DNA of 64,000 nt, from positions 294,742 to 358,741 of the forward strand of contig JBPOGI010000005.1 of the NCBI GenBank assembly GCA_051251855.1, read 5' to 3'. The translations under genes and the position numbers were made by a program. Position 1 is the first letter of the stretch; every line of letters begins with the position of its first letter. Below are positions 1 through 64,000 of the stretch, in pieces. The notes below the pieces were generated by a model. It had not been told where the DNA came from and made no database searches. It saw only the letters and a list, made by a program, of their open reading frames with translations. Source of the DNA: Roseibacillus sp. (GTDB taxonomy: Bacteria > Verrucomicrobiota > Verrucomicrobiia > Verrucomicrobiales > Akkermansiaceae).

Positions 1-1086
1 CTCGGCGCGGAGGATGGTTTTGACCTCGCGGGGGGACCAGGTGCGTTTGGCGAGGAGAGAGTCGAAGGTGAAGGGGCGGTTGTCGACGAGGTGGGAACCT
101 TCGCTGAGGTGATGCTCGTGGTCGCACTGTTGTTCGAGGATTTCGTAGGCGGCGCGGAGGACGTGTTGGCGGGCAACTTTTTGGCGAAGCCTTTTTTGCC
201 GCAAGGCTCGGGGGAGGACGCCGCGCGCGGGGGCGAAGAACATGCTGGCGAGAAAGAGGGTGGCGGCGACGAGGACGATGAGGGCTCCGGCAGGAAGGTT
301 GGCGTAGAGTGCGCTCACGGTGGCACCGAGCCAGCCGCTGAGAGCTCCGAAGACGCCCGATAGAATGGCCATGTGCTTGAGGTCGTTGGTCCAGAAGCGC
401 GCGGTGGTGGGAGGGGTGATGAGGAAGGCGATGATGAGAATGAGTCCCACCGATTGCAGTCCAATCACGGTGACGGCGGTGACGAGGCCGAGGAGGGCGA
501 TGTCTAACAGAATCGCGGGCCAACCTTGGGAAGCGGCGAAACCGTCGTCGAAGCAGAGGAGGGTGAACTCTTTGAAGAGGAGAATGGTTGTGATTGAAAT
601 CGCGGCGGAGACGATGGTGATGAGGATAAAGTCGCTCATCACAATGGAGGCAGGCTGACCGTAGATGAAGGACTCGAGACCGGCGGCGCTAGCCCCAGGG
701 ATTTCGGAAACCATGGAGAGAAGGGCGATTCCGAGACCGAAGAAAACTGAGAGGACGAGACCCATGGCGACGTCATCGCGAAGTCGGGTGGTGCGACGAA
801 TGGCGAGCATGAGAAGAACCCCGAGCACGCCGGAGACGGTGGCTCCGAAGAGAAGGCCGGGGAGGGACTTGCCATCGAGGCCCCAACTGACCATGAGTCC
901 GAAGGCGATGGCGATGCCAGGGAGGGTGGCGTGGGAGAGAGCGTCGCCCATGAGGGAGCGCTTTCGAAGGAGAAGAAAGGAGCCAACCAGACCAGTCGCA
1001 ATACCCAAGATGGTCGTCGAGAGGACGACGATGCGGGTATTGTAGTTTTGGAGGGAGAGGATTTCCCAGAGGTCGGCGAGGTTCAT
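1..1086 (-). CDS. Mn/Zn/Fe ABC transporter permease (TroC/YtgC-like) with C-terminal extension resembling a fused DtxR/MntR repressor; 3' end runs off the window
   Basis: Not in the ORF track; hand-translated from ATG 1086: MNLADLWEILSLQNYNTRIVVLSTTILGIATGLVGSFLLLRKRSLMGDALSHATLPGIA (ABC-3 permease motif). After the TM region it continues into soluble ...RQHVLRAAYEILEQQ...LAKRTWSPREVKTILRAE. Confidence 0.85.
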   Translation of the reverse strand, partial: MNLADLWEILSLQNYNTRIVVLSTTILGIATGLVGSFLLLRKRSLMGDALSHATLPGIAIAFGLMVSWGLDGKSLPGLLFGATVSGVLGVLLMLAIRRTTRLRDDVAMGLVLSVFFGLGIALLSMVSEIPGASAAGLESFIYGQPASIVMSDFILITIVSAAISITTILLFKEFTLLCFDDGFAASQGWPAILLDIALLGLVTAVTVIGLQSVGLILIIAFLITPPTTARFWTNDLKHMAILSGVFGALSGWLGATVSALYANLPAGALIVLVAATLFLASMFFAPARGVLPRALRQKRLRQKVARQHVLRAAYEILEQQCDHEHHLSEGSHLVDNRPFTFDSLLAKRTWSPREVKTILRAE

Positions 1087-1133
1087 CGGTTTATGAGGGG
1101 CAGTAGGACAAGGACAGGAATGTCCTTGCTCCG

Positions 1134-1961
1134 TTATTTTCCGATCGATTGCAGGGCTTGGACGGCTTGGTTGAGAAGGTTGAGTTGTCCGCCGTAGGTT
1201 TTTTCGAGGTTCTCGGGAGTGAAGGTTTCAGCAGTGGGTCCGGAGGCGACGACGCGCATGTTGAGGAGGATGACCCAGTCGAAGTACTTAGCAACGGTTG
1301 CGAGGTCGTGGTGAACGACGAGGCAGGTTTTTCCTTGGCTGTTGAGTTTCTGCAGGAGTTTGACGATCGCTTGCTCGGTGGCGGCATCGACGGCGGCGAA
1401 GGGTTCGTCCATGAAATAGAGCTGGGCGTCTTGGGCGAGGGCTCGGGCAAGAAAGACTCGCTGTTGTTGGCCTCCAGAAAGTTGGGAGATTTGGCGGTCG
1501 GCGAGGTCGCCGATGCCGACTTGTTCGAGGGCGTAGCGAGCGAGGTCCCGTTCCCGCTTACTCACGCGCTTGAGCCAACCGAGTTTGCGGTAGGTGCCCA
1601 TCGCTACGACGTCGAGGGCGCTCACGGGAAAATCCCAGTCGACGCTTTCGCGTTGGGGGACATAGCCGACGAGATGGCGCTGGTCTTTGTAGGGCTCGCC
1701 ATAGATGGCGACTTCGCCTGAGGTGCGGGGAATGAGTTCGAGGCAGGCCTTCAGAAGGGTGGACTTGCCAGCGCCATTGGGTCCCACGATACCGACGAGT
1801 TTACCGTCGGGGATATCGAGGTCGACATCCCAGAGAACTGGCTTGCGATGATAGGCGACGGTGAGGTCGTGAACGGAGAGGGGATGTCCTGATGGGTGGT
1901 CAGAGAGGCCTTCACCAACTGCGTCGCCAGCGGGCGACATCTTCTTGAAGAGTTTGCTCAT
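1134..1961 (-). CDS. Metal ABC transporter ATP-binding protein (TroB/MntB-like)
   Basis: Walker A GPNGAGKS, signature [28 protein letters not shown] typical of Mn/Zn importers. Confidence 0.95.
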
Positions 1962-1963
1962 CG

Positions 1964-2941
1964 TTACTGGGAGAGTTTGCCGAGTCGGCCCTTCTCGGGA
2001 GCGGTGCCTCCCAGAGCGCGGGTGATGGTGGTGACGTTGTGGTCAATCATGCCGAGGTAGGTGCCTTGGTAGGTTCCGGTGGGGCCCATGGCGTCGGAAA
2101 AGAGTTCGCCACCGATGGTGACTTGATGGCCGCGTGCCTTGGCTCCTTCGATGAGGGCGCGCACGTTTTGATCGGAGACCGAGCTTTCCACGAAGACAGC
2201 GGGAATCTTTCGCTCCACAAGGTGGTCTACAAGGTTCTCGATGTCTTTGACGCCGGCTTCTGATTCGGTGGAGATGCCTTGAATCCCCTTCACTTCGATT
2301 CCGTATCTACGCCCGAGGTAGCCAAAAGCATCGTGAGCGGTTACGAGAACGCGCTGTTTCTTGGGAATGGTTGCGAAGGACTTGCGGGCGTATTCATCAA
2401 GAGCTTCGAGTTCATGAAGGTAGTCTTTGGAACTCATATAGTACCTCTCGGCATGATCGGGATCGAATTTGCTCAGAGCTTGGATGACGGTCTCGGTCAC
2501 TTGGAACCAAGCGGTGACATCCATCCAGATGTGGGGATCGGGATGAGCGGTTCCACCCAGAAGGAAATCGTCCTCCTTCGCAAGGTCACGGGTGACGGCG
2601 ATGACCGGCTTACCATTTTTTTCCATCTTCAAGAGGACGTCTTCCATCTTTCCTTCGAGCTTTAGTCCGTTAAAGAAGATCATGTCGGCGCCACTGAGAG
2701 AAACGAGATCCTTGCGAGTGGGCTTGTAGAGATGGGGGTCGATTCCCTCGCCGATGAGTCCAGTGACTTCAACGTTGTCGGTGCCGACTTGACGAATGAC
2801 GTCTGCAATCATTCCGGTGGTGGCAGTGATTGGCATGGGATGCTGTGAGGGTCCCGTAGCGGCATCTTGCTCTGCTTTTCGACAGGAAGGAAGAAAGAAG
2901 GAGCCGAGCAAAACCAAGGCGATGATGTTTTTTGAGAACAT
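1964..2941 (-). CDS. Metal ABC transporter substrate-binding lipoprotein (TroA/MntA-like)
   Basis: Lipoprotein signal ending in Cys; metal-ligand motifs DPHLY, DPHIW, AHDAF, LFSDAMG. Confidence 0.95.
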
Positions 2942-2949
2942 AGGGAATT

Positions 2950-2965
2950 ATTAGTCTTGGCTAAT
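2950..2965. promoter_or_regulatory. Putative DtxR/MntR/TroR-family operator
   Basis: Inverted repeat ATTAGTC-TT-GGCTAAT, 8 nt upstream of the TroA-like start codon. Confidence 0.6.
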
Positions 2966-3149
2966 TTTAATAGCAAGAGAAAACTCTCCTGCGGGGCGAG
3001 TAAGGAGAGTTGTTCTTGTTATGTGCACTCGCTAGCTTGTGGATTAGGTTCTTAGTTGGTGAGAAAAATACAAAACAAGTGTTTATCACCTAAGAGCGAT
3101 TTTGACTTGTGCGAAGGCCCGATTTAGGTTATTGGCTCGGTTCAAGCCA

Positions 3150-3638
3150 ATGTATTTGACACGAAACGAAGCCGAAAACTGCTACATGGTCCGCATCATG
3201 AGGCAGGGGAAAATGTATCAAAAGAATTTCTCCAAGAAAAAGTGCGGAGGATGGGGAAAAGCGAAAAAAGCGGCCGCGGAGTGGCGCGATGAGCAGCTTA
3301 AGATTCTTCCTCCTCGGATGATGAACGCCGAAGGGCGGATGTCTTCTCGTAACCAATCTGGAGTTGTAGGAGTGACCCTTTCTTGCGCGACATTTGATCG
3401 TGAGGGAGCTAATAGCGAATATTGGAGTTGGAAGGCGAAATGGCCTGGATGCGGATTTGCTGGTGGTATCGGTTGGTCTGTTAAGAAGTATGGCGAAGAT
3501 GATGCCTTTGCTCTCGCGGTGCTTTCACGCGAGTTGCGCACTATCGACCGTGACGTAATCTTGAAGCGCCTCAAGAGATTGAAAGGGTCCAAGAAGCTTC
3601 AAAAAATCTACGATACCCGTCTGATCGAGCTTGAGTAG
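3150..3638 (+). CDS. Basic protein with two AP2-like DNA-binding repeats
   Basis: YMVRIMRQGKMYQKNFSKKKCGGWGKAKKAAAEWRDEQL, then NQSGVVGV...WKAKW...WSVKKYGEDDAFALAV; ATG 3150 preferred over TTG 3102. Confidence 0.7.
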   Translation: MYLTRNEAENCYMVRIMRQGKMYQKNFSKKKCGGWGKAKKAAAEWRDEQLKILPPRMMNAEGRMSSRNQSGVVGVTLSCATFDREGANSEYWSWKAKWPGCGFAGGIGWSVKKYGEDDAFALAVLSRELRTIDRDVILKRLKRLKGSKKLQKIYDTRLIELE

Positions 3639-3665
3639 AGGCTCCGGTTCCATTTTTTATAATCT

Positions 3666-3698
3666 GAAAAGCCACGGGTCAGTACTCGTGGCTTTTTT
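3666..3698 (+). terminator. Intrinsic terminator, possibly bidirectional
   Basis: GAAAAGCCACGGGT-CAGT-ACTCGTGGCTTTTTT. Confidence 0.85.
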
Positions 3699-3746
3699 CG
3701 TGAAAGGGAGAGTCGTCTTTTGTTTGTGCTAACTTAGGATGACGGG

Positions 3747-4592
3747 GTGTCCTATTGGTTAATTTTTCTTTTGTTTTTTGCGTTTCCTCTTGGGGGAAGT
3801 GAACTGCGGGTCGCTACCTTCAATGTTCGCTATGATGCTAAGGGCGATCGTGACGAACGAGATTGGCGAGCTCGTCGCGAGTTGGTGAGCGAAGCCATTT
3901 CACTGATGTATCCTGATGTCTTAGGGTTGCAGGAGGTGCTTCATGGGCAGTTGGAGGATCTTCGGAAGGCGCATCCTGAATTTGTGATATTGGGGGTTGC
4001 TCGAGATGATGGTCGAGAGAAGGGGGAGTATTCGCCTCTTCTCTTTCGAAAGGACCGCTTTGGTCTGGATAATGCGGAAAGTGGCACCTTTTGGTTGTCA
4101 GGTAAGCCCGAGGAGCCGGGTTCAGTGACTTGGGGGAATGCCTGTACGCGGGTTTGTTCATGGGCCCGTCTCGTAGAAAAGAAGACGGGGAGAGGGATTT
4201 ATGTTTTCAATACCCATTGGGATCATAAGGGGGCGCTTTCACGAGAGAGGTCTGCGCAGTTGATTCTTGGGCGCATCGCAAAACGGATTCATCCGAAAGA
4301 GGCGGTTATTCTAATGGGGGACTTTAATGCCAGCGAATTGAGTCCGGAGATTCAGCTAGTGGTGACTGATAAGAAGGTGGATTTGCGCAATAGCTTTCTC
4401 GTTGTGAATCCTAACGAGCCGGTCAAAGGGACTTTTAATGGATGGGATCTTGAGCGAGTGAAGGGGGCCATGATCGACCATGTTTTCGTGAATTTGAACC
4501 TCAAGGTGAAGTCTGCAGCGATTATACGGCATCATCGAGAGGGAGTGGTGCCATCGGATCATTTTCCGGTTTTGACAGTTTGTGAATGGTAA
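3747..4592 (+). CDS. Secreted endonuclease/exonuclease/phosphatase (EEP) family protein
   Basis: Signal peptide; ATFNVR, GLQEV, NTHWDH, GDFNA, IDHVF, SDHFPV. Confidence 0.92.
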   Translation: MSYWLIFLLFFAFPLGGSELRVATFNVRYDAKGDRDERDWRARRELVSEAISLMYPDVLGLQEVLHGQLEDLRKAHPEFVILGVARDDGREKGEYSPLLFRKDRFGLDNAESGTFWLSGKPEEPGSVTWGNACTRVCSWARLVEKKTGRGIYVFNTHWDHKGALSRERSAQLILGRIAKRIHPKEAVILMGDFNASELSPEIQLVVTDKKVDLRNSFLVVNPNEPVKGTFNGWDLERVKGAMIDHVFVNLNLKVKSAAIIRHHREGVVPSDHFPVLTVCEW

Positions 4593-4620
4593 TGGAATTC
4601 GGCAACGCTATTTTAAGGAG

Positions 4621-5358
4621 ATGAAAACGTTCGTGAGTCTGCTGTTGATTGTGGGGGCTTTGGTCGCAATGGGCGAAGAGGAGAAGTTTGTTCATCTTGG
4701 GAAAAGCTTTCGAGTGTTTCGAGCCCAGCCTGAGGAGATACGTTTGGTTTGGGCGCGTGAGGATGGTAAGCCGCTGTTTACGTTTCGAGCCGCTTTTGAA
4801 AGCCTCGTAAAGGAAGGGAATGAAGTGGCAATGTTAACGAATGGAGGGATTTTCGAGCCGAGGCAGATTCCATCGGGATACTATGTGGAGAGAGGGCAGG
4901 TTCAGCGTCCCCTCAATCTGAAACCCGGGAAGGGAAATTTCTTTCTCAAACCGAACGGGGTCTTTTTTATTAAGAAGGAAGGAGCGGTGTTTTCCGCGGG
5001 AGTGGTCGAGACTAGCGTTCTTGCGAAGTGGTCGCAGGAGGAGAAGAGTAAGGTTTGGTATGGAGTGCAGTCGGGACCTGCTTTGTTGTTAGATGGTAGA
5101 ACTCATCAGGCATTCAATCGTCCTTCAAAGAGTGAATTGTTGCGCAATGGGGTGGGAGTGACCGGAAATGGTGAGGTTGTGTTCGTGATTACGGAAAGAG
5201 GATCGGATGTCAATCTGTGGACTTTTGCTGACTGCTTTCGGGCTTTGGGTTGTGAGAATGCGCTCTTTCTTGATGGTGACATTTCACAGATGAAAGTGAA
5301 TCCCGTAGCAGGGGTGAAGGGGCACGGTTTCGCGACCATGTTTGGGGTGGTGCGATAG
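4621..5358 (+). CDS. Phosphodiester glycosidase (NAGPA/YigE-like) family protein
   Basis: AAGGAG directly before ATG 4621; NGGIF, GNFFLKPNGVF, QSGPAL, RNGVG, ALFLDGDIS. Confidence 0.85.
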   Translation: MKTFVSLLLIVGALVAMGEEEKFVHLGKSFRVFRAQPEEIRLVWAREDGKPLFTFRAAFESLVKEGNEVAMLTNGGIFEPRQIPSGYYVERGQVQRPLNLKPGKGNFFLKPNGVFFIKKEGAVFSAGVVETSVLAKWSQEEKSKVWYGVQSGPALLLDGRTHQAFNRPSKSELLRNGVGVTGNGEVVFVITERGSDVNLWTFADCFRALGCENALFLDGDISQMKVNPVAGVKGHGFATMFGVVR

Positions 5359-5373
5359 CTGGGTTCGAGTTCT

Positions 5374-8300
5374 CTATTCGACACGCAGGCGGAGGAAGCG
5401 TTTTACGGCTCCGGCTGGGACGGTGGCTTCGATAAACTCACGGGTAGGCTCGTCGATGGTGACTTCGCTAGTCACGCCTACGGTGGACCAACTGTTGGCT
5501 TGCAGGGTTTCGGACCATTCTACGATGCCGGAGATGTCGGTGGCGGACTTTAGGTGCCAGAAGCCAAGTTTGGTTTCCCCTGAATCGAGAATGAGGCAGG
5601 GTGTAATCTCGGGGTTGCTACTGTCTGCGTCGCCATCAAGGTAGTATTCTAACAAGTTGGCGAGACCGTCACCATCGGGGTCGGAGAGCACGTTGGTGTC
5701 GGTGACGTTTTGTCCTGCAATCCAAGTGGAGTAGCCGCCATTGGAAATGACTTCGAGGGTGAAGCTGAAGGAGACGACTTCCGAGAACGAGTTGTAGCGC
5801 TCGATGGTTAGAGGATATGTCGTAAGAGCTGCGGCATTGGTGGCTGAACCTGAAATGATGCCGGTGGTTTCGTCAAGAGTGAGGCCGTCGGGTAGGGTTC
5901 CGCTAGCGAGCCGGAAGAGGGCGGGTGCGTTGAAGGCTCCGCTGCGTAAGTCGGCGATGAATCCGGTGTTGGCAGGATTGTTGCCAGCGGCAGGGGTCAC
6001 GCCCTCGAGGGTTTCTTCATCATCTGTGACGGTAACGGCGAAAGTGCCATCGGTGAAAGCTGTCGCGGAAGCCGTGATGAGGGTGTCTTGATTGCCATCA
6101 GAAAGAGTGTCGTCTACAGCATCGATTGGGAAGGTGGCGCTGAGCTCGCTGGCGAGAATAGTAACCGATGTCGGAACGGTCGCGGCGGTGGGGTCGGAGC
6201 TGGTGAGGGTAATGATGAGGTCGCTGCTTTGTGCTTCTGCGATAGTGATGGTGCCAGTGGCAGCCATTGTGCCTGCGTTCTCGGAGAAGCTGGTGGGGGA
6301 AACGGTGAGTCCGATGCTATCGGGACCGCCCCCAATGCCGGCCGTGATTTCCAGCTTATCGAGTTGAATATTGCCCGAGACCTTGTCTTCGTAGCGGAAG
6401 CGAATGAAGCGGGCGCTGGCGGAAGGGGTTTCCGTGTAGGCGGTGTCAGCTGTTGATTGGTCGGTAATGGTGCGCAGAGGACTATAGGTGGTGTTGTCAG
6501 TGGATTCTTCAACGATGAAGGTGCCGGTGGTGGTAGGTTGACCTCCGGTGTTTCCTTTGAGCTGAAAGTTCAGGGAACCAGCGGCAGAATCGAATTCCAC
6601 GGTGAATTCGTCGCCATCACCATCAAACTTGGCTGAACCAGTCACTGTGTCGCCACCAAGACTAGAGCCATAAGTGCTCATTCCTGAACTTGTGAAGTAA
6701 GGGGGAAGGCTGCCCCAGTCTCCTCCGAAGATGATGGGTAAACTGGTGGCAACTCTTGGTCCACGTAAAGAACGGGCGATGGTGGAGGTGGTGGTTTGCC
6801 AGAAGCTAGCCAAGCTGGCATCGGGTTCGCTACTGCCTGAGTAGTAGACCGAGGTGCCGGAGCCGACGGAACCAAGACTTGGGCTAGGGCTAAACTGATT
6901 TCCGTAGGAGAATGCGGCGACTTGGGCGTCGCTGGCGTCGGAAAGGATAACGGCGTCACCTCCGTTGCCATAGCCGGGCCAGTTCCCAGTGAAGAGGGCG
7001 GCGTCGTTGCTCGCAACCACCATGATGTTGTCTGAGTAGTCGGAGTCGTCAGCAGGGAGGAGGCTGTCTTTCGAGGAGCCGTTGTAGATTATGATAAGCG
7101 TTCCGGCAGGAACACTGTCCCACGCGGTTGCATCCGCAAAGCTAAGAGGGGCGCCGCTATTGGTGTCGCCAAGGGACCAATTGCGAAGAGATGTTTCGCT
7201 GAGAACAAGAAGTTCAACCCACTCGCTAGATCCAGAGACGCCTTGGCTGAATTCGTTGATAATGGCTTCGCGAGCTAAAGTGGATTCGCTGCCACGGAGA
7301 ACAAGTCCGGGTGCATAGCTTATGCTCTCGCCAATCGCAATCGTGCTGGGGGGGCGGGTGAGGCTATTAGTGGTAGAGGTGGTGAAGGCGGTGCTGGTGT
7401 TGACGCCGTCGTTGGCGGTGACTTGGGCGCGCCAAAGAAGTCCAGCATGAGCAGGATCGGCTGCGAGAGTGGCGCCTGTGAAGTTCGTGCTGCCCCAAGT
7501 CGCGCCATCGGAAGAGCTTTCCCAGGCATAGTTGTAGGTGAGAGATGCTCCCTCAGGGTCGTTGGCAGTGATGCCGGAAACGATCAGGTCTTCGTCGGAG
7601 AAGGCTTGGCTTGAGGGGGACAGTGTGGCGGCGGTGACCACGGGGACTTGATTGACTACTGAGAAGAGAACGATGGCCGAGGTGCGGGACTCGCCTTCGC
7701 TATCAAGAGCAACGGCGGTGAGGCTGTGACTGCCCAAGGCCGGGTTGAAGGTGAAGCTGTAGGGTGCGGTGGTATCGCTTCCGAGAGAGGTGGCGCCATC
7801 AAAGAGCTCCACGCTGGAAACGACTCCAGCGGAGCCATCGGTGGTGAGGTCGGTGGCGGTGACTGAGACAGTGACGGTTGCTCCGGGGCTAAAGACACTG
7901 TTGTTGGCAGGAGAACTGATGGCAACCGATGGTCCTGGGTTGCGCGGAGTGGCAGGGGTGCCGTGTGCGGTGAGAGTGAGGGCGGTGAGAGTGCCCGTGT
8001 CCTCTGCGGCCCCATCGGCGACGGTGACGGTCCACGTGCCGTTAGAGTCTTCACCCCAATTACGAACTGTCGAGAAGGTCCAGCCTGCGTAGTTGCCTCC
8101 GTCGTCGGTGCCTCGGGTCTCGGCGAGTTCGCTTTCGGTGCCGTTTGGTGAAGTCAGAGTGATGGCGAGGTCGCCACGAAAAGGATGAGTGGCGGTGACG
8201 GTGAGGGTGACGTGTTCACAACGAAGGTTGTCGCCATCTAGAGTAAGGTCATAGCTCACTCCGGTGGAGTTGTTGTCGGGAATGGTGAGATTGATGTTGG

Positions 8301-9978
8301 AAGCGCTGTCGCTATCGCTTTCTGCACTAACGAGGTTGGTCCAACCGTCCGAGAGGGCGACTGCTGCGGTGGCATCGGCGAGGCCCGAGCCATACTTGTG
8401 ATTGAATTCGAGGCCTGCGCCGTTGGTGATCCAATCGGAGTCGCCGGAGTCAATTTTGCTGGCAGAGGTGATCAGGATTTCTTGCACGTCGCGCCATCCT
8501 AGGGCGGGATTTTTTTCTAACATGAGAGCGACGATGCCTGCCACGGTGGGGGTAGAGGAGGAGGTGCCGCCAAAGTCGTCAGTGTAATCGCCGTTTTGAT
8601 ATCCATTGCCACCGGTACGGTCGGTAGTGGTGATGCCTAGGGCGGGGGCGTCTCCGCTGGAAGGTCCGACGACCACGAGGTTGGCTCCTGATTCGGAGTA
8701 AAAGGATTGTTGGCCTTGGCTGTTAGAAGCTCCTACTGAGATGGTGTGAATGTCGTTGGCATAGCCGTCGTAGTTCGAGTTGTCGTCATTTTCGAGACCG
8801 TTTCCACCTGCCCATAAGATGATGTTACCGAGTCCGTTACGTCCGGTGGTGGCGGCGTTGGCAAGGGAGGCGCGAGTGAGGGAGCCCGGACCATCAATGG
8901 CACCCGAGTCATCGGGACCCCACGAGTTAGATTTAATTTCGATCAGGTCGGGGAGATAGGAGAGAGCGTCTGCTTCTTGACTATCAGTGGTGCCTGCCGC
9001 GATGAGGCGCATACCGACGAGAGTGGCCTCGGGAGCACTGCCAGAGACGCCAAGGTTGTTATTCCCAACGGCAGCAGCATTACCGGCACAAGCTGTTCCG
9101 TGGTCGTCATCAGCCTGTGGTTCGGGGCTGTTGTCGTTTCCGTTCCAATCAAAGTCATTCGCGGTATCGACATTGGCTGCCAAATCGGGGTGGGCGGTTT
9201 GAAGTCCGTCGTCGACGATTCCAATGCGGATACCATGCCCGCGTACGCCGCCGGTTCCTCCATAAAGCCAAGCATCTTCAACGTTGATGTCGCTCCCTGA
9301 TGATGCGGATCCTGAAGTCTTCAGGTGCCATTGGTCGTTTATGAGGGTGTCGTTGGGAAGGGCCTTTTTGCTGCGTTGGATGGCGAGCTGCACTTCGGCT
9401 TCTTTCACCCCGGGGGCAATACGAAGACCTTCGAGTGCGGCAAGTGCGGCCAAAGGATCCTTTGCTGAGACCACGGCGTGATTGGGTGCATAGGATGGCT
9501 GTTCCTTGAGGGTGATCCCTTTTGGCAGAGCTGGCACCGTCTTTTCTTGGGTGAGTTCGATGGTGAGGTCGCGGGTGACGATGCGTCGATTGGCAAGATT
9601 TTGCTCGCGCCCTTTTTGATAGCAAACGGGAACAACGGGATTTTCCTTTTTGAGAGTAGAGAGGCGTGAAGCGAGAGTGTGAATGGTGGCGGGAGGGTCA
9701 AGTTTCAGCGTAATATCTTTTCCTTCGGGGAGGCGCTCGACCGCTTCGTCAAGAGCGAGAATGAATTCGGTCTCTTGTCCTTGATGCTTGGTGGTGAAGG
9801 TGGGGCCGGCGACCGCGACGTTGTTTTTCTTTTTTGTCTTTGCCACCACTGGAGTGCTGACGGTGTTTTGAGGAGGTTCACTGACAGCGTTCTCCTTGCT
9901 CTGACTACGGAGAAGACGATTGCCCGAGACGGCAAAGAGGATCAGAAGGGCAAAGAGGGGGATGAGTTTGGGTTTCAT
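5374..9978 (-). CDS. Secreted kexin/furin-like S8 protease with P-domain, Ig-like and lamin-tail-like modules
   Basis: Triad IVDDG / HGTACAG / GTSSSTP; SNSWGP, GRNGLG, WRDVQ; P-domain HPFRGDL...WGE..NGTW; IINEFSQG..EWVEL; C-terminal KRFLRLRVE. Confidence 0.93.
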   Translation of the reverse strand: MKPKLIPLFALLILFAVSGNRLLRSQSKENAVSEPPQNTVSTPVVAKTKKKNNVAVAGPTFTTKHQGQETEFILALDEAVERLPEGKDITLKLDPPATIHTLASRLSTLKKENPVVPVCYQKGREQNLANRRIVTRDLTIELTQEKTVPALPKGITLKEQPSYAPNHAVVSAKDPLAALAALEGLRIAPGVKEAEVQLAIQRSKKALPNDTLINDQWHLKTSGSASSGSDINVEDAWLYGGTGGVRGHGIRIGIVDDGLQTAHPDLAANVDTANDFDWNGNDNSPEPQADDDHGTACAGNAAAVGNNNLGVSGSAPEATLVGMRLIAAGTTDSQEADALSYLPDLIEIKSNSWGPDDSGAIDGPGSLTRASLANAATTGRNGLGNIILWAGGNGLENDDNSNYDGYANDIHTISVGASNSQGQQSFYSESGANLVVVGPSSGDAPALGITTTDRTGGNGYQNGDYTDDFGGTSSSTPTVAGIVALMLEKNPALGWRDVQEILITSASKIDSGDSDWITNGAGLEFNHKYGSGLADATAAVALSDGWTNLVSAESDSDSASNINLTIPDNNSTGVSYDLTLDGDNLRCEHVTLTVTATHPFRGDLAITLTSPNGTESELAETRGTDDGGNYAGWTFSTVRNWGEDSNGTWTVTVADGAAEDTGTLTALTLTAHGTPATPRNPGPSVAISSPANNSVFSPGATVTVSVTATDLTTDGSAGVVSSVELFDGATSLGSDTTAPYSFTFNPALGSHSLTAVALDSEGESRTSAIVLFSVVNQVPVVTAATLSPSSQAFSDEDLIVSGITANDPEGASLTYNYAWESSSDGATWGSTNFTGATLAADPAHAGLLWRAQVTANDGVNTSTAFTTSTTNSLTRPPSTIAIGESISYAPGLVLRGSESTLAREAIINEFSQGVSGSSEWVELLVLSETSLRNWSLGDTNSGAPLSFADATAWDSVPAGTLIIIYNGSSKDSLLPADDSDYSDNIMVVASNDAALFTGNWPGYGNGGDAVILSDASDAQVAAFSYGNQFSPSPSLGSVGSGTSVYYSGSSEPDASLASFWQTTTSTIARSLRGPRVATSLPIIFGGDWGSLPPYFTSSGMSTYGSSLGGDTVTGSAKFDGDGDEFTVEFDSAAGSLNFQLKGNTGGQPTTTGTFIVEESTDNTTYSPLRTITDQSTADTAYTETPSASARFIRFRYEDKVSGNIQLDKLEITAGIGGGPDSIGLTVSPTSFSENAGTMAATGTITIAEAQSSDLIITLTSSDPTAATVPTSVTILASELSATFPIDAVDDTLSDGNQDTLITASATAFTDGTFAVTVTDDEETLEGVTPAAGNNPANTGFIADLRSGAFNAPALFRLASGTLPDGLTLDETTGIISGSATNAAALTTYPLTIERYNSFSEVVSFSFTLEVISNGGYSTWIAGQNVTDTNVLSDPDGDGLANLLEYYLDGDADSSNPEITPCLILDSGETKLGFWHLKSATDISGIVEWSETLQANSWSTVGVTSEVTIDEPTREFIEATVPAGAVKRFLRLRVE

Positions 9979-10118
9979 GGGAAAGAGGCGCGGGGCTTTG
10001 TGAGCTTGGAGGAAAAGCAGTCTCCGTGCAAATCATAAGCCGGTGACGAATTTGTGAGGGAAAGTTCGTATTGGTGGCATCTTCTTAAGTCGGCAGTCCT
10101 TTATTATAAGGAGTGGGA

Positions 10119-10583
10119 CTAGCTCTGTTGCAAGGAGTCGAGAATCCCGGCACAACCATCTTCCATGATGTCGGCGACGAGTTCGAAGCCGTCTTGTTCG
10201 CCATAGTAAGGGTCGGGGACGTCGGGATTGGAGAAGTTTTCACAAAAGCTCATGAAGGGCTTCACTTTGGCGCGGTCGTCCTCGTTGCGAGCGAGCCGAA
10301 GGATGTCGCGACGATTGTCTTCGTCCATGGGAATGATGAGGTCGAAGTTGTCGAAGTCTTTCTTCGTGAATTGGCGTGCGTTGCCCGTGACCCGGATATT
10401 GCGACTCTCCAAAGTAGCGGTCATACGCGGATCGGGGCCTTTGCCAATGTGGTAGCCAGCGGTGCCGGCGGAATCGAGAGAGATACTTTTGACCCCTTCC
10501 TGTTGGAGGAGATGGCGCATGGTGTTTTCTCCGGCAGGAGAGCGACAGATGTTTCCAAGGCAGACGAAGAGGATGCGGGTCAT
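10119..10583 (-). CDS. Low molecular weight protein-tyrosine phosphatase
   Basis: VCLGNICRS P-loop, DSAGT, VPDPYYG. Confidence 0.96.
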   Translation of the reverse strand: MTRILFVCLGNICRSPAGENTMRHLLQQEGVKSISLDSAGTAGYHIGKGPDPRMTATLESRNIRVTGNARQFTKKDFDNFDLIIPMDEDNRRDILRLARNEDDRAKVKPFMSFCENFSNPDVPDPYYGEQDGFELVADIMEDGCAGILDSLQQS

Positions 10584-10767
10584 GGGATGAGTTTGTCTGA
10601 GAGCGAAGGGGGACTAAAGTGAAAGGTGATTCTTAATCGGCAGAGGCTTCGAAGCGAGGAAAGTCGTTTCAGCTGGAAAAAAACGTTGTGAGCGACGTTT
10701 GCCGAAAGATTGCTCTAGCTTGATGAACAAGCTTGGAAAGAGAATCTTCATTCGTCAGATTGTTGAT

Positions 10768-11687
10768 GTGAACTATCGAACGTTCTTTCTACTACTATGC
10801 TTCCATTTCGAGATCTCTTCTCTGAGTGGTGCTATCACCCGACTCCATTTCGAGCCGAGCCTCGATACGAGCTTCTCCTATTCTCCTGTTGTTGCTGCCA
10901 GCCAACTCGTGGATGAGGGACTTGACTCTGAGGGGAGGACGGTCAGCCGTCTACGGGAGGAAGTCGAAGATAGTGGAGGTTCAACCGTTGATACTGACAT
11001 TGGTGGGGGGACGATGAGTTATGAATTTAGATCGAGCTATGATTCAGCAACGGCAAGTCGAACTTTCTCGAATGATTCCGAATTCCGCTATTCGCTGAAT
11101 CGAACAGTGAGCGCTTCGCTCGAGAACGAAGTCTCAATCAGCACCTATGGTCGGTTTTCTTTCATTGTGATTCCGCGGTTTGAATTAGTAATCGAGTTTC
11201 TCTTGATGTGACATCGCCTGTTCGAATGAGAATGGCATTCGAGCGTCAGGGTGACTACGGACAATTTAGAGAGCACCAAGCAGTGTCGGTTTTTGGTGGT
11301 GATAGAATTTTTCCCTACTTTAGTCTCGTTCTAACGAGTTTTTACGATGATGCAGGCACTTCTCATTTTGAAACCATATTTGAGGGAAGTGACTTTGGAG
11401 TCCAAGTTCAGGGCTGGGGCAATGACTCTCAATTGGAGTTAGATATTCTCATCACGCCAACTCAATTCTCTGAACCGACCTCCGTCGTGTTCGATTGGAA
11501 TGCCGATCATTCTGGCAAGTTAGAAAGTGGAACATTCTTTGGCAGTGGAAGAGGGTCCGATTCTTCGGGTCTCACTTATTCAGAAGAAATACTCCTTACG
11601 GTCGTGCCTGAGCCCTCCGCGCAACTGCTTTCCTGCTTAGGTCTGCTAGTCTGTTGCTCTTGGAAACGCCTTAGAACTCAAGTTTAA
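10768..11687 (+). pseudogene. PEP-CTERM protein split by a single-base frameshift between about 11184 and 11208
   Basis: 5' ORF carries the signal-like N-terminus; 3' ORF ends VPEPSAQLLSCLGLLVCCSWKRLR. Adding one A at about 11184 gives continuous RFEISNRVSLDVTSPVRMR. Start codon uncertain. Confidence 0.7.
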
Positions 11688-11721
11688 GATAGAACGACTA
11701 CGAGATGTTCTGAGCCTAAGG

Positions 11722-14202
11722 CTAATCGACGAATTTTTCCAAGCTTGTCAGCATTGCTTCGAGTCTACTGGCGTAGTCTTGGCCGGTGGTGTTGGCTTGC
11801 AGGCGGTCGGCCCAGAGGGGGAAGGCGAAGGGGGTGAGGCGTTCGGTTTCTTGGATGACGATGGGCAGGGTTTGCAGGGTGAGGAGGACCGCTTGCAGGC
11901 GGGTGAGTTCGAGTTGACGTTCGAGAATTTCGCGTTGGGCTTGTTCTAACAGGAGGTTGTGAGGGTCGTAGTTGGTGAAGACGTCGAAGAGGAGGGAGGA
12001 AGAAGTCTGGAGCTCGCGACCGGTTTTGCGCTGGCCGGGGTAGTTGGCGACGATGAGGCCGGAGACGCGGGCGATGTCGCGGAACTGGCGGCGGGCGAGT
12101 TCGGTGGCGTTGAGGCAGGCGAGGAGGTCGTCTACGAGCTTGTTCGTGGTGAGGAGTTCTCGCCAAGTGGGCTCGTCGAGAGGGAGATCGGCGTTACTGG
12201 AGAGGGAGAAGCCGTAGTCGTTCTGGGTGGCCTCGACGGTGGCTCCGGTGTCGCGGGTGATGCGCCAGGCGAGAAGGGCGCCGAGACCTTCGTTGGCAGA
12301 GCGCCCCGCGAAGGTGAAGAGGAAGAGGTTGTGGGTGTCTTCTTTTTCGAGGTGGGTGTGCTCGATAAGGAGGGTTTCGTCGTCGGGGAGTTGGGACCAC
12401 TGACTTTGGATTTTAAGGAGAGGAGCGAGGGCTTGGGTTTCGGGGGTCTCGGTGGGGTCGCAGTGGAGGCGGTGGGCGATGGCGTGGGTCAGTTCGGTGG
12501 AGAGGGACATCTTGGCTCCGGTCCAAGTGGCGATGCTTCCTTTATACTTCTTGGTGGCGGGGCGGACGGTGGCGGCATGGGCGCGGAGGCGGACGAATTC
12601 GAGTCTGCGGCCGGCGAAGATGAGTTGCTGCCCGGGCTTGAGCTTAGAAATAAAGCCTTCTTCCACGGTGCCGAGGAGTTTGCCGTTGCCCATTTTGACA
12701 AGGATGTTTTGGTCGCTGGTTATGGTGCCGATGGACATGCGGTGGAGTTGAATCTTGCGCTTGTCGGTGACGGTATATCGGCTGTCGGGGAGGAGTTCCG
12801 CTTTTTGGTAACCGGGGTAGGCTTTAAGTGCGTCCCCTCCATGGGTGATGAAACCGAGAGCCCATTTCCATTCGTTGTCTGTTAGGTTTTGATAGGCGTG
12901 GGTGGTCTGCACTTCGGAGCGGAGGTCGTCGGGGTGGGCTGGTTCGCCGATGAGGAGGGTGACGAGGTGTTGGACGAGGAGGTCGAGGGGTTTGCGGAGA
13001 GGTGTGCGGGACTCGATGTGGTGAGAGGAGGTTTTTTGAATAGTGGCCTCGATGGCGTCGCGGGCGGCGGCGAATTCTAACAGTTCGAGGGCGTTGGTGG
13101 GGACACAGATGAGCTTGGAGGTTTGCCCGGGGGAATGGCCAGAGCGTCCGGCGCGTTGCATGAGGCGGGCGATGCCTTTGGGGGAGCCGACTTGGATGAC
13201 GAGGTCGACGGGAGAAAAGTCGACGCCAAGGTCGAGAGAGGAGGTGCAGACGACGCACTTGAGTTCTCCGTCGCGCAGGCCTTGTTCGACTTCGTCGCGG
13301 ACTTCGCGGTCGAGGGAGCCGTGATGCATGGCGAGTTGGTTACCCCATTTGGGTCGCACCGCGTTGAGTTCTTGAAACCAAATCTCAGTTTGGGAACGGG
13401 TGTTGGTAAAAAGGAGGGTGGAATTGTGTTTGTCGACTTGTTGGGCAACCTGCCGGACGAGGCGGGTGCCGAGGTGGCCGGCCCAGGGGAAGCGCTCTAC
13501 GTCTTTGGGAAGAAGCGTGGTGATGGAGAGGGGTTTGCGTTCTTTGCTGTGAATAATGCGACCTCCCTTTTTACCGACGAGGACTTGCGCGGCTTCTTCG
13601 AGGTTGCCGAGGGTGGCAGAGAGGGCCCAAGTGCGGAGGTCGGGAGAGAGCTTGCGGAGGCGGGCAAGGCAGAGTTCGGTTTGCACTCCGCGCTTGCCGC
13701 CGATGAGTTCGTGCCACTCGTCGATGACCACGCATTGCAGGTTCTCGAAGTAGGCGCGGGAGTCTTCGTAGGTGAGAAGGAGGGAGAGGGACTCGGGGGT
13801 GGTGACGAGGGCGAAGGGTGGTTTCTCGCGAATCTTTTTTTTGCGGTAGCCGGAGGTGTCGCCGGTGCGGGCTTCTACCTCGAGGTGGGGAGCGAGTTCC
13901 TGCACTGGCTCGCGGAGAGATTCGAGGGTGTCGGCGGCGAGGGCGCGCAGGGGTGTGAGCCAGAGGACGCGGAGTTGGCCTTTGGGAGAAGGGGCTGCCA
14001 CTTCTTGCGCGAGAGGGCCTAGGAAGGCGGCGAGGGTCTTGCCGAGGCCAGTGGGAGCGTGGATGAGACCGCTTTCACCATTTTCGTAGGCGGTCCAAGA
14101 TTCTTCCTGAAAGTCGAAGGGCTTCCACTTGCGGCTTTTGAAGAAGGGTTGAAGGTGCGAATCCAAGTGCGGCCAATAAATCACGGTAGCAAACAAGCGC
14201 AC
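11722..14202 (-). CDS. Ligase-associated DNA damage response DEXH-box (Lhr-like) helicase
   Basis: APTGLGKT, TTPESL, DEWHE, SATLGN, HHGSL, QRAGRSGH, LARRQFRDIAR; true start may be TTG 14166. Confidence 0.92.
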   Translation of the reverse strand: MRLFATVIYWPHLDSHLQPFFKSRKWKPFDFQEESWTAYENGESGLIHAPTGLGKTLAAFLGPLAQEVAAPSPKGQLRVLWLTPLRALAADTLESLREPVQELAPHLEVEARTGDTSGYRKKKIREKPPFALVTTPESLSLLLTYEDSRAYFENLQCVVIDEWHELIGGKRGVQTELCLARLRKLSPDLRTWALSATLGNLEEAAQVLVGKKGGRIIHSKERKPLSITTLLPKDVERFPWAGHLGTRLVRQVAQQVDKHNSTLLFTNTRSQTEIWFQELNAVRPKWGNQLAMHHGSLDREVRDEVEQGLRDGELKCVVCTSSLDLGVDFSPVDLVIQVGSPKGIARLMQRAGRSGHSPGQTSKLICVPTNALELLEFAAARDAIEATIQKTSSHHIESRTPLRKPLDLLVQHLVTLLIGEPAHPDDLRSEVQTTHAYQNLTDNEWKWALGFITHGGDALKAYPGYQKAELLPDSRYTVTDKRKIQLHRMSIGTITSDQNILVKMGNGKLLGTVEEGFISKLKPGQQLIFAGRRLEFVRLRAHAATVRPATKKYKGSIATWTGAKMSLSTELTHAIAHRLHCDPTETPETQALAPLLKIQSQWSQLPDDETLLIEHTHLEKEDTHNLFLFTFAGRSANEGLGALLAWRITRDTGATVEATQNDYGFSLSSNADLPLDEPTWRELLTTNKLVDDLLACLNATELARRQFRDIARVSGLIVANYPGQRKTGRELQTSSSLLFDVFTNYDPHNLLLEQAQREILERQLELTRLQAVLLTLQTLPIVIQETERLTPFAFPLWADRLQANTTGQDYASRLEAMLTSLEKFVD

Positions 14203-14393
14203 TCATTTTTTCGTTTTCTTTCCTTCAGGCCGAAAAGAGGGGGGCGTGGTTGGAAATGAAAACGCCCATGAAAAGCCAAGTGTGGATCGCCGTTGGGCTT
14301 GTTTCACTTGGCTAGACACGGGCGAGTGAAGCGGTTTCGCTCCGAGGTCCCAAAACGAGTTCCCTTTGCGAGTATTGAAGTAGAAGTTTTTTC

Positions 14394-16535
14394 TTAGAAG
14401 TCTTCTACTCGCTCGAGATAACGATAATATGCCTCTAATTCCTCGGCTTCAGCAATCGCTTCGGAAGTGCCGTCGAAGCTACTTCTGAGAAGACCGCCGT
14501 CTTCGACGTTCCCTTGAGTGACAGAAATGATAGTGACTGGCACGAGTTCATTAAAATTCTCATCTAGCTCAACAAGTTGGGCCACTCCTTCTTCAAGACC
14601 TCCTTCAATACAAAAGGAAATTGTGCCCGTAATTGGATTCCGGGTAAATTCGACAACTTCGAATGCGGGAACGAGAACCGCTGGCTCGGGTGGCATTCCA
14701 GGGTTGGGAATATTATCTTCTCCAAAGCCCGCGTCGACAAAGGAACCGCTAAAGACACGGAAGCTGAAGTCGCTCGGATCATTGGTATCAAGAAGAGACC
14801 AACCCGAGATGGTAACCTTAAAGTCAGGTTGAGCTTCGGATGGATTGGCTGCGGCGCGAGCGGTAGCCCCTCCTACGACGTCGGTCCCATAATTCGTTCC
14901 CATAGCCTGGCCTGGAAGGATGTCTGCGATGCGCAATTCCAGAGTATTGGTATCGAGACTCTCACTTCTGGGAACTCCGATAACGTGTGTTTCGGTGCCA
15001 TCCTTATTTAGATCAAAGGCAATGGTAATCGTTTCTCCAGGTCCGAGGTCCGGGACGTCGGCTCCACCAGAGGAAGCGGTCATGACTCCGGGGTCGCCAT
15101 CGCCATCAGCATCTCCAGCGATTCCAAAGAAATCGATATTAATCACGAGCTTATCGGAAATTGGCGAATAGACGAAGGTCAAGGTCTTGAAGTCCCAACC
15201 AGACAAATTGGGGTGTCCAGGTGGGATTCCCACATCAGGGCTGAGTTCACCATTGAGAAGTTTGAAGTCATCGTAGGTGCCAACTCGATTTTTAGGTTTC
15301 GCTACGAGAGCGATATCTCCGAAGTGATTGTCTTCTCCAAAACCATCGTCACCAAAAGACCCTGCAAAAGATCGAAATGCGAATTGAAAGGGGTTGTCGG
15401 TCAACTGAGACCAATTGCTAATCACCATCACGAAGTCCTGTTCCTCGGTGGCAGCGGAGGGATTGTGAAGAAGAGTCGCAGTGGCATCGGTGCCAGTAGA
15501 GGCTCCAAAAGCGGCACCAATATTACTAGGTTGGCCGTCGAATTGCGCAACTTCCGCCGCTAAGGTGCTTGGGTTGATAGAATTAGTGGTGGAAATTCCG
15601 GCTACGGTATCGAAGGTGCCATCGCCATCAAAGTCGAAGGCAACAGCGATAGATTCAGAACCTTCCAAGTTGGGAAGGTCATTGCCGCTTGTGGGCTGTG
15701 ACCAGACCCCTGGGTCACCGTCGCCGTCCGCATCGCCTGCGATTCCGAAAGTATCGATGGTGACCTTCATGGTGTCGGCAACGGGATCATAGCGAAACTC
15801 GGTCGCTGCGATATCCCATCCGGTAATCGTTCCCGGAGGGCTATTAGGATGAACTCCAGTGTCAGGTATTGCTCCATCTTTGGAAATATTTTGGGCGCGC
15901 CCTACGAAGCTCAAGTTGACCTCACCGGTCATGAAATCAGATTGGCGCTGGTCATTGCCCGACTCAGCTTGGGCTTGGAAATAAAATTGTTGAGCATGAG
16001 GCTGGACAGTAGACCAATCTGGAATCTGGATGTGGAGGTCGGGATTGGTAGCTGAAGGAGCTGCTACGAGGATTGGGTTGATATCGGGCCGGGAAGCACC
16101 CAACCCGCCAAAGCTTCCGAGAGGGATATTGCTTGTGCCACTTGGAATGCTGTTAGGACTTGCGACGACATAGTCCACAAATCCATCATTCTCGAAGTCA
16201 AAGTTGATATTAAAGAACTCTCCTGAGCCGTAATCAGCGACGTCATCAGTTCCACCATCGGGGTCACCATCGCCATCGGCATCGCCTGCAATCCCACTAA
16301 ATTTTAAACGGATATCGAGAACATCGCTACCGGGTGCATATCGGAATTCGGCCCGCGTGAAGTCAAATCCAAAGGCGGGAGCAAATGGTGCAGCTGGATC
16401 TCCAAAAGGAGGGTCATCAAAGACGGTGATATCCTGCTGCGCCGAGACGTTGCTGCTGATTGCAATATAGGAAGTTAGGGCTAGACCGCCAAAGCGAAGG
16501 CCTGTTTTGTTTTGTATTATCGTGCGTCTTTTCAT
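14394..16535 (-). CDS. Secreted acidic protein with three tandem ~200-aa repeats
   Basis: Signal peptide; GIAGDADGDGDP occurs three times, each followed by (F/I)xFD(F/L)xxDG. Confidence 0.85.
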   Translation of the reverse strand: MKRRTIIQNKTGLRFGGLALTSYIAISSNVSAQQDITVFDDPPFGDPAAPFAPAFGFDFTRAEFRYAPGSDVLDIRLKFSGIAGDADGDGDPDGGTDDVADYGSGEFFNINFDFENDGFVDYVVASPNSIPSGTSNIPLGSFGGLGASRPDINPILVAAPSATNPDLHIQIPDWSTVQPHAQQFYFQAQAESGNDQRQSDFMTGEVNLSFVGRAQNISKDGAIPDTGVHPNSPPGTITGWDIAATEFRYDPVADTMKVTIDTFGIAGDADGDGDPGVWSQPTSGNDLPNLEGSESIAVAFDFDGDGTFDTVAGISTTNSINPSTLAAEVAQFDGQPSNIGAAFGASTGTDATATLLHNPSAATEEQDFVMVISNWSQLTDNPFQFAFRSFAGSFGDDGFGEDNHFGDIALVAKPKNRVGTYDDFKLLNGELSPDVGIPPGHPNLSGWDFKTLTFVYSPISDKLVINIDFFGIAGDADGDGDPGVMTASSGGADVPDLGPGETITIAFDLNKDGTETHVIGVPRSESLDTNTLELRIADILPGQAMGTNYGTDVVGGATARAAANPSEAQPDFKVTISGWSLLDTNDPSDFSFRVFSGSFVDAGFGEDNIPNPGMPPEPAVLVPAFEVVEFTRNPITGTISFCIEGGLEEGVAQLVELDENFNELVPVTIISVTQGNVEDGGLLRSSFDGTSEAIAEAEELEAYYRYLERVEDF

Positions 16536-16598
16536 CGTTGTTCGGTTGAATTCCTAGTTTTCTCGAGACTATTTTTTAGCAAGGAGTATCAACCTTGC

Positions 16599-16615
16599 AG
16601 CAATACATCCACCAG
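16599..16615 (-). promoter_or_regulatory. Possible sigma-54 -24/-12 promoter
   Basis: Minus strand CTGGTGGATGTATTGCT has GG-N10-GC spacing with TTGC, about 65 nt upstream of ATG 16535; -24 box imperfect. Confidence 0.3.
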
Positions 16616-16759
16616 AAGTCGTGAGAGATTGCATACCTTCTTTTGGTCTGTTTTTCTGAAAAGACGAGAGTATTTTTGAAATCCATTAGTCAATTTCACT
16701 GGCGAATTTTGGATTGCAGCATTTTTTTCCGTCCGGTGGCTTTTGGTGCGCATCCCTTC

Positions 16760-16799
16760 AAACAAAGAACCTCCGGAACGGTGCGACCGTGCCGGAGGT
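16760..16799 (-). terminator. Intrinsic terminator after the PEP-CTERM gene
   Basis: Minus strand ACCTCCGGCACGG-TCGCA-CCGTTCCGGAGGT-TCTTTGTTT. Confidence 0.7.
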
Positions 16800-16838
16800 G
16801 GAGCATTGATGAGGTATGGTAACTTTGATTGGCGGGTC

Positions 16839-17590
16839 CTATGCCTTACGGCGTCTTTGGAGGAGAGGAACCATCCCAAGCAGAGCGAGAAGAGCTGAAG
16901 AGGGTTCGGGGATGGTGCGACCAACGATTTCGATACCGTTGAGGTAGGCTTCACCTGGTGCCGAGCCGGTCGATGCTTCGATTTGGATAAATTGGGTGGT
17001 TTCTAACCGGCCACTGTAAACGACATAGTTTCCTGAAGGGAAGGACTGGCTATCGACATAGCTGCTAGTTCCAGCTCCGTATCCAGGAACCAAATCACTA
17101 TGAGAGAAGGTGATAGGAATCCCGCCGCCGCCAGGGCTCAGACTGATATTGCTCGTGGGAAGAGATGCTGTTCCTGCATTAGAATAGACATAAATATCAT
17201 ATTCATCCCATCCTAAGCTGGCTAAGGAGGGGATAGTGAATTGAACCGTGATGTTAGGATCGAGAGTGCGGGTAGAGAGGTAGCCTTCCATCATGTCTTC
17301 GTCACCAATGGTAGATGTGCTGCTAGTGATCGTGCCATCAAGAGGAGCATTCCAACCATAAGTGATGCTGCCGCCAACACCCGTGTTAGTGAGAGATGAT
17401 CCTCCTCCCGAGAGACCAAGGGCTGCATCCCACCAGTGGTGGGGACAACGCCAGCAACTTGAGTTGGAGCGAGAGTGTCGGGCTGCACGGTGCCATGGAA
17501 GTCGATTGCATAAGTGGAGACGACAGCGGCCGAAGCGGGGAGGGCTGAGAAGGTGAGGCTGAGGGCGAGAGTTTGAAGTTGTTTTTTCAT
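16839..17590 (-). pseudogene. PEP-CTERM protein split by a single-base frameshift near 17435-17444
   Basis: MKKQLQTLALSLTFSALPASAA...AGVVP continues in another frame as HWWDAALGLSGGGSSLTNTG...DEDMMEGYL...IPEPSSALLALLGMVPLLQRRRKA. Confidence 0.8.
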
Positions 17591-17753
17591 AGCGTTGTTG
17601 ATTTTGGAAGATGCCATTGATTGGCAGTGATCTCTCAATCGGTGATGGAAGAGGCCGTTTCCAAAATAGTTAAAAATATTTTTAGGTGAAGAGGTCGGCC
17701 ATAGGCTCCAGCAGAGGTCTTGACGGTAACACTAGGAAAAGTAATCTCCCCTC

Positions 17754-18113
17754 ATGGCAAAAGTTCAGATTTATCATTACCCAAATTGAGGGTCTTCGAA
17801 GAATGCCTTGGCGGTCGCCGAGGAGATGGGAGTGGAGCACGAGGTGATTCTTTATATCAAAACACCTCCGGGCCGTGAAGAGCTGGAGAAGATTGTGGCG
17901 GGCTTGGAGGATCCTGTGGAAGATTTGGTGCGGAAGGATTCCATGTTTAAGAAGAAGGAATACAATCCAGACGACTACGTCGGGAATCCGGAGGCGGTGG
18001 TGGAGATTTTACTGAAGCACAAGCAGCTCTTGCAGCGCCCTGTGATTGTGAAAGGAAAGAAGGCCATTATTGGGAGGCCGAAGGCGCGGATTGCGGAGTT
18101 TCTTGGGTCGTAG
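17754..18113 (+). CDS. ArsC (glutaredoxin-type arsenate reductase) family protein, probable selenoprotein (TGA at codon 12)
   Basis: MAKVQIYHYPN*GSSKNAL aligns in register with R773 ArsC MSNITIYHNPACGTSRNTL; conserved LVRK, LQRPVI, IGRP downstream. Confidence 0.88.
17806..17823 (+). promoter_or_regulatory. Bacterial SECIS-like hairpin (ArsC-like gene)
   Basis: CCTTGGC-GGTC-GCCGAGG; 23 nt lie between the TGA at 17787-17789 and the loop. Confidence 0.7.
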
Positions 18114-18225
18114 TTTTCGGAACTTCCAAGGAGGCGTTGAGCAGTTTTTGGCTATCGTTTCGATGAATCGAATCTTGTCTGTGGCTTCAGTTTTCTAGGA
18201 CTGCTCATCTCCTTTATTCATAGAA

Positions 18226-19473
18226 ATGACTGACCCCGTCCGCACTTTGTTAGTGATTGGCTATGTTTGGCCAGAACCGAATTCGTCGGCGGCTGGCGGG
18301 CACATCATGAGTTTGATGCGCTTGTTTCAAGGAGACGGTTGGAAGGTTCATTTTGCGAGCCCGGCAGCGCGTGGAGAGCATGAGTGTGATTTGGAGTCGG
18401 AGGCGATTCTTTCGCATAAGGTCGCCTTAAATTGTCGATCGTTTGATTCCTTTGTTTCTGAGCTGAACCCAAAGGTGGTCTTGTTTGATCGCTTCATGAT
18501 GGAAGAGCAGTTCGGTTGGCGCGTTGCTCAAGCTTGTCCTAGGGCCATACGAGTGTTGGACATGGAGGATTTTCACAGCCTGCGTTACGCACGGCATGAG
18601 GCGGTGAAGAAGGGCCTGTCTTACCGGGAAGCGGATCTTTTTACCGAGAAAGCCCAACGGGAGGTGGCGGCGATTTTCCGGTGCGATTTGAGCCTGGTGA
18701 TTTCCGAAGTTGAGCGGGAGTTACTCATTTCTGAATATCAAGTTCCGGCCGAGCTTCTGATTTGGTGTCCGTTCCTTTTGGAGCCTTATGAGCAGGATAT
18801 TCCAGTCTTTGACGAACGAGAGAATTTGATTTCGATCGGGAATTTCCGGCATGCTCCGAATTGGGATGCCGTCCTACAGCTGAAGGGGGAAATTTGGCCC
18901 TTGATTCGTAGGGAGCTGCCCAAGGTTGAGCTTCATATTTACGGCGCTTATCCTCCTCCTAAAGCGATGGCGCTTCATCAACCTAAAGAGGGGTTTTTGG
19001 TCAAGGGGTGGGCAAGGGATGCGCGCGCAGCAGTGTCGCGAGCTCGTCTTTGTTTGGCACCGCTAAGATTCGGAGCAGGATTAAAAGGGAAGCTCACTGA
19101 GGCTATGCTGTGTGGCACGCCTAGTATCACGACGTCGGTGGGTTCGGAGGGGATTTCAGGTAAGCTTCCGTGGCCGGGTGCCGTGGCCGATGATGTTAAG
19201 ATTTTTGCGAAGGAAGCGGTTGCTCTCTATACTGATGAGCAAGAGTGGAAGCTTCGACAAGCGCGGGGGGCGCAGCTACTTGAGCAACGTTTTCATCGGG
19301 AAAGGAACGGTCAGCGAGTTCTAGATCAGGTGGCGTCCTGTCTTGAGAATTTGGAAGTTCACCGGAGGAGAAACTTTATCGGGAAGATGCTGCAGCACCA
19401 GAGCCTGAAGGCGACGCAATACATGTCGCAATGGATCGAGGCGAAAAATCAAGGGGTGGCAGAGAAGGGCTAG
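18226..19473 (+). CDS. Glycosyltransferase family 4 (GT-B) protein
   Basis: WPEPNSSAAG, IGNFRHAPNWDA, APLRFGAGLKGK..EAM..GTP.ITT..G.EG. Confidence 0.9.
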   Translation: MTDPVRTLLVIGYVWPEPNSSAAGGHIMSLMRLFQGDGWKVHFASPAARGEHECDLESEAILSHKVALNCRSFDSFVSELNPKVVLFDRFMMEEQFGWRVAQACPRAIRVLDMEDFHSLRYARHEAVKKGLSYREADLFTEKAQREVAAIFRCDLSLVISEVERELLISEYQVPAELLIWCPFLLEPYEQDIPVFDERENLISIGNFRHAPNWDAVLQLKGEIWPLIRRELPKVELHIYGAYPPPKAMALHQPKEGFLVKGWARDARAAVSRARLCLAPLRFGAGLKGKLTEAMLCGTPSITTSVGSEGISGKLPWPGAVADDVKIFAKEAVALYTDEQEWKLRQARGAQLLEQRFHRERNGQRVLDQVASCLENLEVHRRRNFIGKMLQHQSLKATQYMSQWIEAKNQGVAEKG

Positions 19474-19666
19474 CTCGCAAAGTGTGTTAGCCATCCATTT
19501 GGTTCGGTGGGATGAGAGCGAAGCCTAGTGCTCCGTATTCCTTAAAATGAATGAAAGGGTTTTCCGTTTTGAGGGATATGATTCAGCTTCCTCCTTACGC
19601 CTTTTCTGCGAAAAAAATCACCTTCGCCAATCACCCTCGCCAATCCCACAAAAAGACAATAGCGGG

Positions 19667-19704
19667 AAAAAAATGAGGGCCCCCGGAGACCAATCCGGGA
19701 GCCC
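19667..19704 (-). terminator. Intrinsic terminator downstream of the amylase gene
   Basis: Minus strand GGGCTCCCGGA-TTGGTC-TCCGGGGGCCC-TCA-TTTTTTT. Confidence 0.7.
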
Positions 19705-19879
19705 GCATGGATTGCTTGCGGTCGAGAAAACCTTTCGGTTCTCTCATCCGTCATTTTTAGCAACCGGATCTTTGACAGCTCATTTTCATAAATCAATGCG
19801 CCATCTCAGAAAATTTCATTTCCGACGGGATTTGATAAACTCATGAAGTGGCCAAAAAGGTCCGGGAGACAGCTGTTTT

Positions 19880-22800
19880 CTAGGGAAAAGTGACTGTGAG
19901 CTTGTAGAATCGCGTATTTTCAGATGTTGGGAGGCTGCCGGTTTGAGAACCGTCATCAGTGAGGAGAAAGGCAGGGTTCGTGGCGAGACCTGTGGTGTCG
20001 CTAGCCGCGCCCATATTGTTCCAGCTGGCCAAATCGTCGTCGGAGTATTCGACTTGATAGAGCCGATCCGCGATGGTGGAGAAGGTGAGCTCGATATCAC
20101 CGTTAGAAGCGCGCTCAATGCAGAGTTGGAACTGTTCACTGTCGGCGATAGTGGGGTTGAGGCCCACGAGGTATTCTTGGGCGTTGGTGAGGTTGTCGCC
20201 ATCGGGGTTGCCGCTGGCGCCATTTTGGCCTGTCGCTCCGGTGGCCGCGCTGTGGTCGAGACTATAGAGCGCTTCCCAAGTGTCGGGTAGGCCGTCCATG
20301 TCAGCGTCGTCTGTCACTGTGGAGGTGTCAACGAGCTTGAGGTATTGCGCTTGGCCGAGCTGGTCGAGGGGTTGGTCGAGAACGATGGTGAGGCCGTTGT
20401 CGATGAGGTTTTGGCCGGTGCGGTCGGTGGGCCAGAGGAGTTGGGTAGGGTCGGTGGCGAGGAGGTTGGCGGCGTTGTAGTTCGCCGCGGGATCGATACC
20501 AAACCAGTTGACGCCGGGCGAGACTTCGGGGGAGAGGTCGAAGGTCTGCATGCGGTTGCTGTTAGAGAGTGGGTCGTTATTGATGAAGGCAAAGACGACG
20601 TCTTGTTCTTTTGCGCTCACGCCGGCATTTTCGTATTTTGCCACCGCCATGATGTCGTCGTCGAGTCCGCCTCCAACGAGCTTGCTGAGGAAGTATTCGC
20701 TATCGCTGCGCAGAGCGGGGCTGTTGAGGCGGGCGGAATTGACCCGGCCATAGTAACTCTCGAGAGTGGTATCGGCATTGAGCCACACCTTGGTCATGTC
20801 GTTGTAGCGTTTGAAGTTGGGAATGGTCTTGCCGAAGTTTTGCTCGTAGATGCTCCAGTTGTTGTCGGCGTTGGGGATGTCGCCGGTAAAGCCGTAGTCG
20901 GTGAAGTCGTTGAGGGCTCCTGCCTCTTGGCCGTACATCACCATGGGGATGCCTTTGAAGGCGGCCACCTGAGCGTAGGTGTTGAGGAGTTCATAGGGGT
21001 TGTCGCTGGGGAAGACTTCGTCGTGACTGGTGAGGTTGTTGAGCAGAACGACATTGTCGTAGGCATCGCGGCGTTGGCGGTAGGCGTCGAAGGTGCTGAA
21101 GGTGGTCTTGGTGCCGGCTCCTCCGCTGCTAGGGCCGTCGGCGGGGTAGTCGAACCAGGTGTCGCGCCAGTAGAAGACGATGTTTTCGTTGAGGATATCA
21201 AAGTGGCGCGCGCTGCGGTAGCTGACGCCGTGGCGAGGGTCGCCATCGACATTGATGAAGCCGTCGAGGGACTCGGCCATGAAGAGGAAGTTCCACTTCA
21301 CGCTACGGGTCTTGTTGATGCAATACTCCCAAAATTCATTGGGGAGGCCTTGCGCGAAGTCACAACGCATGCCGTCGATGCCTTTGTGGGCGTCAGTGAC
21401 AGGGGTGCCGACGGGGTGGCCGGTTTTTGTGAGCCAGTAGATGGGATAGTAGGCGAAGTAGTCCCAGAGTTCTTCCGTGGTAGCGGTGATGGGATCGAGA
21501 TGATCGCGCTCGAGTAGGAATTCGTATGTGTGTGAGTCGCTATCGAATTTGACGAGGGCGTCGTAGTTGCCAAAGTAGAGCTCGCGCACATCGACGAATT
21601 TTCCGAAGTCGCGTCTGTCAGGTGCAACTGCTTGTTCGGAAGCGCTGGTGGCAGGCATGCTGTAGTCGCCGGTCTTGGAATACCAGCCGGGGCGAGTATC
21701 ACGAATGAGGTCGCCAGCTGGGAGGTTGTAGAGGTCGACTGCACCTTGCCCGAGAATGGCGTCGGGTGCGGAGTGATTGAAGGTTCCATCCACCATCACT
21801 CCGATGCCGTTATTATCGAACTCGGTGACCATGGTTTGGAATTCGCTCATGGCGCCAGCCTCGGTATTGTTGGCTCCGAGGAAAGGGGCGACTTGCCAGT
21901 AGTCTTTGACCGAGTAGGGGCTACCAGGGTCGTAGTCGGTCATGGTCAGAGGGTCAATCTGGCGGCCCTCGGTGCCGATGGGATGGATGGGTTGCAGCCA
22001 AATCATGTTCACGCCGAGGTCGTTGAATTTTTGCGTGTTCACCGCGTCGGGGCGGTCGGTGTTGGTCATCCAGAGGTCGCGGAAAGTGGAGCGTCCAGTA
22101 GGAGTGCTATCGGTGGCTTCTACGATGGCGGGATTGACTTCGTAGAGGGTGGTGTCGAGTGCGTTGGTGGGGGAGACCACGATGGCGAGGTCGCGCCGCA
22201 GGCCCCCGTCGGTGAAGTAGAAAGGCCCAGCGCCATCTACGTAGTAACGCACGGTGGCGCGGTAGGCTCCGCAGGTATTAACTGGCAAAGTCGCGGACCA
22301 AGTGCCCGAGGACTCGGTCATGGGGTAGGCGCGGTAGTAGGTGTTAGAAGCACCAGTGGCGAGGTCGCGGTTTTCTTGAATGACTGCAAAATTACGGCGA
22401 TTGAGGTTGGTGATGACTTCGACATTAGTGACCGTTTCGCCGGGATTGGCGTTGGGGGTGAAGCTGATGGAGATACTGCCGGTGTCGTTGGTGGTCTCGT
22501 CGATGAAGAAGCGGCGCAGACCGTAATCGGCATCTGCGACGTTGCCGTTCACGGTGCTTTCCATGGTAGGAGCGGCGCGGTCGAAATATCCGTCGAGGTC
22601 TTCGTCGCGAATGGATTCCACGGTGACGGGCGCCATTTCCATAATGTCCAGATTATCATCCTGCCAGAAGATGGGGGTCTGACCCACGATGGCGTCGCCA
22701 GTATTCGTGCCGTAGGCAAGAGCGGAGAGGTAAACTGTCTCGGGCATGGCGCCGAAGACTTCCACAAGGTCGATGACTCCTTCTAACACTCCACCGTTCG

Positions 22801-25201
22801 GCCCTTCGGCATGTCCGCCGGAGATGCCGCCGTTGTTGATGGTGGCAAAGTTGTTATCGCCTTCTGCCGCCAACCAAGGCCAGCCGCCAAAGAAGTAATT
22901 GAGCGTTCCAGCTTTGCCCCATGGGTGAGCTTCGGGATTTCCGAATCCGGTAGAGCAGAGCACGTAATGGTCAGCGGTGCCGCCTTCGGTGGACCAAGTG
23001 GCGAAGTAAAGTTTGGTGCCTTTGACTGCGGCCCAGAGGCGCATGCCGTTGTCGGAGATAAGGTAGTTGGCGCTATCGAGACTGCCATCGAGCACGAAGT
23101 CGGAGCCGCCTCCAGAGCCTGTGTTGACGCTGACGGAATAGTTGGCTCCTCCATTGTCGTCGGTGAAGGTATTACTGCCGTCATCGAAAGTAACGTAATA
23201 GTCGATGGTGGCTCCTGCCGCGAAAGTGCCGAGGTTGACGTTCCAAGCCTCGGTGGTAGTGGTGTCGAAACTGGGGTTACGAGCGAGGGGACTTGTGAGA
23301 AAGGTGCCGCCTGCATCGGTGGAGTAGTGGACAGTGCCGCTCGTCGCAGTGCCTTGGGGGCTAGTGTCGGAGTCGATGAAAAGGTCGTCGCTTGTAGTGA
23401 TGGATCCTTGGACTGGGAAGTTGCGGGTATTACTGATCGCGAGGGGAGGGGCCGTTCCCCCAGCGACAAAGATCTTTAATCCGCGAGTGGGAACAGAGAC
23501 GTTGAGAGTGCCGCCTGAAACGGAGAGGGTTTCGTTGGTGTCGAGGACGTTGGTGAAGGTGGTGCCATCAAGAGTTGCGACCCCAGGGGTGGCGCTTTGC
23601 GCGTTGTCCCAATCGGTATTAAGTATGATGAGAGCTTCTTGGTTGCCGAATTGGCGAGTGAAGGCGTAGATGCCGCGGCCACCGGTTTCCCAGCGTTGTT
23701 GGAAGCTTCCGCGACGGAGGCAGATGTATTGCTCGCGGGCGGCGTTGATTTGGCCGATGAGGGTTTTAATGCTGCTGGGAGCAGTGAACTTGTTCCCTTG
23801 TGCGTTTCCCCATTGGTAGCCGAAGTCCATCATGTTTTCGCGCTGATAGTCGGCATCGTCGGCTCCGATGTTGTTGTTGGCTTCGCCTTGGTTGAAGCCG
23901 TGTTCGGTGCCGTAGTAGAGGGTGGGCACGGGAGTAGCGCAGTAGAGGAGTCCCATGGCAGGACGGAGCATGTCTTCCCATGAGGTGGTGTAGCTTTTGC
24001 TCACGCGGTCGACGTCGTGGTTATCGATGAAGGCGATGGTGCGCATGTTGGCTTCGTTGCCGAAGGTGTTGCCGTTCCAAATGCCATTGAGAGGAGCGGT
24101 GAGATTAGAAGTCGCTCCGCTGCCTGCGAACACATCGCGCAAGGTATTCATCATAGAGAACCACATCGCGGAGTTAAAGCCAGAGCCTTGGTCGCCGGTG
24201 AAGGCATTGTGGTAGCCGTCGTCGAAGCTGAAGAGTTCGCCAAAAATGAGAAAGTCGTCCTTGCCGCGAGAGGCGGCGTGAGTGCGCATTTCGGTGGCCC
24301 AGTTTTTAATCCACGTTTGGTCTACGTGCTTGATGGCGTCGACGCGGAAGCCATCGCAGTCGGTGGCGTCGATGAGGTTCTTAAAAGCGATGGCGAGTTC
24401 TGCCTGCACGTCGGCGCGCTCGGTGGCGAGGTCGTCGGTGCCTTTGAAGCCGCCGAGCTGAGTCTCGGGGAAAGCGTCGTAGTTGCCGATGTTGCCGTTG
24501 CAATGGAACCAATCGAGGCGATTGAAGGGGGAGGCGTGCTGGACGCCGTCAGCCCAGTTGATGTCGAAGGTGGTGCAGTTTTCGTCGTAGCTTTCGTCTC
24601 CGCTGGTGCGACGGATGAGGTCGGCCATGTGGTTGGGAACGACGTCGAGAATGACGTAAATGCCAGCCGCGTGTAGGTCGTCGATGGTTTGCTTCAGCTT
24701 CGCAAAGTCACCGAACAAAGGTTCACACTTGTAGAGGTCGGTGGGGTGATAGGCATGGTAGGGGGTGAAGCGTTTGTCGACGCCTTGCTCGACTTTCTGA
24801 ACGCTGGAGAGCCAAACCGCCTTCACGCCCATGGATTGGAGGTAGGGGATTTGTTGGCGAATGCCTTCCCAGTCGCCGCCTTGTGCGAGGTGGCGGTCAT
24901 TGGCTTGTGCGCTGTTCGCAGTGTTATACCAAGAGCGTCCGGTGGTGTCGCCGCTTGGGTGAGCAGTATTGAAGTCCCACCAACTGCCGCCGCGCATGCT
25001 ACGAGCATTGTTGTTACTACTATCGCCATCAGAGAACCGGTCTGTGAAAAGCTGGTAGACGTTTAAGTCACGCCAGTCTTCGGGGCTTTCGGTGTAGTCG
25101 AAGGAGGGATCGTCGTTGATGCGCGGAGTCAGGAGATAGGGATCTTGTGCCGCTGCTGAAAAGAGAAGGGCAAAGAAAAGAGCGCCGATGGGTTTGAGCA
25201 T
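19880..25201 (-). CDS. Large secreted alpha-amylase-family protein with two GH13 catalytic domains
   Basis: Signal MLKPIGALFFALLFSAAA. Domain 1: DVVPNH, DGFRVDAIKH, FGELF, IDNHD. Domain 2: DGTFNH, DGMRCDFAQG, MAESL, TSHDE. C-terminal DxDxDG repeats. Confidence 0.92.
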   Translation of the reverse strand: MLKPIGALFFALLFSAAAQDPYLLTPRINDDPSFDYTESPEDWRDLNVYQLFTDRFSDGDSSNNNARSMRGGSWWDFNTAHPSGDTTGRSWYNTANSAQANDRHLAQGGDWEGIRQQIPYLQSMGVKAVWLSSVQKVEQGVDKRFTPYHAYHPTDLYKCEPLFGDFAKLKQTIDDLHAAGIYVILDVVPNHMADLIRRTSGDESYDENCTTFDINWADGVQHASPFNRLDWFHCNGNIGNYDAFPETQLGGFKGTDDLATERADVQAELAIAFKNLIDATDCDGFRVDAIKHVDQTWIKNWATEMRTHAASRGKDDFLIFGELFSFDDGYHNAFTGDQGSGFNSAMWFSMMNTLRDVFAGSGATSNLTAPLNGIWNGNTFGNEANMRTIAFIDNHDVDRVSKSYTTSWEDMLRPAMGLLYCATPVPTLYYGTEHGFNQGEANNNIGADDADYQRENMMDFGYQWGNAQGNKFTAPSSIKTLIGQINAAREQYICLRRGSFQQRWETGGRGIYAFTRQFGNQEALIILNTDWDNAQSATPGVATLDGTTFTNVLDTNETLSVSGGTLNVSVPTRGLKIFVAGGTAPPLAISNTRNFPVQGSITTSDDLFIDSDTSPQGTATSGTVHYSTDAGGTFLTSPLARNPSFDTTTTEAWNVNLGTFAAGATIDYYVTFDDGSNTFTDDNGGANYSVSVNTGSGGGSDFVLDGSLDSANYLISDNGMRLWAAVKGTKLYFATWSTEGGTADHYVLCSTGFGNPEAHPWGKAGTLNYFFGGWPWLAAEGDNNFATINNGGISGGHAEGPNGGVLEGVIDLVEVFGAMPETVYLSALAYGTNTGDAIVGQTPIFWQDDNLDIMEMAPVTVESIRDEDLDGYFDRAAPTMESTVNGNVADADYGLRRFFIDETTNDTGSISISFTPNANPGETVTNVEVITNLNRRNFAVIQENRDLATGASNTYYRAYPMTESSGTWSATLPVNTCGAYRATVRYYVDGAGPFYFTDGGLRRDLAIVVSPTNALDTTLYEVNPAIVEATDSTPTGRSTFRDLWMTNTDRPDAVNTQKFNDLGVNMIWLQPIHPIGTEGRQIDPLTMTDYDPGSPYSVKDYWQVAPFLGANNTEAGAMSEFQTMVTEFDNNGIGVMVDGTFNHSAPDAILGQGAVDLYNLPAGDLIRDTRPGWYSKTGDYSMPATSASEQAVAPDRRDFGKFVDVRELYFGNYDALVKFDSDSHTYEFLLERDHLDPITATTEELWDYFAYYPIYWLTKTGHPVGTPVTDAHKGIDGMRCDFAQGLPNEFWEYCINKTRSVKWNFLFMAESLDGFINVDGDPRHGVSYRSARHFDILNENIVFYWRDTWFDYPADGPSSGGAGTKTTFSTFDAYRQRRDAYDNVVLLNNLTSHDEVFPSDNPYELLNTYAQVAAFKGIPMVMYGQEAGALNDFTDYGFTGDIPNADNNWSIYEQNFGKTIPNFKRYNDMTKVWLNADTTLESYYGRVNSARLNSPALRSDSEYFLSKLVGGGLDDDIMAVAKYENAGVSAKEQDVVFAFINNDPLSNSNRMQTFDLSPEVSPGVNWFGIDPAANYNAANLLATDPTQLLWPTDRTGQNLIDNGLTIVLDQPLDQLGQAQYLKLVDTSTVTDDADMDGLPDTWEALYSLDHSAATGATGQNGASGNPDGDNLTNAQEYLVGLNPTIADSEQFQLCIERASNGDIELTFSTIADRLYQVEYSDDDLASWNNMGAASDTTGLATNPAFLLTDDGSQTGSLPTSENTRFYKLTVTFP

Positions 25202-25491
25202 GGAAATGGGGTTTTGTTGAAGGTAGAGTGGACGAGACAGAAGGGAAACGGATTTTTGTGAAAGAAGAGGCCTCTCATCGGCAGGGTTCTCGCTAAGAGC
25301 TAAGGCCCAAAAGAGGGGGCTGGGTTTACGGAAAATGATTCTTTTTTGAGTGAGATTTGGACTTGGGAGCAAAAGTCAGTAGTGTGGGTCGACCTACACA
25401 ATGGTATTCCCACCTCCCTTTCTAAGAGCGATGAGGATTGGGTGTGCCTGAATGTTGTGTTGAAATAGGAGCTTTGTTTGAGATTTTGGTT

Positions 25492-25914
25492 ATGAAAAGG
25501 CGACGTGCATTTGCTCTCTTTGGATGCATCGTGATAATGCTGCTAGGGTATGTGGTGTGGACGTGCTGGCCGAGGACGAGTATCGAGTGGCACCATCGAA
25601 TTGATGCAGCGACGAAAAAGTCATTGGAAGGCTATTTTGCGATACATCCACTAAGAACAACGCCTCTTACGGTTGAGGGAGTGCAGCAGAGACTCTTGGA
25701 CCCCTACGATTTACAAGTCGATATTACGGGCGTTGTGCTCATGGAGTATTCGGATGGGAGTGAGTTCATCTATTTGGTGCACCCTGACGGTTCAACGGAT
25801 GCCCTCAGCCAATCGGATGGAGGAGTGTGGGGAGAAGTCGATCTTGGAAAAGTAATCGCAGAAGGTGCGGTCCCACACATCGGTCGAATGTTTGAAGAGC
25901 GAACGAAGTCATAA
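25492..25914 (+). CDS. Hypothetical protein with N-terminal membrane anchor
   Basis: MKRRRAFALFGCIVIMLLGYVVW. Confidence 0.6.
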   Translation: MKRRRAFALFGCIVIMLLGYVVWTCWPRTSIEWHHRIDAATKKSLEGYFAIHPLRTTPLTVEGVQQRLLDPYDLQVDITGVVLMEYSDGSEFIYLVHPDGSTDALSQSDGGVWGEVDLGKVIAEGAVPHIGRMFEERTKS

Positions 25915-26055
25915 TTGGTTCCGAACAAGACGCAGAACTATGACTCTGAACGCGCTAGTGGGTCGGAGGTTGACTGGAGAAGGAGGCCTGATAGAAGTGA
26001 GAGAAGCGTGCTGAGTCGTTTGGATTGGGTGTGTTAAGATGTCCTGTCGAAAATT

Positions 26056-26637
26056 ATGCCTCAATCTCGAACTGATACGCTTGCTCTGGGGCTCCTTGTT
26101 TCTGCTGTTCTAGGAGGGTGCTTTATCTTGATCGTGTGCTGGTCATTCTACGGGAAAGCTCTGCTGTCAGAGGATAAGATGATGGGGTTTCGGGTCTTGG
26201 AGAAGCATTGGGTTCCCCATCCCTCGGGTCCACCTTGCGGTACTCTTTATTGCCTTCTTGAGGGAGATTCTTCAGAACTCGCGAGTGCAGTAGCGGCAGG
26301 AAGAGGCCCTGTTCTCACTCGGCTAGTTCAGCCAATAGATGATGTGAGGTTTGTGCATACGCTGCCAAGTCTAGCATGGTGGGCACCAAGTCTCACTCCG
26401 GCAGAATCCTATTGCAGAGCCACAATAGATCATCCTTCTCGTTCACTGGGCCAACAGTCCGAGGCTGAATATGTGGTGTCAGCAGTCGGTAACCGAATAT
26501 ACTACGAGCGGAGAACTCTGCCGCTGTTCTCTCAAACTCATGACCCCAACTCGGCACCGGCATTATCAGTGCCAGCGCGAGCGCTGAACAATGCGAAGAA
26601 ACAAAAATTCGACCGCGTTGGCGAGTTAGAGGATTGA
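26056..26637 (+). CDS. Hypothetical protein with N-terminal TM helix
   Basis: 193-aa ORF whose 3' end reads into the downstream repeat-like region. Confidence 0.55.
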   Translation: MPQSRTDTLALGLLVSAVLGGCFILIVCWSFYGKALLSEDKMMGFRVLEKHWVPHPSGPPCGTLYCLLEGDSSELASAVAAGRGPVLTRLVQPIDDVRFVHTLPSLAWWAPSLTPAESYCRATIDHPSRSLGQQSEAEYVVSAVGNRIYYERRTLPLFSQTHDPNSAPALSVPARALNNAKKQKFDRVGELED

Positions 26638-26711
26638 ACGGAGGAGTGGACATGGTAGACCTATTGAAAACACGCCGATTCAATTGGATGGGCTGAAACG
26701 TTCGACTGAAA

Positions 26712-27131
26712 ATGGATCCGTATATACCGCCGGGTATTGAAGCCATCGAAGCAAGACTGTCTTGGCTACGTTACTCAAATAGGATTGCAGCCGTTGCTTT
26801 GATCCTGATGATTACCATCCCAGTATTCCGTTTCGGCTTTGAGATTAACTTCACTCAAGTCGCCTCCAAGGTTCTTGCTTTCGCAATGGCGCTGCTCGTC
26901 TACCAGTTTCCGAGGAGGGCCGGCATATGGGTGGCGGCCTTAGTTTTGTTTAGTTTAGTCGGAAATCATTTTGTCACTCTCGAATTGGTTCGTAGTTTTA
27001 ATGAATCTACTGGCTCACCGGTTCGTTTGTCCTACTGGATCGGGTATCTAGCTGGATGTCTTCCTGCGGTCGTGGCAATTGTTTTTTCGATTCTATCTCG
27101 GTGGTTTTTACATCACAAGAATGTCGCATGA
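26712..27131 (+). CDS. Hypothetical 4-TM membrane protein
   Basis: MDPYIPP start; four hydrophobic segments. Confidence 0.65.
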   Translation: MDPYIPPGIEAIEARLSWLRYSNRIAAVALILMITIPVFRFGFEINFTQVASKVLAFAMALLVYQFPRRAGIWVAALVLFSLVGNHFVTLELVRSFNESTGSPVRLSYWIGYLAGCLPAVVAIVFSILSRWFLHHKNVA

Positions 27132-27305
27132 GTGTCGAGCAAGGTTCGCTCTGAGCTTGGATGTGCTAGAGAGTCCAAGGTTGAGTGAAGAAGGGCGCGT
27201 GGCAGTTGCGTGCAAGGCTCCTTGAATCTGTCAGAGATGAGGTGCCAAGACGTTTACTTAGAATCTTCTCCCGATTTCATGTTGTCTGAGATAGAGTCAC
27301 GTTAA

Positions 27306-27641
27306 ATGGATCATTCGTTCTACCAGCAAATCGAAGATGAGGAGGCTAGTCGACTCGCAAAGAAGGTTGCTACTGAGGAAGAGCTGAAGGCGATTGCTGA
27401 GTCTACCCGATTTCAATTCTATTTCGGAGAAGGCAAGAAGGAGATTGCGGTGAGGTCTGCGGTGTTTTTTTCCTTGTTGATGTTCGTGGTCATTTACTTG
27501 GAGGATTCCTTCCTCCTTTCTCTTGTTATAATTACTTTGGTGCTGGAACTCTATTGGAACCAAGAGAGGTTGACTGCCACGACGAAGCTGTTTTTGCTTC
27601 ACGTTGAAGGAGAGTCGAGTTCTGAAGAAATTGCGCAATAG
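27306..27641 (+). CDS. Hypothetical 2-TM membrane protein
   Basis: 111-aa ORF with hydrophobic hairpin. Confidence 0.55.
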   Translation: MDHSFYQQIEDEEASRLAKKVATEEELKAIAESTRFQFYFGEGKKEIAVRSAVFFSLLMFVVIYLEDSFLLSLVIITLVLELYWNQERLTATTKLFLLHVEGESSSEEIAQ

Positions 27642-27728
27642 GGGAGGCGAGACGGTGAATGATAGTTCTGTTGTGCAATTGAGTCAGATGTTTAGTTGGG
27701 GGATGGGGTGCTGAAATGTTTGTCTGAA

Positions 27729-28169
27729 ATGGAAAATACAGCAAAATTCAAACGACCCTTGTGGCTCACGCTCTTCTCGTGGCTTTTCTTATTCACTTTA
27801 GCGCTTGCACCCTTTCTCGTTCTCTTGTCGATGTTTTCGAGCCTTGATAACCTCAATGTGGGGATTCTTGGTATTAGCCTCGAAGGTCCTCGTTTTGGAG
27901 CGTTTCCTAAACTGGTCTTGCTAACGGTGTTTCTCTTCGGTGGCTATGTAGGCTATCTTATTCTTACGGGCACGAGATCAGCCTTTCGAGTGGGGCTGTT
28001 CTACTGCGGCTATGCTGTGGTGCTGTCTGCCTTATTCCACCTGTGGGGAATCGGGACTGATAGGGAGGCGTATTTCGAGACATTTCTCCACTACAGCCTG
28101 CTTGTCTTTTTCGCGGGCTATCTGCGATTAAAAAGAGGTGGTTGGGAAAGTGCCTTGATTAGGGAGTGA
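27729..28169 (+). CDS. Hypothetical 4-TM membrane protein
   Basis: KRPLWLTLFSWLFL N-terminus; four hydrophobic segments. Confidence 0.65.
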   Translation: MENTAKFKRPLWLTLFSWLFLFTLALAPFLVLLSMFSSLDNLNVGILGISLEGPRFGAFPKLVLLTVFLFGGYVGYLILTGTRSAFRVGLFYCGYAVVLSALFHLWGIGTDREAYFETFLHYSLLVFFAGYLRLKRGGWESALIRE

Positions 28170-28245
28170 GTTTCGCTCACTTGGGAGGGCTTTAGGGTAG
28201 GCTGGTGCGCGGGGGAGTGAAGTTCTTGTCAGGTCGGATAGTTCT

Positions 28246-28659
28246 CTAGCGACGACGTTTCGCAAATCCGAATGCGCTTAAAATGAGGAGAAGGACCATG
28301 CTTGGTTCTGGTGCTGGTGAGAGGTCGTCGACCGTGGTTAGTCCTGGGGGAGTGACTACAGGGGGTTGTTCTAGGCCTTCGGAGACTCTGTATAGAACGG
28401 TGTTGGGTAGCAGGGGGTCGAGGAGGTGCAATGGCTCTCCCTCTCCCATTGCGATTTGCAGGATCAGCCATTCCCCTCCGTCGATGCTTCGCTCAATCAC
28501 GTAGAAGCAGTCGGCTTCAGCTTGAAAATGTAACTCTGCGGCGGGGCTGCCATTGGAATCTTTGATCCCGATTTCAAGAAGGGGTGCTTCGCTTGCCCCC
28601 TGAAGACTTAAGATAGTAGAAGCGGCAAAGGCGAGTAATGGGCGAAGGGGCCGTTTCAT
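28246..28659 (-). CDS. Small PEP-CTERM-like secreted protein
   Basis: Signal peptide; C-terminal APEPSMVLLLILSAFGFAKRRR. Confidence 0.75.
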   Translation of the reverse strand: MKRPLRPLLAFAASTILSLQGASEAPLLEIGIKDSNGSPAAELHFQAEADCFYVIERSIDGGEWLILQIAMGEGEPLHLLDPLLPNTVLYRVSEGLEQPPVVTPPGLTTVDDLSPAPEPSMVLLLILSAFGFAKRRR

Positions 28660-28853
28660 AACCTTTCTTAGCAAAGACTATCAAAAAGCCGATCATTTTA
28701 ATGAGGGTGGTCTCGACGAGGCTGATGGCTTCAAGACGAGAATTCGCTCAGCTTTTGAGGTGAATCTAGAAGGAATCAAAGTCTGCTGAAATACAGGCAC
28801 GGTTGCTTGATTTGCGGTTTGTCTTTTGAGAAGGCAGGGATGAGGCTGGCAGG

Positions 28854-30875
28854 GTGATATCGGTGACGGAAGGAGGGCTCGGAGCGGGCTGGTTGGCGGA
28901 GGAGATGCAGAGCGTCTTTTCGGCGGAGGGGCGTTTGTCGTCGTCGGAGGACTTTGAGTATCGGCCGCAGCAGCAGCAAATGGCGGTGGCGGTGGCGGAG
29001 GCTTTGGCGACGGAGAGTTGTGTCGCGGTGGAAGCAGGCACGGGGGTGGGGAAGAGTTTAGCGTATTTGTTGCCGGCGGTGCGCTACGCTATTGAGGAGG
29101 GGCGGAAGGCGATTATTTCGACTCATACCATTAATTTGCAGGAGCAGCTGGTGCGGAAGGATTTGCCGCTGATTAAGAATTTGGTGCCGGGGGAGTGGGA
29201 CGCGGTGCTTTTGAAGGGGCGGGGGAATTATCTCTGTCCGATGCGGTTGCGGAGGGCTTGGGAGCAGCAGGGAGACTTGTTTGGCCAAGATGAGGCTTCG
29301 GAGTTGAAGCGGATTTGGGATTGGGCGGAGGGAACGCGCGAGGGGACGCTGAGTGATTTGGATTTTCAGCCTTCGCCAAAAGTTTGGGCGCAGGTGTGCA
29401 GCGAGTCACAGATTTGTACGCAGCGGTTTTGTGGGGCGAAGGGCAATTGTTTTTTTCAGCAGGCGTGGAAGCGGGCGGGAGAGGCGCGGGTGTTGGTGGT
29501 GAATCATACTCTCTTCTTTGCGCTCGCGGATTTGGATGGGCTGTTAGAGCCCGGTGGGGAGGATGGGGGCTTTCTTTTCCCGAGGGATTTTGTGGTCTTT
29601 GATGAGGCCCATACTTTGGAGAATGTGGCGGCGAGCCAGCTGGGGATTCGGCTGGCGGAAGGGGGCATGCGCTTTGATTTGCAGCGGCTTTATAATCCGA
29701 GGTCACGGAAAGGGGTGCTGCGAGCGCTGAATGATTCGATTGCGATTCAGGGAGTGGAGCGCGTCTTTGAGGAGATGGGAGAGTTCTTTCAGTTGGTGGG
29801 TCACGTGGTGGACTTCAAGGGGGAGTCGCGTGAGAGTCGAGTGAGGCAGCCAGATTTGGTTCCGAATACTTTGGCCGAGCCTTTGCGCGACCTTTGGGTG
29901 CGCTTGGAGGAAATGGCGGAAGGGATGGAGAAGGAGAGTGCCAGTCGTGGGGAGCTGTTAGATGGTGTGCGTCGCCTGCGGGAGGCGCATGGGGCTTTGC
30001 GGATGTTTCTGGAGCAGGAGGATGAGGGAAGTGTCTATTGGGTGGAGCGCAGTGGTCGAGATAGAGATGCGATTACGCTGCGTTCGGCGCCGGTGGAGGT
30101 GGCGGATCGCTTGCGGGATAGTCTTTTTGGGAGAGGTAAGCCGGTGATTTTGACGAGCGCGACTTTGGGGACAGGTGACCACCAGTTGAGTTACTTTCGG
30201 GAGCGCTTGGGGGCGCAGGAAGCGCGACCTGTCTTGATTGGAAGTCCGTTCGATTATCGCAAGCAGATGCAGGTCTATATTGCGAAGGGAATGCCGGAGC
30301 CGTCGGACCCCAAGTTCAGTGATGAGCTCCCCAAGTGGGTGGAGCACTTTATCCGGCAGACAGATGGAAAGGCCTTTGTGTTGTTCACGAGTTATGGGCT
30401 TTTACGTAAGACCGCGGAGGCGATGCGGCCGTTCTTCAAGAGTGAAGGAATTAAGTTGTTAGTGCAGGGAGAGGGGATGCCGAGGCATCGCATGGTGTCG
30501 GAGTTTCGAGAGGATTTGCACAGTGTATTGTTCGGCACTGACTCGTTTTGGACGGGGGTGGATGTGCCTGGGGAGGCTTTGAGTAATGTGATAGTGACGC
30601 GGTTGCCCTTTGCGGTGCCGGATCATCCGGTGGTGGCGTCGAGGATCGAGGCTATTGAGGCGTCAGGGGGGAATCCCTTTATGGATTATTCGGTGCCGGA
30701 GGCGGTGGTGAAGCTGCGGCAAGGGGTAGGGCGGCTGATTCGGTCGTCTAAGGATAAGGGGATTGTAGCGGTGTTGGACAATCGGGTGGTGACCAAGCGC
30801 TACGGGCGCATCTTTATTGAGGCTTTGCCGCAGGACGCGAAGGTGGAGTTCTTAGACGAGATTCCTGAGCACTAG
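28854..30875 (+). CDS. DinG/YoaA family Fe-S DNA helicase
   Basis: [15 protein letters not shown], Cys cluster, [19 protein letters not shown]. Confidence 0.95.
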
Positions 30876-30881
30876 AGCGAG

Positions 30882-31574
30882 CTATGGCGCGACCGTGATG
30901 GGAGGGGTGGCGGCAAGGACCTGCTTTAAAAGGGGAGCAGGCCATTGTCCGGGGGCGGTAGGCTCGGCGCCGAGGAATCCGTAGTTGAGGAGAGAGCCGT
31001 GTTGAGCGGCCAGAATGCGAGAGACAGGTCCATAGGGCCCCATGCCCATGAGGGAAAAGGGTGACCCACTCATGTCTGCGAGAAGAGACTCGAAGAGAGT
31101 CAGATCTACCGGGTCTTTGACGGTCACGGCTGCCTTGGCGACGTCAGCACCGGAGGCCTGAGCGCGGGCAATGGTATCAATCGTCGTCATATGGTCAAAG
31201 CCGATGAAGTCGTGGTTGGAGAGCACGATCTTGATGTCTTGCGACTTTGCTTCGGTGAGGAGGCTCGAGAAGGAGTCGGCATTGGCGAACTCCACGTCAA
31301 TCGCGGCGGCAAAGGGCAGCAGTGATTGCAGGAGCGATGCTCTTTCCTCGTGGGAGAGGGAATTCAAGCCTCCCTCACTGGGATCGCGAGCAGTGATAAG
31401 TAGGGGGATACTCTTGCTATGGCGCTTGGCGAATTCGATCACATTTTGACCTGCTCCAAGGGCATCGAGTCGGAGTTCGATTAAATCTGCGCTCTCGGGA
31501 CCGAAGGTATTGGTAAGAGCTTTTTCATCTGTAATGGCACCGACAGTGAGCGGTAGGGAAGAGAAAGTGAGCAC
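30882..31574 (-). CDS. aroD: Type I 3-dehydroquinate dehydratase
   Basis: IELRLD, ITARDPSEGG, SNHDF, VAKAA, MGMG..G.VSR, APGQ. Confidence 0.9.
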   Translation of the reverse strand: MLTFSSLPLTVGAITDEKALTNTFGPESADLIELRLDALGAGQNVIEFAKRHSKSIPLLITARDPSEGGLNSLSHEERASLLQSLLPFAAAIDVEFANADSFSSLLTEAKSQDIKIVLSNHDFIGFDHMTTIDTIARAQASGADVAKAAVTVKDPVDLTLFESLLADMSGSPFSLMGMGPYGPVSRILAAQHGSLLNYGFLGAEPTAPGQWPAPLLKQVLAATPPITVAP

Positions 31575-31730
31575 AGGCGCGAGCTTTCAATGAACAAGGA
31601 AGGAAAGCGAGTGCAAGTTTGTGAATGCACCATGTGAATACGGAAAAAACACAGAAATTTTTGCAAGAATTCTGCTCGCCAAGCGAGGATGAGACCAACT
31701 AGGTTCATTGAAGCTCGATACTTTCACACT

Positions 31731-32345
31731 ATGAGAACAATTACTGTATTCCGAAAATTTTTGGTGGTCGCCAGCTTGGCGTTTTTCACCGCCTCCCTTC
31801 AGGCGCAAGAGGCCAAGGTGGACGTCGATGACGTGAAATACGAAGACTTGGAGTCTCCCGAGTTCGGAGGAAATACCGGTAAGAAAAGCTGGAAGCCGAA
31901 AAATTGGTTAGAGGCTGAGGTCAAGCTCAAGGCGGAAGTGGCACGCAAGAGTGATAAGAAGTTTTTGGACCGCTTAGTGATCAAGTGGTATGTGGCGGTG
32001 AAGAATCCGGATGGGAAGGGCGTGTCTCTCCTTGAGAAGGATATCACCTACATCAACATTCCTGTCGACGAGGACGTTTATGCTTCCGTCTATCTTTCTC
32101 CAGGAGCGATTATGCGGATTACTGGTGGTGACCGAGCGGGTAAGAGTAATATCGAGGCCATTGCTGGCGAGGTGACCTATAACGGTGCCAAAGTGGGCGA
32201 ATTTAATAGCATGGGTACTAAGAAGTGGTGGACCGCTGCTTCTGTTTCTCGCAACGATAGCATTCCTCTTCTTGCTAAGAGTGAGACGCCTTTTAAGTTT
32301 TTGTGGTGGGACCGTTACCTTGAGGAAGAGCCTCCACGTCGCTAA
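31731..32345 (+). CDS. Amuc_1102-like exported pilus-system protein
   Basis: Signal peptide; KPKNWLEAE, ETPF..LWWDRY; first gene of the PilM-secretin cluster. Confidence 0.75.
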   Translation: MRTITVFRKFLVVASLAFFTASLQAQEAKVDVDDVKYEDLESPEFGGNTGKKSWKPKNWLEAEVKLKAEVARKSDKKFLDRLVIKWYVAVKNPDGKGVSLLEKDITYINIPVDEDVYASVYLSPGAIMRITGGDRAGKSNIEAIAGEVTYNGAKVGEFNSMGTKKWWTAASVSRNDSIPLLAKSETPFKFLWWDRYLEEEPPRR

Positions 32346-32427
32346 CTTATTTTTTACTTAGAAGCAGATTTGATTTCTCTGTTCCGGCTTGCTGGAACTC
32401 CAACCGAAGACCCTAGAATACACACCT

Positions 32428-34308
32428 ATGGCTGATTCCCAGTCGACTATCGCACTTAATATTGGCTCGCAGCGCATCTCGATGGCTGCCTTCTCTCCTA
32501 AAAAAGGGGGAGGATTGATTCTCAAAAAATATCAGGAAATTGACATTCTGGCAGACCCTTCAGCCGAAGGAATGCGCAACGCAGAAGTGCGGGGCGCTGT
32601 TGCTCAGCTGGCTAAGTCACTGAAGACTGGTAAGGACAAGGTTCGCGCCTGTGTTCCTGGCCACTCGGTGATTACCAAATTCGTCAAGCTACCGCCGATT
32701 GATAGCGATGACCTTACAGAGTTGGTCACGATGGAAGCGGCTCAGCAAATTCCTTTTCCTCTCGACGATGGTGCCTGGGATTGGGCAGCGCTTGAGGGTG
32801 GAGGGATTGAGAAAGAAGTCCTTCTCGTTGCGATTCGTCAGGAAGTTCTGGACGATATCAGCGAATCTGTTTCTGGAGCTGGCTTGAGTCTTAAAGAGGT
32901 CGATTCTGCTCCTACCGCGCTTTTCAATGCCTTTCGTTACAACTATCCGGACGTCACAGAGCCTGTCTTGCTGGTCGATATCGGCGCGAAGTCTACGGAA
33001 TTGATTTACATCGAAGGCAACAAGCTTTTCATTCAGGGGGTCAACTCTCCTGGAACAACAGGAGCGAGCCTCACCTCGGCTATTGCCAAGGAATTTGGGG
33101 TCTCGTTCGCTGAAGCAGAGGCTCACAAGGTCGGTAGTGGCGTTGTCAGCTTGGGGAGCACTGAAGGGATGGACGAAGCCACTGCGGCGCTCGCCTCTTT
33201 CATTCGCAACTCAGTCAATCGTCTTCCCGGTGAGATTTCCCGCCGTACGAATTTTTATCGTTCCCAGCAGGGCGGTAATGCTCCCACGAAGGTCTACGTT
33301 GCTGGAGGTGGAGCCAACCTTGGTTACTTGGTTGATTTCCTTCAGGAAAAGCTTTCTCTCCCTGTCGAGCCATTCAATCCGCTTCGTCGAGTATCTGTTG
33401 CTGATGAGTCTCTCGCTTCGAAAGCTCATCAACTCGGAGAACTAGTAGGCCTTGGAGTTGAAGGTGCAGGCAAAGCGGAACTCCACATCGATCTCGTGCC
33501 GACGGCCCTTGGTGCCGAGCGCGCGAGCGCTCGTCGTAAGCCTTGGTTACTTGCTGCCTCAGGAATTCTTGTCGCCGGTTTGGGCATTTGGGCTGCTACT
33601 AAGTTTTTGGCAGCAAATAATGCTCAGTCAAAACTTGATGCCATGATTGAGCGAGAAGAAGAGCTGGCCCCGTTTGCAGGTAAGTTAGCTGATTGGGACG
33701 ACTCAGTTTATGGAATCGAGCAAATTGGAGCTGAGTTTGCCCAGTATCAGGACAGTCGGACATCTTGGGTCGGGGTTCTGAACGAAATTCGTGGTTATTT
33801 TGCGAGTGAAACAATTTGGATCACGGAGCTACGTCCTTATGTCAACTACGTCCCAGGAAGTTCTGACTCTGGAAAATCTTATGCCAAGGGTGGTTTCGAG
33901 CGCCTAGCCTATGGAGAAACCTTCGTCGACGCCAAGAGCCGAGAAGGTAAGAACCTTGTTGGGGAGCCTTCCATCAATGCCATTAGGATCGACGGATATT
34001 GGCGGTCTGGGGTTGATGGAAAAGATCACCGTGCGGTAAATGAAGTTCTTGAGCGCATTAAAGCAGGAGTGACAGCGGCGAATAGTGCGACCGAGGACAG
34101 CGAAGAAGAGATCGAACCAGATACCTTCTTCCAACTAACGAAGGTTGATCCTGAAACAGGGGATGAAGTTTCGCTCTCGGATCCTGAGATATTGACCAAC
34201 AACAACACAACTCTCGCGGAGGAAACCTATGGTGCTCCCTTCACGATGATTTTGCCATTGCGGGAGCCCATTCCGTTTGTCGAAGCCATCAAGGGAAAGA
34301 ACCTCTAA
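32428..34308 (+). CDS. Amuc_1101-like PilM (actin-fold) protein with fused TM/PilN-like region
   Basis: ALNIGSQ, EAAQQIPFP, VDIGAKST, AGGGA, FNP, then TM helix and periplasmic region. Confidence 0.88.
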   Translation: MADSQSTIALNIGSQRISMAAFSPKKGGGLILKKYQEIDILADPSAEGMRNAEVRGAVAQLAKSLKTGKDKVRACVPGHSVITKFVKLPPIDSDDLTELVTMEAAQQIPFPLDDGAWDWAALEGGGIEKEVLLVAIRQEVLDDISESVSGAGLSLKEVDSAPTALFNAFRYNYPDVTEPVLLVDIGAKSTELIYIEGNKLFIQGVNSPGTTGASLTSAIAKEFGVSFAEAEAHKVGSGVVSLGSTEGMDEATAALASFIRNSVNRLPGEISRRTNFYRSQQGGNAPTKVYVAGGGANLGYLVDFLQEKLSLPVEPFNPLRRVSVADESLASKAHQLGELVGLGVEGAGKAELHIDLVPTALGAERASARRKPWLLAASGILVAGLGIWAATKFLAANNAQSKLDAMIEREEELAPFAGKLADWDDSVYGIEQIGAEFAQYQDSRTSWVGVLNEIRGYFASETIWITELRPYVNYVPGSSDSGKSYAKGGFERLAYGETFVDAKSREGKNLVGEPSINAIRIDGYWRSGVDGKDHRAVNEVLERIKAGVTAANSATEDSEEEIEPDTFFQLTKVDPETGDEVSLSDPEILTNNNTTLAEETYGAPFTMILPLREPIPFVEAIKGKNL

Positions 34309-34326
34309 AGAATTTTTGAGACTAGA

Positions 34327-35331
34327 ATGAAGGAAAACGGATTTGCAATCGGATTGCTGGTAGGAACCCTTGTGATTGGAGGCGGCTTGGTCGCGCTCGG
34401 TCTGAGTCAAGGAAAGCGCTACGCAGGGATTCAGTCGGAGTATAGTGATGTAAAGGGGAGTGTTGAAAAGATGGCCAAAGTGCGGCCATTCCCTACCCAA
34501 GAAAATTTGGAGGAGCGAAAGACGGAAGTGAAGACCTTCCGTGGGAAAGTGGAGGGTCTTCAGAATACTGTTCAGAACTTCCGTCCCGAGAATCTTGAGA
34601 AGATATCTCCCTCAGAATTCCAGAACCGCTTGGTAACAAAGACTGCTGCGATTAAGGCGCTCTTTGAAGAAAAAGGAATTAGTTTCCCAGAGCAGTTTGG
34701 TTTCGGAATGGAGTCTTATCTCGATGCGTTGGCAAACCCCGATGCGACCGCCAAATTGAACTATCAATTGGAGGCCTCGGATTGGCTGTTTCGTCAGATT
34801 GCCAAAGTCGAGACTTATGAGATTCGTAACGTGGTGAGAGAAGCCCTTCCCTCAGAGAGTGGCAAGGTTTGGACTCAAGAGTTTGAGGATAGCCGGGAAC
34901 CTATTCCTCTCGCGCAGAGTCTTCCCATGGAAGTTGTTTTTCTCGCTGATGAGCCTGCGGTAAACGCCCTGGTGGACGCTCTGGTCGATTCCAAAAAATA
35001 TTTCTTCACTATCGATATGATTCGTATCGGTAACGAAAATACCTCGGCTCCCATCCGAGCTCAGGCCGGCCTCGAAGAATCCGAGGAGGTAGAGGAAGAT
35101 GGCGGAGGCGGAGGCTTTGGAGGATTTGGAGACTTCGAATTCGAAGATGAAGCTGCCGAGGATGCAGAAGAAGCAGTCGAAGAAGAGCCCGTGATTGAGG
35201 ATGAAGAAGCTCCTCTCGTCGAAACTGGACGTATTTTAGGGCAAGTCCTTGGAAATGAAGGGAACTACGTCGGACTTCAGTTGCGACTTCTTCTTTTCAC
35301 TGAGCCCGTAGAGCTCCCTGAATTTAACTAA
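34327..35331 (+). CDS. Amuc_1100-like pilus-system protein (PilO position)
   Basis: N-terminal TM, coiled coil, PFPTQENL, FGMESY; synteny. Confidence 0.78.
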   Translation: MKENGFAIGLLVGTLVIGGGLVALGLSQGKRYAGIQSEYSDVKGSVEKMAKVRPFPTQENLEERKTEVKTFRGKVEGLQNTVQNFRPENLEKISPSEFQNRLVTKTAAIKALFEEKGISFPEQFGFGMESYLDALANPDATAKLNYQLEASDWLFRQIAKVETYEIRNVVREALPSESGKVWTQEFEDSREPIPLAQSLPMEVVFLADEPAVNALVDALVDSKKYFFTIDMIRIGNENTSAPIRAQAGLEESEEVEEDGGGGGFGGFGDFEFEDEAAEDAEEAVEEEPVIEDEEAPLVETGRILGQVLGNEGNYVGLQLRLLLFTEPVELPEFN

Positions 35332-35350
35332 GAAAAACACGCACCAGAAC

Positions 35351-36376
35351 ATGAAAGACAAATACGAAAAAGTTCTCTTGGGTGTCGCAGCCTTGATCGC
35401 CATCGCAATGATTGTGCTCGGCGTGATGAAGCTGGGAAAAGTTGAGGAAGAATTTCCATCTGCGAATGAAAGACAGTTAGGCGCACCTCCCATTAGTGCG
35501 GAGAAGAAAATTGCGAATGCAATTTCGACCCTTTCTAAGCCGCCATCGCTCAGTCCAGTTAGAAACGCAAAGGGACGAGAAGTAGATGTGTTTACGGGGG
35601 TGAATCTCTTCGTTCGAAGAGGAGAAGATGTGCCGAAGGATATCGATGAAGAAAAAACCGAGCCGATTCATCCTCCTATTCCTAACAAATGGTGGCTGAA
35701 CAATGGTCTAGAAGAAGAAATCGGCTATGGCGATGCGCCTCAGCTTGATTTCGACAAGGATGGCTTTTCGAACAGAGAAGAATTTGAAGAGAAGACTAAT
35801 CCCAACGATAAGAATAGCTTTCCGTCACTTTTCGCAAAAGTGAAGGTTGCGAGTATCGACAAAGAGCAATGGTATCTCCGATTCTCAGATTTCGGAGGAG
35901 GCGCTTTGAGTTTCCGGATTGAGGGGTCAGCTGATAAAGGGACGCGCAAAGTTGAGAACCGGATGAAAGGCGGCAAAGCGATTATGCCAGGCGAAACTTT
36001 CTTCGACGAAGAACCCTTCAAAGGGCGCTTTAAGTTTGTTGAAAAGATCGAGAAGGAAGTGCGTGGAATTCCCAAGCCCTTTGCTCGAGTCGAGGATCTG
36101 AAGCCAGGCAAAGGCAACATCGTTCACGAATTCGCATCGGGAGCTCACAAAGTGCTTAAAGATGACTACACAGCTCGTCTCTATCTCGACACTCCCGACC
36201 AGCGGGACACTAAATTCGAGATTGAAGAGGGAATGCCTTTTTCATTGCCCTTTGATCCAGACGCCAAAGAGAAACCTTATACCCTTAAGAAAATAGGGGG
36301 CGATGGCACTTCAGCCCTTCTTCTCTGGGAGAATAACGGCGAGACCAAGGAGCTTGAGCTCAAGGTCGAAAACTAG
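35351..36376 (+). CDS. Amuc_1099-like pilus-system protein
   Basis: YEKVLL TM anchor, HPPIPNKWW, DFDKDGFSNREEF repeat; synteny. Confidence 0.78.
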   Translation: MKDKYEKVLLGVAALIAIAMIVLGVMKLGKVEEEFPSANERQLGAPPISAEKKIANAISTLSKPPSLSPVRNAKGREVDVFTGVNLFVRRGEDVPKDIDEEKTEPIHPPIPNKWWLNNGLEEEIGYGDAPQLDFDKDGFSNREEFEEKTNPNDKNSFPSLFAKVKVASIDKEQWYLRFSDFGGGALSFRIEGSADKGTRKVENRMKGGKAIMPGETFFDEEPFKGRFKFVEKIEKEVRGIPKPFARVEDLKPGKGNIVHEFASGAHKVLKDDYTARLYLDTPDQRDTKFEIEEGMPFSLPFDPDAKEKPYTLKKIGGDGTSALLLWENNGETKELELKVEN

Positions 36377-36448
36377 AAAAACTCTCTCAACCAAAAAATA
36401 GACTTCACAAACACCCTCCTTTTGAGGGACTCTACATCACACCAAATC

Positions 36449-39022
36449 ATGCAGCACACCACAACGCGCTTACACGCAGGATTACTGGCGCTCGTCTTTA
36501 CTGCGGCGCCACTCTCATACAGCTCAGGCCAAAGCCTGCTCGCTCAAGAGAGAATTCGCCGTGAAGCAGCGACACAACAAGCCGTGGACCTCCTTATGGA
36601 AGGTCGTAAATCCTATGCTTCTAAGGACTACGAAGAAGCAGTTCGACACTATAAGGACGCTCTAAACACTCTTCCTTTTGGTCCCAAGACCGAAGTGAAG
36701 CGAAATGAAATAACAGCGCACCTTGCTGATGGCAGTGTTGCCTTGGCTCAGCAATTTCGTCGCACAGGCAAATATGATGAGGCAAAGGGGCTCTTGAATG
36801 ATGTTCTGTTGGTCGATCCTGAGCGCTTCCAAGCTCAGAAGTCACTCGAGTATTTTGACGACCCGATTCGCACGAATCCTTCTCTCACTCACGAACATTC
36901 TCAGAATGTCGACGAAGTTCGTCGTCTACTCTATAAAGGTGAAGGGTTTTACAATCTTGCCGATTATGACAACGCAGAGAAGCAGTTCCATGCTGTTCTT
37001 CGCATTGATGGCTACAACAAAGCTGCTCGTCGCTGGTTAGAGCGTTGCGCGAGTATCAAGGCTGATTACTACCGTGCTGCCTATGACCACACTCGCGCTC
37101 AACTTCTCATGGAGGTTGATAAAGCATGGGAACTGACTGTTCCTTCTGTTGCCGAGCAAGGTGATTTTGTTACCAATCAAGGTGGAGATCGTGGGAATGG
37201 CCGCACCGTCAATATCACCAATAAGCTTCAGAATATTATCATTCCACGTGTCGACTTTGCCGATACTCCTCTTGATGAAGCGATGGAGTATCTCACTCAG
37301 AAGTCAATCGAACTCGATCCGGATCCGGATCCAGACCGTAAGGGAATTAACTTTGTTATCGAAAAAGGAAGTGTCAGCGCTGGTTCTGCTGGTGTTGACG
37401 AAGACCTAGGTGGTGGTGGTTTGTTGCTCGGCGACGACCCTAGCAGCAAAAAAATCGATGTTCTTCAACTGCGCAACGTTCCTTTAGCGACTGTGCTGGA
37501 GTATGTTTGTAGTAAAACCGGTCTTCGTTATCGTGTTGACTCTTACGCTGTTACTCTCTTGCCAATCGGCAGTGAGGGAAGCGCGGACCTGGTTTCTCGT
37601 TCATGGACTGTTCCTCCAACATTCCGGACCGATATCTCAGGCGATGGCTCTGACGGCGGTGGCGGCGGAGACGCAGATCCATTTGCCAGCGACGAAGGTC
37701 TTGGCGGCGGCGGTTTGGTCGCTCGTAAGACAGTTAAAGAACTTTTGAGCGACAGTGGGGTTGATTTCCCCGATGGCTCAAGTGCTCGTTACATTTCAAG
37801 CTCATCCAGTTTATTTGTTCGAAACACGGTCTCAAACTTGGACATCGTCGACCAAATTGTAGAGAACATGAAGAATCAGACTCCGAAGCAGATTCGGATC
37901 ATGACCAAATTCGTTGAAGTCTCACAGGAGAACACCGACGAATTAGGATTTGATTGGTTGATTAGCCCATTTGGAGTCTCTAGCGAGTTCAATGTTGGTG
38001 GTGGAACGACCAGTAACGGCGCTGCTCGCACTGCAACGGACTTCGTCGCTAACGCAGGCTCTCAACTTCTTCCCTCTGATGGACAAGCGCTTTCAGGGAA
38101 CAGCACTGCTGGTCTTCGTTCAGGTGACTTTGCCATTGGACAGGACAGTATCGATTCGGTTCTTAATAACCCCAATCGTAATGCTCAAACGAATACAGTA
38201 GCTCCTGGTATCTTGTCTCTCACAGGACTCTTCTCAAGTGGTCAAGTGCAGATGATTATGCGCGGTCTCGCTCAGAAGAAGGGCACTGACATCATGACTG
38301 CACCTAGCGTGCTTGCTCGTTCGGGAGAAACGGCCACGATTGAAATCATTCGTGAGTTTATTTACCCTACAGAATACGAACCACCAGAACTTCCTAACAA
38401 CGTCGGCACGACTGGTGGACTCGGTGGAGCTGGAACTGGAGCGGGAATTTTCCCTGTAACTCCTGCAACTCCCACTGCGTTCGAAACACGTAACACGGGT
38501 GTAACACTTGAAATCCAGCCTACAATTGGAGCCAACGACTACGTCATTGACCTTCGATTCGCCCCTGAGATTGTTGAGTTCGAAGGATTCATTAACTACG
38601 GAAGCCCAATTACTTCGCCAGCATCAGATGCTTTTGGAAACCCCATCAGTATTACGATTACGGAAAACCGTATTGAGATGCCTGTCTTTGCAAGTCGTCG
38701 TGTTAATACCGGTCTTACGATCTATGATGGTCACACGGTCGCAGTTGGTGGCTTGATGCGCGAAGATGTGCAACGTGTTGAAGACAAAGTGCCTATTTTT
38801 GGAGACCTTCCATGGATTGGTCGTCTTTTCCAAAGTCACTCTGAGAATCACATCAAGAGTAACCTCATCATCTTTGTGACTGCTGAGATTATCGATGCGA
38901 CTGGCCGTCCTATCAATGGCTCGAATACGGGCATTGATGACCCAAGTGGTGGAGGAAATTCATTCTCAGCTCCTGCTGGACTGGATGCCGGTCTCCTACC
39001 GCCGCTTGATTCCGGTAAGTAA
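36449..39022 (+). CDS. Amuc_1098-like outer-membrane secretin (PilQ/GspD family) with N-terminal TPRs
   Basis: TKFVEV, ELGFDW, APSVLARSGETATI, GVTLEIQP, GGLMRE, KVPIFGDLPWIGRLF. Confidence 0.93.
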   Translation: MQHTTTRLHAGLLALVFTAAPLSYSSGQSLLAQERIRREAATQQAVDLLMEGRKSYASKDYEEAVRHYKDALNTLPFGPKTEVKRNEITAHLADGSVALAQQFRRTGKYDEAKGLLNDVLLVDPERFQAQKSLEYFDDPIRTNPSLTHEHSQNVDEVRRLLYKGEGFYNLADYDNAEKQFHAVLRIDGYNKAARRWLERCASIKADYYRAAYDHTRAQLLMEVDKAWELTVPSVAEQGDFVTNQGGDRGNGRTVNITNKLQNIIIPRVDFADTPLDEAMEYLTQKSIELDPDPDPDRKGINFVIEKGSVSAGSAGVDEDLGGGGLLLGDDPSSKKIDVLQLRNVPLATVLEYVCSKTGLRYRVDSYAVTLLPIGSEGSADLVSRSWTVPPTFRTDISGDGSDGGGGGDADPFASDEGLGGGGLVARKTVKELLSDSGVDFPDGSSARYISSSSSLFVRNTVSNLDIVDQIVENMKNQTPKQIRIMTKFVEVSQENTDELGFDWLISPFGVSSEFNVGGGTTSNGAARTATDFVANAGSQLLPSDGQALSGNSTAGLRSGDFAIGQDSIDSVLNNPNRNAQTNTVAPGILSLTGLFSSGQVQMIMRGLAQKKGTDIMTAPSVLARSGETATIEIIREFIYPTEYEPPELPNNVGTTGGLGGAGTGAGIFPVTPATPTAFETRNTGVTLEIQPTIGANDYVIDLRFAPEIVEFEGFINYGSPITSPASDAFGNPISITITENRIEMPVFASRRVNTGLTIYDGHTVAVGGLMREDVQRVEDKVPIFGDLPWIGRLFQSHSENHIKSNLIIFVTAEIIDATGRPINGSNTGIDDPSGGGNSFSAPAGLDAGLLPPLDSGK

Positions 39023-39052
39023 AACTGAGTCTTTTAGCTATTCATTTACCTC

Positions 39053-39085
39053 AAAGTCTGATGGTTTCGGCCATCAGGCTTTCTT
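39053..39085 (+). terminator. Intrinsic terminator with UUCG loop ending the pilus operon
   Basis: AAAGTCTGATGGT-TTCG-GCCATCAGGCTTTCTT. Confidence 0.8.
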
Positions 39086-39118
39086 GTTCCAAAGGGCCCC
39101 CATTTTTCAACCAATCCG

Positions 39119-41014
39119 ATGATTTCTCTAGTACTGACCGGTGGCATCGCCAGCGGCAAATCGACCTTGGCTAATCTTCTTTCTCAAAAAATTGAGAATC
39201 TTCTCTTGTTCGATAGTGATGCCGAAGTCGCCCAACTGTTAACTGAGCCCGACGTACTTGATGAGGTCAGAGCTTCTCTGGGAGATGGTTGTTTTGAAGC
39301 GGGAGAGCTCGACAAGTCCAAGGTCCGCAAGTTGGTGTTCTCGGACGTTTCTGCTAAGCAGAAGCTTGAGGCAATTCTTCATCCCAAGGTGCGAGAGCGT
39401 CTGGGAGAGATGTCTCGTAAGGGACAGCGCGAAGGAGCTGATGTGCTCCTCGCTGATATTCCACTCTATTTCGAGACGGGTTGGAAGTGGGACAACCGCG
39501 GGGTGCTGGTAACCGCTTGTCCAAGAGAGGTTCAGAAAAAGCGTATTGGAAAGAGACCGGGGATTGATGAAGAGGTAGCGGAGTCGATTCTCTCGAACCA
39601 ATTGCCTTGGGAGGAGAAAATTGCAGGGGCGGACCAAGTATTCTGGACCTCGGGCGAAGCGGCCTTCCTTGCTGAACAGGTGGAGGTATTCGTGACTAAG
39701 CTCAATGGTCGTATTGAGCATGATCGTGAAAAACGAGGACCTGTCTGTAATGTCGAAGTTCCGGCAGTCGCAGATCTTAACGAGTTAAGGACGCGTCCTT
39801 TGGTTGATTTACTTCAGCTTGCGAGTGACCTCCAAATCAAGAATACGGGAGCGGAAAAAGGGAAATTGGTTTTTGATATCTTTTGCAAGCTCGGGAACTT
39901 TGGGAGTGATCTTCAAGCGACGGGAGTGGTTGAGAAAACAAAGGATAGCTTTGCGATGTTACGTGATCCGGGTCGCAGCTTCAAACCTGGGCCGGATGAT
40001 GTCTATTTGGGGGCTAATCAGGTGAAGGATTATCGCTTGGGAGAGGGGCATCTCGTGAAGGTGAGAGTGCGTCCGCCTCGGGGTCGGGACAATTATCTTT
40101 CGGCAAGTGAGCTTATTGAGATTGAGAAGCGGCCTGCTTCACAATTTACAGCGGGTGACGAGTTTGACGTGCTGACTTCTGAGTTTCCGGAAGACCGCTT
40201 TCACCTTGAGACGAATGACGAGAAAGACCTGGCCGTTCGCCTTGTCGATTTGGTAGCTCCGTTAGGCAAAGGTCAACGAGGTCTCATTGTCGCTCCACCG
40301 CGGGGAGGAAAGACGGTGCTCCTAAAGCAAATTGCGCGATCCTTGCAAAGTAATCATCCTGAGGTGGAACTTGTGATTCTTCTGCTTGATGAGCGCCCAG
40401 AGGAGGTGAGCGATTTTGAAGATACGGTAGATGCGGTGGTCTTTAGTTCTACTTTCGATGAGACTTCCAAGCGTCACGCTCAAGTTTCAGACCTAGTTCT
40501 TTCGAGAGCGCGTCGCATGGTAGAGGACGGAAAAGATGTCGTGATTCTGCTCGATAGTCTGACTCGATTAGCTCGAGGCTATAATAATGCGGCCAGTGGT
40601 GGCCCCATTGGTTCGGGCGGAGTAAATCCTACAGCTCTTGCCAAGGCGCGTAAGTTCTTTGGGGCGGCACGAAATGTGGTCGATGGTGGCAGTCTTACCA
40701 TTTTGGCTACTTGCCTCGTTGAGACGGAGAGCCGCATGGATGATGTGATCTTCGAGGAGCTCAAGGGGACAGGAAACATGGAGATCCGTCTTGATCGTGA
40801 TCTTGCCGAGCGTCGGATTTACCCTGCGATTCACATTCACCAAAGTGGAACCCGAAATGATGATCGTCTGTATCACCAAGAGGAGCTTCCTCGGGTTATT
40901 GATTTACGGCGTCATCTTGCTTCGATGCCGATTGGAGAGGCTGTGGAGACCTTGATGAAGCAGCTGAAGGCAACAAAGACCAATGCTGAATTTCTCCTCA
41001 AGGGGCTTCGCTAG
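39119..41014 (+). CDS. coaE-rho: Fusion of dephospho-CoA kinase (N-terminal) and transcription termination factor Rho (C-terminal)
   Basis: Coa[27 protein letters not shown]. Rho: [46 protein letters not shown]. One uninterrupted ORF. Confidence 0.93.
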
Positions 41015-41027
41015 AAGGAGAGAAGGA

Positions 41028-42323
41028 TTAGAAGGGGGAATCCCAGTAACCTTCGTCCCATACCCAGAACTCGAGGTCGAGCTTGGCCTGAGCGAGCTGG
41101 TTGCTCTCTAGTTGATTGAGGAGGCCCTTCATCTCTGCGAAATACTTGAGTATGAGTTCAGGTTGATTGGGGGGAGGATTAGATTTTGCTCTGCTGATCT
41201 GATTCTTGAGCTTCTCTTCCTTTTCGATGAGATCTCTATAAGTCGACTTGACCCGCTGGAGGCCATAGTTCTCTCGCTCAAGCCTCTGAGCGAGTTGGCT
41301 GCGGAGAAGTTTGACTCTCTCCTTGGCGACTCGGGCGCTCTTAGCTTGGCGACCGGAGAGGTCAAAGCTCTTATTCATGGAGCCAAAAAGGCGAATATCA
41401 CCAATCTTGGGATCGGTTTCGGTGCGGGAGTCGTAGAAGGTGGGAAGTGAGACTCCGGTGCTGAAAGAGGGAAGGCGGTCGAACTTCAATTTCCACAGTT
41501 GAGCGAGGCTGGCTTCAAGTTGTCCCGCAGCTTGCTTGAGCGCGAGGCGGCCGTATCCATTCTCGGTCGTGACTTGGTCGAGCCGATTCCGGTAAGAAAT
41601 GGATGGGGCAGTTTTTGGGACTGGGCTCCAGCTTTGGCCGGGGGTGTCGAGGAGAGAGTTCAGGGAGAGTTCCAGTCGGTCTCGTTGGTTTTTGAGGGAG
41701 GTTTCAGCGCTTTCTTTGGCTAAGCGAGAGGCGAGAAGTTCATCTAGAGTGGTGGGGAGCTTTTGATTTTGGAGTTCCAGCGCACCTCGTTCAATTTGCT
41801 CTTGGGTACGGAAGATTGAGTAGAGATTGGAATGGAGCCGTCGCTTGAGAAGCTCGAAGTCGAGGGATGCTTGGTAGTATTGGAGCTCTAAGGTGTATCG
41901 GCGGGCGTAGAGGCCAAGTGGTTCTGGTAAGGCGACGTTCCCGAGAAGGCGTACGCCATAGCTGTCCTCGGTCAGACTAGAAAGCTCGCCAAGAGCGCTA
42001 CTTAAGTTTGCAACAGCGAACAGCCGGGGACTTAGTTGTTGCCAATAGAATTTCTTCCGATCTTCTTCGAGTTGAGACAGGCGAGTTTGGGCCTGTCGGT
42101 AACTGGTGTTGCTTTCCTCAATGAGGGTGATTGCTTGAGGCCAATTGAGCTTACGGGACCCAAAGGAGGGAGCCTTGCGATTGCTAAGGTCCTGCTGGAG
42201 TTGTTCGACTTCTTGGTAGCTGCTCGTGAGTCGCTCGCGAAGTCGCGACTGAACACAGCTCGCTACTGATCCTGAAACAAGGATGATAGCAAGAAGTCGA
42301 CTGCAATGACCTCTGATTTTCAG
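41028..42323 (-). CDS. Probable TolC/outer-membrane-factor-like lipoprotein, 431 aa, non-canonical (CTG?) start
   Basis: Frame open for 278 codons upstream of the track's TTG 41489; N-terminus (L)KIRGHCSRLLAIILVSGSVASC has a lipobox; helical coiled-coil pattern. Confidence 0.7.
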   Translation of the reverse strand: MKIRGHCSRLLAIILVSGSVASCVQSRLRERLTSSYQEVEQLQQDLSNRKAPSFGSRKLNWPQAITLIEESNTSYRQAQTRLSQLEEDRKKFYWQQLSPRLFAVANLSSALGELSSLTEDSYGVRLLGNVALPEPLGLYARRYTLELQYYQASLDFELLKRRLHSNLYSIFRTQEQIERGALELQNQKLPTTLDELLASRLAKESAETSLKNQRDRLELSLNSLLDTPGQSWSPVPKTAPSISYRNRLDQVTTENGYGRLALKQAAGQLEASLAQLWKLKFDRLPSFSTGVSLPTFYDSRTETDPKIGDIRLFGSMNKSFDLSGRQAKSARVAKERVKLLRSQLAQRLERENYGLQRVKSTYRDLIEKEEKLKNQISRAKSNPPPNQPELILKYFAEMKGLLNQLESNQLAQAKLDLEFWVWDEGYWDSPF

Positions 42324-42345
42324 GACCAGAGAAGGGGTTGGGTGA

Positions 42346-43338
42346 CTAGATGCTCAAGTCAAATCTTCCTGCTGACCCGTCGTCTCCCACATAGGTGCCT
42401 GCATCAACGGTCTCGAAGGTGAGGGTGTAAATAACGCTGACGGGGAATGGCTCAATGGTGCCTGCGGAAAATTCGATCTCTAGAGTAACGTCATCGGTGC
42501 CTCTTTGCTGCCGTGTTTCATAATCGACTCCTTCATATTGAGCATCTGTGAGCTCATCATCTACGAGAACGGTGCCGACCTCGCGGACGGGGTTGTCGTC
42601 GTTGAACTGACTGGAGCCCGATCCGGTAGCTCCGAAGAGAAAGGACCTGTTGAAGCTCTGATCTTCCGTGGTTGCGCTGTCCAATAATTGAAGAAATGTC
42701 CCTTGAAACGTGGCATCCGTAAACTCACTAAAGCCGCCGTAATCGGTCGAAAATCCGACGGGAACACTGCCTCCTGCGGTCAGGGCAAGGTCTGAGTTGA
42801 ATTCACCAGTAAGGAAGGCGTTAGTGACGTTTGTCTCCATCACCATCTCCAGGCTTGTGATGACCGCTGTGCCCGAATCGTTAAATAAAATGGTCAAGGA
42901 AATTGGAGTGGCAGGAGTCGCGCCTGTGAATAGGTTGATTCCGTCGGGTGGAGTGTCAAAGATGACCGAATCGCCCCAAAATTCAATGACGCCAGACGAT
43001 TGTCCGATGGGAGTGAACCGATATGAGGCTGCGTCGAACTGGTCAGGAAACTGAAAGTCTACCGCGCCTCCTCCTCCCGCCGCAGGGATGAGGGAAACAG
43101 TGCCGCCTGTTCCGCGGTCGAAGTTGCTGATGCCACCAATTTCGATGGGACCAGTCTGCCCACGAGATGCGATGAAGTCCATGGAAGCTCCTCCAAAGTT
43201 GGTGAATGTGAGGGTCGTTCCGCTGAGGCTGTTAGGCCCTCTGCGGTCCCCATCAGAATCGCTCCCTTCGCAACTCAGGAGAAATAAGGAAACTGGAATC
43301 AGTGCGGACGTGAGGAGTATCTTCGAAAATGCGTTCAT
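42346..43338 (-). CDS. Acidic, Gly/Ser/Thr-rich lipoprotein of unknown function
   Basis: Lipobox LLSC; beta-rich composition. Confidence 0.8.
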   Translation of the reverse strand: MNAFSKILLTSALIPVSLFLLSCEGSDSDGDRRGPNSLSGTTLTFTNFGGASMDFIASRGQTGPIEIGGISNFDRGTGGTVSLIPAAGGGGAVDFQFPDQFDAASYRFTPIGQSSGVIEFWGDSVIFDTPPDGINLFTGATPATPISLTILFNDSGTAVITSLEMVMETNVTNAFLTGEFNSDLALTAGGSVPVGFSTDYGGFSEFTDATFQGTFLQLLDSATTEDQSFNRSFLFGATGSGSSQFNDDNPVREVGTVLVDDELTDAQYEGVDYETRQQRGTDDVTLEIEFSAGTIEPFPVSVIYTLTFETVDAGTYVGDDGSAGRFDLSI

Positions 43339-43397
43339 GAAAATTCAGATGATGCGTTGCTTAGGCGCTTGGTCTAGATTAATTAGGGATTTCTTGC

Positions 43398-44630
43398 ATG
43401 AAGGTCAAAAACAAAAATAAGGTCTCTCACCTGATTTGTGCCAAGGAGGAGCGTCACTCGCATTACTTTCTAGCGGGGATAGGCTCTTGGCTCTTGTTGA
43501 GTCTCTTTGTTTCTCTCTCGCTAATGGGGCGAGCCTTAGCTGAGGAGACTGATGAAGAGCCATTTATGGCGACTGGGTTTCCGCTTTCTGATCAAATGTG
43601 GCTCACAACTGCTCGAGTGGAGCTGAGGCCCTCCAAGAGCAAAGTTTTCTATGCTCGAGGGTCGGGTGAGGTTCGAGTTCTGGTTTCCAACGGAAGTGAG
43701 TTGATGGAAGGGCAGGTTTGGGCTGTATCCGACGAGTCGAGAGTGGGGCTCGATTCTGAAGCTTTGGAGCTGGATCGGGCTGCTCTTCAAGAGACTCTGG
43801 CTGAACTGGAGGTGGCGAGGGAAGATGATTTACTTCAGCTAGAGAAGAAGTTGGCAACGATTGCGGTAGAAAGGGGACGTTTGGAGGCGTTGCTTTTGGA
43901 AGACGAGGTGTCCGGTGAAGAGAGTTTGATAGAGCTTGTGGAGGAGGGCCTGAAAACTTCGGATTTGGAGCGTGATCGGTTGTTGTCCAGCAAGGCAGAT
44001 TTGAATGCGAGGACTCGTATCGATGCTGCGCGCGCGCGCGCCGAGTTGGATTTTCGTCGACGCGAGGCGGATACGTTGCGCCTTAGAAAGGCCTCTGAGT
44101 TTCGCGCGACCTTCGAGGGAGAATTGACTTATTTGGGGATGCTTGCTGAGCGGGTGAAGCACGTTCCTGCCCTGGTGGAGGTGGAGATCGGTGACCCCCT
44201 AGCAGTCTTACATAATGAGAACCACTACGAGGTCTTTATGGTTGTCCAGTCTTCGATCTTGGAGGAGGTCGCCAAGGAATCACTCTTTTTACGGATCGAT
44301 CGATTGCGCAAAGATCGGATGATTGAAGCGGCATTTGGACGGACGGAAGTGAATCCTCAAGATAAGCTCTTGAGCGAAACGCTTGTTTTTACAGTGGCTG
44401 AGGAAGATGTGGAGAGGGCTCAAAAGCGGACGTTAGGACTCTCGATGGCAACCATCTATACCCGATTGGAAAAAGAGTGCTACCTAGTGCCGAAGGCGGA
44501 GTTCCTCAAGCGTCTGCCCGAGGGACAAGAGGTCTCAAGCTGGAGCGAGGTGGTGAGGGGGTTTTGGCCTCAGGCTAAGATCGAAGTGATAGGCCAGTCG
44601 GTCCTCGCTATTAGTCTCCCTAAGGAGTAA
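43398..44630 (+). CDS. Membrane-fusion/periplasmic adaptor-like protein
   Basis: N-terminal TM, lipoyl-like halves (ARGSGEV..GQVWA / ATFEGEL..GDPLA) flanking a long coiled coil; start uncertain. Confidence 0.65.
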   Translation: MKVKNKNKVSHLICAKEERHSHYFLAGIGSWLLLSLFVSLSLMGRALAEETDEEPFMATGFPLSDQMWLTTARVELRPSKSKVFYARGSGEVRVLVSNGSELMEGQVWAVSDESRVGLDSEALELDRAALQETLAELEVAREDDLLQLEKKLATIAVERGRLEALLLEDEVSGEESLIELVEEGLKTSDLERDRLLSSKADLNARTRIDAARARAELDFRRREADTLRLRKASEFRATFEGELTYLGMLAERVKHVPALVEVEIGDPLAVLHNENHYEVFMVVQSSILEEVAKESLFLRIDRLRKDRMIEAAFGRTEVNPQDKLLSETLVFTVAEEDVERAQKRTLGLSMATIYTRLEKECYLVPKAEFLKRLPEGQEVSSWSEVVRGFWPQAKIEVIGQSVLAISLPKE

Positions 44631-44642
44631 GGAGGGGAAGCT

Positions 44643-45293
44643 TTGCAAATTTCTCTCAAGTCCGTCACTTACTCTTATCCCGGAAGCCGAAAGGAGATTT
44701 TTTCGGATCTGAGCTATGATTTTGGGCCCGGGGTTTCCATTCTTAAGGGGTATTCTGGCTGTGGAAAAAGTACGATGCTGCGGCTTGTGTCGGGGTTGTT
44801 GAAGCCAAGGAAAGGGAAGATTGAGAGTGATTCTCGTTATCGACCGGGTTCTGCCGCTTTTTTGCGCAATGAGGTGGGGTTTGTTTTTCAGCAGCTCAAT
44901 CTACTGCCATTAGCTTCGGTGCGGAGGAATGCGGAATTGGCAGCCCGGATGGCAGGTCGCTCTCCTTCGGGGGTGAAGCATTGGTTAGAAGTGATGGGAA
45001 TCGCCGAGTATGCCAAGCGACGTCCATCCGAATTGTCGGGAGGGCAGCAGCAGCGAGCTGCTGTGGCGAGAGCGCTGGCGAAGGGGCCTTCTTTGCTTTT
45101 GCTGGACGAGCCGACCTCGGGCCTTGATGATGAAAACACGGAGGTGATTAAGAGGGTGGTGGCAGAAGAGCTCCCTGCTGGGACGACTTGTCTGATTGCC
45201 ACTCATGATTCACGACTTTTGAGCTTAACTGATGTTATCCTGGATTTTAATACCGGCCTACCTTTTCAAGAACTCGATTCATCGATGGTTTGA
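44643..45293 (+). CDS. ABC transporter ATP-binding protein (LolD/MacB-like)
   Basis: [40 protein letters not shown]. Confidence 0.93.
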   Translation: MQISLKSVTYSYPGSRKEIFSDLSYDFGPGVSILKGYSGCGKSTMLRLVSGLLKPRKGKIESDSRYRPGSAAFLRNEVGFVFQQLNLLPLASVRRNAELAARMAGRSPSGVKHWLEVMGIAEYAKRRPSELSGGQQQRAAVARALAKGPSLLLLDEPTSGLDDENTEVIKRVVAEELPAGTTCLIATHDSRLLSLTDVILDFNTGLPFQELDSSMV

Positions 45294-46386
45294 GAATATT
45301 GCTTCGCCTGCGACTAAGCTGCTGATTCCGTTTTTGCTCGCCTTGTTTGGGTTGATTGTCTTCGGCTTTTTGAGGGGGCTGGAAGGGCAGTTAAAGGAGC
45401 AGCTGGAGCAGGCCGACTTGCGCACCATTTTGACCGCTGAGTCAATCAGAGGAGCTGATGCTCCTCGGCGGATACAGGAGTTGGAAAGCGAGGAGCGTCT
45501 GTGGAGCGAGTTCTGTGAGCGCTTCGAGAGCTTCGATCAGGTGCCACTTTCGGGGGCGACTCGGAATCTCGACCGATTGCCCGTCCTGGCTTACAGCGGG
45601 CCTTTGTCGTTTATCGATATGCCGGCAATGGTTCCTGGCGAACCGGAGGAAGTCTTTCTTCTCGCGACCGGGACTCGGTGGTCGGAGAGGGTTGATGTTT
45701 TGATCAAGGGCTACGAAATTTCGGCGAAAGTGTTGCCTTTGCCGGAAATGTTTGACGAATATTATCAAAAGCAGGCAGTGGTTTTGGTGCCGCGCTCTCT
45801 GGTGGAGCCGGTGATGCTGGAGGGGTTTACCCACATTCAGATCTTGGTTCCAGAGAAGACGGTGACGACAGCGCGCTTGGAAGGGCTGGTTCGAGCACAA
45901 GCCAGGCTGGAAGATCGCCAGTTGAGGGTGGATTCTTCGGTGGAGGTGCTGAATCGGTTGGAAAAGCTTTTGAGCGGGCAGCGACTAGTAAGGTTGGCTT
46001 TGGCGGGGGCGTTGGCTTTGATTCTGAGTTTGATTTTAGGGGCGTTAGCCTTGCTGGAATTTCGACATGAGGCTTACATTTTGGCGCTTTTGCGGAGTTT
46101 CGGAGTGAGAGCTTGGGTTCTAGCGGTTCATTTTTTCATAGAGAACCTTTTCCTAACGGTTGGCGGGCTGGCCTTGGGTTGGCTGGTTTTCGTTCGTATG
46201 GGGGCGAAGCTTCTTCCAGGCTTATCGGAGGGTCTTGCTCCGGGGATGGGTGCTCCTGAGCTTGCGGTGGTCCCGGTCCAAGAAGATGTGAAGATATTGC
46301 TCTTGGCGTCAGTCTTGGGGGTCGTTTTGGCTGTAATTCCCGTTTTGTGGGGCTTGAGGAAGCGGCCTGGCTTGATTTTATCGTAG
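45232..46386 (+). CDS. FtsX/MacB-like ABC permease
   Basis: 1+3 TM topology with periplasmic domain; RHEAYILALLRSFG motif. Confidence 0.8.
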   Translation: MLSWILIPAYLFKNSIHRWFENIASPATKLLIPFLLALFGLIVFGFLRGLEGQLKEQLEQADLRTILTAESIRGADAPRRIQELESEERLWSEFCERFESFDQVPLSGATRNLDRLPVLAYSGPLSFIDMPAMVPGEPEEVFLLATGTRWSERVDVLIKGYEISAKVLPLPEMFDEYYQKQAVVLVPRSLVEPVMLEGFTHIQILVPEKTVTTARLEGLVRAQARLEDRQLRVDSSVEVLNRLEKLLSGQRLVRLALAGALALILSLILGALALLEFRHEAYILALLRSFGVRAWVLAVHFFIENLFLTVGGLALGWLVFVRMGAKLLPGLSEGLAPGMGAPELAVVPVQEDVKILLLASVLGVVLAVIPVLWGLRKRPGLILS

Positions 46387-46488
46387 GGAGTTGAGTTGAT
46401 CCAAGCTTGCGTTTTCTAAGGGAATCAAAGAAAGTCGGGAGCTGTTTTGGGGTTCTGAATGAATCCCGCCCTTTTCTCTTCTTTCAAT

Positions 46489-47541
46489 ATGTCGTCAACG
46501 CCTTCTCTCGAGACCCCGATCATTTGGGGATATGATGAAGCCCTCGTCTCCGCCGAAGTGCTCGGCTTGGACCTAGAGGCGGACAGTTTGTTCCGGTTTC
46601 AGGAAAAAATCTGCCTATTGCAGATGACGGATGGCGAACGTTCGGTTTTGGTTGAAACGCTAGATGTGGATTTGACAGAGCTGGCGGATCAGCTTTTAAA
46701 TCGGGAGGTTTGGCTTCATGGGGCGGACTATGACATGGCGCTTATGAAGAGAGCTTGGGGTGGTTTGCCCCGTAAAATTTGGGATACTCAGATTGGGGCG
46801 AGGCTACTTGGGTCGCGAAAGTTTGGTTATGCCGCATTGGTTGAAGAGTTTTTCGAGGTGACCTTGCCCAAGGGATCGCAGAAGGCGGATTGGGGGCAGC
46901 GGCCTCTTCCTGAGAAAATGGCCGAGTATGCTCTCAATGATGTGAAGTATCTCATCCCGTTGGCGCAAAAGATTCAGAAGAGGCTCCGCGAGTTGGGCCG
47001 CTTTTCTTGGTTTGAAGAAAGTTGCGATTGGGAGCGCGAGAGAGCTTTGGAGCGTTCTGATAGCAAGGCCGACGCCTGGAGGATCAAGGGTTCGGGGAAA
47101 TTTGAACGCAAGACGCTCGCCTTTCTCAAGGCAATTTGGAGTTGGCGCGAGGCTGAAGCGTCGAAGTGGGACCGCCCTAGCTTCATGGTTGCTGGGAATA
47201 AGGACCTATTGGCATGGAGTATCGCGAGTGCAGCCGGTCAGCGCATAGAGCCGGTCCGCTCGATGCGACCTGATCGCAAGCGTCGTCTTTTTGAGTCAAT
47301 CGAGGGTGCGGGGAAGCTTTCCGAAAATGACTGGCCAGAAAGGGTGAAAGCTCCGCGGCGAGTGCGCGATCGTGAAAGGGAGAAGCAGGTCGATTTACTA
47401 TTGGCGAAGCGGGAGAAGATTGCAGAAGGTCTGGAGCTGGAGCCTGCGGTGCTCGGTTCGCGTGCCAGTTTGGAAGCCTTTGCGGCAGGGGATGATTCAA
47501 AGCTTATGAGTTGGCAAAAAGCGGTGATGGAGCTGAGCTGA
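46489..47541 (+). CDS. rnd: Ribonuclease D family 3'-5' exonuclease with HRDC domain
   Basis: DLEADS, HGADYD, DTQIGA, DWGQRPL, YALND, WREAEA..DRP; start may be 46459. Confidence 0.88.
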   Translation: MSSTPSLETPIIWGYDEALVSAEVLGLDLEADSLFRFQEKICLLQMTDGERSVLVETLDVDLTELADQLLNREVWLHGADYDMALMKRAWGGLPRKIWDTQIGARLLGSRKFGYAALVEEFFEVTLPKGSQKADWGQRPLPEKMAEYALNDVKYLIPLAQKIQKRLRELGRFSWFEESCDWERERALERSDSKADAWRIKGSGKFERKTLAFLKAIWSWREAEASKWDRPSFMVAGNKDLLAWSIASAAGQRIEPVRSMRPDRKRRLFESIEGAGKLSENDWPERVKAPRRVRDREREKQVDLLLAKREKIAEGLELEPAVLGSRASLEAFAAGDDSKLMSWQKAVMELS

Positions 47542-47588
47542 ACGCCACTTGTGCTTTTCAAAGGACTTCATCTGGCAACAATAGCGAT

Positions 47589-48017
47589 ATGGCAAACGGC
47601 GGGCAGAGTTCGACATTGCGCTTCACTTGCGATGAGTGTGGTACTCACCTGGGCTTTGACGAGTCTCTCGCGGGCATGGAGGCACCCTGTCCTAAGTGTG
47701 GGACTGTGATCGTGGCACCTGAACCTAAGCGTCGACAAAGCCGAGTGCCGAGTTCGGGGGTGGTGCGCGGAGTTTCGGGAGGAGCTGGCTTTCAGGCGAA
47801 TGCCCGAGAGAGGGAAGTGGTGCCCTCAGGAGGAACGGTGTCCTCAGGGGGAGCTGGCAGCAGCAGTGGACCTGAGGGCCGCGTGAAGAGTCGTAAGGTG
47901 GTTCCGGGAGGAGGGAAGGTGCCTGGTGAGGTTCGGGTCTTGATTAAAATTTTAATCGCGACCGCCCTTGTGGCCTTTATTGTCGTTCTCGTGACTTGGT
48001 TCTTGAAGAATCAGTAG
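47589..48017 (+). CDS. Zinc-ribbon protein with C-terminal TM anchor
   Basis: CDECG...CPKCG, low-complexity linker, terminal hydrophobic helix. Confidence 0.75.
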   Translation: MANGGQSSTLRFTCDECGTHLGFDESLAGMEAPCPKCGTVIVAPEPKRRQSRVPSSGVVRGVSGGAGFQANAREREVVPSGGTVSSGGAGSSSGPEGRVKSRKVVPGGGKVPGEVRVLIKILIATALVAFIVVLVTWFLKNQ

Positions 48018-48069
48018 GGGGATTTTTTGACGCAAATTTGAGGAAAGAGCCTTGTGCGAACCCTCTTGA

Positions 48070-50670
<2,601 letters not shown>

Positions 50671-50705
50671 TTCACAATTTTCACTACTAGATTTCCAGTA
50701 ATTCA

Positions 50706-53339
50706 ATGGCTTCCGATGAAATAAAGAGCGTAAACGTAGCCGACGAAATGTCGTATGCGTTTCTCAACTACTCGATGTCCGTGATCATCTCGCGTGCGTT
50801 ACCTGATGCACGTGACGGTCTCAAACCATCTCAGCGTCGCGTGCTCTATGCGATGCACCACGATCTCTCCCTCACTCCCGCCAAGCAGCACCTCAAGTGT
50901 GCTCGTATTGTCGGTGAGACGATGGGTAAGTATCACCCGCATGGTGATAGCTCAATTTACTCCACATTGGTGAACATGGCCCAGCCGTGGACGCTTAAGG
51001 AGACTCTGGTCGATGGACAAGGGAACTTCGGTTCGGTAGAGGGTGATGCCGCTGCGGCCATGCGATACACCGAGGCCCGCATGACCCACATGGGTTCGGC
51101 GATGATGATCGACCTCGAGAAAGAGACGGTCGATATGACCGATACCTACGATGAACGAGCGGTGGAGCCGACTGTGCTTCCGGCTGCGATTCCCAATCTT
51201 CTCGTTAATGGTGGAACCGGTATTGCGGTCGGAATGGCGACCAATATCCCACCCCACAACATGGGCGAAGTGATTGATGGCGTTTGCGCTCGCATCGATA
51301 ATCCCACCATGCCTCTCGATGAGATGAAACGCATCGTGAAGGGCCCCGATTTTCCGATGAAGTGTCAGATCCGAGGCACCAAGGGTATCGATAGCTACTT
51401 CGCGACTGGTCGCGGCAGCATTAAGATGCGCGGTGAGATCGAGATTGATGAGAAGGAATCCGGAGCTTCTATTCTTACCATTACTCAGGTTCCCTTCAAT
51501 GTGAACCGCGCCACCCTCCAGCAGCGAATTGCTGAGTTGGTGCGCGAAAAAATTCTCCCCGATATCTCGGGCATGCGCGACCTCTCCGACGACCAGACGC
51601 GCATCGAGATTACGCTCAAGCGTGATGCTCGTCCTCAGGTAGTGGCCAATCAAATTTACAAGCTCACCGCGATGGAAACTTCCTTCGGGGTCAACATGCT
51701 CGCGATTCACGAGCGCCGTCCTAAGCAGATGGGGCTCTTAGATGCTCTCGATGCTTTCATCGAGCACCGTCGCGAAGTCATCATTCGCCGCACCCGCTAC
51801 CTCTTGCGTAAGGCAGAGGAAAAAGCCGAGACATTGGAGGCCTTCCTTCTTGCGCTGGGCCATCTCGATGATTTCATCAAAATCATTCGTGGTTCTAAAA
51901 ACCGTGATGAAGCACGGGTTAAGTTAAAAGCCTACGATTTCTCAACGGCTACTGCTGAGCAGTTAGGGATTCTGATTCGTTCCCAGCCTTCTGTGCAGGG
52001 CGATCGTTATATTTTCACTGACCGTCAGGTGAATTCTATTCTCGAACTCCGTCTCTATCAGCTCACTGCGTTGGAGCAGGACAAGGTGAAGGGCGACTAC
52101 GATGCTGTTCTTGTTGAGATTAAAGACTTCCTCGACATTCTCGGTAGCGAGAAGCGCGTCTTGGATATCATTAAAGAAGAGCTCCTCGCCATTAAGGAGA
52201 AATATGCGACACCACGTCTTTGTGAGATTGTTCCTGATGACGGTGACATCGCCATCGAGGACCTCATTGCCAATGACGGCATGATCGTTTCGCTGAGCCA
52301 TCGTGGTTACATTAAGCGGACTGCCGCCAGCGAATATCGGACTCAGAGTCGTGGTGGCAAAGGAATGCGTGGCATGGAGACCCGTACCGCCAACGATGAC
52401 GAAGACGATTTCGTGGAAACCCTCTTTAGTGCTGGGGCGCATGATTACCTCATGTTCTTCACGAATACCGGTCGAGCTTACATTGAGCGTGTTTATGATA
52501 TCCCCGAGGGCTCACGAGCTTCTAAAGGGCGTAACATCAAGAACGTGCTCAACCTGCAAGCCGACGAAAAAGTCGCCACCGTTCTCCGTGTCGAGCGCAA
52601 GCTCAACGAAAACGGAGAGGACGAAACCTTTGGCGAAGGAAGCGGTTTTGTCTTCTTCGCGACCCGCACCGGTAAGGTCAAGAAGACAGCGCTCTTTGAT
52701 TTCCGTAACTTCCGTAAAGACGGCATCATTGCCATTAAGCTGGAAGAGGAGAACGAACTCATTGGAGTGCGTCTCACCACTGGAAGCGACGAGATGGTTC
52801 TCGTGACTCACAATGGTCTCAGTCTTCGCTTTGACGAAACCCAATCTCGCAGCATGGGCCGTACCGCTGCTGGAGTGGCTGGAATTAAGCCTGTCAAAGG
52901 GGACTTTGTTGTGGGCGTCGCGATTGTGGATCCCGAAGCGACCTTGCTGGTTGCGAGTGAGAACGGTCTCGGCAAGCGCACGACCTACGAAGATTACCGC
53001 AGTCAGACTCGCGGCGGAAAAGGAATCATCACCATGAAGGTCACCGAAAAGACCGGTCCTGTCGTGGGAGCTTTGGCCGTGAAGCCGGAGGATGAGCTCA
53101 TGCTCATGACCACGGGTGGTCTTAGTATTCGTATTAAGGTCGATCAGGTTCGCGAGACTGGGCGCAGTGCTCAGGGCGTGAAGCTGCTTAGCTTGAAGGA
53201 AGGCGAGAAGCTCCAAGGCATTGCTCGGGTTGTGCCAGATGCCGACGGTCCTGCCGGTGGTGACGATGAGGAAGCTGGTGATGAGTCCTCCGAAGGGGAA
53301 GCGACGGACGAGCCAGCAGCTGACGAGTCCGAATCTTAG
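50706..53339 (+). CDS. gyrA: DNA gyrase subunit A
   Basis: RALPDARDGLKP, KYHPHGD, AAMRYTE, GyrA-box QSRGGKG. Confidence 0.98.
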   Translation: MASDEIKSVNVADEMSYAFLNYSMSVIISRALPDARDGLKPSQRRVLYAMHHDLSLTPAKQHLKCARIVGETMGKYHPHGDSSIYSTLVNMAQPWTLKETLVDGQGNFGSVEGDAAAAMRYTEARMTHMGSAMMIDLEKETVDMTDTYDERAVEPTVLPAAIPNLLVNGGTGIAVGMATNIPPHNMGEVIDGVCARIDNPTMPLDEMKRIVKGPDFPMKCQIRGTKGIDSYFATGRGSIKMRGEIEIDEKESGASILTITQVPFNVNRATLQQRIAELVREKILPDISGMRDLSDDQTRIEITLKRDARPQVVANQIYKLTAMETSFGVNMLAIHERRPKQMGLLDALDAFIEHRREVIIRRTRYLLRKAEEKAETLEAFLLALGHLDDFIKIIRGSKNRDEARVKLKAYDFSTATAEQLGILIRSQPSVQGDRYIFTDRQVNSILELRLYQLTALEQDKVKGDYDAVLVEIKDFLDILGSEKRVLDIIKEELLAIKEKYATPRLCEIVPDDGDIAIEDLIANDGMIVSLSHRGYIKRTAASEYRTQSRGGKGMRGMETRTANDDEDDFVETLFSAGAHDYLMFFTNTGRAYIERVYDIPEGSRASKGRNIKNVLNLQADEKVATVLRVERKLNENGEDETFGEGSGFVFFATRTGKVKKTALFDFRNFRKDGIIAIKLEEENELIGVRLTTGSDEMVLVTHNGLSLRFDETQSRSMGRTAAGVAGIKPVKGDFVVGVAIVDPEATLLVASENGLGKRTTYEDYRSQTRGGKGIITMKVTEKTGPVVGALAVKPEDELMLMTTGGLSIRIKVDQVRETGRSAQGVKLLSLKEGEKLQGIARVVPDADGPAGGDDEEAGDESSEGEATDEPAADESES

Positions 53340-53419
53340 TGTCGTCGATCAGAGACGATGTAGAAAAGTCGGTTCCTCTTGTAATAGAGGAGCGGGCTGA
53401 AGGTGCGTAGTCTCTTCTT

Positions 53420-53755
53420 ATGAGGCATCTTTCAATTCACAATCCCACTAAGAGAAAGCTGCCACCAATCTCGAATGTGTCGGCAGTGACTCGAGGGGTG
53501 GAGCCGGCGGTTCGTGCTGATTCGGAAGTCACCGCCTTTATTTGGGGGATTTCATTCTTCTTTCTCCTCTTCCTTGCTATGGTGGGAGGTCGCGTCGATT
53601 TCGCTTTTGGAGTGGTGGCCATGCCCGTTGCAGCCTCCTTGCATGTTGTTTTTTCCAAAATGAGTCCTCGGCGGGCGTGGGCTTGGACGGTAGCGGGATG
53701 GTATTGCGTATTCGGAACCCTCTGGGTCGTTGCTTCCGGAACGGAACTCATCTAG
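53420..53755 (+). CDS. Hypothetical small membrane protein
   Basis: 111-aa ORF with three hydrophobic segments. Confidence 0.55.
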   Translation: MRHLSIHNPTKRKLPPISNVSAVTRGVEPAVRADSEVTAFIWGISFFFLLFLAMVGGRVDFAFGVVAMPVAASLHVVFSKMSPRRAWAWTVAGWYCVFGTLWVVASGTELI

Positions 53756-53887
53756 CCCGAATTTCTCACGGGACGTGAAAAATTCGCCCGCAGGGCCGAC
53801 TCTGTCGGGGCTAGCTGGAGAGCGGTAATCAGGCTCTCATTTCCTTTTCATTGACGAAAACGTGAAATTGCGGCGTTTTAGGAAGGC

Positions 53888-54664
53888 ATGCTCTTTCTCT
53901 GGCGATGCTTTTTTGTGGGGATTTTACTAACGATACCAGTTAGTGCCAAAACTCGTGTCTGGGTGTTTTGTGGTTTGGCGGGGGATGAGGAGCATCGGGA
54001 GACTTTTGAGGTACGGATGGGGGAGATTCGGAAGAGTCTGCGCGATCGCTACGGAATCGAGGGGAACTCAGTGAAGTTTTACTTCGATGGCAAAGGGGGA
54101 GGCTATGCGGGAAAGTCAGATCGCGAAACGGTGTTGGCGGAACTCAAGGTCGTTTCGGAATTCTCCAAAGCTGGGGATGATTGTTGGGTGATTTTGATGG
54201 GCCATGCCACCAAGGTGAAAGGGGGGATGAGGTGGAATCTGCCCGGTCCTGATCTGGATGCCGGCGAGCTGGGAGATGCTTTTCGCGAATCGCCACGCTT
54301 GATGTTGTGGGCGACAATGACGGGAAGCTTCCCTCTGATAAGAACTGCAGGAGGTGACGAGAGAATCGTGGCGGTGGCGACGAGCCCGCGGGATCCTGAG
54401 AACGAGACCGACTTTCCGGTAGGTTTGGTGGAGGCCTTTGCATCCGCAACAGATGCCAACGGTGATGGACTCATTGATGGCGGCGAACTTTTTATCACTG
54501 CTCGTGAAGAGACTTTGAAGATTTATGAAAGCCTTGGCGCGGTCGTGAAGGAACTGGCCCTTTTGGATGGTGATGGAGATGGAAGAGGAACGTCGAGACC
54601 TGCTCGGGCTGATGCCGAGGGGGCCGCTCGGATGGGTTTAAAACTCAAGAGTCGTTTCGACTAA
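53888..54664 (+). CDS. Secreted protein, caspase/clan-CD-like fold suspected, with EF-hand-like motifs
   Basis: Signal peptide; ILMGH, NLPGPDL, DANGDGLIDGGE, LLDGDGDGRG. Confidence 0.65.
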   Translation: MLFLWRCFFVGILLTIPVSAKTRVWVFCGLAGDEEHRETFEVRMGEIRKSLRDRYGIEGNSVKFYFDGKGGGYAGKSDRETVLAELKVVSEFSKAGDDCWVILMGHATKVKGGMRWNLPGPDLDAGELGDAFRESPRLMLWATMTGSFPLIRTAGGDERIVAVATSPRDPENETDFPVGLVEAFASATDANGDGLIDGGELFITAREETLKIYESLGAVVKELALLDGDGDGRGTSRPARADAEGAARMGLKLKSRFD

Positions 54665-54685
54665 CAAGTAGCAAAAAGAAGAATC

Positions 54686-55654
54686 ATGGAGACACAAGGA
54701 ATCAATGTGCCAGAGGCTCGTAAGCGAGTCTTGGGGGAAGTGCATAAGGTCGTTATCGGGCAGGAAGAGCCACTCGACCTGATGTTGTTAGCGATGCTCT
54801 GCGGAGGTCATTGTCTATTGAAGGGAGTGCCGGGGGTGGGGAAAACGCTCATGGCCTCGACTTTGGCAAAGGTGCTCCAACTAGATTTCAATCGGGTTCA
54901 GTTTACGCCAGATATGATGCCTGCGGACATCACGGGTGGAGAAGTGTTGGAGGAAGATAATGGGAAGTGGAATCGTCGCTTTCTGCCGGGACCAGTTTTT
55001 ACAAACTTTCTCTTGGCTGATGAGATTAACCGAACACCTCCTAAGACCCAAGCCGCTCTTTTGCAGGCGATGCAAGAGCGACAGGTAAGTGTGGGCAATA
55101 CGACCTATCCCTTGGAGGAACCGTTTTTAGTAGTGGCGACTCAGAACCCAATTGAGATGGAAGGCACATACGCTTTGCCAGAAGCTCAGTTGGATCGATT
55201 TCTGTTCAATATTGAGGTGACCTATCCCACGGAGGAGGAGGAGCTTGGAATCGTGAAAGGGCAGACCGGAAACGAGGCGGGAGAGCCGGTTCCGGTTTTG
55301 GGGCCAGGCCAAATTATGGAACTTCGAAAGCAGGTGCGAGGGGTGCCGATGGCAGATGACGTCTCGCGTCTTGCGGTGAGACTGGCTGCTGCTACTCGAC
55401 CGGGAGGGAAGGAAACACCTGATATCGTGAATGAGTTCGTAGAAGTGGGCGCCAGCCCGCGAGCGAGTTTGACTCTGGCTTTGGGCGCGAAGGCGAAGGC
55501 GCTGGTGGCGGGCAAGACTCATGTCGATTTCGCAGATATAAAGTCGTTGGCGCTGCCGGTTTTGCGACATCGTCTGGTGATGAATTTTCGCAGTCGTGCC
55601 GAGAAGGTTTCGGTGGAGAAGGTGATTGAGGAAGTGGTGGCCTCTTTGAAGTAG
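54686..55654 (+). CDS. MoxR family AAA+ ATPase
   Basis: GVPGVGKT, RVQFTPDMMPAD, DEINRTPPKTQAALL, ATQNPIE, LPEAQLDRF, GASPR. Confidence 0.96.
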   Translation: METQGINVPEARKRVLGEVHKVVIGQEEPLDLMLLAMLCGGHCLLKGVPGVGKTLMASTLAKVLQLDFNRVQFTPDMMPADITGGEVLEEDNGKWNRRFLPGPVFTNFLLADEINRTPPKTQAALLQAMQERQVSVGNTTYPLEEPFLVVATQNPIEMEGTYALPEAQLDRFLFNIEVTYPTEEEELGIVKGQTGNEAGEPVPVLGPGQIMELRKQVRGVPMADDVSRLAVRLAAATRPGGKETPDIVNEFVEVGASPRASLTLALGAKAKALVAGKTHVDFADIKSLALPVLRHRLVMNFRSRAEKVSVEKVIEEVVASLK

Positions 55655-55657
55655 GGT

Positions 55658-56551
55658 ATGAGTTCTGCCACGTCAGCCTTGGATGATCCCGAGTTGTTTC
55701 TTGCTTTAGATGACCTCGAACTCGTCGCGCAAGGTCTTGCGGAGGGAGCTTGGCAAGGGACGAGGCGTAGCCGCATGCGGGGAGAGGGTATGGAGTTCGA
55801 GGGGCACCGAGAGTATCGGGTGGGAGATGATCCGCGCCACGTGAACTGGTCACTCTACGCGCGTTCACGCCGCTTGCAGACGCGCGAGTTTCGACCAGAG
55901 GTGAACTTGCCGCTCTACTTGATGTTAGACGTAACGGGCTCGATGACGGTGCAAAATGGAGCACGCAAGAAGCTGAAGTATGGGACCGCGATGGCTGCGG
56001 CGATGGCATATCTAGCTGGCAAAGCGCGTGATAGCCATGGGGTGATTTTGCTCGGAGATGGGGTCGTGGGAGGTTCTCGGATGGGGAGTGGTCAGAGGCA
56101 TTTTGATGAAGTGTCGGCCTTGCTCGCGGGGACGGATAGTTTTGGGGAAGGAGAGGTGGGGGAGGCTCTCGACCGAGCGCGAGAGATGTGTCGACGTCGA
56201 GGGATGGTAGTTTTGTTCTCGGACTTGTTTGATAAGGAAGAAGATATTCTGAAGGGGATAAGAGCGTTGAGAGCGGATGGTCATGAGGTCACTGTTTTTC
56301 AGGTGTTAGACCCTATCGAGATCGAGCTTCCCAAGAAGGGTGATATCGAGTTTGTGGATGCGGAAACAGGGAGGAAGATGAAGACGAGTGTCGCCGCGAT
56401 TCGTGAGAACTATGAGGCCGCGGTGAGGCTGTGGAGAGAAAACTTTCAGAGGGAATGTGAAGCAGTGGGTGCTATCTGGCAGAGTGCACGGACGGACGAA
56501 CCGATGGCGGATGCCCTTCGCGAGTGGATGCAAACAGCGATGCAAAAGTGA
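55658..56551 (+). CDS. DUF58 (vWA-like) protein
   Basis: GEGMEFEGHREYRVGDDPRHVNW, LDVTGSM, FSDL, LDPIE. Confidence 0.93.
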   Translation: MSSATSALDDPELFLALDDLELVAQGLAEGAWQGTRRSRMRGEGMEFEGHREYRVGDDPRHVNWSLYARSRRLQTREFRPEVNLPLYLMLDVTGSMTVQNGARKKLKYGTAMAAAMAYLAGKARDSHGVILLGDGVVGGSRMGSGQRHFDEVSALLAGTDSFGEGEVGEALDRAREMCRRRGMVVLFSDLFDKEEDILKGIRALRADGHEVTVFQVLDPIEIELPKKGDIEFVDAETGRKMKTSVAAIRENYEAAVRLWRENFQRECEAVGAIWQSARTDEPMADALREWMQTAMQK

Positions 56552-59500
56552 TGAGATGGAAGAGTCAGATTTGCTCGGGAGTGACCGCTTTGCTGATGCT
56601 GGTGGGCTTAGGGTTTTTGCTGCCAGATCTTCTTTCACAGGGGAATCGACCGGGAGAACCGGGAGAAAGCTCTCTATCTGAGGTTCCTCTGGCGGTTGCC
56701 GGTTCATTAGATTCCCCAGATTTCGAGCCCAAGGTGACCGAGATTGGAACCCCGCCGTCTCCTAGAGAAGTGGTTGAGGGAATGGAGGGGCCGGATGGGT
56801 TTCGAGTGGAGGTCTTCGCCAGTGAGCCGCAGGTCAGAGTCCCCATCGATATGACGGTGGATGATGCTGGTCGAGTTTGGGTGGCGGAATCCTACAGTTA
56901 CATGGACTGGCCGGTGGAAGGTTCTCGGACTGTTTTGGATTCTTTGGGGAGAGCCTTCCGCGAGGTAGTGCCTTTCGCTAGTGGAAAGGGCCATGATCGA
57001 GTCGTCGTGCTGACTGATAGTGATGGGGACGGAAAGGCTGAGGAGAGCCGGGTGGCAATTTCTGGGATCAAGCACCTCAGCAGCCTTGCAGTGGGCTGGG
57101 GGGGAGTGTGGGTTCTTGATTTACCCAATTTGCAATTCTATCCCGATCCTGATGGAGATGGAGTGATTGACTCTGCGCCCGTTACTAAGTTGAGCGGGTT
57201 CACCACGCGGGCAAAATGGAACATGCCTAATAGTCTGACTTGGGGGCCGGACGGGTGGCTTTATGGAACGTCAGGACAGATGGGGTGGTCAAGTGTGAGA
57301 GGTTTGAGGTGGTCCTGCGGAGTCTGGCGCTATCACCCCGCCGAGGACCGCTTCGAAGTGGTTGCCAATGGGATGACGAATCCTTGGGGTATCGATTGGA
57401 ACGCGGAGGGCGACTGCTTCGTGAGTGGGAATTGTAATGGGCACCTGTGGTCCATCCATCACGGGGGCTACTATGACCGGGGTTGGGGAGGGGCGGCGAT
57501 GCCGGTGGGATCGAAACGTTTTACTGCCATTGAAAAGGTGCCTCACTACCCGCCGGGGTTGGATTGGAAGACATCTTGGCAGCGACGATTTATAGTGGGG
57601 ACGGAAGCCGATGAATTTGGCGGTGGGCATTCTCATTGCGGGCTTTTGTTCTATCAAGGGGGGAGTTGGCCCGAGGAGTATGAGGGGCGCACTTTGATGG
57701 CCAATACTTTCGGCCGCAGGCTGAATGTGGACAAAGTGTCTTGGGAAGACGGTTATGTATCTGAGAGGCAGGGGGACTTGATGAAGGCGGGGACTGAGTG
57801 GTTTCGGGGAGTGAGTGTTGAGCAAGATGTCGACGGGAATGTTTTGGTGAGTGACTGGTGTGACAAAGGTGAGTGCCATGATGAGACGGGGGTGCATCGG
57901 GCTTCGGGACGGATTTACCGTCTTTGCTACGGAGAATCTAGTAAGAGAGAGGCCGTTGATTTACACCGAGAGACCGACTCAGAGTTGGTGAAGTTTTTGA
58001 CCCATGAGAATCATTACTATCGTCAGCGGGCGTCGCGCCTGTTGATGGAACGGCTGAGACGAAATGAGGTGGCTGAGGAAGTGCTTCAAGTTCTCGTCGA
58101 ATTGGTATCGGAGGGGAAGACATGGCAATCCCAATTGAGCAGTCTGCATACCCTGGCGGGCGGAGGGAAGTTGGCATTGGTGCTGGAGAAGGCACTGAAG
58201 GCTGAAGAGGGACGGATAAGGGCGGCTGCCGTTCGTCTCGGTGCTTCCGAAGAAATTGTGAGTGAGGTCTTTCTAAGCAAAGTGCGGGAAATGGTTTCCG
58301 GTGAGGATGATGAGAGGGTGCAGTGGCAACTGGCTTCAGCGATGAGGGTTTTGGCGAGTCAGGAGGAACTTGGGTTGAAGCTTTTGACAAAGATTGAGGG
58401 CGAGAATTTAACAAGAATGCTTTGGCAAACTATCGGCGGACCTGGTGAGCTCGGGGTCGCGGGGCTTTCGAAATTCTATCAAAAATCCCGCGCTCAGGTG
58501 GGTCGTTTGGAAGCTCTCAGTGGGTTGATTGATTATTCGGCGAGTGAAGAGTTGGCGAAGGTTCTGAAGGAGGTGCCGAGGTTAGAAGTTGCCGATGGGA
58601 ATGAGATATTGGAGGTCATCGCTGGAGCGGGAGAGCGCTGTGAGCCGGATCTGACTCTTGAGAGCTGGCGTTTACTTCGAAAGAAACTGGAGAACTGGGG
58701 CGATGAAAATACGATGTCGTCGCTCATTTCGTTGGGGCGAATTTTCAATGATACCGAGGCTTATGCAGAGGCTCGAAACTTGTTTCGAAATCGTGAGCTA
58801 CCGGTGGAAGATAGGGTGGAAGCGCTCAAGCAAATGCTTCTGGCTGATTCGAGTCGTGGTTTGGATGAGTTTTTGCAGGCGTGGAGAGAGCCTCATCTTC
58901 GTTTGAGTATCATTCCACTGTTGTCGGAAGTTTCGATAGGCTTTCACTATTTTGTGAGAGAATGGCATGAGCTGCCTCCTGCAGAGAAAGATGCCTTGGT
59001 CAAAGAGATGCTTAGGAGTGAGAGGGGGGCGAGTGAGTTGCTGATGTTCGTGAGATCGGATGTGATGTCTCCGGAGGTTTTGAACGGTGGAAATCTGGCC
59101 CTTCTTGAGACGGTGTCGCCTGAGCTTGCTGCTTCTTTTCGTGAGGACTATGGCGGAGATAATGCGGATAAACTGTGGCAGCGATGTTCGCAATTGGTGT
59201 TGGATGGCGAAGGTAGTGCTGAGGTTGGGCAAGAAGTCTACCAGCGGCTTTGCTCGAGCTGCCATCGATTCAAGGGAGGCAAAGGGGACTTGGGGCCTGA
59301 CTTGAGTGGATACGATTTTCGCGATGCGGAGTCGCTTCTCAAGAATATCATTTTTCCTTCCGCCTCGGTTGCTCCGGATGCGCGGTTGATGGTGGTGACG
59401 ATGAGGGATGGTACGGTAGTGACCGGAACGAGCTTGGGTGAGACGATCAATGGGGATGTGCGTATGAAGACTGCTCTGGGGGAGTCGGTGGTGACGAATC

Positions 59501-59619
59501 ATCGTTTGAGAAGCGTCGAGGTCTTTGAGAAGTCGCTGATGCCTGAGGGTTTGTTAGAGGGGCTTTCAGATGAGGAGGTCAAAGGGTTGATGAAATACTT
59601 ACAAGGAGGGAGCGAATGA
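56551..59619 (+). CDS. PVC-type heme-binding CxxCH protein (dehydrogenase-like propeller + HEAT repeats + cytochrome c)
   Basis: GFRVEVFASEP, WGPDGWLY, NPWG, DWCDKGECHD, CSSCH..GPDL, SLMPEGL; TGATG overlap with the DUF58 stop. Confidence 0.92.
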   Translation: MRWKSQICSGVTALLMLVGLGFLLPDLLSQGNRPGEPGESSLSEVPLAVAGSLDSPDFEPKVTEIGTPPSPREVVEGMEGPDGFRVEVFASEPQVRVPIDMTVDDAGRVWVAESYSYMDWPVEGSRTVLDSLGRAFREVVPFASGKGHDRVVVLTDSDGDGKAEESRVAISGIKHLSSLAVGWGGVWVLDLPNLQFYPDPDGDGVIDSAPVTKLSGFTTRAKWNMPNSLTWGPDGWLYGTSGQMGWSSVRGLRWSCGVWRYHPAEDRFEVVANGMTNPWGIDWNAEGDCFVSGNCNGHLWSIHHGGYYDRGWGGAAMPVGSKRFTAIEKVPHYPPGLDWKTSWQRRFIVGTEADEFGGGHSHCGLLFYQGGSWPEEYEGRTLMANTFGRRLNVDKVSWEDGYVSERQGDLMKAGTEWFRGVSVEQDVDGNVLVSDWCDKGECHDETGVHRASGRIYRLCYGESSKREAVDLHRETDSELVKFLTHENHYYRQRASRLLMERLRRNEVAEEVLQVLVELVSEGKTWQSQLSSLHTLAGGGKLALVLEKALKAEEGRIRAAAVRLGASEEIVSEVFLSKVREMVSGEDDERVQWQLASAMRVLASQEELGLKLLTKIEGENLTRMLWQTIGGPGELGVAGLSKFYQKSRAQVGRLEALSGLIDYSASEELAKVLKEVPRLEVADGNEILEVIAGAGERCEPDLTLESWRLLRKKLENWGDENTMSSLISLGRIFNDTEAYAEARNLFRNRELPVEDRVEALKQMLLADSSRGLDEFLQAWREPHLRLSIIPLLSEVSIGFHYFVREWHELPPAEKDALVKEMLRSERGASELLMFVRSDVMSPEVLNGGNLALLETVSPELAASFREDYGGDNADKLWQRCSQLVLDGEGSAEVGQEVYQRLCSSCHRFKGGKGDLGPDLSGYDFRDAESLLKNIIFPSASVAPDARLMVVTMRDGTVVTGTSLGETINGDVRMKTALGESVVTNHRLRSVEVFEKSLMPEGLLEGLSDEEVKGLMKYLQGGSE

Positions 59620-61532
59620 ACTTTGCGAGCATTCTCTTTCTAGCAGGTGGAGCGGCGGTTGTGATTCCATTACTGATCCACCTCATTCGTCGGCGACGTT
59701 GGGAGCAGGTTTCGATTGGTTCGCTGCGTTTTCTTCAGGAGGCTGCTCGGACGAGTCGACGCATGTCTCAAGTGGATAACTGGCCCTTGATGCTTTTGAG
59801 AATGCTGATGCTGCTTTTATTGGCTTTCGTTTTTGCGCGGCCTTATTTCAGTGAAAAAGAGAAGCGTGAGTCGGTCGATGGCGGGACGATTCTCGTCTTG
59901 CTCGATGCTTCTGGCAGCTTGGTCGAGAGCCGCGAAGAAGTTATCAAGCTTGCGGAACAGGCGACTCAGGGGAAAGAGGGGGTAGGAGTGCGATTGGTTG
60001 CCTTTGCGGATGAGGTCGAGGAGCTTTCTAAGGTTGATGATTATCGGGCGGTGGCTGGTTCGCCCACGGATTGGGAGGGTGTAGTGGAGTGGACGATCGA
60101 TGCCGTGGCCGCGGGGTCGGTGAGCGAGGTGGTGGTGGTCACGGATGGGCGAAATGGTGGGGTGGCGGATGAGCCACAGAGGCTTTGGCCAAGCTCTGTT
60201 GCGATTAATATTCAGCGCGTGCAGGCGAAGGGGGAGGCTAATGCGGCGGTGGGCGAGGTTGAGCTTTTGACAGAGTATCAGGGGCTGGAAACCGTCTTTG
60301 AGGCTCGGGTGGAGGTTGAAGGTGACTGGAGTGGCGAAGCGGTTTTGGAATTGGAGGATGGGCGGAGAGCAAGTGTAGTCGTCCCCGAGGGCGGGGGGCG
60401 GGTTGTTTTTGGGGTGGAGCCAGGAGAGTTGAGCGAGTCGGAGCGACTCTTGCGAGGCAAGGTGACCTTGAAAGGGCAAGAGGCGGATTCTTGGTCGGCG
60501 GATGATGTGAGATACTTTGCTTTGTTAGAAAGGGTGCGAAAGCGGATTTTGATTTTGGATGGCGACCCCGGGGCGACGCCCTTTACGAGCGAAGGGTATT
60601 ATCTCTCGCGAGCTTTACAGGCTTCGGGACGCGGGCCTGGTCAATCTGCTTTTGTGCCGGTGATTCAGAATGACTTTCGGTTGGCCGAGCCTCGGGAAGG
60701 TGAGGAACGTTGGGATGCCATTGTCCTCTGCAATTGGGCGCAAGTTGGGTCGTTTGAAGCTGAGGTTCTGGAGTCTTGGCGGGAACTGGGAACGGGGCTG
60801 GTTGTGGTCTTGGGTGATCAGTCTTCGGCTGCGGGGTATGCTTCTTTGACGGAGCGGGGGCTTTTTCCGAAAGGATTGGAACGGCAAGAAGTGGCGACTC
60901 CCAGGCCTTTGGAGTTGGGGGAGGAAGAGAGTTTGGCGATGAGAGGATTTTCTGAGGTGGGCTCTGGCCTGAATACACTCTTTTTACGGGATGGTTTTCG
61001 GTTCGGTGATTCTGGGAGCTGGATTGAGAGCGCCTCTTTACGAGGTGGAGGAGGTTTGCTTTTTGAGAAGGTCGAAGAAGGCAAGGGACTTGCGCTGGTG
61101 GTGGCTCATCCTTTGACGCGAGAGTGGGGTGATTTTCCGATTTCTCGTTGGTTTGTGCCGTTGGCAATGGAGTGGATGAAAGCGGCCACGGGCTGGAGAG
61201 AGTCAGGCGCACGAGTTCTCAATTCGGTGGTGGGGTTTTCAAGGCCCGAGCAGGGAATTTTTGACCAAGAAGGGCAAGTGGGAGTGGTGAACGCGGATGT
61301 GGAGGAGCGCAAGGTAGGGGTTTTGAGCGATAGTGAGCTTCGAGAGAGGCTGGGCGTTCCTTCGGAGGATGGTTCGCTAGAGCTGGCAAATACGCCGGTA
61401 TTGAGCGAACTTCCTGCCAGTCGTGAGCGCCCACATGAGATCTGGCCATGGCTTCTTTTTGTGCTCATACTACTCGGTGGGTATGAGCTTTGGTTCTCAG
61501 ACTTTCGCAAATTCAAACCTCAAAACATATGA
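59616..61532 (+). CDS. BatA-domain / vWA membrane protein
   Basis: PLLIHLIRRRR..SLRFL..LRML..ARPY; LDASGS; VTDG; C-terminal IWPWLL TM. Confidence 0.9.
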   Translation: MNFASILFLAGGAAVVIPLLIHLIRRRRWEQVSIGSLRFLQEAARTSRRMSQVDNWPLMLLRMLMLLLLAFVFARPYFSEKEKRESVDGGTILVLLDASGSLVESREEVIKLAEQATQGKEGVGVRLVAFADEVEELSKVDDYRAVAGSPTDWEGVVEWTIDAVAAGSVSEVVVVTDGRNGGVADEPQRLWPSSVAINIQRVQAKGEANAAVGEVELLTEYQGLETVFEARVEVEGDWSGEAVLELEDGRRASVVVPEGGGRVVFGVEPGELSESERLLRGKVTLKGQEADSWSADDVRYFALLERVRKRILILDGDPGATPFTSEGYYLSRALQASGRGPGQSAFVPVIQNDFRLAEPREGEERWDAIVLCNWAQVGSFEAEVLESWRELGTGLVVVLGDQSSAAGYASLTERGLFPKGLERQEVATPRPLELGEEESLAMRGFSEVGSGLNTLFLRDGFRFGDSGSWIESASLRGGGGLLFEKVEEGKGLALVVAHPLTREWGDFPISRWFVPLAMEWMKAATGWRESGARVLNSVVGFSRPEQGIFDQEGQVGVVNADVEERKVGVLSDSELRERLGVPSEDGSLELANTPVLSELPASRERPHEIWPWLLFVLILLGGYELWFSDFRKFKPQNI

Positions 61533-64000
61533 GCAACGCAAGACAACCCGCAAGTCAGTCGGGACAGGAGCCTTCTCGAATCCAAACGGTTCTGACCAAG
61601 ATGAGGCGACACTATTTGTGGGCGGGTCAACTTCGAGCCATTGTTACGGTTTTGATCTTAGCTGTTTTAGTCGCGTTGTTGGATGCTCTGCTTGGGTTAA
61701 GTAGTGGTGTCAGATGGCTTGCTTGGTTGGGTATCGCTCTTGCTGCAGCGTTGGTTATTTTTCGTTGGTGGAGACGCGGGAGAGCAGTTCAGGCCTCGGA
61801 TGTAGTTGCCGCGGTGGAGGAGTCTTCTCCTTCGGTGGGACAGTTGCCCCGAACAGCCCGTGATTTGCAGCTCAAGAAGTTGAGTCCTGACAGTGGCGTT
61901 TCTCCTGAGATGGCTGCGGATGTGATGAAGCGAGCGGGACGTTTTTGGGCTGGGGTGAAGCCAGAGGCGGCAGTGGATGTTTCGGTGACTCGTCGATGGC
62001 CGCTATTTGCGGGGTTGGCTGCTCTTGTGTTTGCCGCTTTGTTTGTGTCTTGGGGTGATTTTCGCACGGCGACGGCGCGACTGGTATGGCCTTCTTCTCA
62101 AAGGTCTTTTACTCGAATCGTGGATCAGACCGACAGGGATTCGTATCGGACAGAGCAGCCCTTTCGATTTCAGGTCGAAACTCGCGGGCGTGAGCCTGAG
62201 TTGGTCAGCATTTCTATCGTTACCGATTCTGGGGAGGAAAGTGAACAACGGTTGATTAAGAGTGAGGATGGGCGCTACGAGCTGTCTTGGACAACTCCGC
62301 CGGGAGGGTTTCGTTATCGTATTGAAGCTGGTGACGGCCAGTCGGAGAGTAAGTATGTGGAGTGCCTTGATGCGGCTCGTTTAGTCGAAAGTGAAGGGGT
62401 AGTTGTTCCTCCTGCATATGTGGGAGCGGAGGCTGAGGAGTTCGAAAGCGGCGATGTGGAAGGTTTGGAGGGTTCCTCGGTTGAGTTGGCGTTTGAGATG
62501 ACGGCTCCGATGGAGAGCGCGCGACTTACTTTTGATGATGGCGAAGTTGTAGAAGCTCTTTGCGAGGGAAATCGCGTGATCGTGCAGACCGAAATTGTGG
62601 CCGGAAAGCGAGTCTATGATTTGGTCGGTCTTGACCGGAAGGGGCATGAGTTGGAGCCAGTGAAGTTCTTGATGGATGGTAGGGCTGACAAGATGCCTGT
62701 GATTGAGATTGTGGAGCCCAAGAAAGAAGTGGCTTCCACTCCGGTGGGAGAGGTTCCCGTAAGAATCAGGGCTCGTGATGATGTCGGTTTGGGTGAGGTT
62801 GGTATTATCTTGGAAGCGCAGGGAGAGCAGCGAGAGCTTCTCAATTTGCCCATTTCGGAGGACGGCTCGATTGAAGTGAAGGAGTTGGCTCTGGCTGCAT
62901 TGGAGGAGTATTCGTTGAGCATTAATGATAATGTCCGTCTCTTTGCCTATGCGAAGGATAAGAAGCCAAGAGGCGAGGCTCGAGCTGTCAGTGAGATGCG
63001 GGCCATCGATATTCAACAATTTCAGACGCGATGGTATGCAAGCGATGGCCCTCCATGAGACTGCGTCGATTTATTGGATCAGTTGATCCAAATGGAACGT
63101 CGGATTGTTTCTCAGTCTTTTCAGGAGCGTGAGTTGTCTGTGAACAAGGAGCCCGAGTTGGCGGTGACGGTGAAGCTTGCCGAAAATCAGTCGGCAAACA
63201 TTGATACTGCTTTCGAGCTGAGGGAGAGTGCGGTGGCCAAGTTTACGGCGGATGATTTGGCATTGTTGGACATCAGTATCGAACAGATGAACGAGGCCAA
63301 CGGGGCTTTCGAGATGCCTGAGATTTCGGCGGGGTACTTGAACGCCGATGGCGCTCTGACGACTTTGTTAGAGCTTCGAAAGAAGGTGGAGAAGTATCTG
63401 AGTAAATCGAAAAAGCCTTCGCGGAAGGCGGGCGAAAGTGAGAAGCCCAAGGATATGAACGAGTTGGCTCGTGAGGCGGAGCGCTTAGCTGACGAGCAAG
63501 AGTCGTTAAGCGATGTCGTGGCCTCGGAATTGTTGGGCTCGGCTGAGAAGAGGCAGCAGGAAGTAGCGGTTGCCGATGCGGGGGAACTTTATAGTAAGTT
63601 AATGAACCATCCCGAAAAGACTGATGGCCTTGTGAGCCGGATGGGAAGCGCTGAGGACTTGATGATTGCTGCCGAACGGGCCATGCGCAAAGAATTGCTG
63701 GAGCCTAGTGAGGAAAGCCTCAACGAGTCTGAGACGGAGCTGCGTGAAGTGGCTAAGATGCTGAGAGCGTTGAATGAGGATAATCTCGAAGAGACCTTGG
63801 AGGAAATGGCCGAAGAAGCTGAGAAGGCTGCAGAAGCAGCCGGTGAGAAAGGGGAAGCTGAAGACGCTGAGGAAGAGGGCAAGGGTGAAAAGGGTGAGGA
63901 AGGCCAAGACGGACAAGGAGAGGAAGGCGAGGGTCAAGGCGAGGGTCAAGGCGAGGGTCAAGGCGAGGGTCAAGGCGAGGGTCAAGGCGAGGGTCAAGGC
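61529..64000 (+). CDS. Large DUF4175-like membrane protein with in-frame TGA at 63056-63058 (candidate Sec); 3' partial
   Basis: Three TMs, PPAY, DKMP.I.I..P, ARDDVGL, AYAKD; frame stays open 314 codons past the TGA (helical region, then GEGQ repeats). Confidence 0.8.
63074..63091 (+). promoter_or_regulatory. Bacterial SECIS-like hairpin (DUF4175-like gene)
   Basis: TTGGATC-AGTT-GATCCAA perfect stem; 22 nt lie between the TGA and the loop. Confidence 0.6.
63926..64000 (+). repeat. 12-bp coding tandem repeat GGCGAGGGTCAA (GEGQ)n
   Basis: Six perfect copies plus a partial one, truncated by the window end. Confidence 0.95.

What the first reader, a model, noticed from the sequence alone, without database searches (positions are those of the whole stretch)
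61529..64000. Candidate new selenoprotein: U-x-C motif inside a DUF4175-like membrane protein of a MoxR/vWA operon
Seen: the track ORF stops at TGA 63056-63058 (codon 510 from ATG 61529), but the same frame stays open for all 314 remaining codons. It reads ...RWYASDGPP*DCVDLLDQLIQMERRIVSQ... and ends in GEGQ repeats. A perfect hairpin TTGGATC-AGTT-GATCCAA follows, with its loop 22 nt after the TGA, nearly the same geometry as at the ArsC TGA in this window. The overlapping ATG at 63055 opens only a 25-codon frame. Known: bacterial SECIS elements lie just 3' of UGA with a G/GU in the apical loop; Sec often pairs with a nearby Cys; such operon-associated proteins are generally long single polypeptides. 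Inference: TGA encodes Sec, giving a UxC redox motif between the Ig-like and helical regions. I know of no selenoprotein family of this type.
Basis: partly seen in the sequence, partly recalled or inferred. Interest (0 to 1): 0.92.

Follow-up and report, generated by a model that had tools for sequence, protein, structure and literature searches.

The report
Selenocysteine codon in DUF4175-like membrane protein
An apparent stop codon inside a large membrane protein of a MoxR/Bat-type operon most likely encodes selenocysteine, and relatives in other bacteria carry the same recoded codon or a cysteine at that spot, which points to a selenoprotein family that appears not to have been described.

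Summary
TGA 63056-58 is codon 510 of an ORF that stays open to the window end, which is also the contig end. A 7-bp hairpin with an AGUU loop starts 15 nt after the TGA.

The selenocysteine (Sec) reading is supported:
- **Machinery:** the genome has SelA, SelB, SelD and tRNA-Sec. TGA is otherwise a normal stop.
- **Ortholog:** a same-genus genome (G003, 67% identity) keeps the TGA at the same codon. The halves stay in frame, changes after the TGA are synonymous, and two stem pairs changed compensatorily.
- **Sec use tracks the TGA:** G003 has SelA. It was not found in four family members whose homologs are uninterrupted.
- **Wider family:** of 80 metagenome loci of planctomycete-type DUF4175 homologs, 24 carry an in-frame TGA in the same linker (typically GG[ST]-U-x-G-C). 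All 12 distinct sequences of the main type have a perfect 7-bp hairpin that covaries. Several relatives have Cys at the aligned residue.
- **Pairwise alignment:** BLASTP aligns U with U and Cys with Cys (E 3e-41).

Caveats: no Cys homolog exists among verrucomicrobial relatives. The hairpin alone is not statistically unusual. There is no RNA or protein evidence.

I found the family in no selenoprotein list that I checked. The function, probably a redox hinge, is inferred.

The parts
54686..55654 (+). MoxR-type AAA+ ATPase, first gene of the operon
   Evidence: Pfam AAA_3 4.6e-61, AAA_lid_2, bpMoxR
55658..56551 (+). DUF58 / vWA-like protein
   Evidence: Pfam DUF58 1.6e-42, VWA_2
56524..59619 (+). 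PVC-type heme-binding CxxCH protein (1031 aa), inserted in the Bat-like operon
   Evidence: Pfam DUF7133 and Cytochrome_C. NCBIfam TIGR02604 1e-79 and TIGR02603 1.6e-23
59616..61532 (+). BatA-type protein with N-terminal double-transmembrane domain. Its stop overlaps the start of the next gene (ATGA)
   Evidence: Pfam BatA 8e-20. NCBIfam TIGR02226 1.1e-21. Coordinates
61529..64000 (+). DUF4175-like membrane protein gene, first 823 codons. It runs off the contig and continues at the start of contig C6 (293 more codons plus an unknown number of GEGQ repeats)
   Evidence: Translation. Contig end and C6 continuation. BLASTP E 3e-41 over 710 residues to a read-through DUF4175 member
61637..62059 (+). 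Region holding three hydrophobic segments (about residues 37-57, 62-80 and 157-177). By the positive-inside rule the rest of the protein would face the periplasm
   Evidence: Read from the translation. The topology is inferred; no predictor was run
62699..63013 (+). Last Ig-like beta-sandwich domain (residues 391-495)
   Evidence: AlphaFold2 with a 32-sequence alignment, mean pLDDT 85.2. Foldseek finds only Ig-like domains, e.g. 9kvu TM 0.71 normalised to the target
63056..63058 (+). In-frame TGA, codon 510, read as selenocysteine
   Evidence: The same codon is TGA in G003. It aligns with the TGA of planctomycete-type homologs
63062..63064 (+). Cys512 codon (TGC), partner of the U-x-C motif. 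It lies in the first turn of the helix that follows the linker
   Evidence: Conserved as TGT in G003. Aligned to the Cys of the U-x-G-C motif. Helix starts at residue 511 in the model
63074..63091 (+). SECIS-like hairpin: stem 63074-63080 / 63085-63091, loop AGUU 63081-63084
   Evidence: Two of 7 pairs changed on both sides in G003 (U-A to C-G, G-C to A-U). Same geometry as the ArsC, FdhA and Trx-like selenoprotein genes of this genome
63059..63136 (+). First long helix of the helical region that follows the linker
   Evidence: AlphaFold2 model: helix at residues 132-157 of the 320-residue piece
63896..64000 (+). GEGQ-type low-complexity repeat at which the assembly breaks (approximate start)
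   Evidence: Translation. The same repeat is at the start of C6

Best explanation
TGA 63056-58 is a selenocysteine codon.

**Recoding.** The hairpin 15 nt downstream (apical loop AGUU) acts as a bacterial SECIS. It recruits SelB with Sec-tRNA(Sec), so the ribosome makes one polypeptide of more than 1,100 residues.

**The product.** It has three N-terminal membrane segments, then Ig-like domains, then a short flexible linker. The linker ends in Sec510-Asp-Cys512 at the N-terminal cap of a long helical region. The protein ends in a YRRxVExYYRxLSDD tail.

**Family and context.** It belongs to the DUF4175 family and is the last large component of a MoxR-DUF58-BatA-type operon.

- Shown by comparison: the codon is read through and conserved.
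- Inferred: the residue inserted is Sec.
- Inferred from motif and position, about 0.35: Sec and the nearby Cys form a redox-active selenol/selenylsulfide or metal-binding centre. It would sit at the hinge between the beta-sandwich and helical halves, probably on the periplasmic side.
- Also expected: termination at UGA should give a 509-residue short form when Sec insertion fails.
For: **Machinery and code**
- SelA scores 376.5 bits. The SelB wing_3 domain scores 58.1 bits in a 754-codon frame. SelD scores 375.9 bits and has its own TGA.
- tRNA-Sec is the only tRNA with anticodon UCA among 50 tRNAs. TGA ends 364 of 1,595 open frames of at least 400 codons.

**Ortholog G003**
- It is 67% identical and has a TGA at the same codon. 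It is the only other hit with a stop among 25 matching genomes of 41 searched and 14 of 401.
- Third codon positions differ at 457 of 822 codons, so the codon has been kept through long divergence.
- A one-codon indel just upstream keeps the two halves in frame.
- In the 11 codons after the TGA there are 5 synonymous changes, 1 non-synonymous change and 0 second-position changes.
- The C-terminal half has 100 synonymous and 65 non-synonymous changes over 270 codons.
- Two stem pairs of the hairpin changed on both sides.
- SelA is present in G003. It was not found in G134, G102, G358 and G066 (89-98% complete), whose homologs have no stop.

**Same-genome comparison**
- Selenoprotein genes confirmed by Pfam (FdhA, two Trx-like, AhpC-like, ArsC, MiaB-like) have 6-7-bp hairpins. 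Their loops are GGUC, GGUCU, AGUUA or GGU, at similar distances from the TGA.

**Wider family**
- 14 of the 28 representatives I fetched end inside this linker.
- In 80 metagenome loci, 24 have an in-frame TGA in the linker, with 380-707 open codons after it in most. All 25 early stops are TGA; none is TAA or TAG.
- All 12 distinct U-x-G-C sequences have a perfect 7-bp stem 20 nt after the UGA. All 84 cells are paired and 2 pairs covary. None of 500 shuffles reaches this, and slid controls pair at 29-61%.
- In 21 non-TGA homologs that encode the same LEELI peptide, the best stems are only 3-5 bp.
- Cys sits at the exactly aligned position in L070, L074, L075 and L087. In L078 and L080 it is one residue off.
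- BLASTP of the window protein against the L064 read-through gives E 3e-41 and aligns U with U and Cys with Cys.
- L064 and P0161 hit Pfam DUF4175 at 58.6 and 50.1 bits.
- All four loci checked have a BatA-type gene upstream; DUF58 is seen in the two with enough flank, and vWA or GATase1-like downstream in three. On C6 a vWA/GATase1-like gene follows as well.

**Structure**
- The model places U at the last linker residue, just before the helix.
Against: - **No Sec/Cys pair within the phylum.** The nearest non-TGA relative (P0002, 74% identical in the region) and all other verrucomicrobial homologs aligned have neither Cys nor a stop there. The site lies in a length-variable linker of low model confidence.
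- **Scattered distribution.** On a quick tree the Sec label needs at least 6-7 changes. The window's clade is an isolated Sec case among 17 non-Sec rows.
- **Weak hairpin statistics.** The hairpin alone is not significant. Its covariation in this lineage rests on two sequences.
- **No RNA family match.** No Rfam family matched the region.
- **No expression evidence.** No RNA run holds the stretch, and there is no protein evidence.
- **One fragmented relative.** Its N-terminal half is in another frame than the TGA. This could be indel errors or decay.
- **Unchecked machinery.** Sec machinery could not be checked for the metagenome contigs.
- **Inferred join.** The join of contigs C9 and C6 is not spanned by a read.
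Confidence: 0.85

Rival explanations
1. Split gene. UGA510 is a true stop. The 509-residue membrane and Ig-like part and a separate helical protein (starting at ATG 63092 or another start) are made as two polypeptides, and the hairpin is incidental or regulatory.
For: - Gene callers split it this way in every database entry (P0003, P0014, P0172 and P0051).
- ATG 63092 is conserved in G003.
- The hairpin alone is not beyond chance.
- There is no Cys homolog among verrucomicrobial relatives.
Against: - The two halves are in the same frame in both species despite an indel just upstream.
- The 11 codons between TGA and ATG 63092 evolve as coding sequence (5 synonymous, 1 non-synonymous, 0 second-position changes).
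- TTG 63074 is CTG in G003.
- Uninterrupted homologs are single polypeptides of 1,000-1,300 residues.
- All 25 early stops at this site in 80 metagenome loci are TGA and in frame.
- A separately made C-terminal half has no signal peptide or membrane segment, whereas in fused homologs it follows the exported part.
- TGA forms go with SelA.
Confidence: 0.06
2. Read-through without Sec, or mainly termination. UGA is decoded at a low level by a near-cognate tRNA (Trp or Cys), or it serves chiefly as a programmed stop that yields the short form. The conserved hairpin would tune termination.
For: - Bacterial Sec insertion competes with release factor 2 (established knowledge), so a 509-residue product is expected in any case.
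- The site is not a catalytic residue shared across the family.
Against: - The full Sec machinery is present and used by at least six other genes with the same hairpin type.
- No suppressor tRNA other than tRNA-Sec was found.
- Cys replaces the TGA in related sequences, with a Cys two or three residues downstream in Sec forms. This pattern fits Sec chemistry rather than a mere stop.
- TGA forms occur where SelA is present.
Confidence: 0.06
3. Nonsense mutation or sequencing error in a decaying gene.
For: One related contig shows the gene in pieces.
Against: - The same base is found in an independent metagenome study, and at depth 28 in a run that may be the source.
- The TGA is kept in G003 at 56% third-position divergence, with purifying selection on both halves.
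- Five near-identical G003-like database entries all end at the same residue.
Confidence: 0.01

Closest known systems
DUF4175 family (Pfam PF13779), large membrane proteins of PVC bacteria
   Same: - The architecture matches: N-terminal membrane segments with an E..P..GQ..RTA motif, Ig-like domains, an ..IDI[RQ].F.. motif, a linker, an L[ED][EQ]LI..[QE]R helix, a long helical or low-complexity region, and a C-terminal Y[RK]xxVExYYRxLS[ED]D tail.
- BLASTP gives E 3e-41 to a member that scores 58.6 bits on PF13779.
- The operon context is the same.
   Different: - The window's protein does not itself reach any Pfam or NCBIfam model at E up to 0.01.
- The family is not annotated as a selenoprotein. 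NCBI and IMG entries are truncated at the TGA and named 'DUF4175 family protein' or 'hypothetical protein'.
Bacteroides aerotolerance (Bat) / MoxR-vWA operons
   Same: MoxR AAA_3, DUF58, a BatA N-terminal double-membrane-anchor protein and vWA proteins lie in one cluster.
   Different: - No selenoprotein component was found in print in my searches.
- This cluster also holds a PVC-type heme-binding protein and, on C6, an HtrA-like protease.
- The role of Bat proteins in oxidative stress is unsettled. Deleting all bat genes in Leptospira biflexa gave no oxidative-stress phenotype (PMC3557215, abstract read).
Bacterial selenoprotein genes with an intragenic SECIS (for example fdhF/FdhA and Trx-like UxxC proteins)
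   Same: An in-frame UGA is followed within about 20 nt by a stem-loop with G and U in the apical loop. A Cys lies 2-3 residues from Sec. The gene occurs with selA, selB, selC and selD.
   Different: - Sec lies in a flexible hinge of a large, apparently non-enzymatic envelope protein, not in a thioredoxin-fold or molybdopterin active site.
- About half of the 63 family members scored have neither Sec nor Cys there (32 of 80 loci).
- The spacing is U-x-C here and U-x-x-C in the planctomycete type.
Envelope selenoproteins predicted by others (MtrB/PioB outer-membrane barrel, TonB-dependent receptor)
   Same: These are large envelope proteins predicted to hold Sec outside a classical redox fold. 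They are listed in Table 1 of PMC9312934 (read in full) and in passages of PMC12013277.
   Different: They are unrelated families. I made no sequence comparison with them.

Membership tests
Bacterial selenoprotein gene (SelB/SECIS-dependent UGA recoding) | In-frame UGA conserved in orthologs, with coding sequence continuing in the same frame | tested here: met
   G003 has TGA at the same codon. Both halves are under purifying selection and in frame. 24 of 80 family loci have a TGA in the same linker.
Bacterial selenoprotein gene (SelB/SECIS-dependent UGA recoding) | Stem-loop just 3' of the UGA with G (and U) in the apical loop. The criteria are recalled from the bSECISearch literature and come from no call | tested here: met
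   7-bp stem with an AGUU loop 22 nt after the UGA. Two compensatory pair changes in G003. The planctomycete-type hairpin covaries and is absent from non-TGA homologs. The hairpin alone is not beyond chance. bSECISearch itself was not run.
Bacterial selenoprotein gene (SelB/SECIS-dependent UGA recoding) | selA, selB, selC and selD in the genome | tested here: met
   and 34. SelA is also in G003. It was not found in four genomes with uninterrupted homologs.
Bacterial selenoprotein gene (SelB/SECIS-dependent UGA recoding) | Cys at the aligned position in homologs | tested here: inconclusive
   Met in the planctomycete-type branch: L070, L074, L075 and L087 exactly, L078 and L080 one residue off. 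Not met among the verrucomicrobial homologs aligned, which have Ala, Pro, Ser and the like.
Bacterial selenoprotein gene (SelB/SECIS-dependent UGA recoding) | Selenium shown in the protein (75Se labelling or mass spectrometry) | not testable with these tools
   No proteomic data. No RNA run holds the stretch.
DUF4175 (PF13779) | Score above Pfam's gathering threshold (27.3 bits) | tested here: not met
   No PF13779 hit for the 823-residue product at E up to 0.01 or for the C6 part. The verrucomicrobial homologs P0011 and P0006 also give none.
DUF4175 (PF13779) | Homology and shared architecture with family members | tested here: met
   BLASTP E 3e-41 over 710 residues to the L064 read-through, which scores 58.6 bits on PF13779. 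The same C-terminal tail. phmmer hits to proteins that NCBI names DUF4175.
Bat / MoxR-vWA operon | MoxR AAA+ ATPase, DUF58 and BatA/vWA membrane proteins in one cluster | tested here: met
   vWA/GATase1-like lies downstream on C6, provided C9 and C6 adjoin.

The most novel reading that the evidence does not exclude
The hinge of DUF4175 proteins may be a selenium- and redox-gated switch of the enigmatic Bat/MoxR-vWA envelope machinery. The idea has three parts:
- A selenol/selenylsulfide (or metal-binding) pair at the N-cap of the helical half controls the geometry or partner binding of the complex.
- It has been gained or lost repeatedly, and appears in two PVC phyla at the same spot.
- The UGA doubles as a selenium-dependent choice between a 509-residue short form and the full-length protein.
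Probability: 0.25. Interest if true: 0.85.

Novelty: new member of a known kind. Interest (0 to 1): 0.72.

Why it matters
- **Annotation.** Public annotation cuts these genes in two at the TGA. Half of a protein of more than 1,000 residues is mislabelled in Roseibacillus-type Verrucomicrobia and in many planctomycete-type genomes and metagenomes.
- **A new selenoprotein family.** Recognising DUF4175 as a Sec/Cys family adds a large, envelope-anchored, apparently non-enzymatic protein to the bacterial selenoproteome.
- **A handle on Bat/MoxR-vWA operons.** Their function has stayed open since they were named for aerotolerance. The finding marks one reactive residue to mutate, label or trap.
- **A case study in Sec evolution.** The scattered U, C and neither pattern at one hinge position shows repeated gain and loss of Sec.

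Tried and rejected
- **First metagenome scan.** The scan with the G000/G003 alignment found 598 pattern matches but no relative. The genome-contig scan returned only G003's own contig.
- **Rfam.** Only two chance-level matches to unrelated families in 62800-63400, and no SECIS family.
- **Genome-wide screens for TGA candidates.** The overlap filter threw out the true positives, including this gene and FdhA. The codon-usage score was too strict: 6 hits, none of them the known selenoprotein genes. I gave up on a genome-wide selenoproteome and used hand-checked examples.
- **Expression.** No RNA holder was listed for the stretch. Contigs of X6 and X10 do not cover the TGA.
- **Structure.** The single-sequence AlphaFold2 model was poor (pLDDT 44.4) and was replaced by the model built on an alignment. 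Foldseek against the PDB gave only generic Ig-like matches and nothing for the helical half.
- **Family models.** NCBIfam holds no model for the family.
- **Code reassignment (TGA as Trp or Gly).** Rejected: TGA is a common stop here and there is no tRNA-Trp with anticodon UCA.
- **Tree.** The careful tree search did not finish, so the quick tree is what I report.

Full report
**1. The observation**

- TGA 63056-58 is codon 510 of the ORF that starts at ATG 61529.
- The frame then stays open for 314 codons, up to base 64000.
- The peptide reads ...RWYASDGPP-U-DCVDLLDQLIQMERRIVSQ... and ends in GEGQ repeats.
- TTGGATC-AGTT-GATCCAA (63074-63091) is a perfect 7-bp hairpin. Its loop starts 22 nt after the TGA.
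- The ATG at 63055 opens a frame of only 25 codons.

The window end is also the end of contig C9. Contig C6 begins with the same repeat in frame and carries 293 further codons. They end ...YRRAVEDYYRALSDDE-TAA. An HtrA-like protease and a vWA/GATase1-like gene follow on C6. The join of C9 and C6 is inferred; no read spans it.

The hairpin on its own is weak evidence.
- Its fold z-score is -1.82, and 10 of 200 shuffles fold as well.
- Of the 918 TGAs in this genome with at least 100 open codons on both sides, 3 have such a hairpin, where about 2.3 are expected.

The TGA is not an assembly artefact. A contig of an independent marine metagenome study covers 63028-63261 without a difference, at depth 2. 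A run that may be the source covers the stretch at depth 28.

**2. The genome uses selenocysteine, and TGA is otherwise a stop**

- SelA, SelB and SelD are present, and SelD has its own in-frame TGA. There is one tRNA-Sec.
- tRNA-Sec is the only tRNA with anticodon UCA among the 50 found. Both tRNA-Trp genes have CCA.
- TGA ends 364 of 1,595 open frames of at least 400 codons. This includes three neighbouring genes of the operon.
- Other genes of this genome have an in-frame TGA at the classical Sec site and a Pfam assignment: FdhA, two thioredoxin-like proteins (U-P-P-C), an AhpC-like protein, an ArsC-family protein (in this window, TGA 17787) and a MiaB-like protein.
- Their hairpins have 6-7-bp stems and loops GGUC, GGUCU, AGUUA or GGU, roughly 18-26 nt after the UGA. 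The hairpin studied here (7 bp, AGUU, 22 nt) is of the same kind.

**3. The close ortholog**

Among 41 related genomes, 25 had a match. Only G000 and the same-genus G003 (67% identity) had a stop inside the match, one TGA each. A wider sample of the family gave the same two among 14 matching genomes of 401. A sample of the phylum gave only G000 among 5 matching genomes of 401.

In G003 the TGA is at the aligned codon...RWYQQEAGEP-U-DCVDLLNQLIQMERRIVS. The record title of G003's contig names an uncultured Roseibacillus species.

The two genes are far apart at silent sites. Third codon positions differ at 457 of 822 codons. Even so (unless noted):
- the TGA is kept;
- a one-codon indel just upstream leaves the halves in frame;
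- the 11 codons between the TGA and the next ATG carry 5 synonymous changes, 1 non-synonymous change and no second-position change;
- the downstream half evolves as coding sequence, with 100 synonymous and 65 non-synonymous changes in 270 codons;
- the candidate start TTG 63074 is CTG in G003.

The hairpin in G003 is CUGAAUC-AGUU-GAUUCAG. Two of its seven pairs changed on both sides and stayed paired.

SelA is present in G003. It was not found in G134, G102, G358 and G066 (89-98% complete), whose homologs are uninterrupted.

**4. What the verrucomicrobial relatives have at the site**

Full-length homologs of 1,000-1,300 residues have no stop and no Cys at the positions of U510 and C512. These homologs are:
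- eight database proteins at 35-40% identity;
- nine family genomes at 39-47% identity that entered the alignment;
- P0002, the nearest non-TGA relative, at 74% identity in the region.

The site lies in a length-variable, Gly/Pro-rich linker between the motifs ..IDIxQF..RW and ..QRxIVS. The classical Sec/Cys pair is therefore absent within this phylum. This is the main point against the Sec reading.

**5. The wider family**

A full HMMER search with the 320-residue piece spanning the TGA found 322 proteins at E up to 0.001. I fetched 28 of the 150 listed. Fourteen of them are ORFs of 500-570 residues that end inside the same linker, typically ...IDIRPFKxxYQLxxxGGT. These truncations are not contig ends: the contigs behind them reach up to 40 kb. 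NCBI names two of the clusters 'DUF4175 family protein' of Pirellulales and Gemmataceae MAGs.

An alignment of nine of these truncated proteins retrieved 80 metagenome loci. In them:
- 24 have an in-frame TGA in the linker. In 17 a Cys follows: GG[ST]-U-x-G-C-S-T-T-LEELIARQR, or U-PPGEGR-C. In 7 there is Sec only. Two loci have two TGAs eight codons apart.
- After the TGA the frame is open for 380-707 codons in most of them.
- 7 have Cys only. In L070, L074, L075 and L087 it sits exactly at the Sec position (GGT-C-NG-S-SVT-LEELI). In L078 and L080 it is one residue off.
- 32 have neither Sec nor Cys.
- 10 did not match my anchor pattern. One of these has a TGA but unrelated sequence after it.
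- 7 lacked the upstream motif.

All 25 stops within 40 codons of the motif are TGA. The ordinary gene ends are 23 TGA, 9 TAG and 6 TAA. This comparison is not corrected for relatedness.

The hairpin is well supported in this branch.
- All 12 distinct sequences of the U-x-G-C type carry a perfect 7-bp stem, CAACUCU-GGA-AGAGUUG, 20 nt after the UGA. Two pairs covary (C-G to U-A and A-U to G-C, in L063 and L064).
- All 84 cells are paired. No shuffle of 500 reaches the observed pairing or covariation score. Slid controls pair at 29-61%.
- The hairpin is tied to the TGA and not to the peptide. In 21 distinct non-TGA homologs that encode the same LEELI peptide, the best stems are only 3-5 bp.
- The second Sec type embeds a 4-bp CUCU-GGA-AGAG tip in a longer helix.

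The read-through product of L064 has 1,093 residues. It hits Pfam DUF4175 at 58.6 bits and ends ...YRKLVEEYYRVLSEDLR, like the C6 part of the window's gene. BLASTP of the window protein against it gives E 3e-41 over 710 residues. It aligns U510 with its Sec and C512 with its Cys, with a one-residue gap.

Gene order is shared. All four loci checked have a BatA-type gene upstream. DUF58 is seen in the two with enough flank, and a vWA or GATase1-like gene lies downstream in three.

**6. Evolution**

I built a quick maximum-likelihood tree of 78 rows. I had dropped rows with other stops, rows shorter than 250 residues, duplicates, and rows with a TGA outside the linker. The careful search did not finish.
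- The tree separates a verrucomicrobial clade (17 rows with neither, plus G000 and G003 as sisters of G134) from the metagenome clade.
- Within the metagenome clade, Sec and Cys forms interleave.
- The Sec label needs at least 6-7 changes.

Sec at this hinge has therefore been gained or lost repeatedly. The window's lineage is either an independent gain or a lone survivor. The tree is unrooted for this purpose and cannot decide between the two.

**7. Anatomy and likely mechanism**

The operon reads:
- MoxR AAA_3 (54686-55654)
- DUF58 (55658-56551)
- PVC-type heme-binding CxxCH protein (56524-59619)
- BatA-type double-anchor protein (59616-61532)
- this gene (61529 onward)

Overlapping stops and starts suggest coupled translation.

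The protein has three hydrophobic segments near the N-terminus. By the positive-inside rule the remainder would be periplasmic. This is an inference; no topology predictor was run.

An AlphaFold2 model of residues 380-699, built on 32 sequences, has mean pLDDT 85.2.
- It shows an Ig-like sandwich at residues 391-495. Foldseek finds only generic Ig-like folds for it.
- A low-confidence linker follows.
- Sec510 is the last linker residue, directly before a long helix. Cys512 lies in the first turn of that helix.

A nucleophile at a helix N-cap with a partner thiol two or three residues on is the arrangement of redox-active CxxC and UxxC motifs (established knowledge of thioredoxin-fold proteins). 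I therefore commit to a selenol/selenylsulfide or metal-binding centre at the hinge, at about 0.35.

- Shown: the UGA is conserved and read in frame.
- Inferred with high confidence: the residue is Sec, inserted through the hairpin by SelB.
- Inferred with low confidence: what Sec does there.
- Also expected: a 509-residue short form whenever release factor 2 wins the competition at the UGA.

**8. Results against, and open points**

- There is no Cys homolog in the phylum.
- The hairpin alone is not significant, and in this lineage its covariation rests on two sequences.
- There is no Rfam match.
- There is no RNA or protein evidence.
- One related ENA contig carries the gene in several pieces, with the N-terminal half in another frame than the TGA (P0015 and P0051). 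This could be indel errors or decay.
- Sec machinery in the metagenome organisms is unknown.
- The window's protein is below Pfam's DUF4175 threshold.

**9. Is it known?**

- 'DUF4175' occurs in four papers of the library, none about selenium (search listing).
- Table 1 of the 2022 review of prokaryotic selenoproteins (PMC9312934, section read in full) lists 87 families without it. Three 'hypothetical protein GOS' entries carry no domain and could not be compared.
- The passages I saw of deep-Sep 2025 (PMC12013277) list nine new families, none of this kind.
- Table S9 of PMC4807772 (read) lists one unnamed 'hypothetical' planctomycete candidate with a Cys homolog in Rhodopirellula. This could be the same family; I could not check.
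- Searches for selenocysteine with BatA or aerotolerance, and for selenoprotein with MoxR, found nothing relevant.
- NCBIfam has no model for the family.

I conclude that this is a selenoprotein family not described in the sources I could search. It works by the known bacterial Sec mechanism.

**10. Verdict**

- Observation: confirmed.
- Interpretation: supported, and wider than proposed.
- Confidence in Sec recoding: 0.85.
- Novelty: new member of a known kind.
- Interest: 0.72.

Noticed in passing
window 17754-18113 (+), TGA at 17787-17789: ArsC-family ORF (Pfam ArsC 3.2e-15) with an in-frame TGA at the catalytic position (YHYPN-U-GSS). A CCUUGGC-GGUC-GCCGAGG hairpin lies 23 nt after it. ArsC-type selenoproteins are listed in the 2022 review, so this is a known kind.
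   Followed up: partly
window 56524-59619 (+): A 1031-residue PVC-type heme-binding CxxCH protein (TIGR02604/TIGR02603) sits inside the MoxR-DUF58-BatA cluster, between DUF58 and the BatA-type gene. The four planctomycete-type loci I checked do not show it there.
   Followed up: partly
G000:C6:415249-417774 (L055), TGA at C6:417091: FG-GAP / ASPIC-UnbV protein with an in-frame TGA (GGDDL-U-SVYWRGAVC) and a CGGUGCA-GUU-UGCACCG hairpin. The same domain combination is listed as a candidate selenoprotein in Table S9 of PMC4807772.
   Followed up: partly
G000:C11:190578-192050 (L052, - strand), TGA at C11:191993: MiaB-like methylthiotransferase (UPF0004, Radical_SAM, TRAM) with TGA in place of the first Cys of the UPF0004 domain (YG-U-QMN), followed by a hairpin.
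   Followed up: partly
G000:C6:711740-712339 (L054): Small ORF with an N-terminal hydrophobic leader and no Pfam hit. It holds two in-frame TGAs (SGGG-U-GAAGK and SGAT-U-AIKNE), each followed by a 6-bp hairpin. It may be a two-Sec protein.
   Followed up: no
G000:C7:93121-94050 (L058): SelD (TIGR00476, 375.9 bits) itself contains one in-frame TGA, so it is a Sec-containing SelD.
   Followed up: no
L092:5040-5093 and L099:3494-3547: Two metagenome DUF4175 homologs have two in-frame TGAs eight codons apart in the linker (GGT-U-RGRGDGL-U-[IL][SA]LEELI).
   Followed up: no
proteins P0015 and P0051 (one ENA contig of 24,379 bases by the listing): A close relative (79-89% identity) has the gene cut into several short ORFs. 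Its N-terminal half runs in a different frame across the TGA site. This could be indel errors or a decaying copy. The DNA could not be fetched.
   Followed up: partly
window 63896-64000 and G000:C6:1-200: The assembly breaks inside a GEGQ/GQGE repeat, so the repeat number and true length of the protein are unknown. G003's contig also ends in a GEQ/GQQ repeat.
   Followed up: partly
G000:C6:303622 (- strand): This is the third TGA in the genome with at least 100 open codons on both sides and a perfect 7-bp hairpin. I did not examine it.
   Followed up: no
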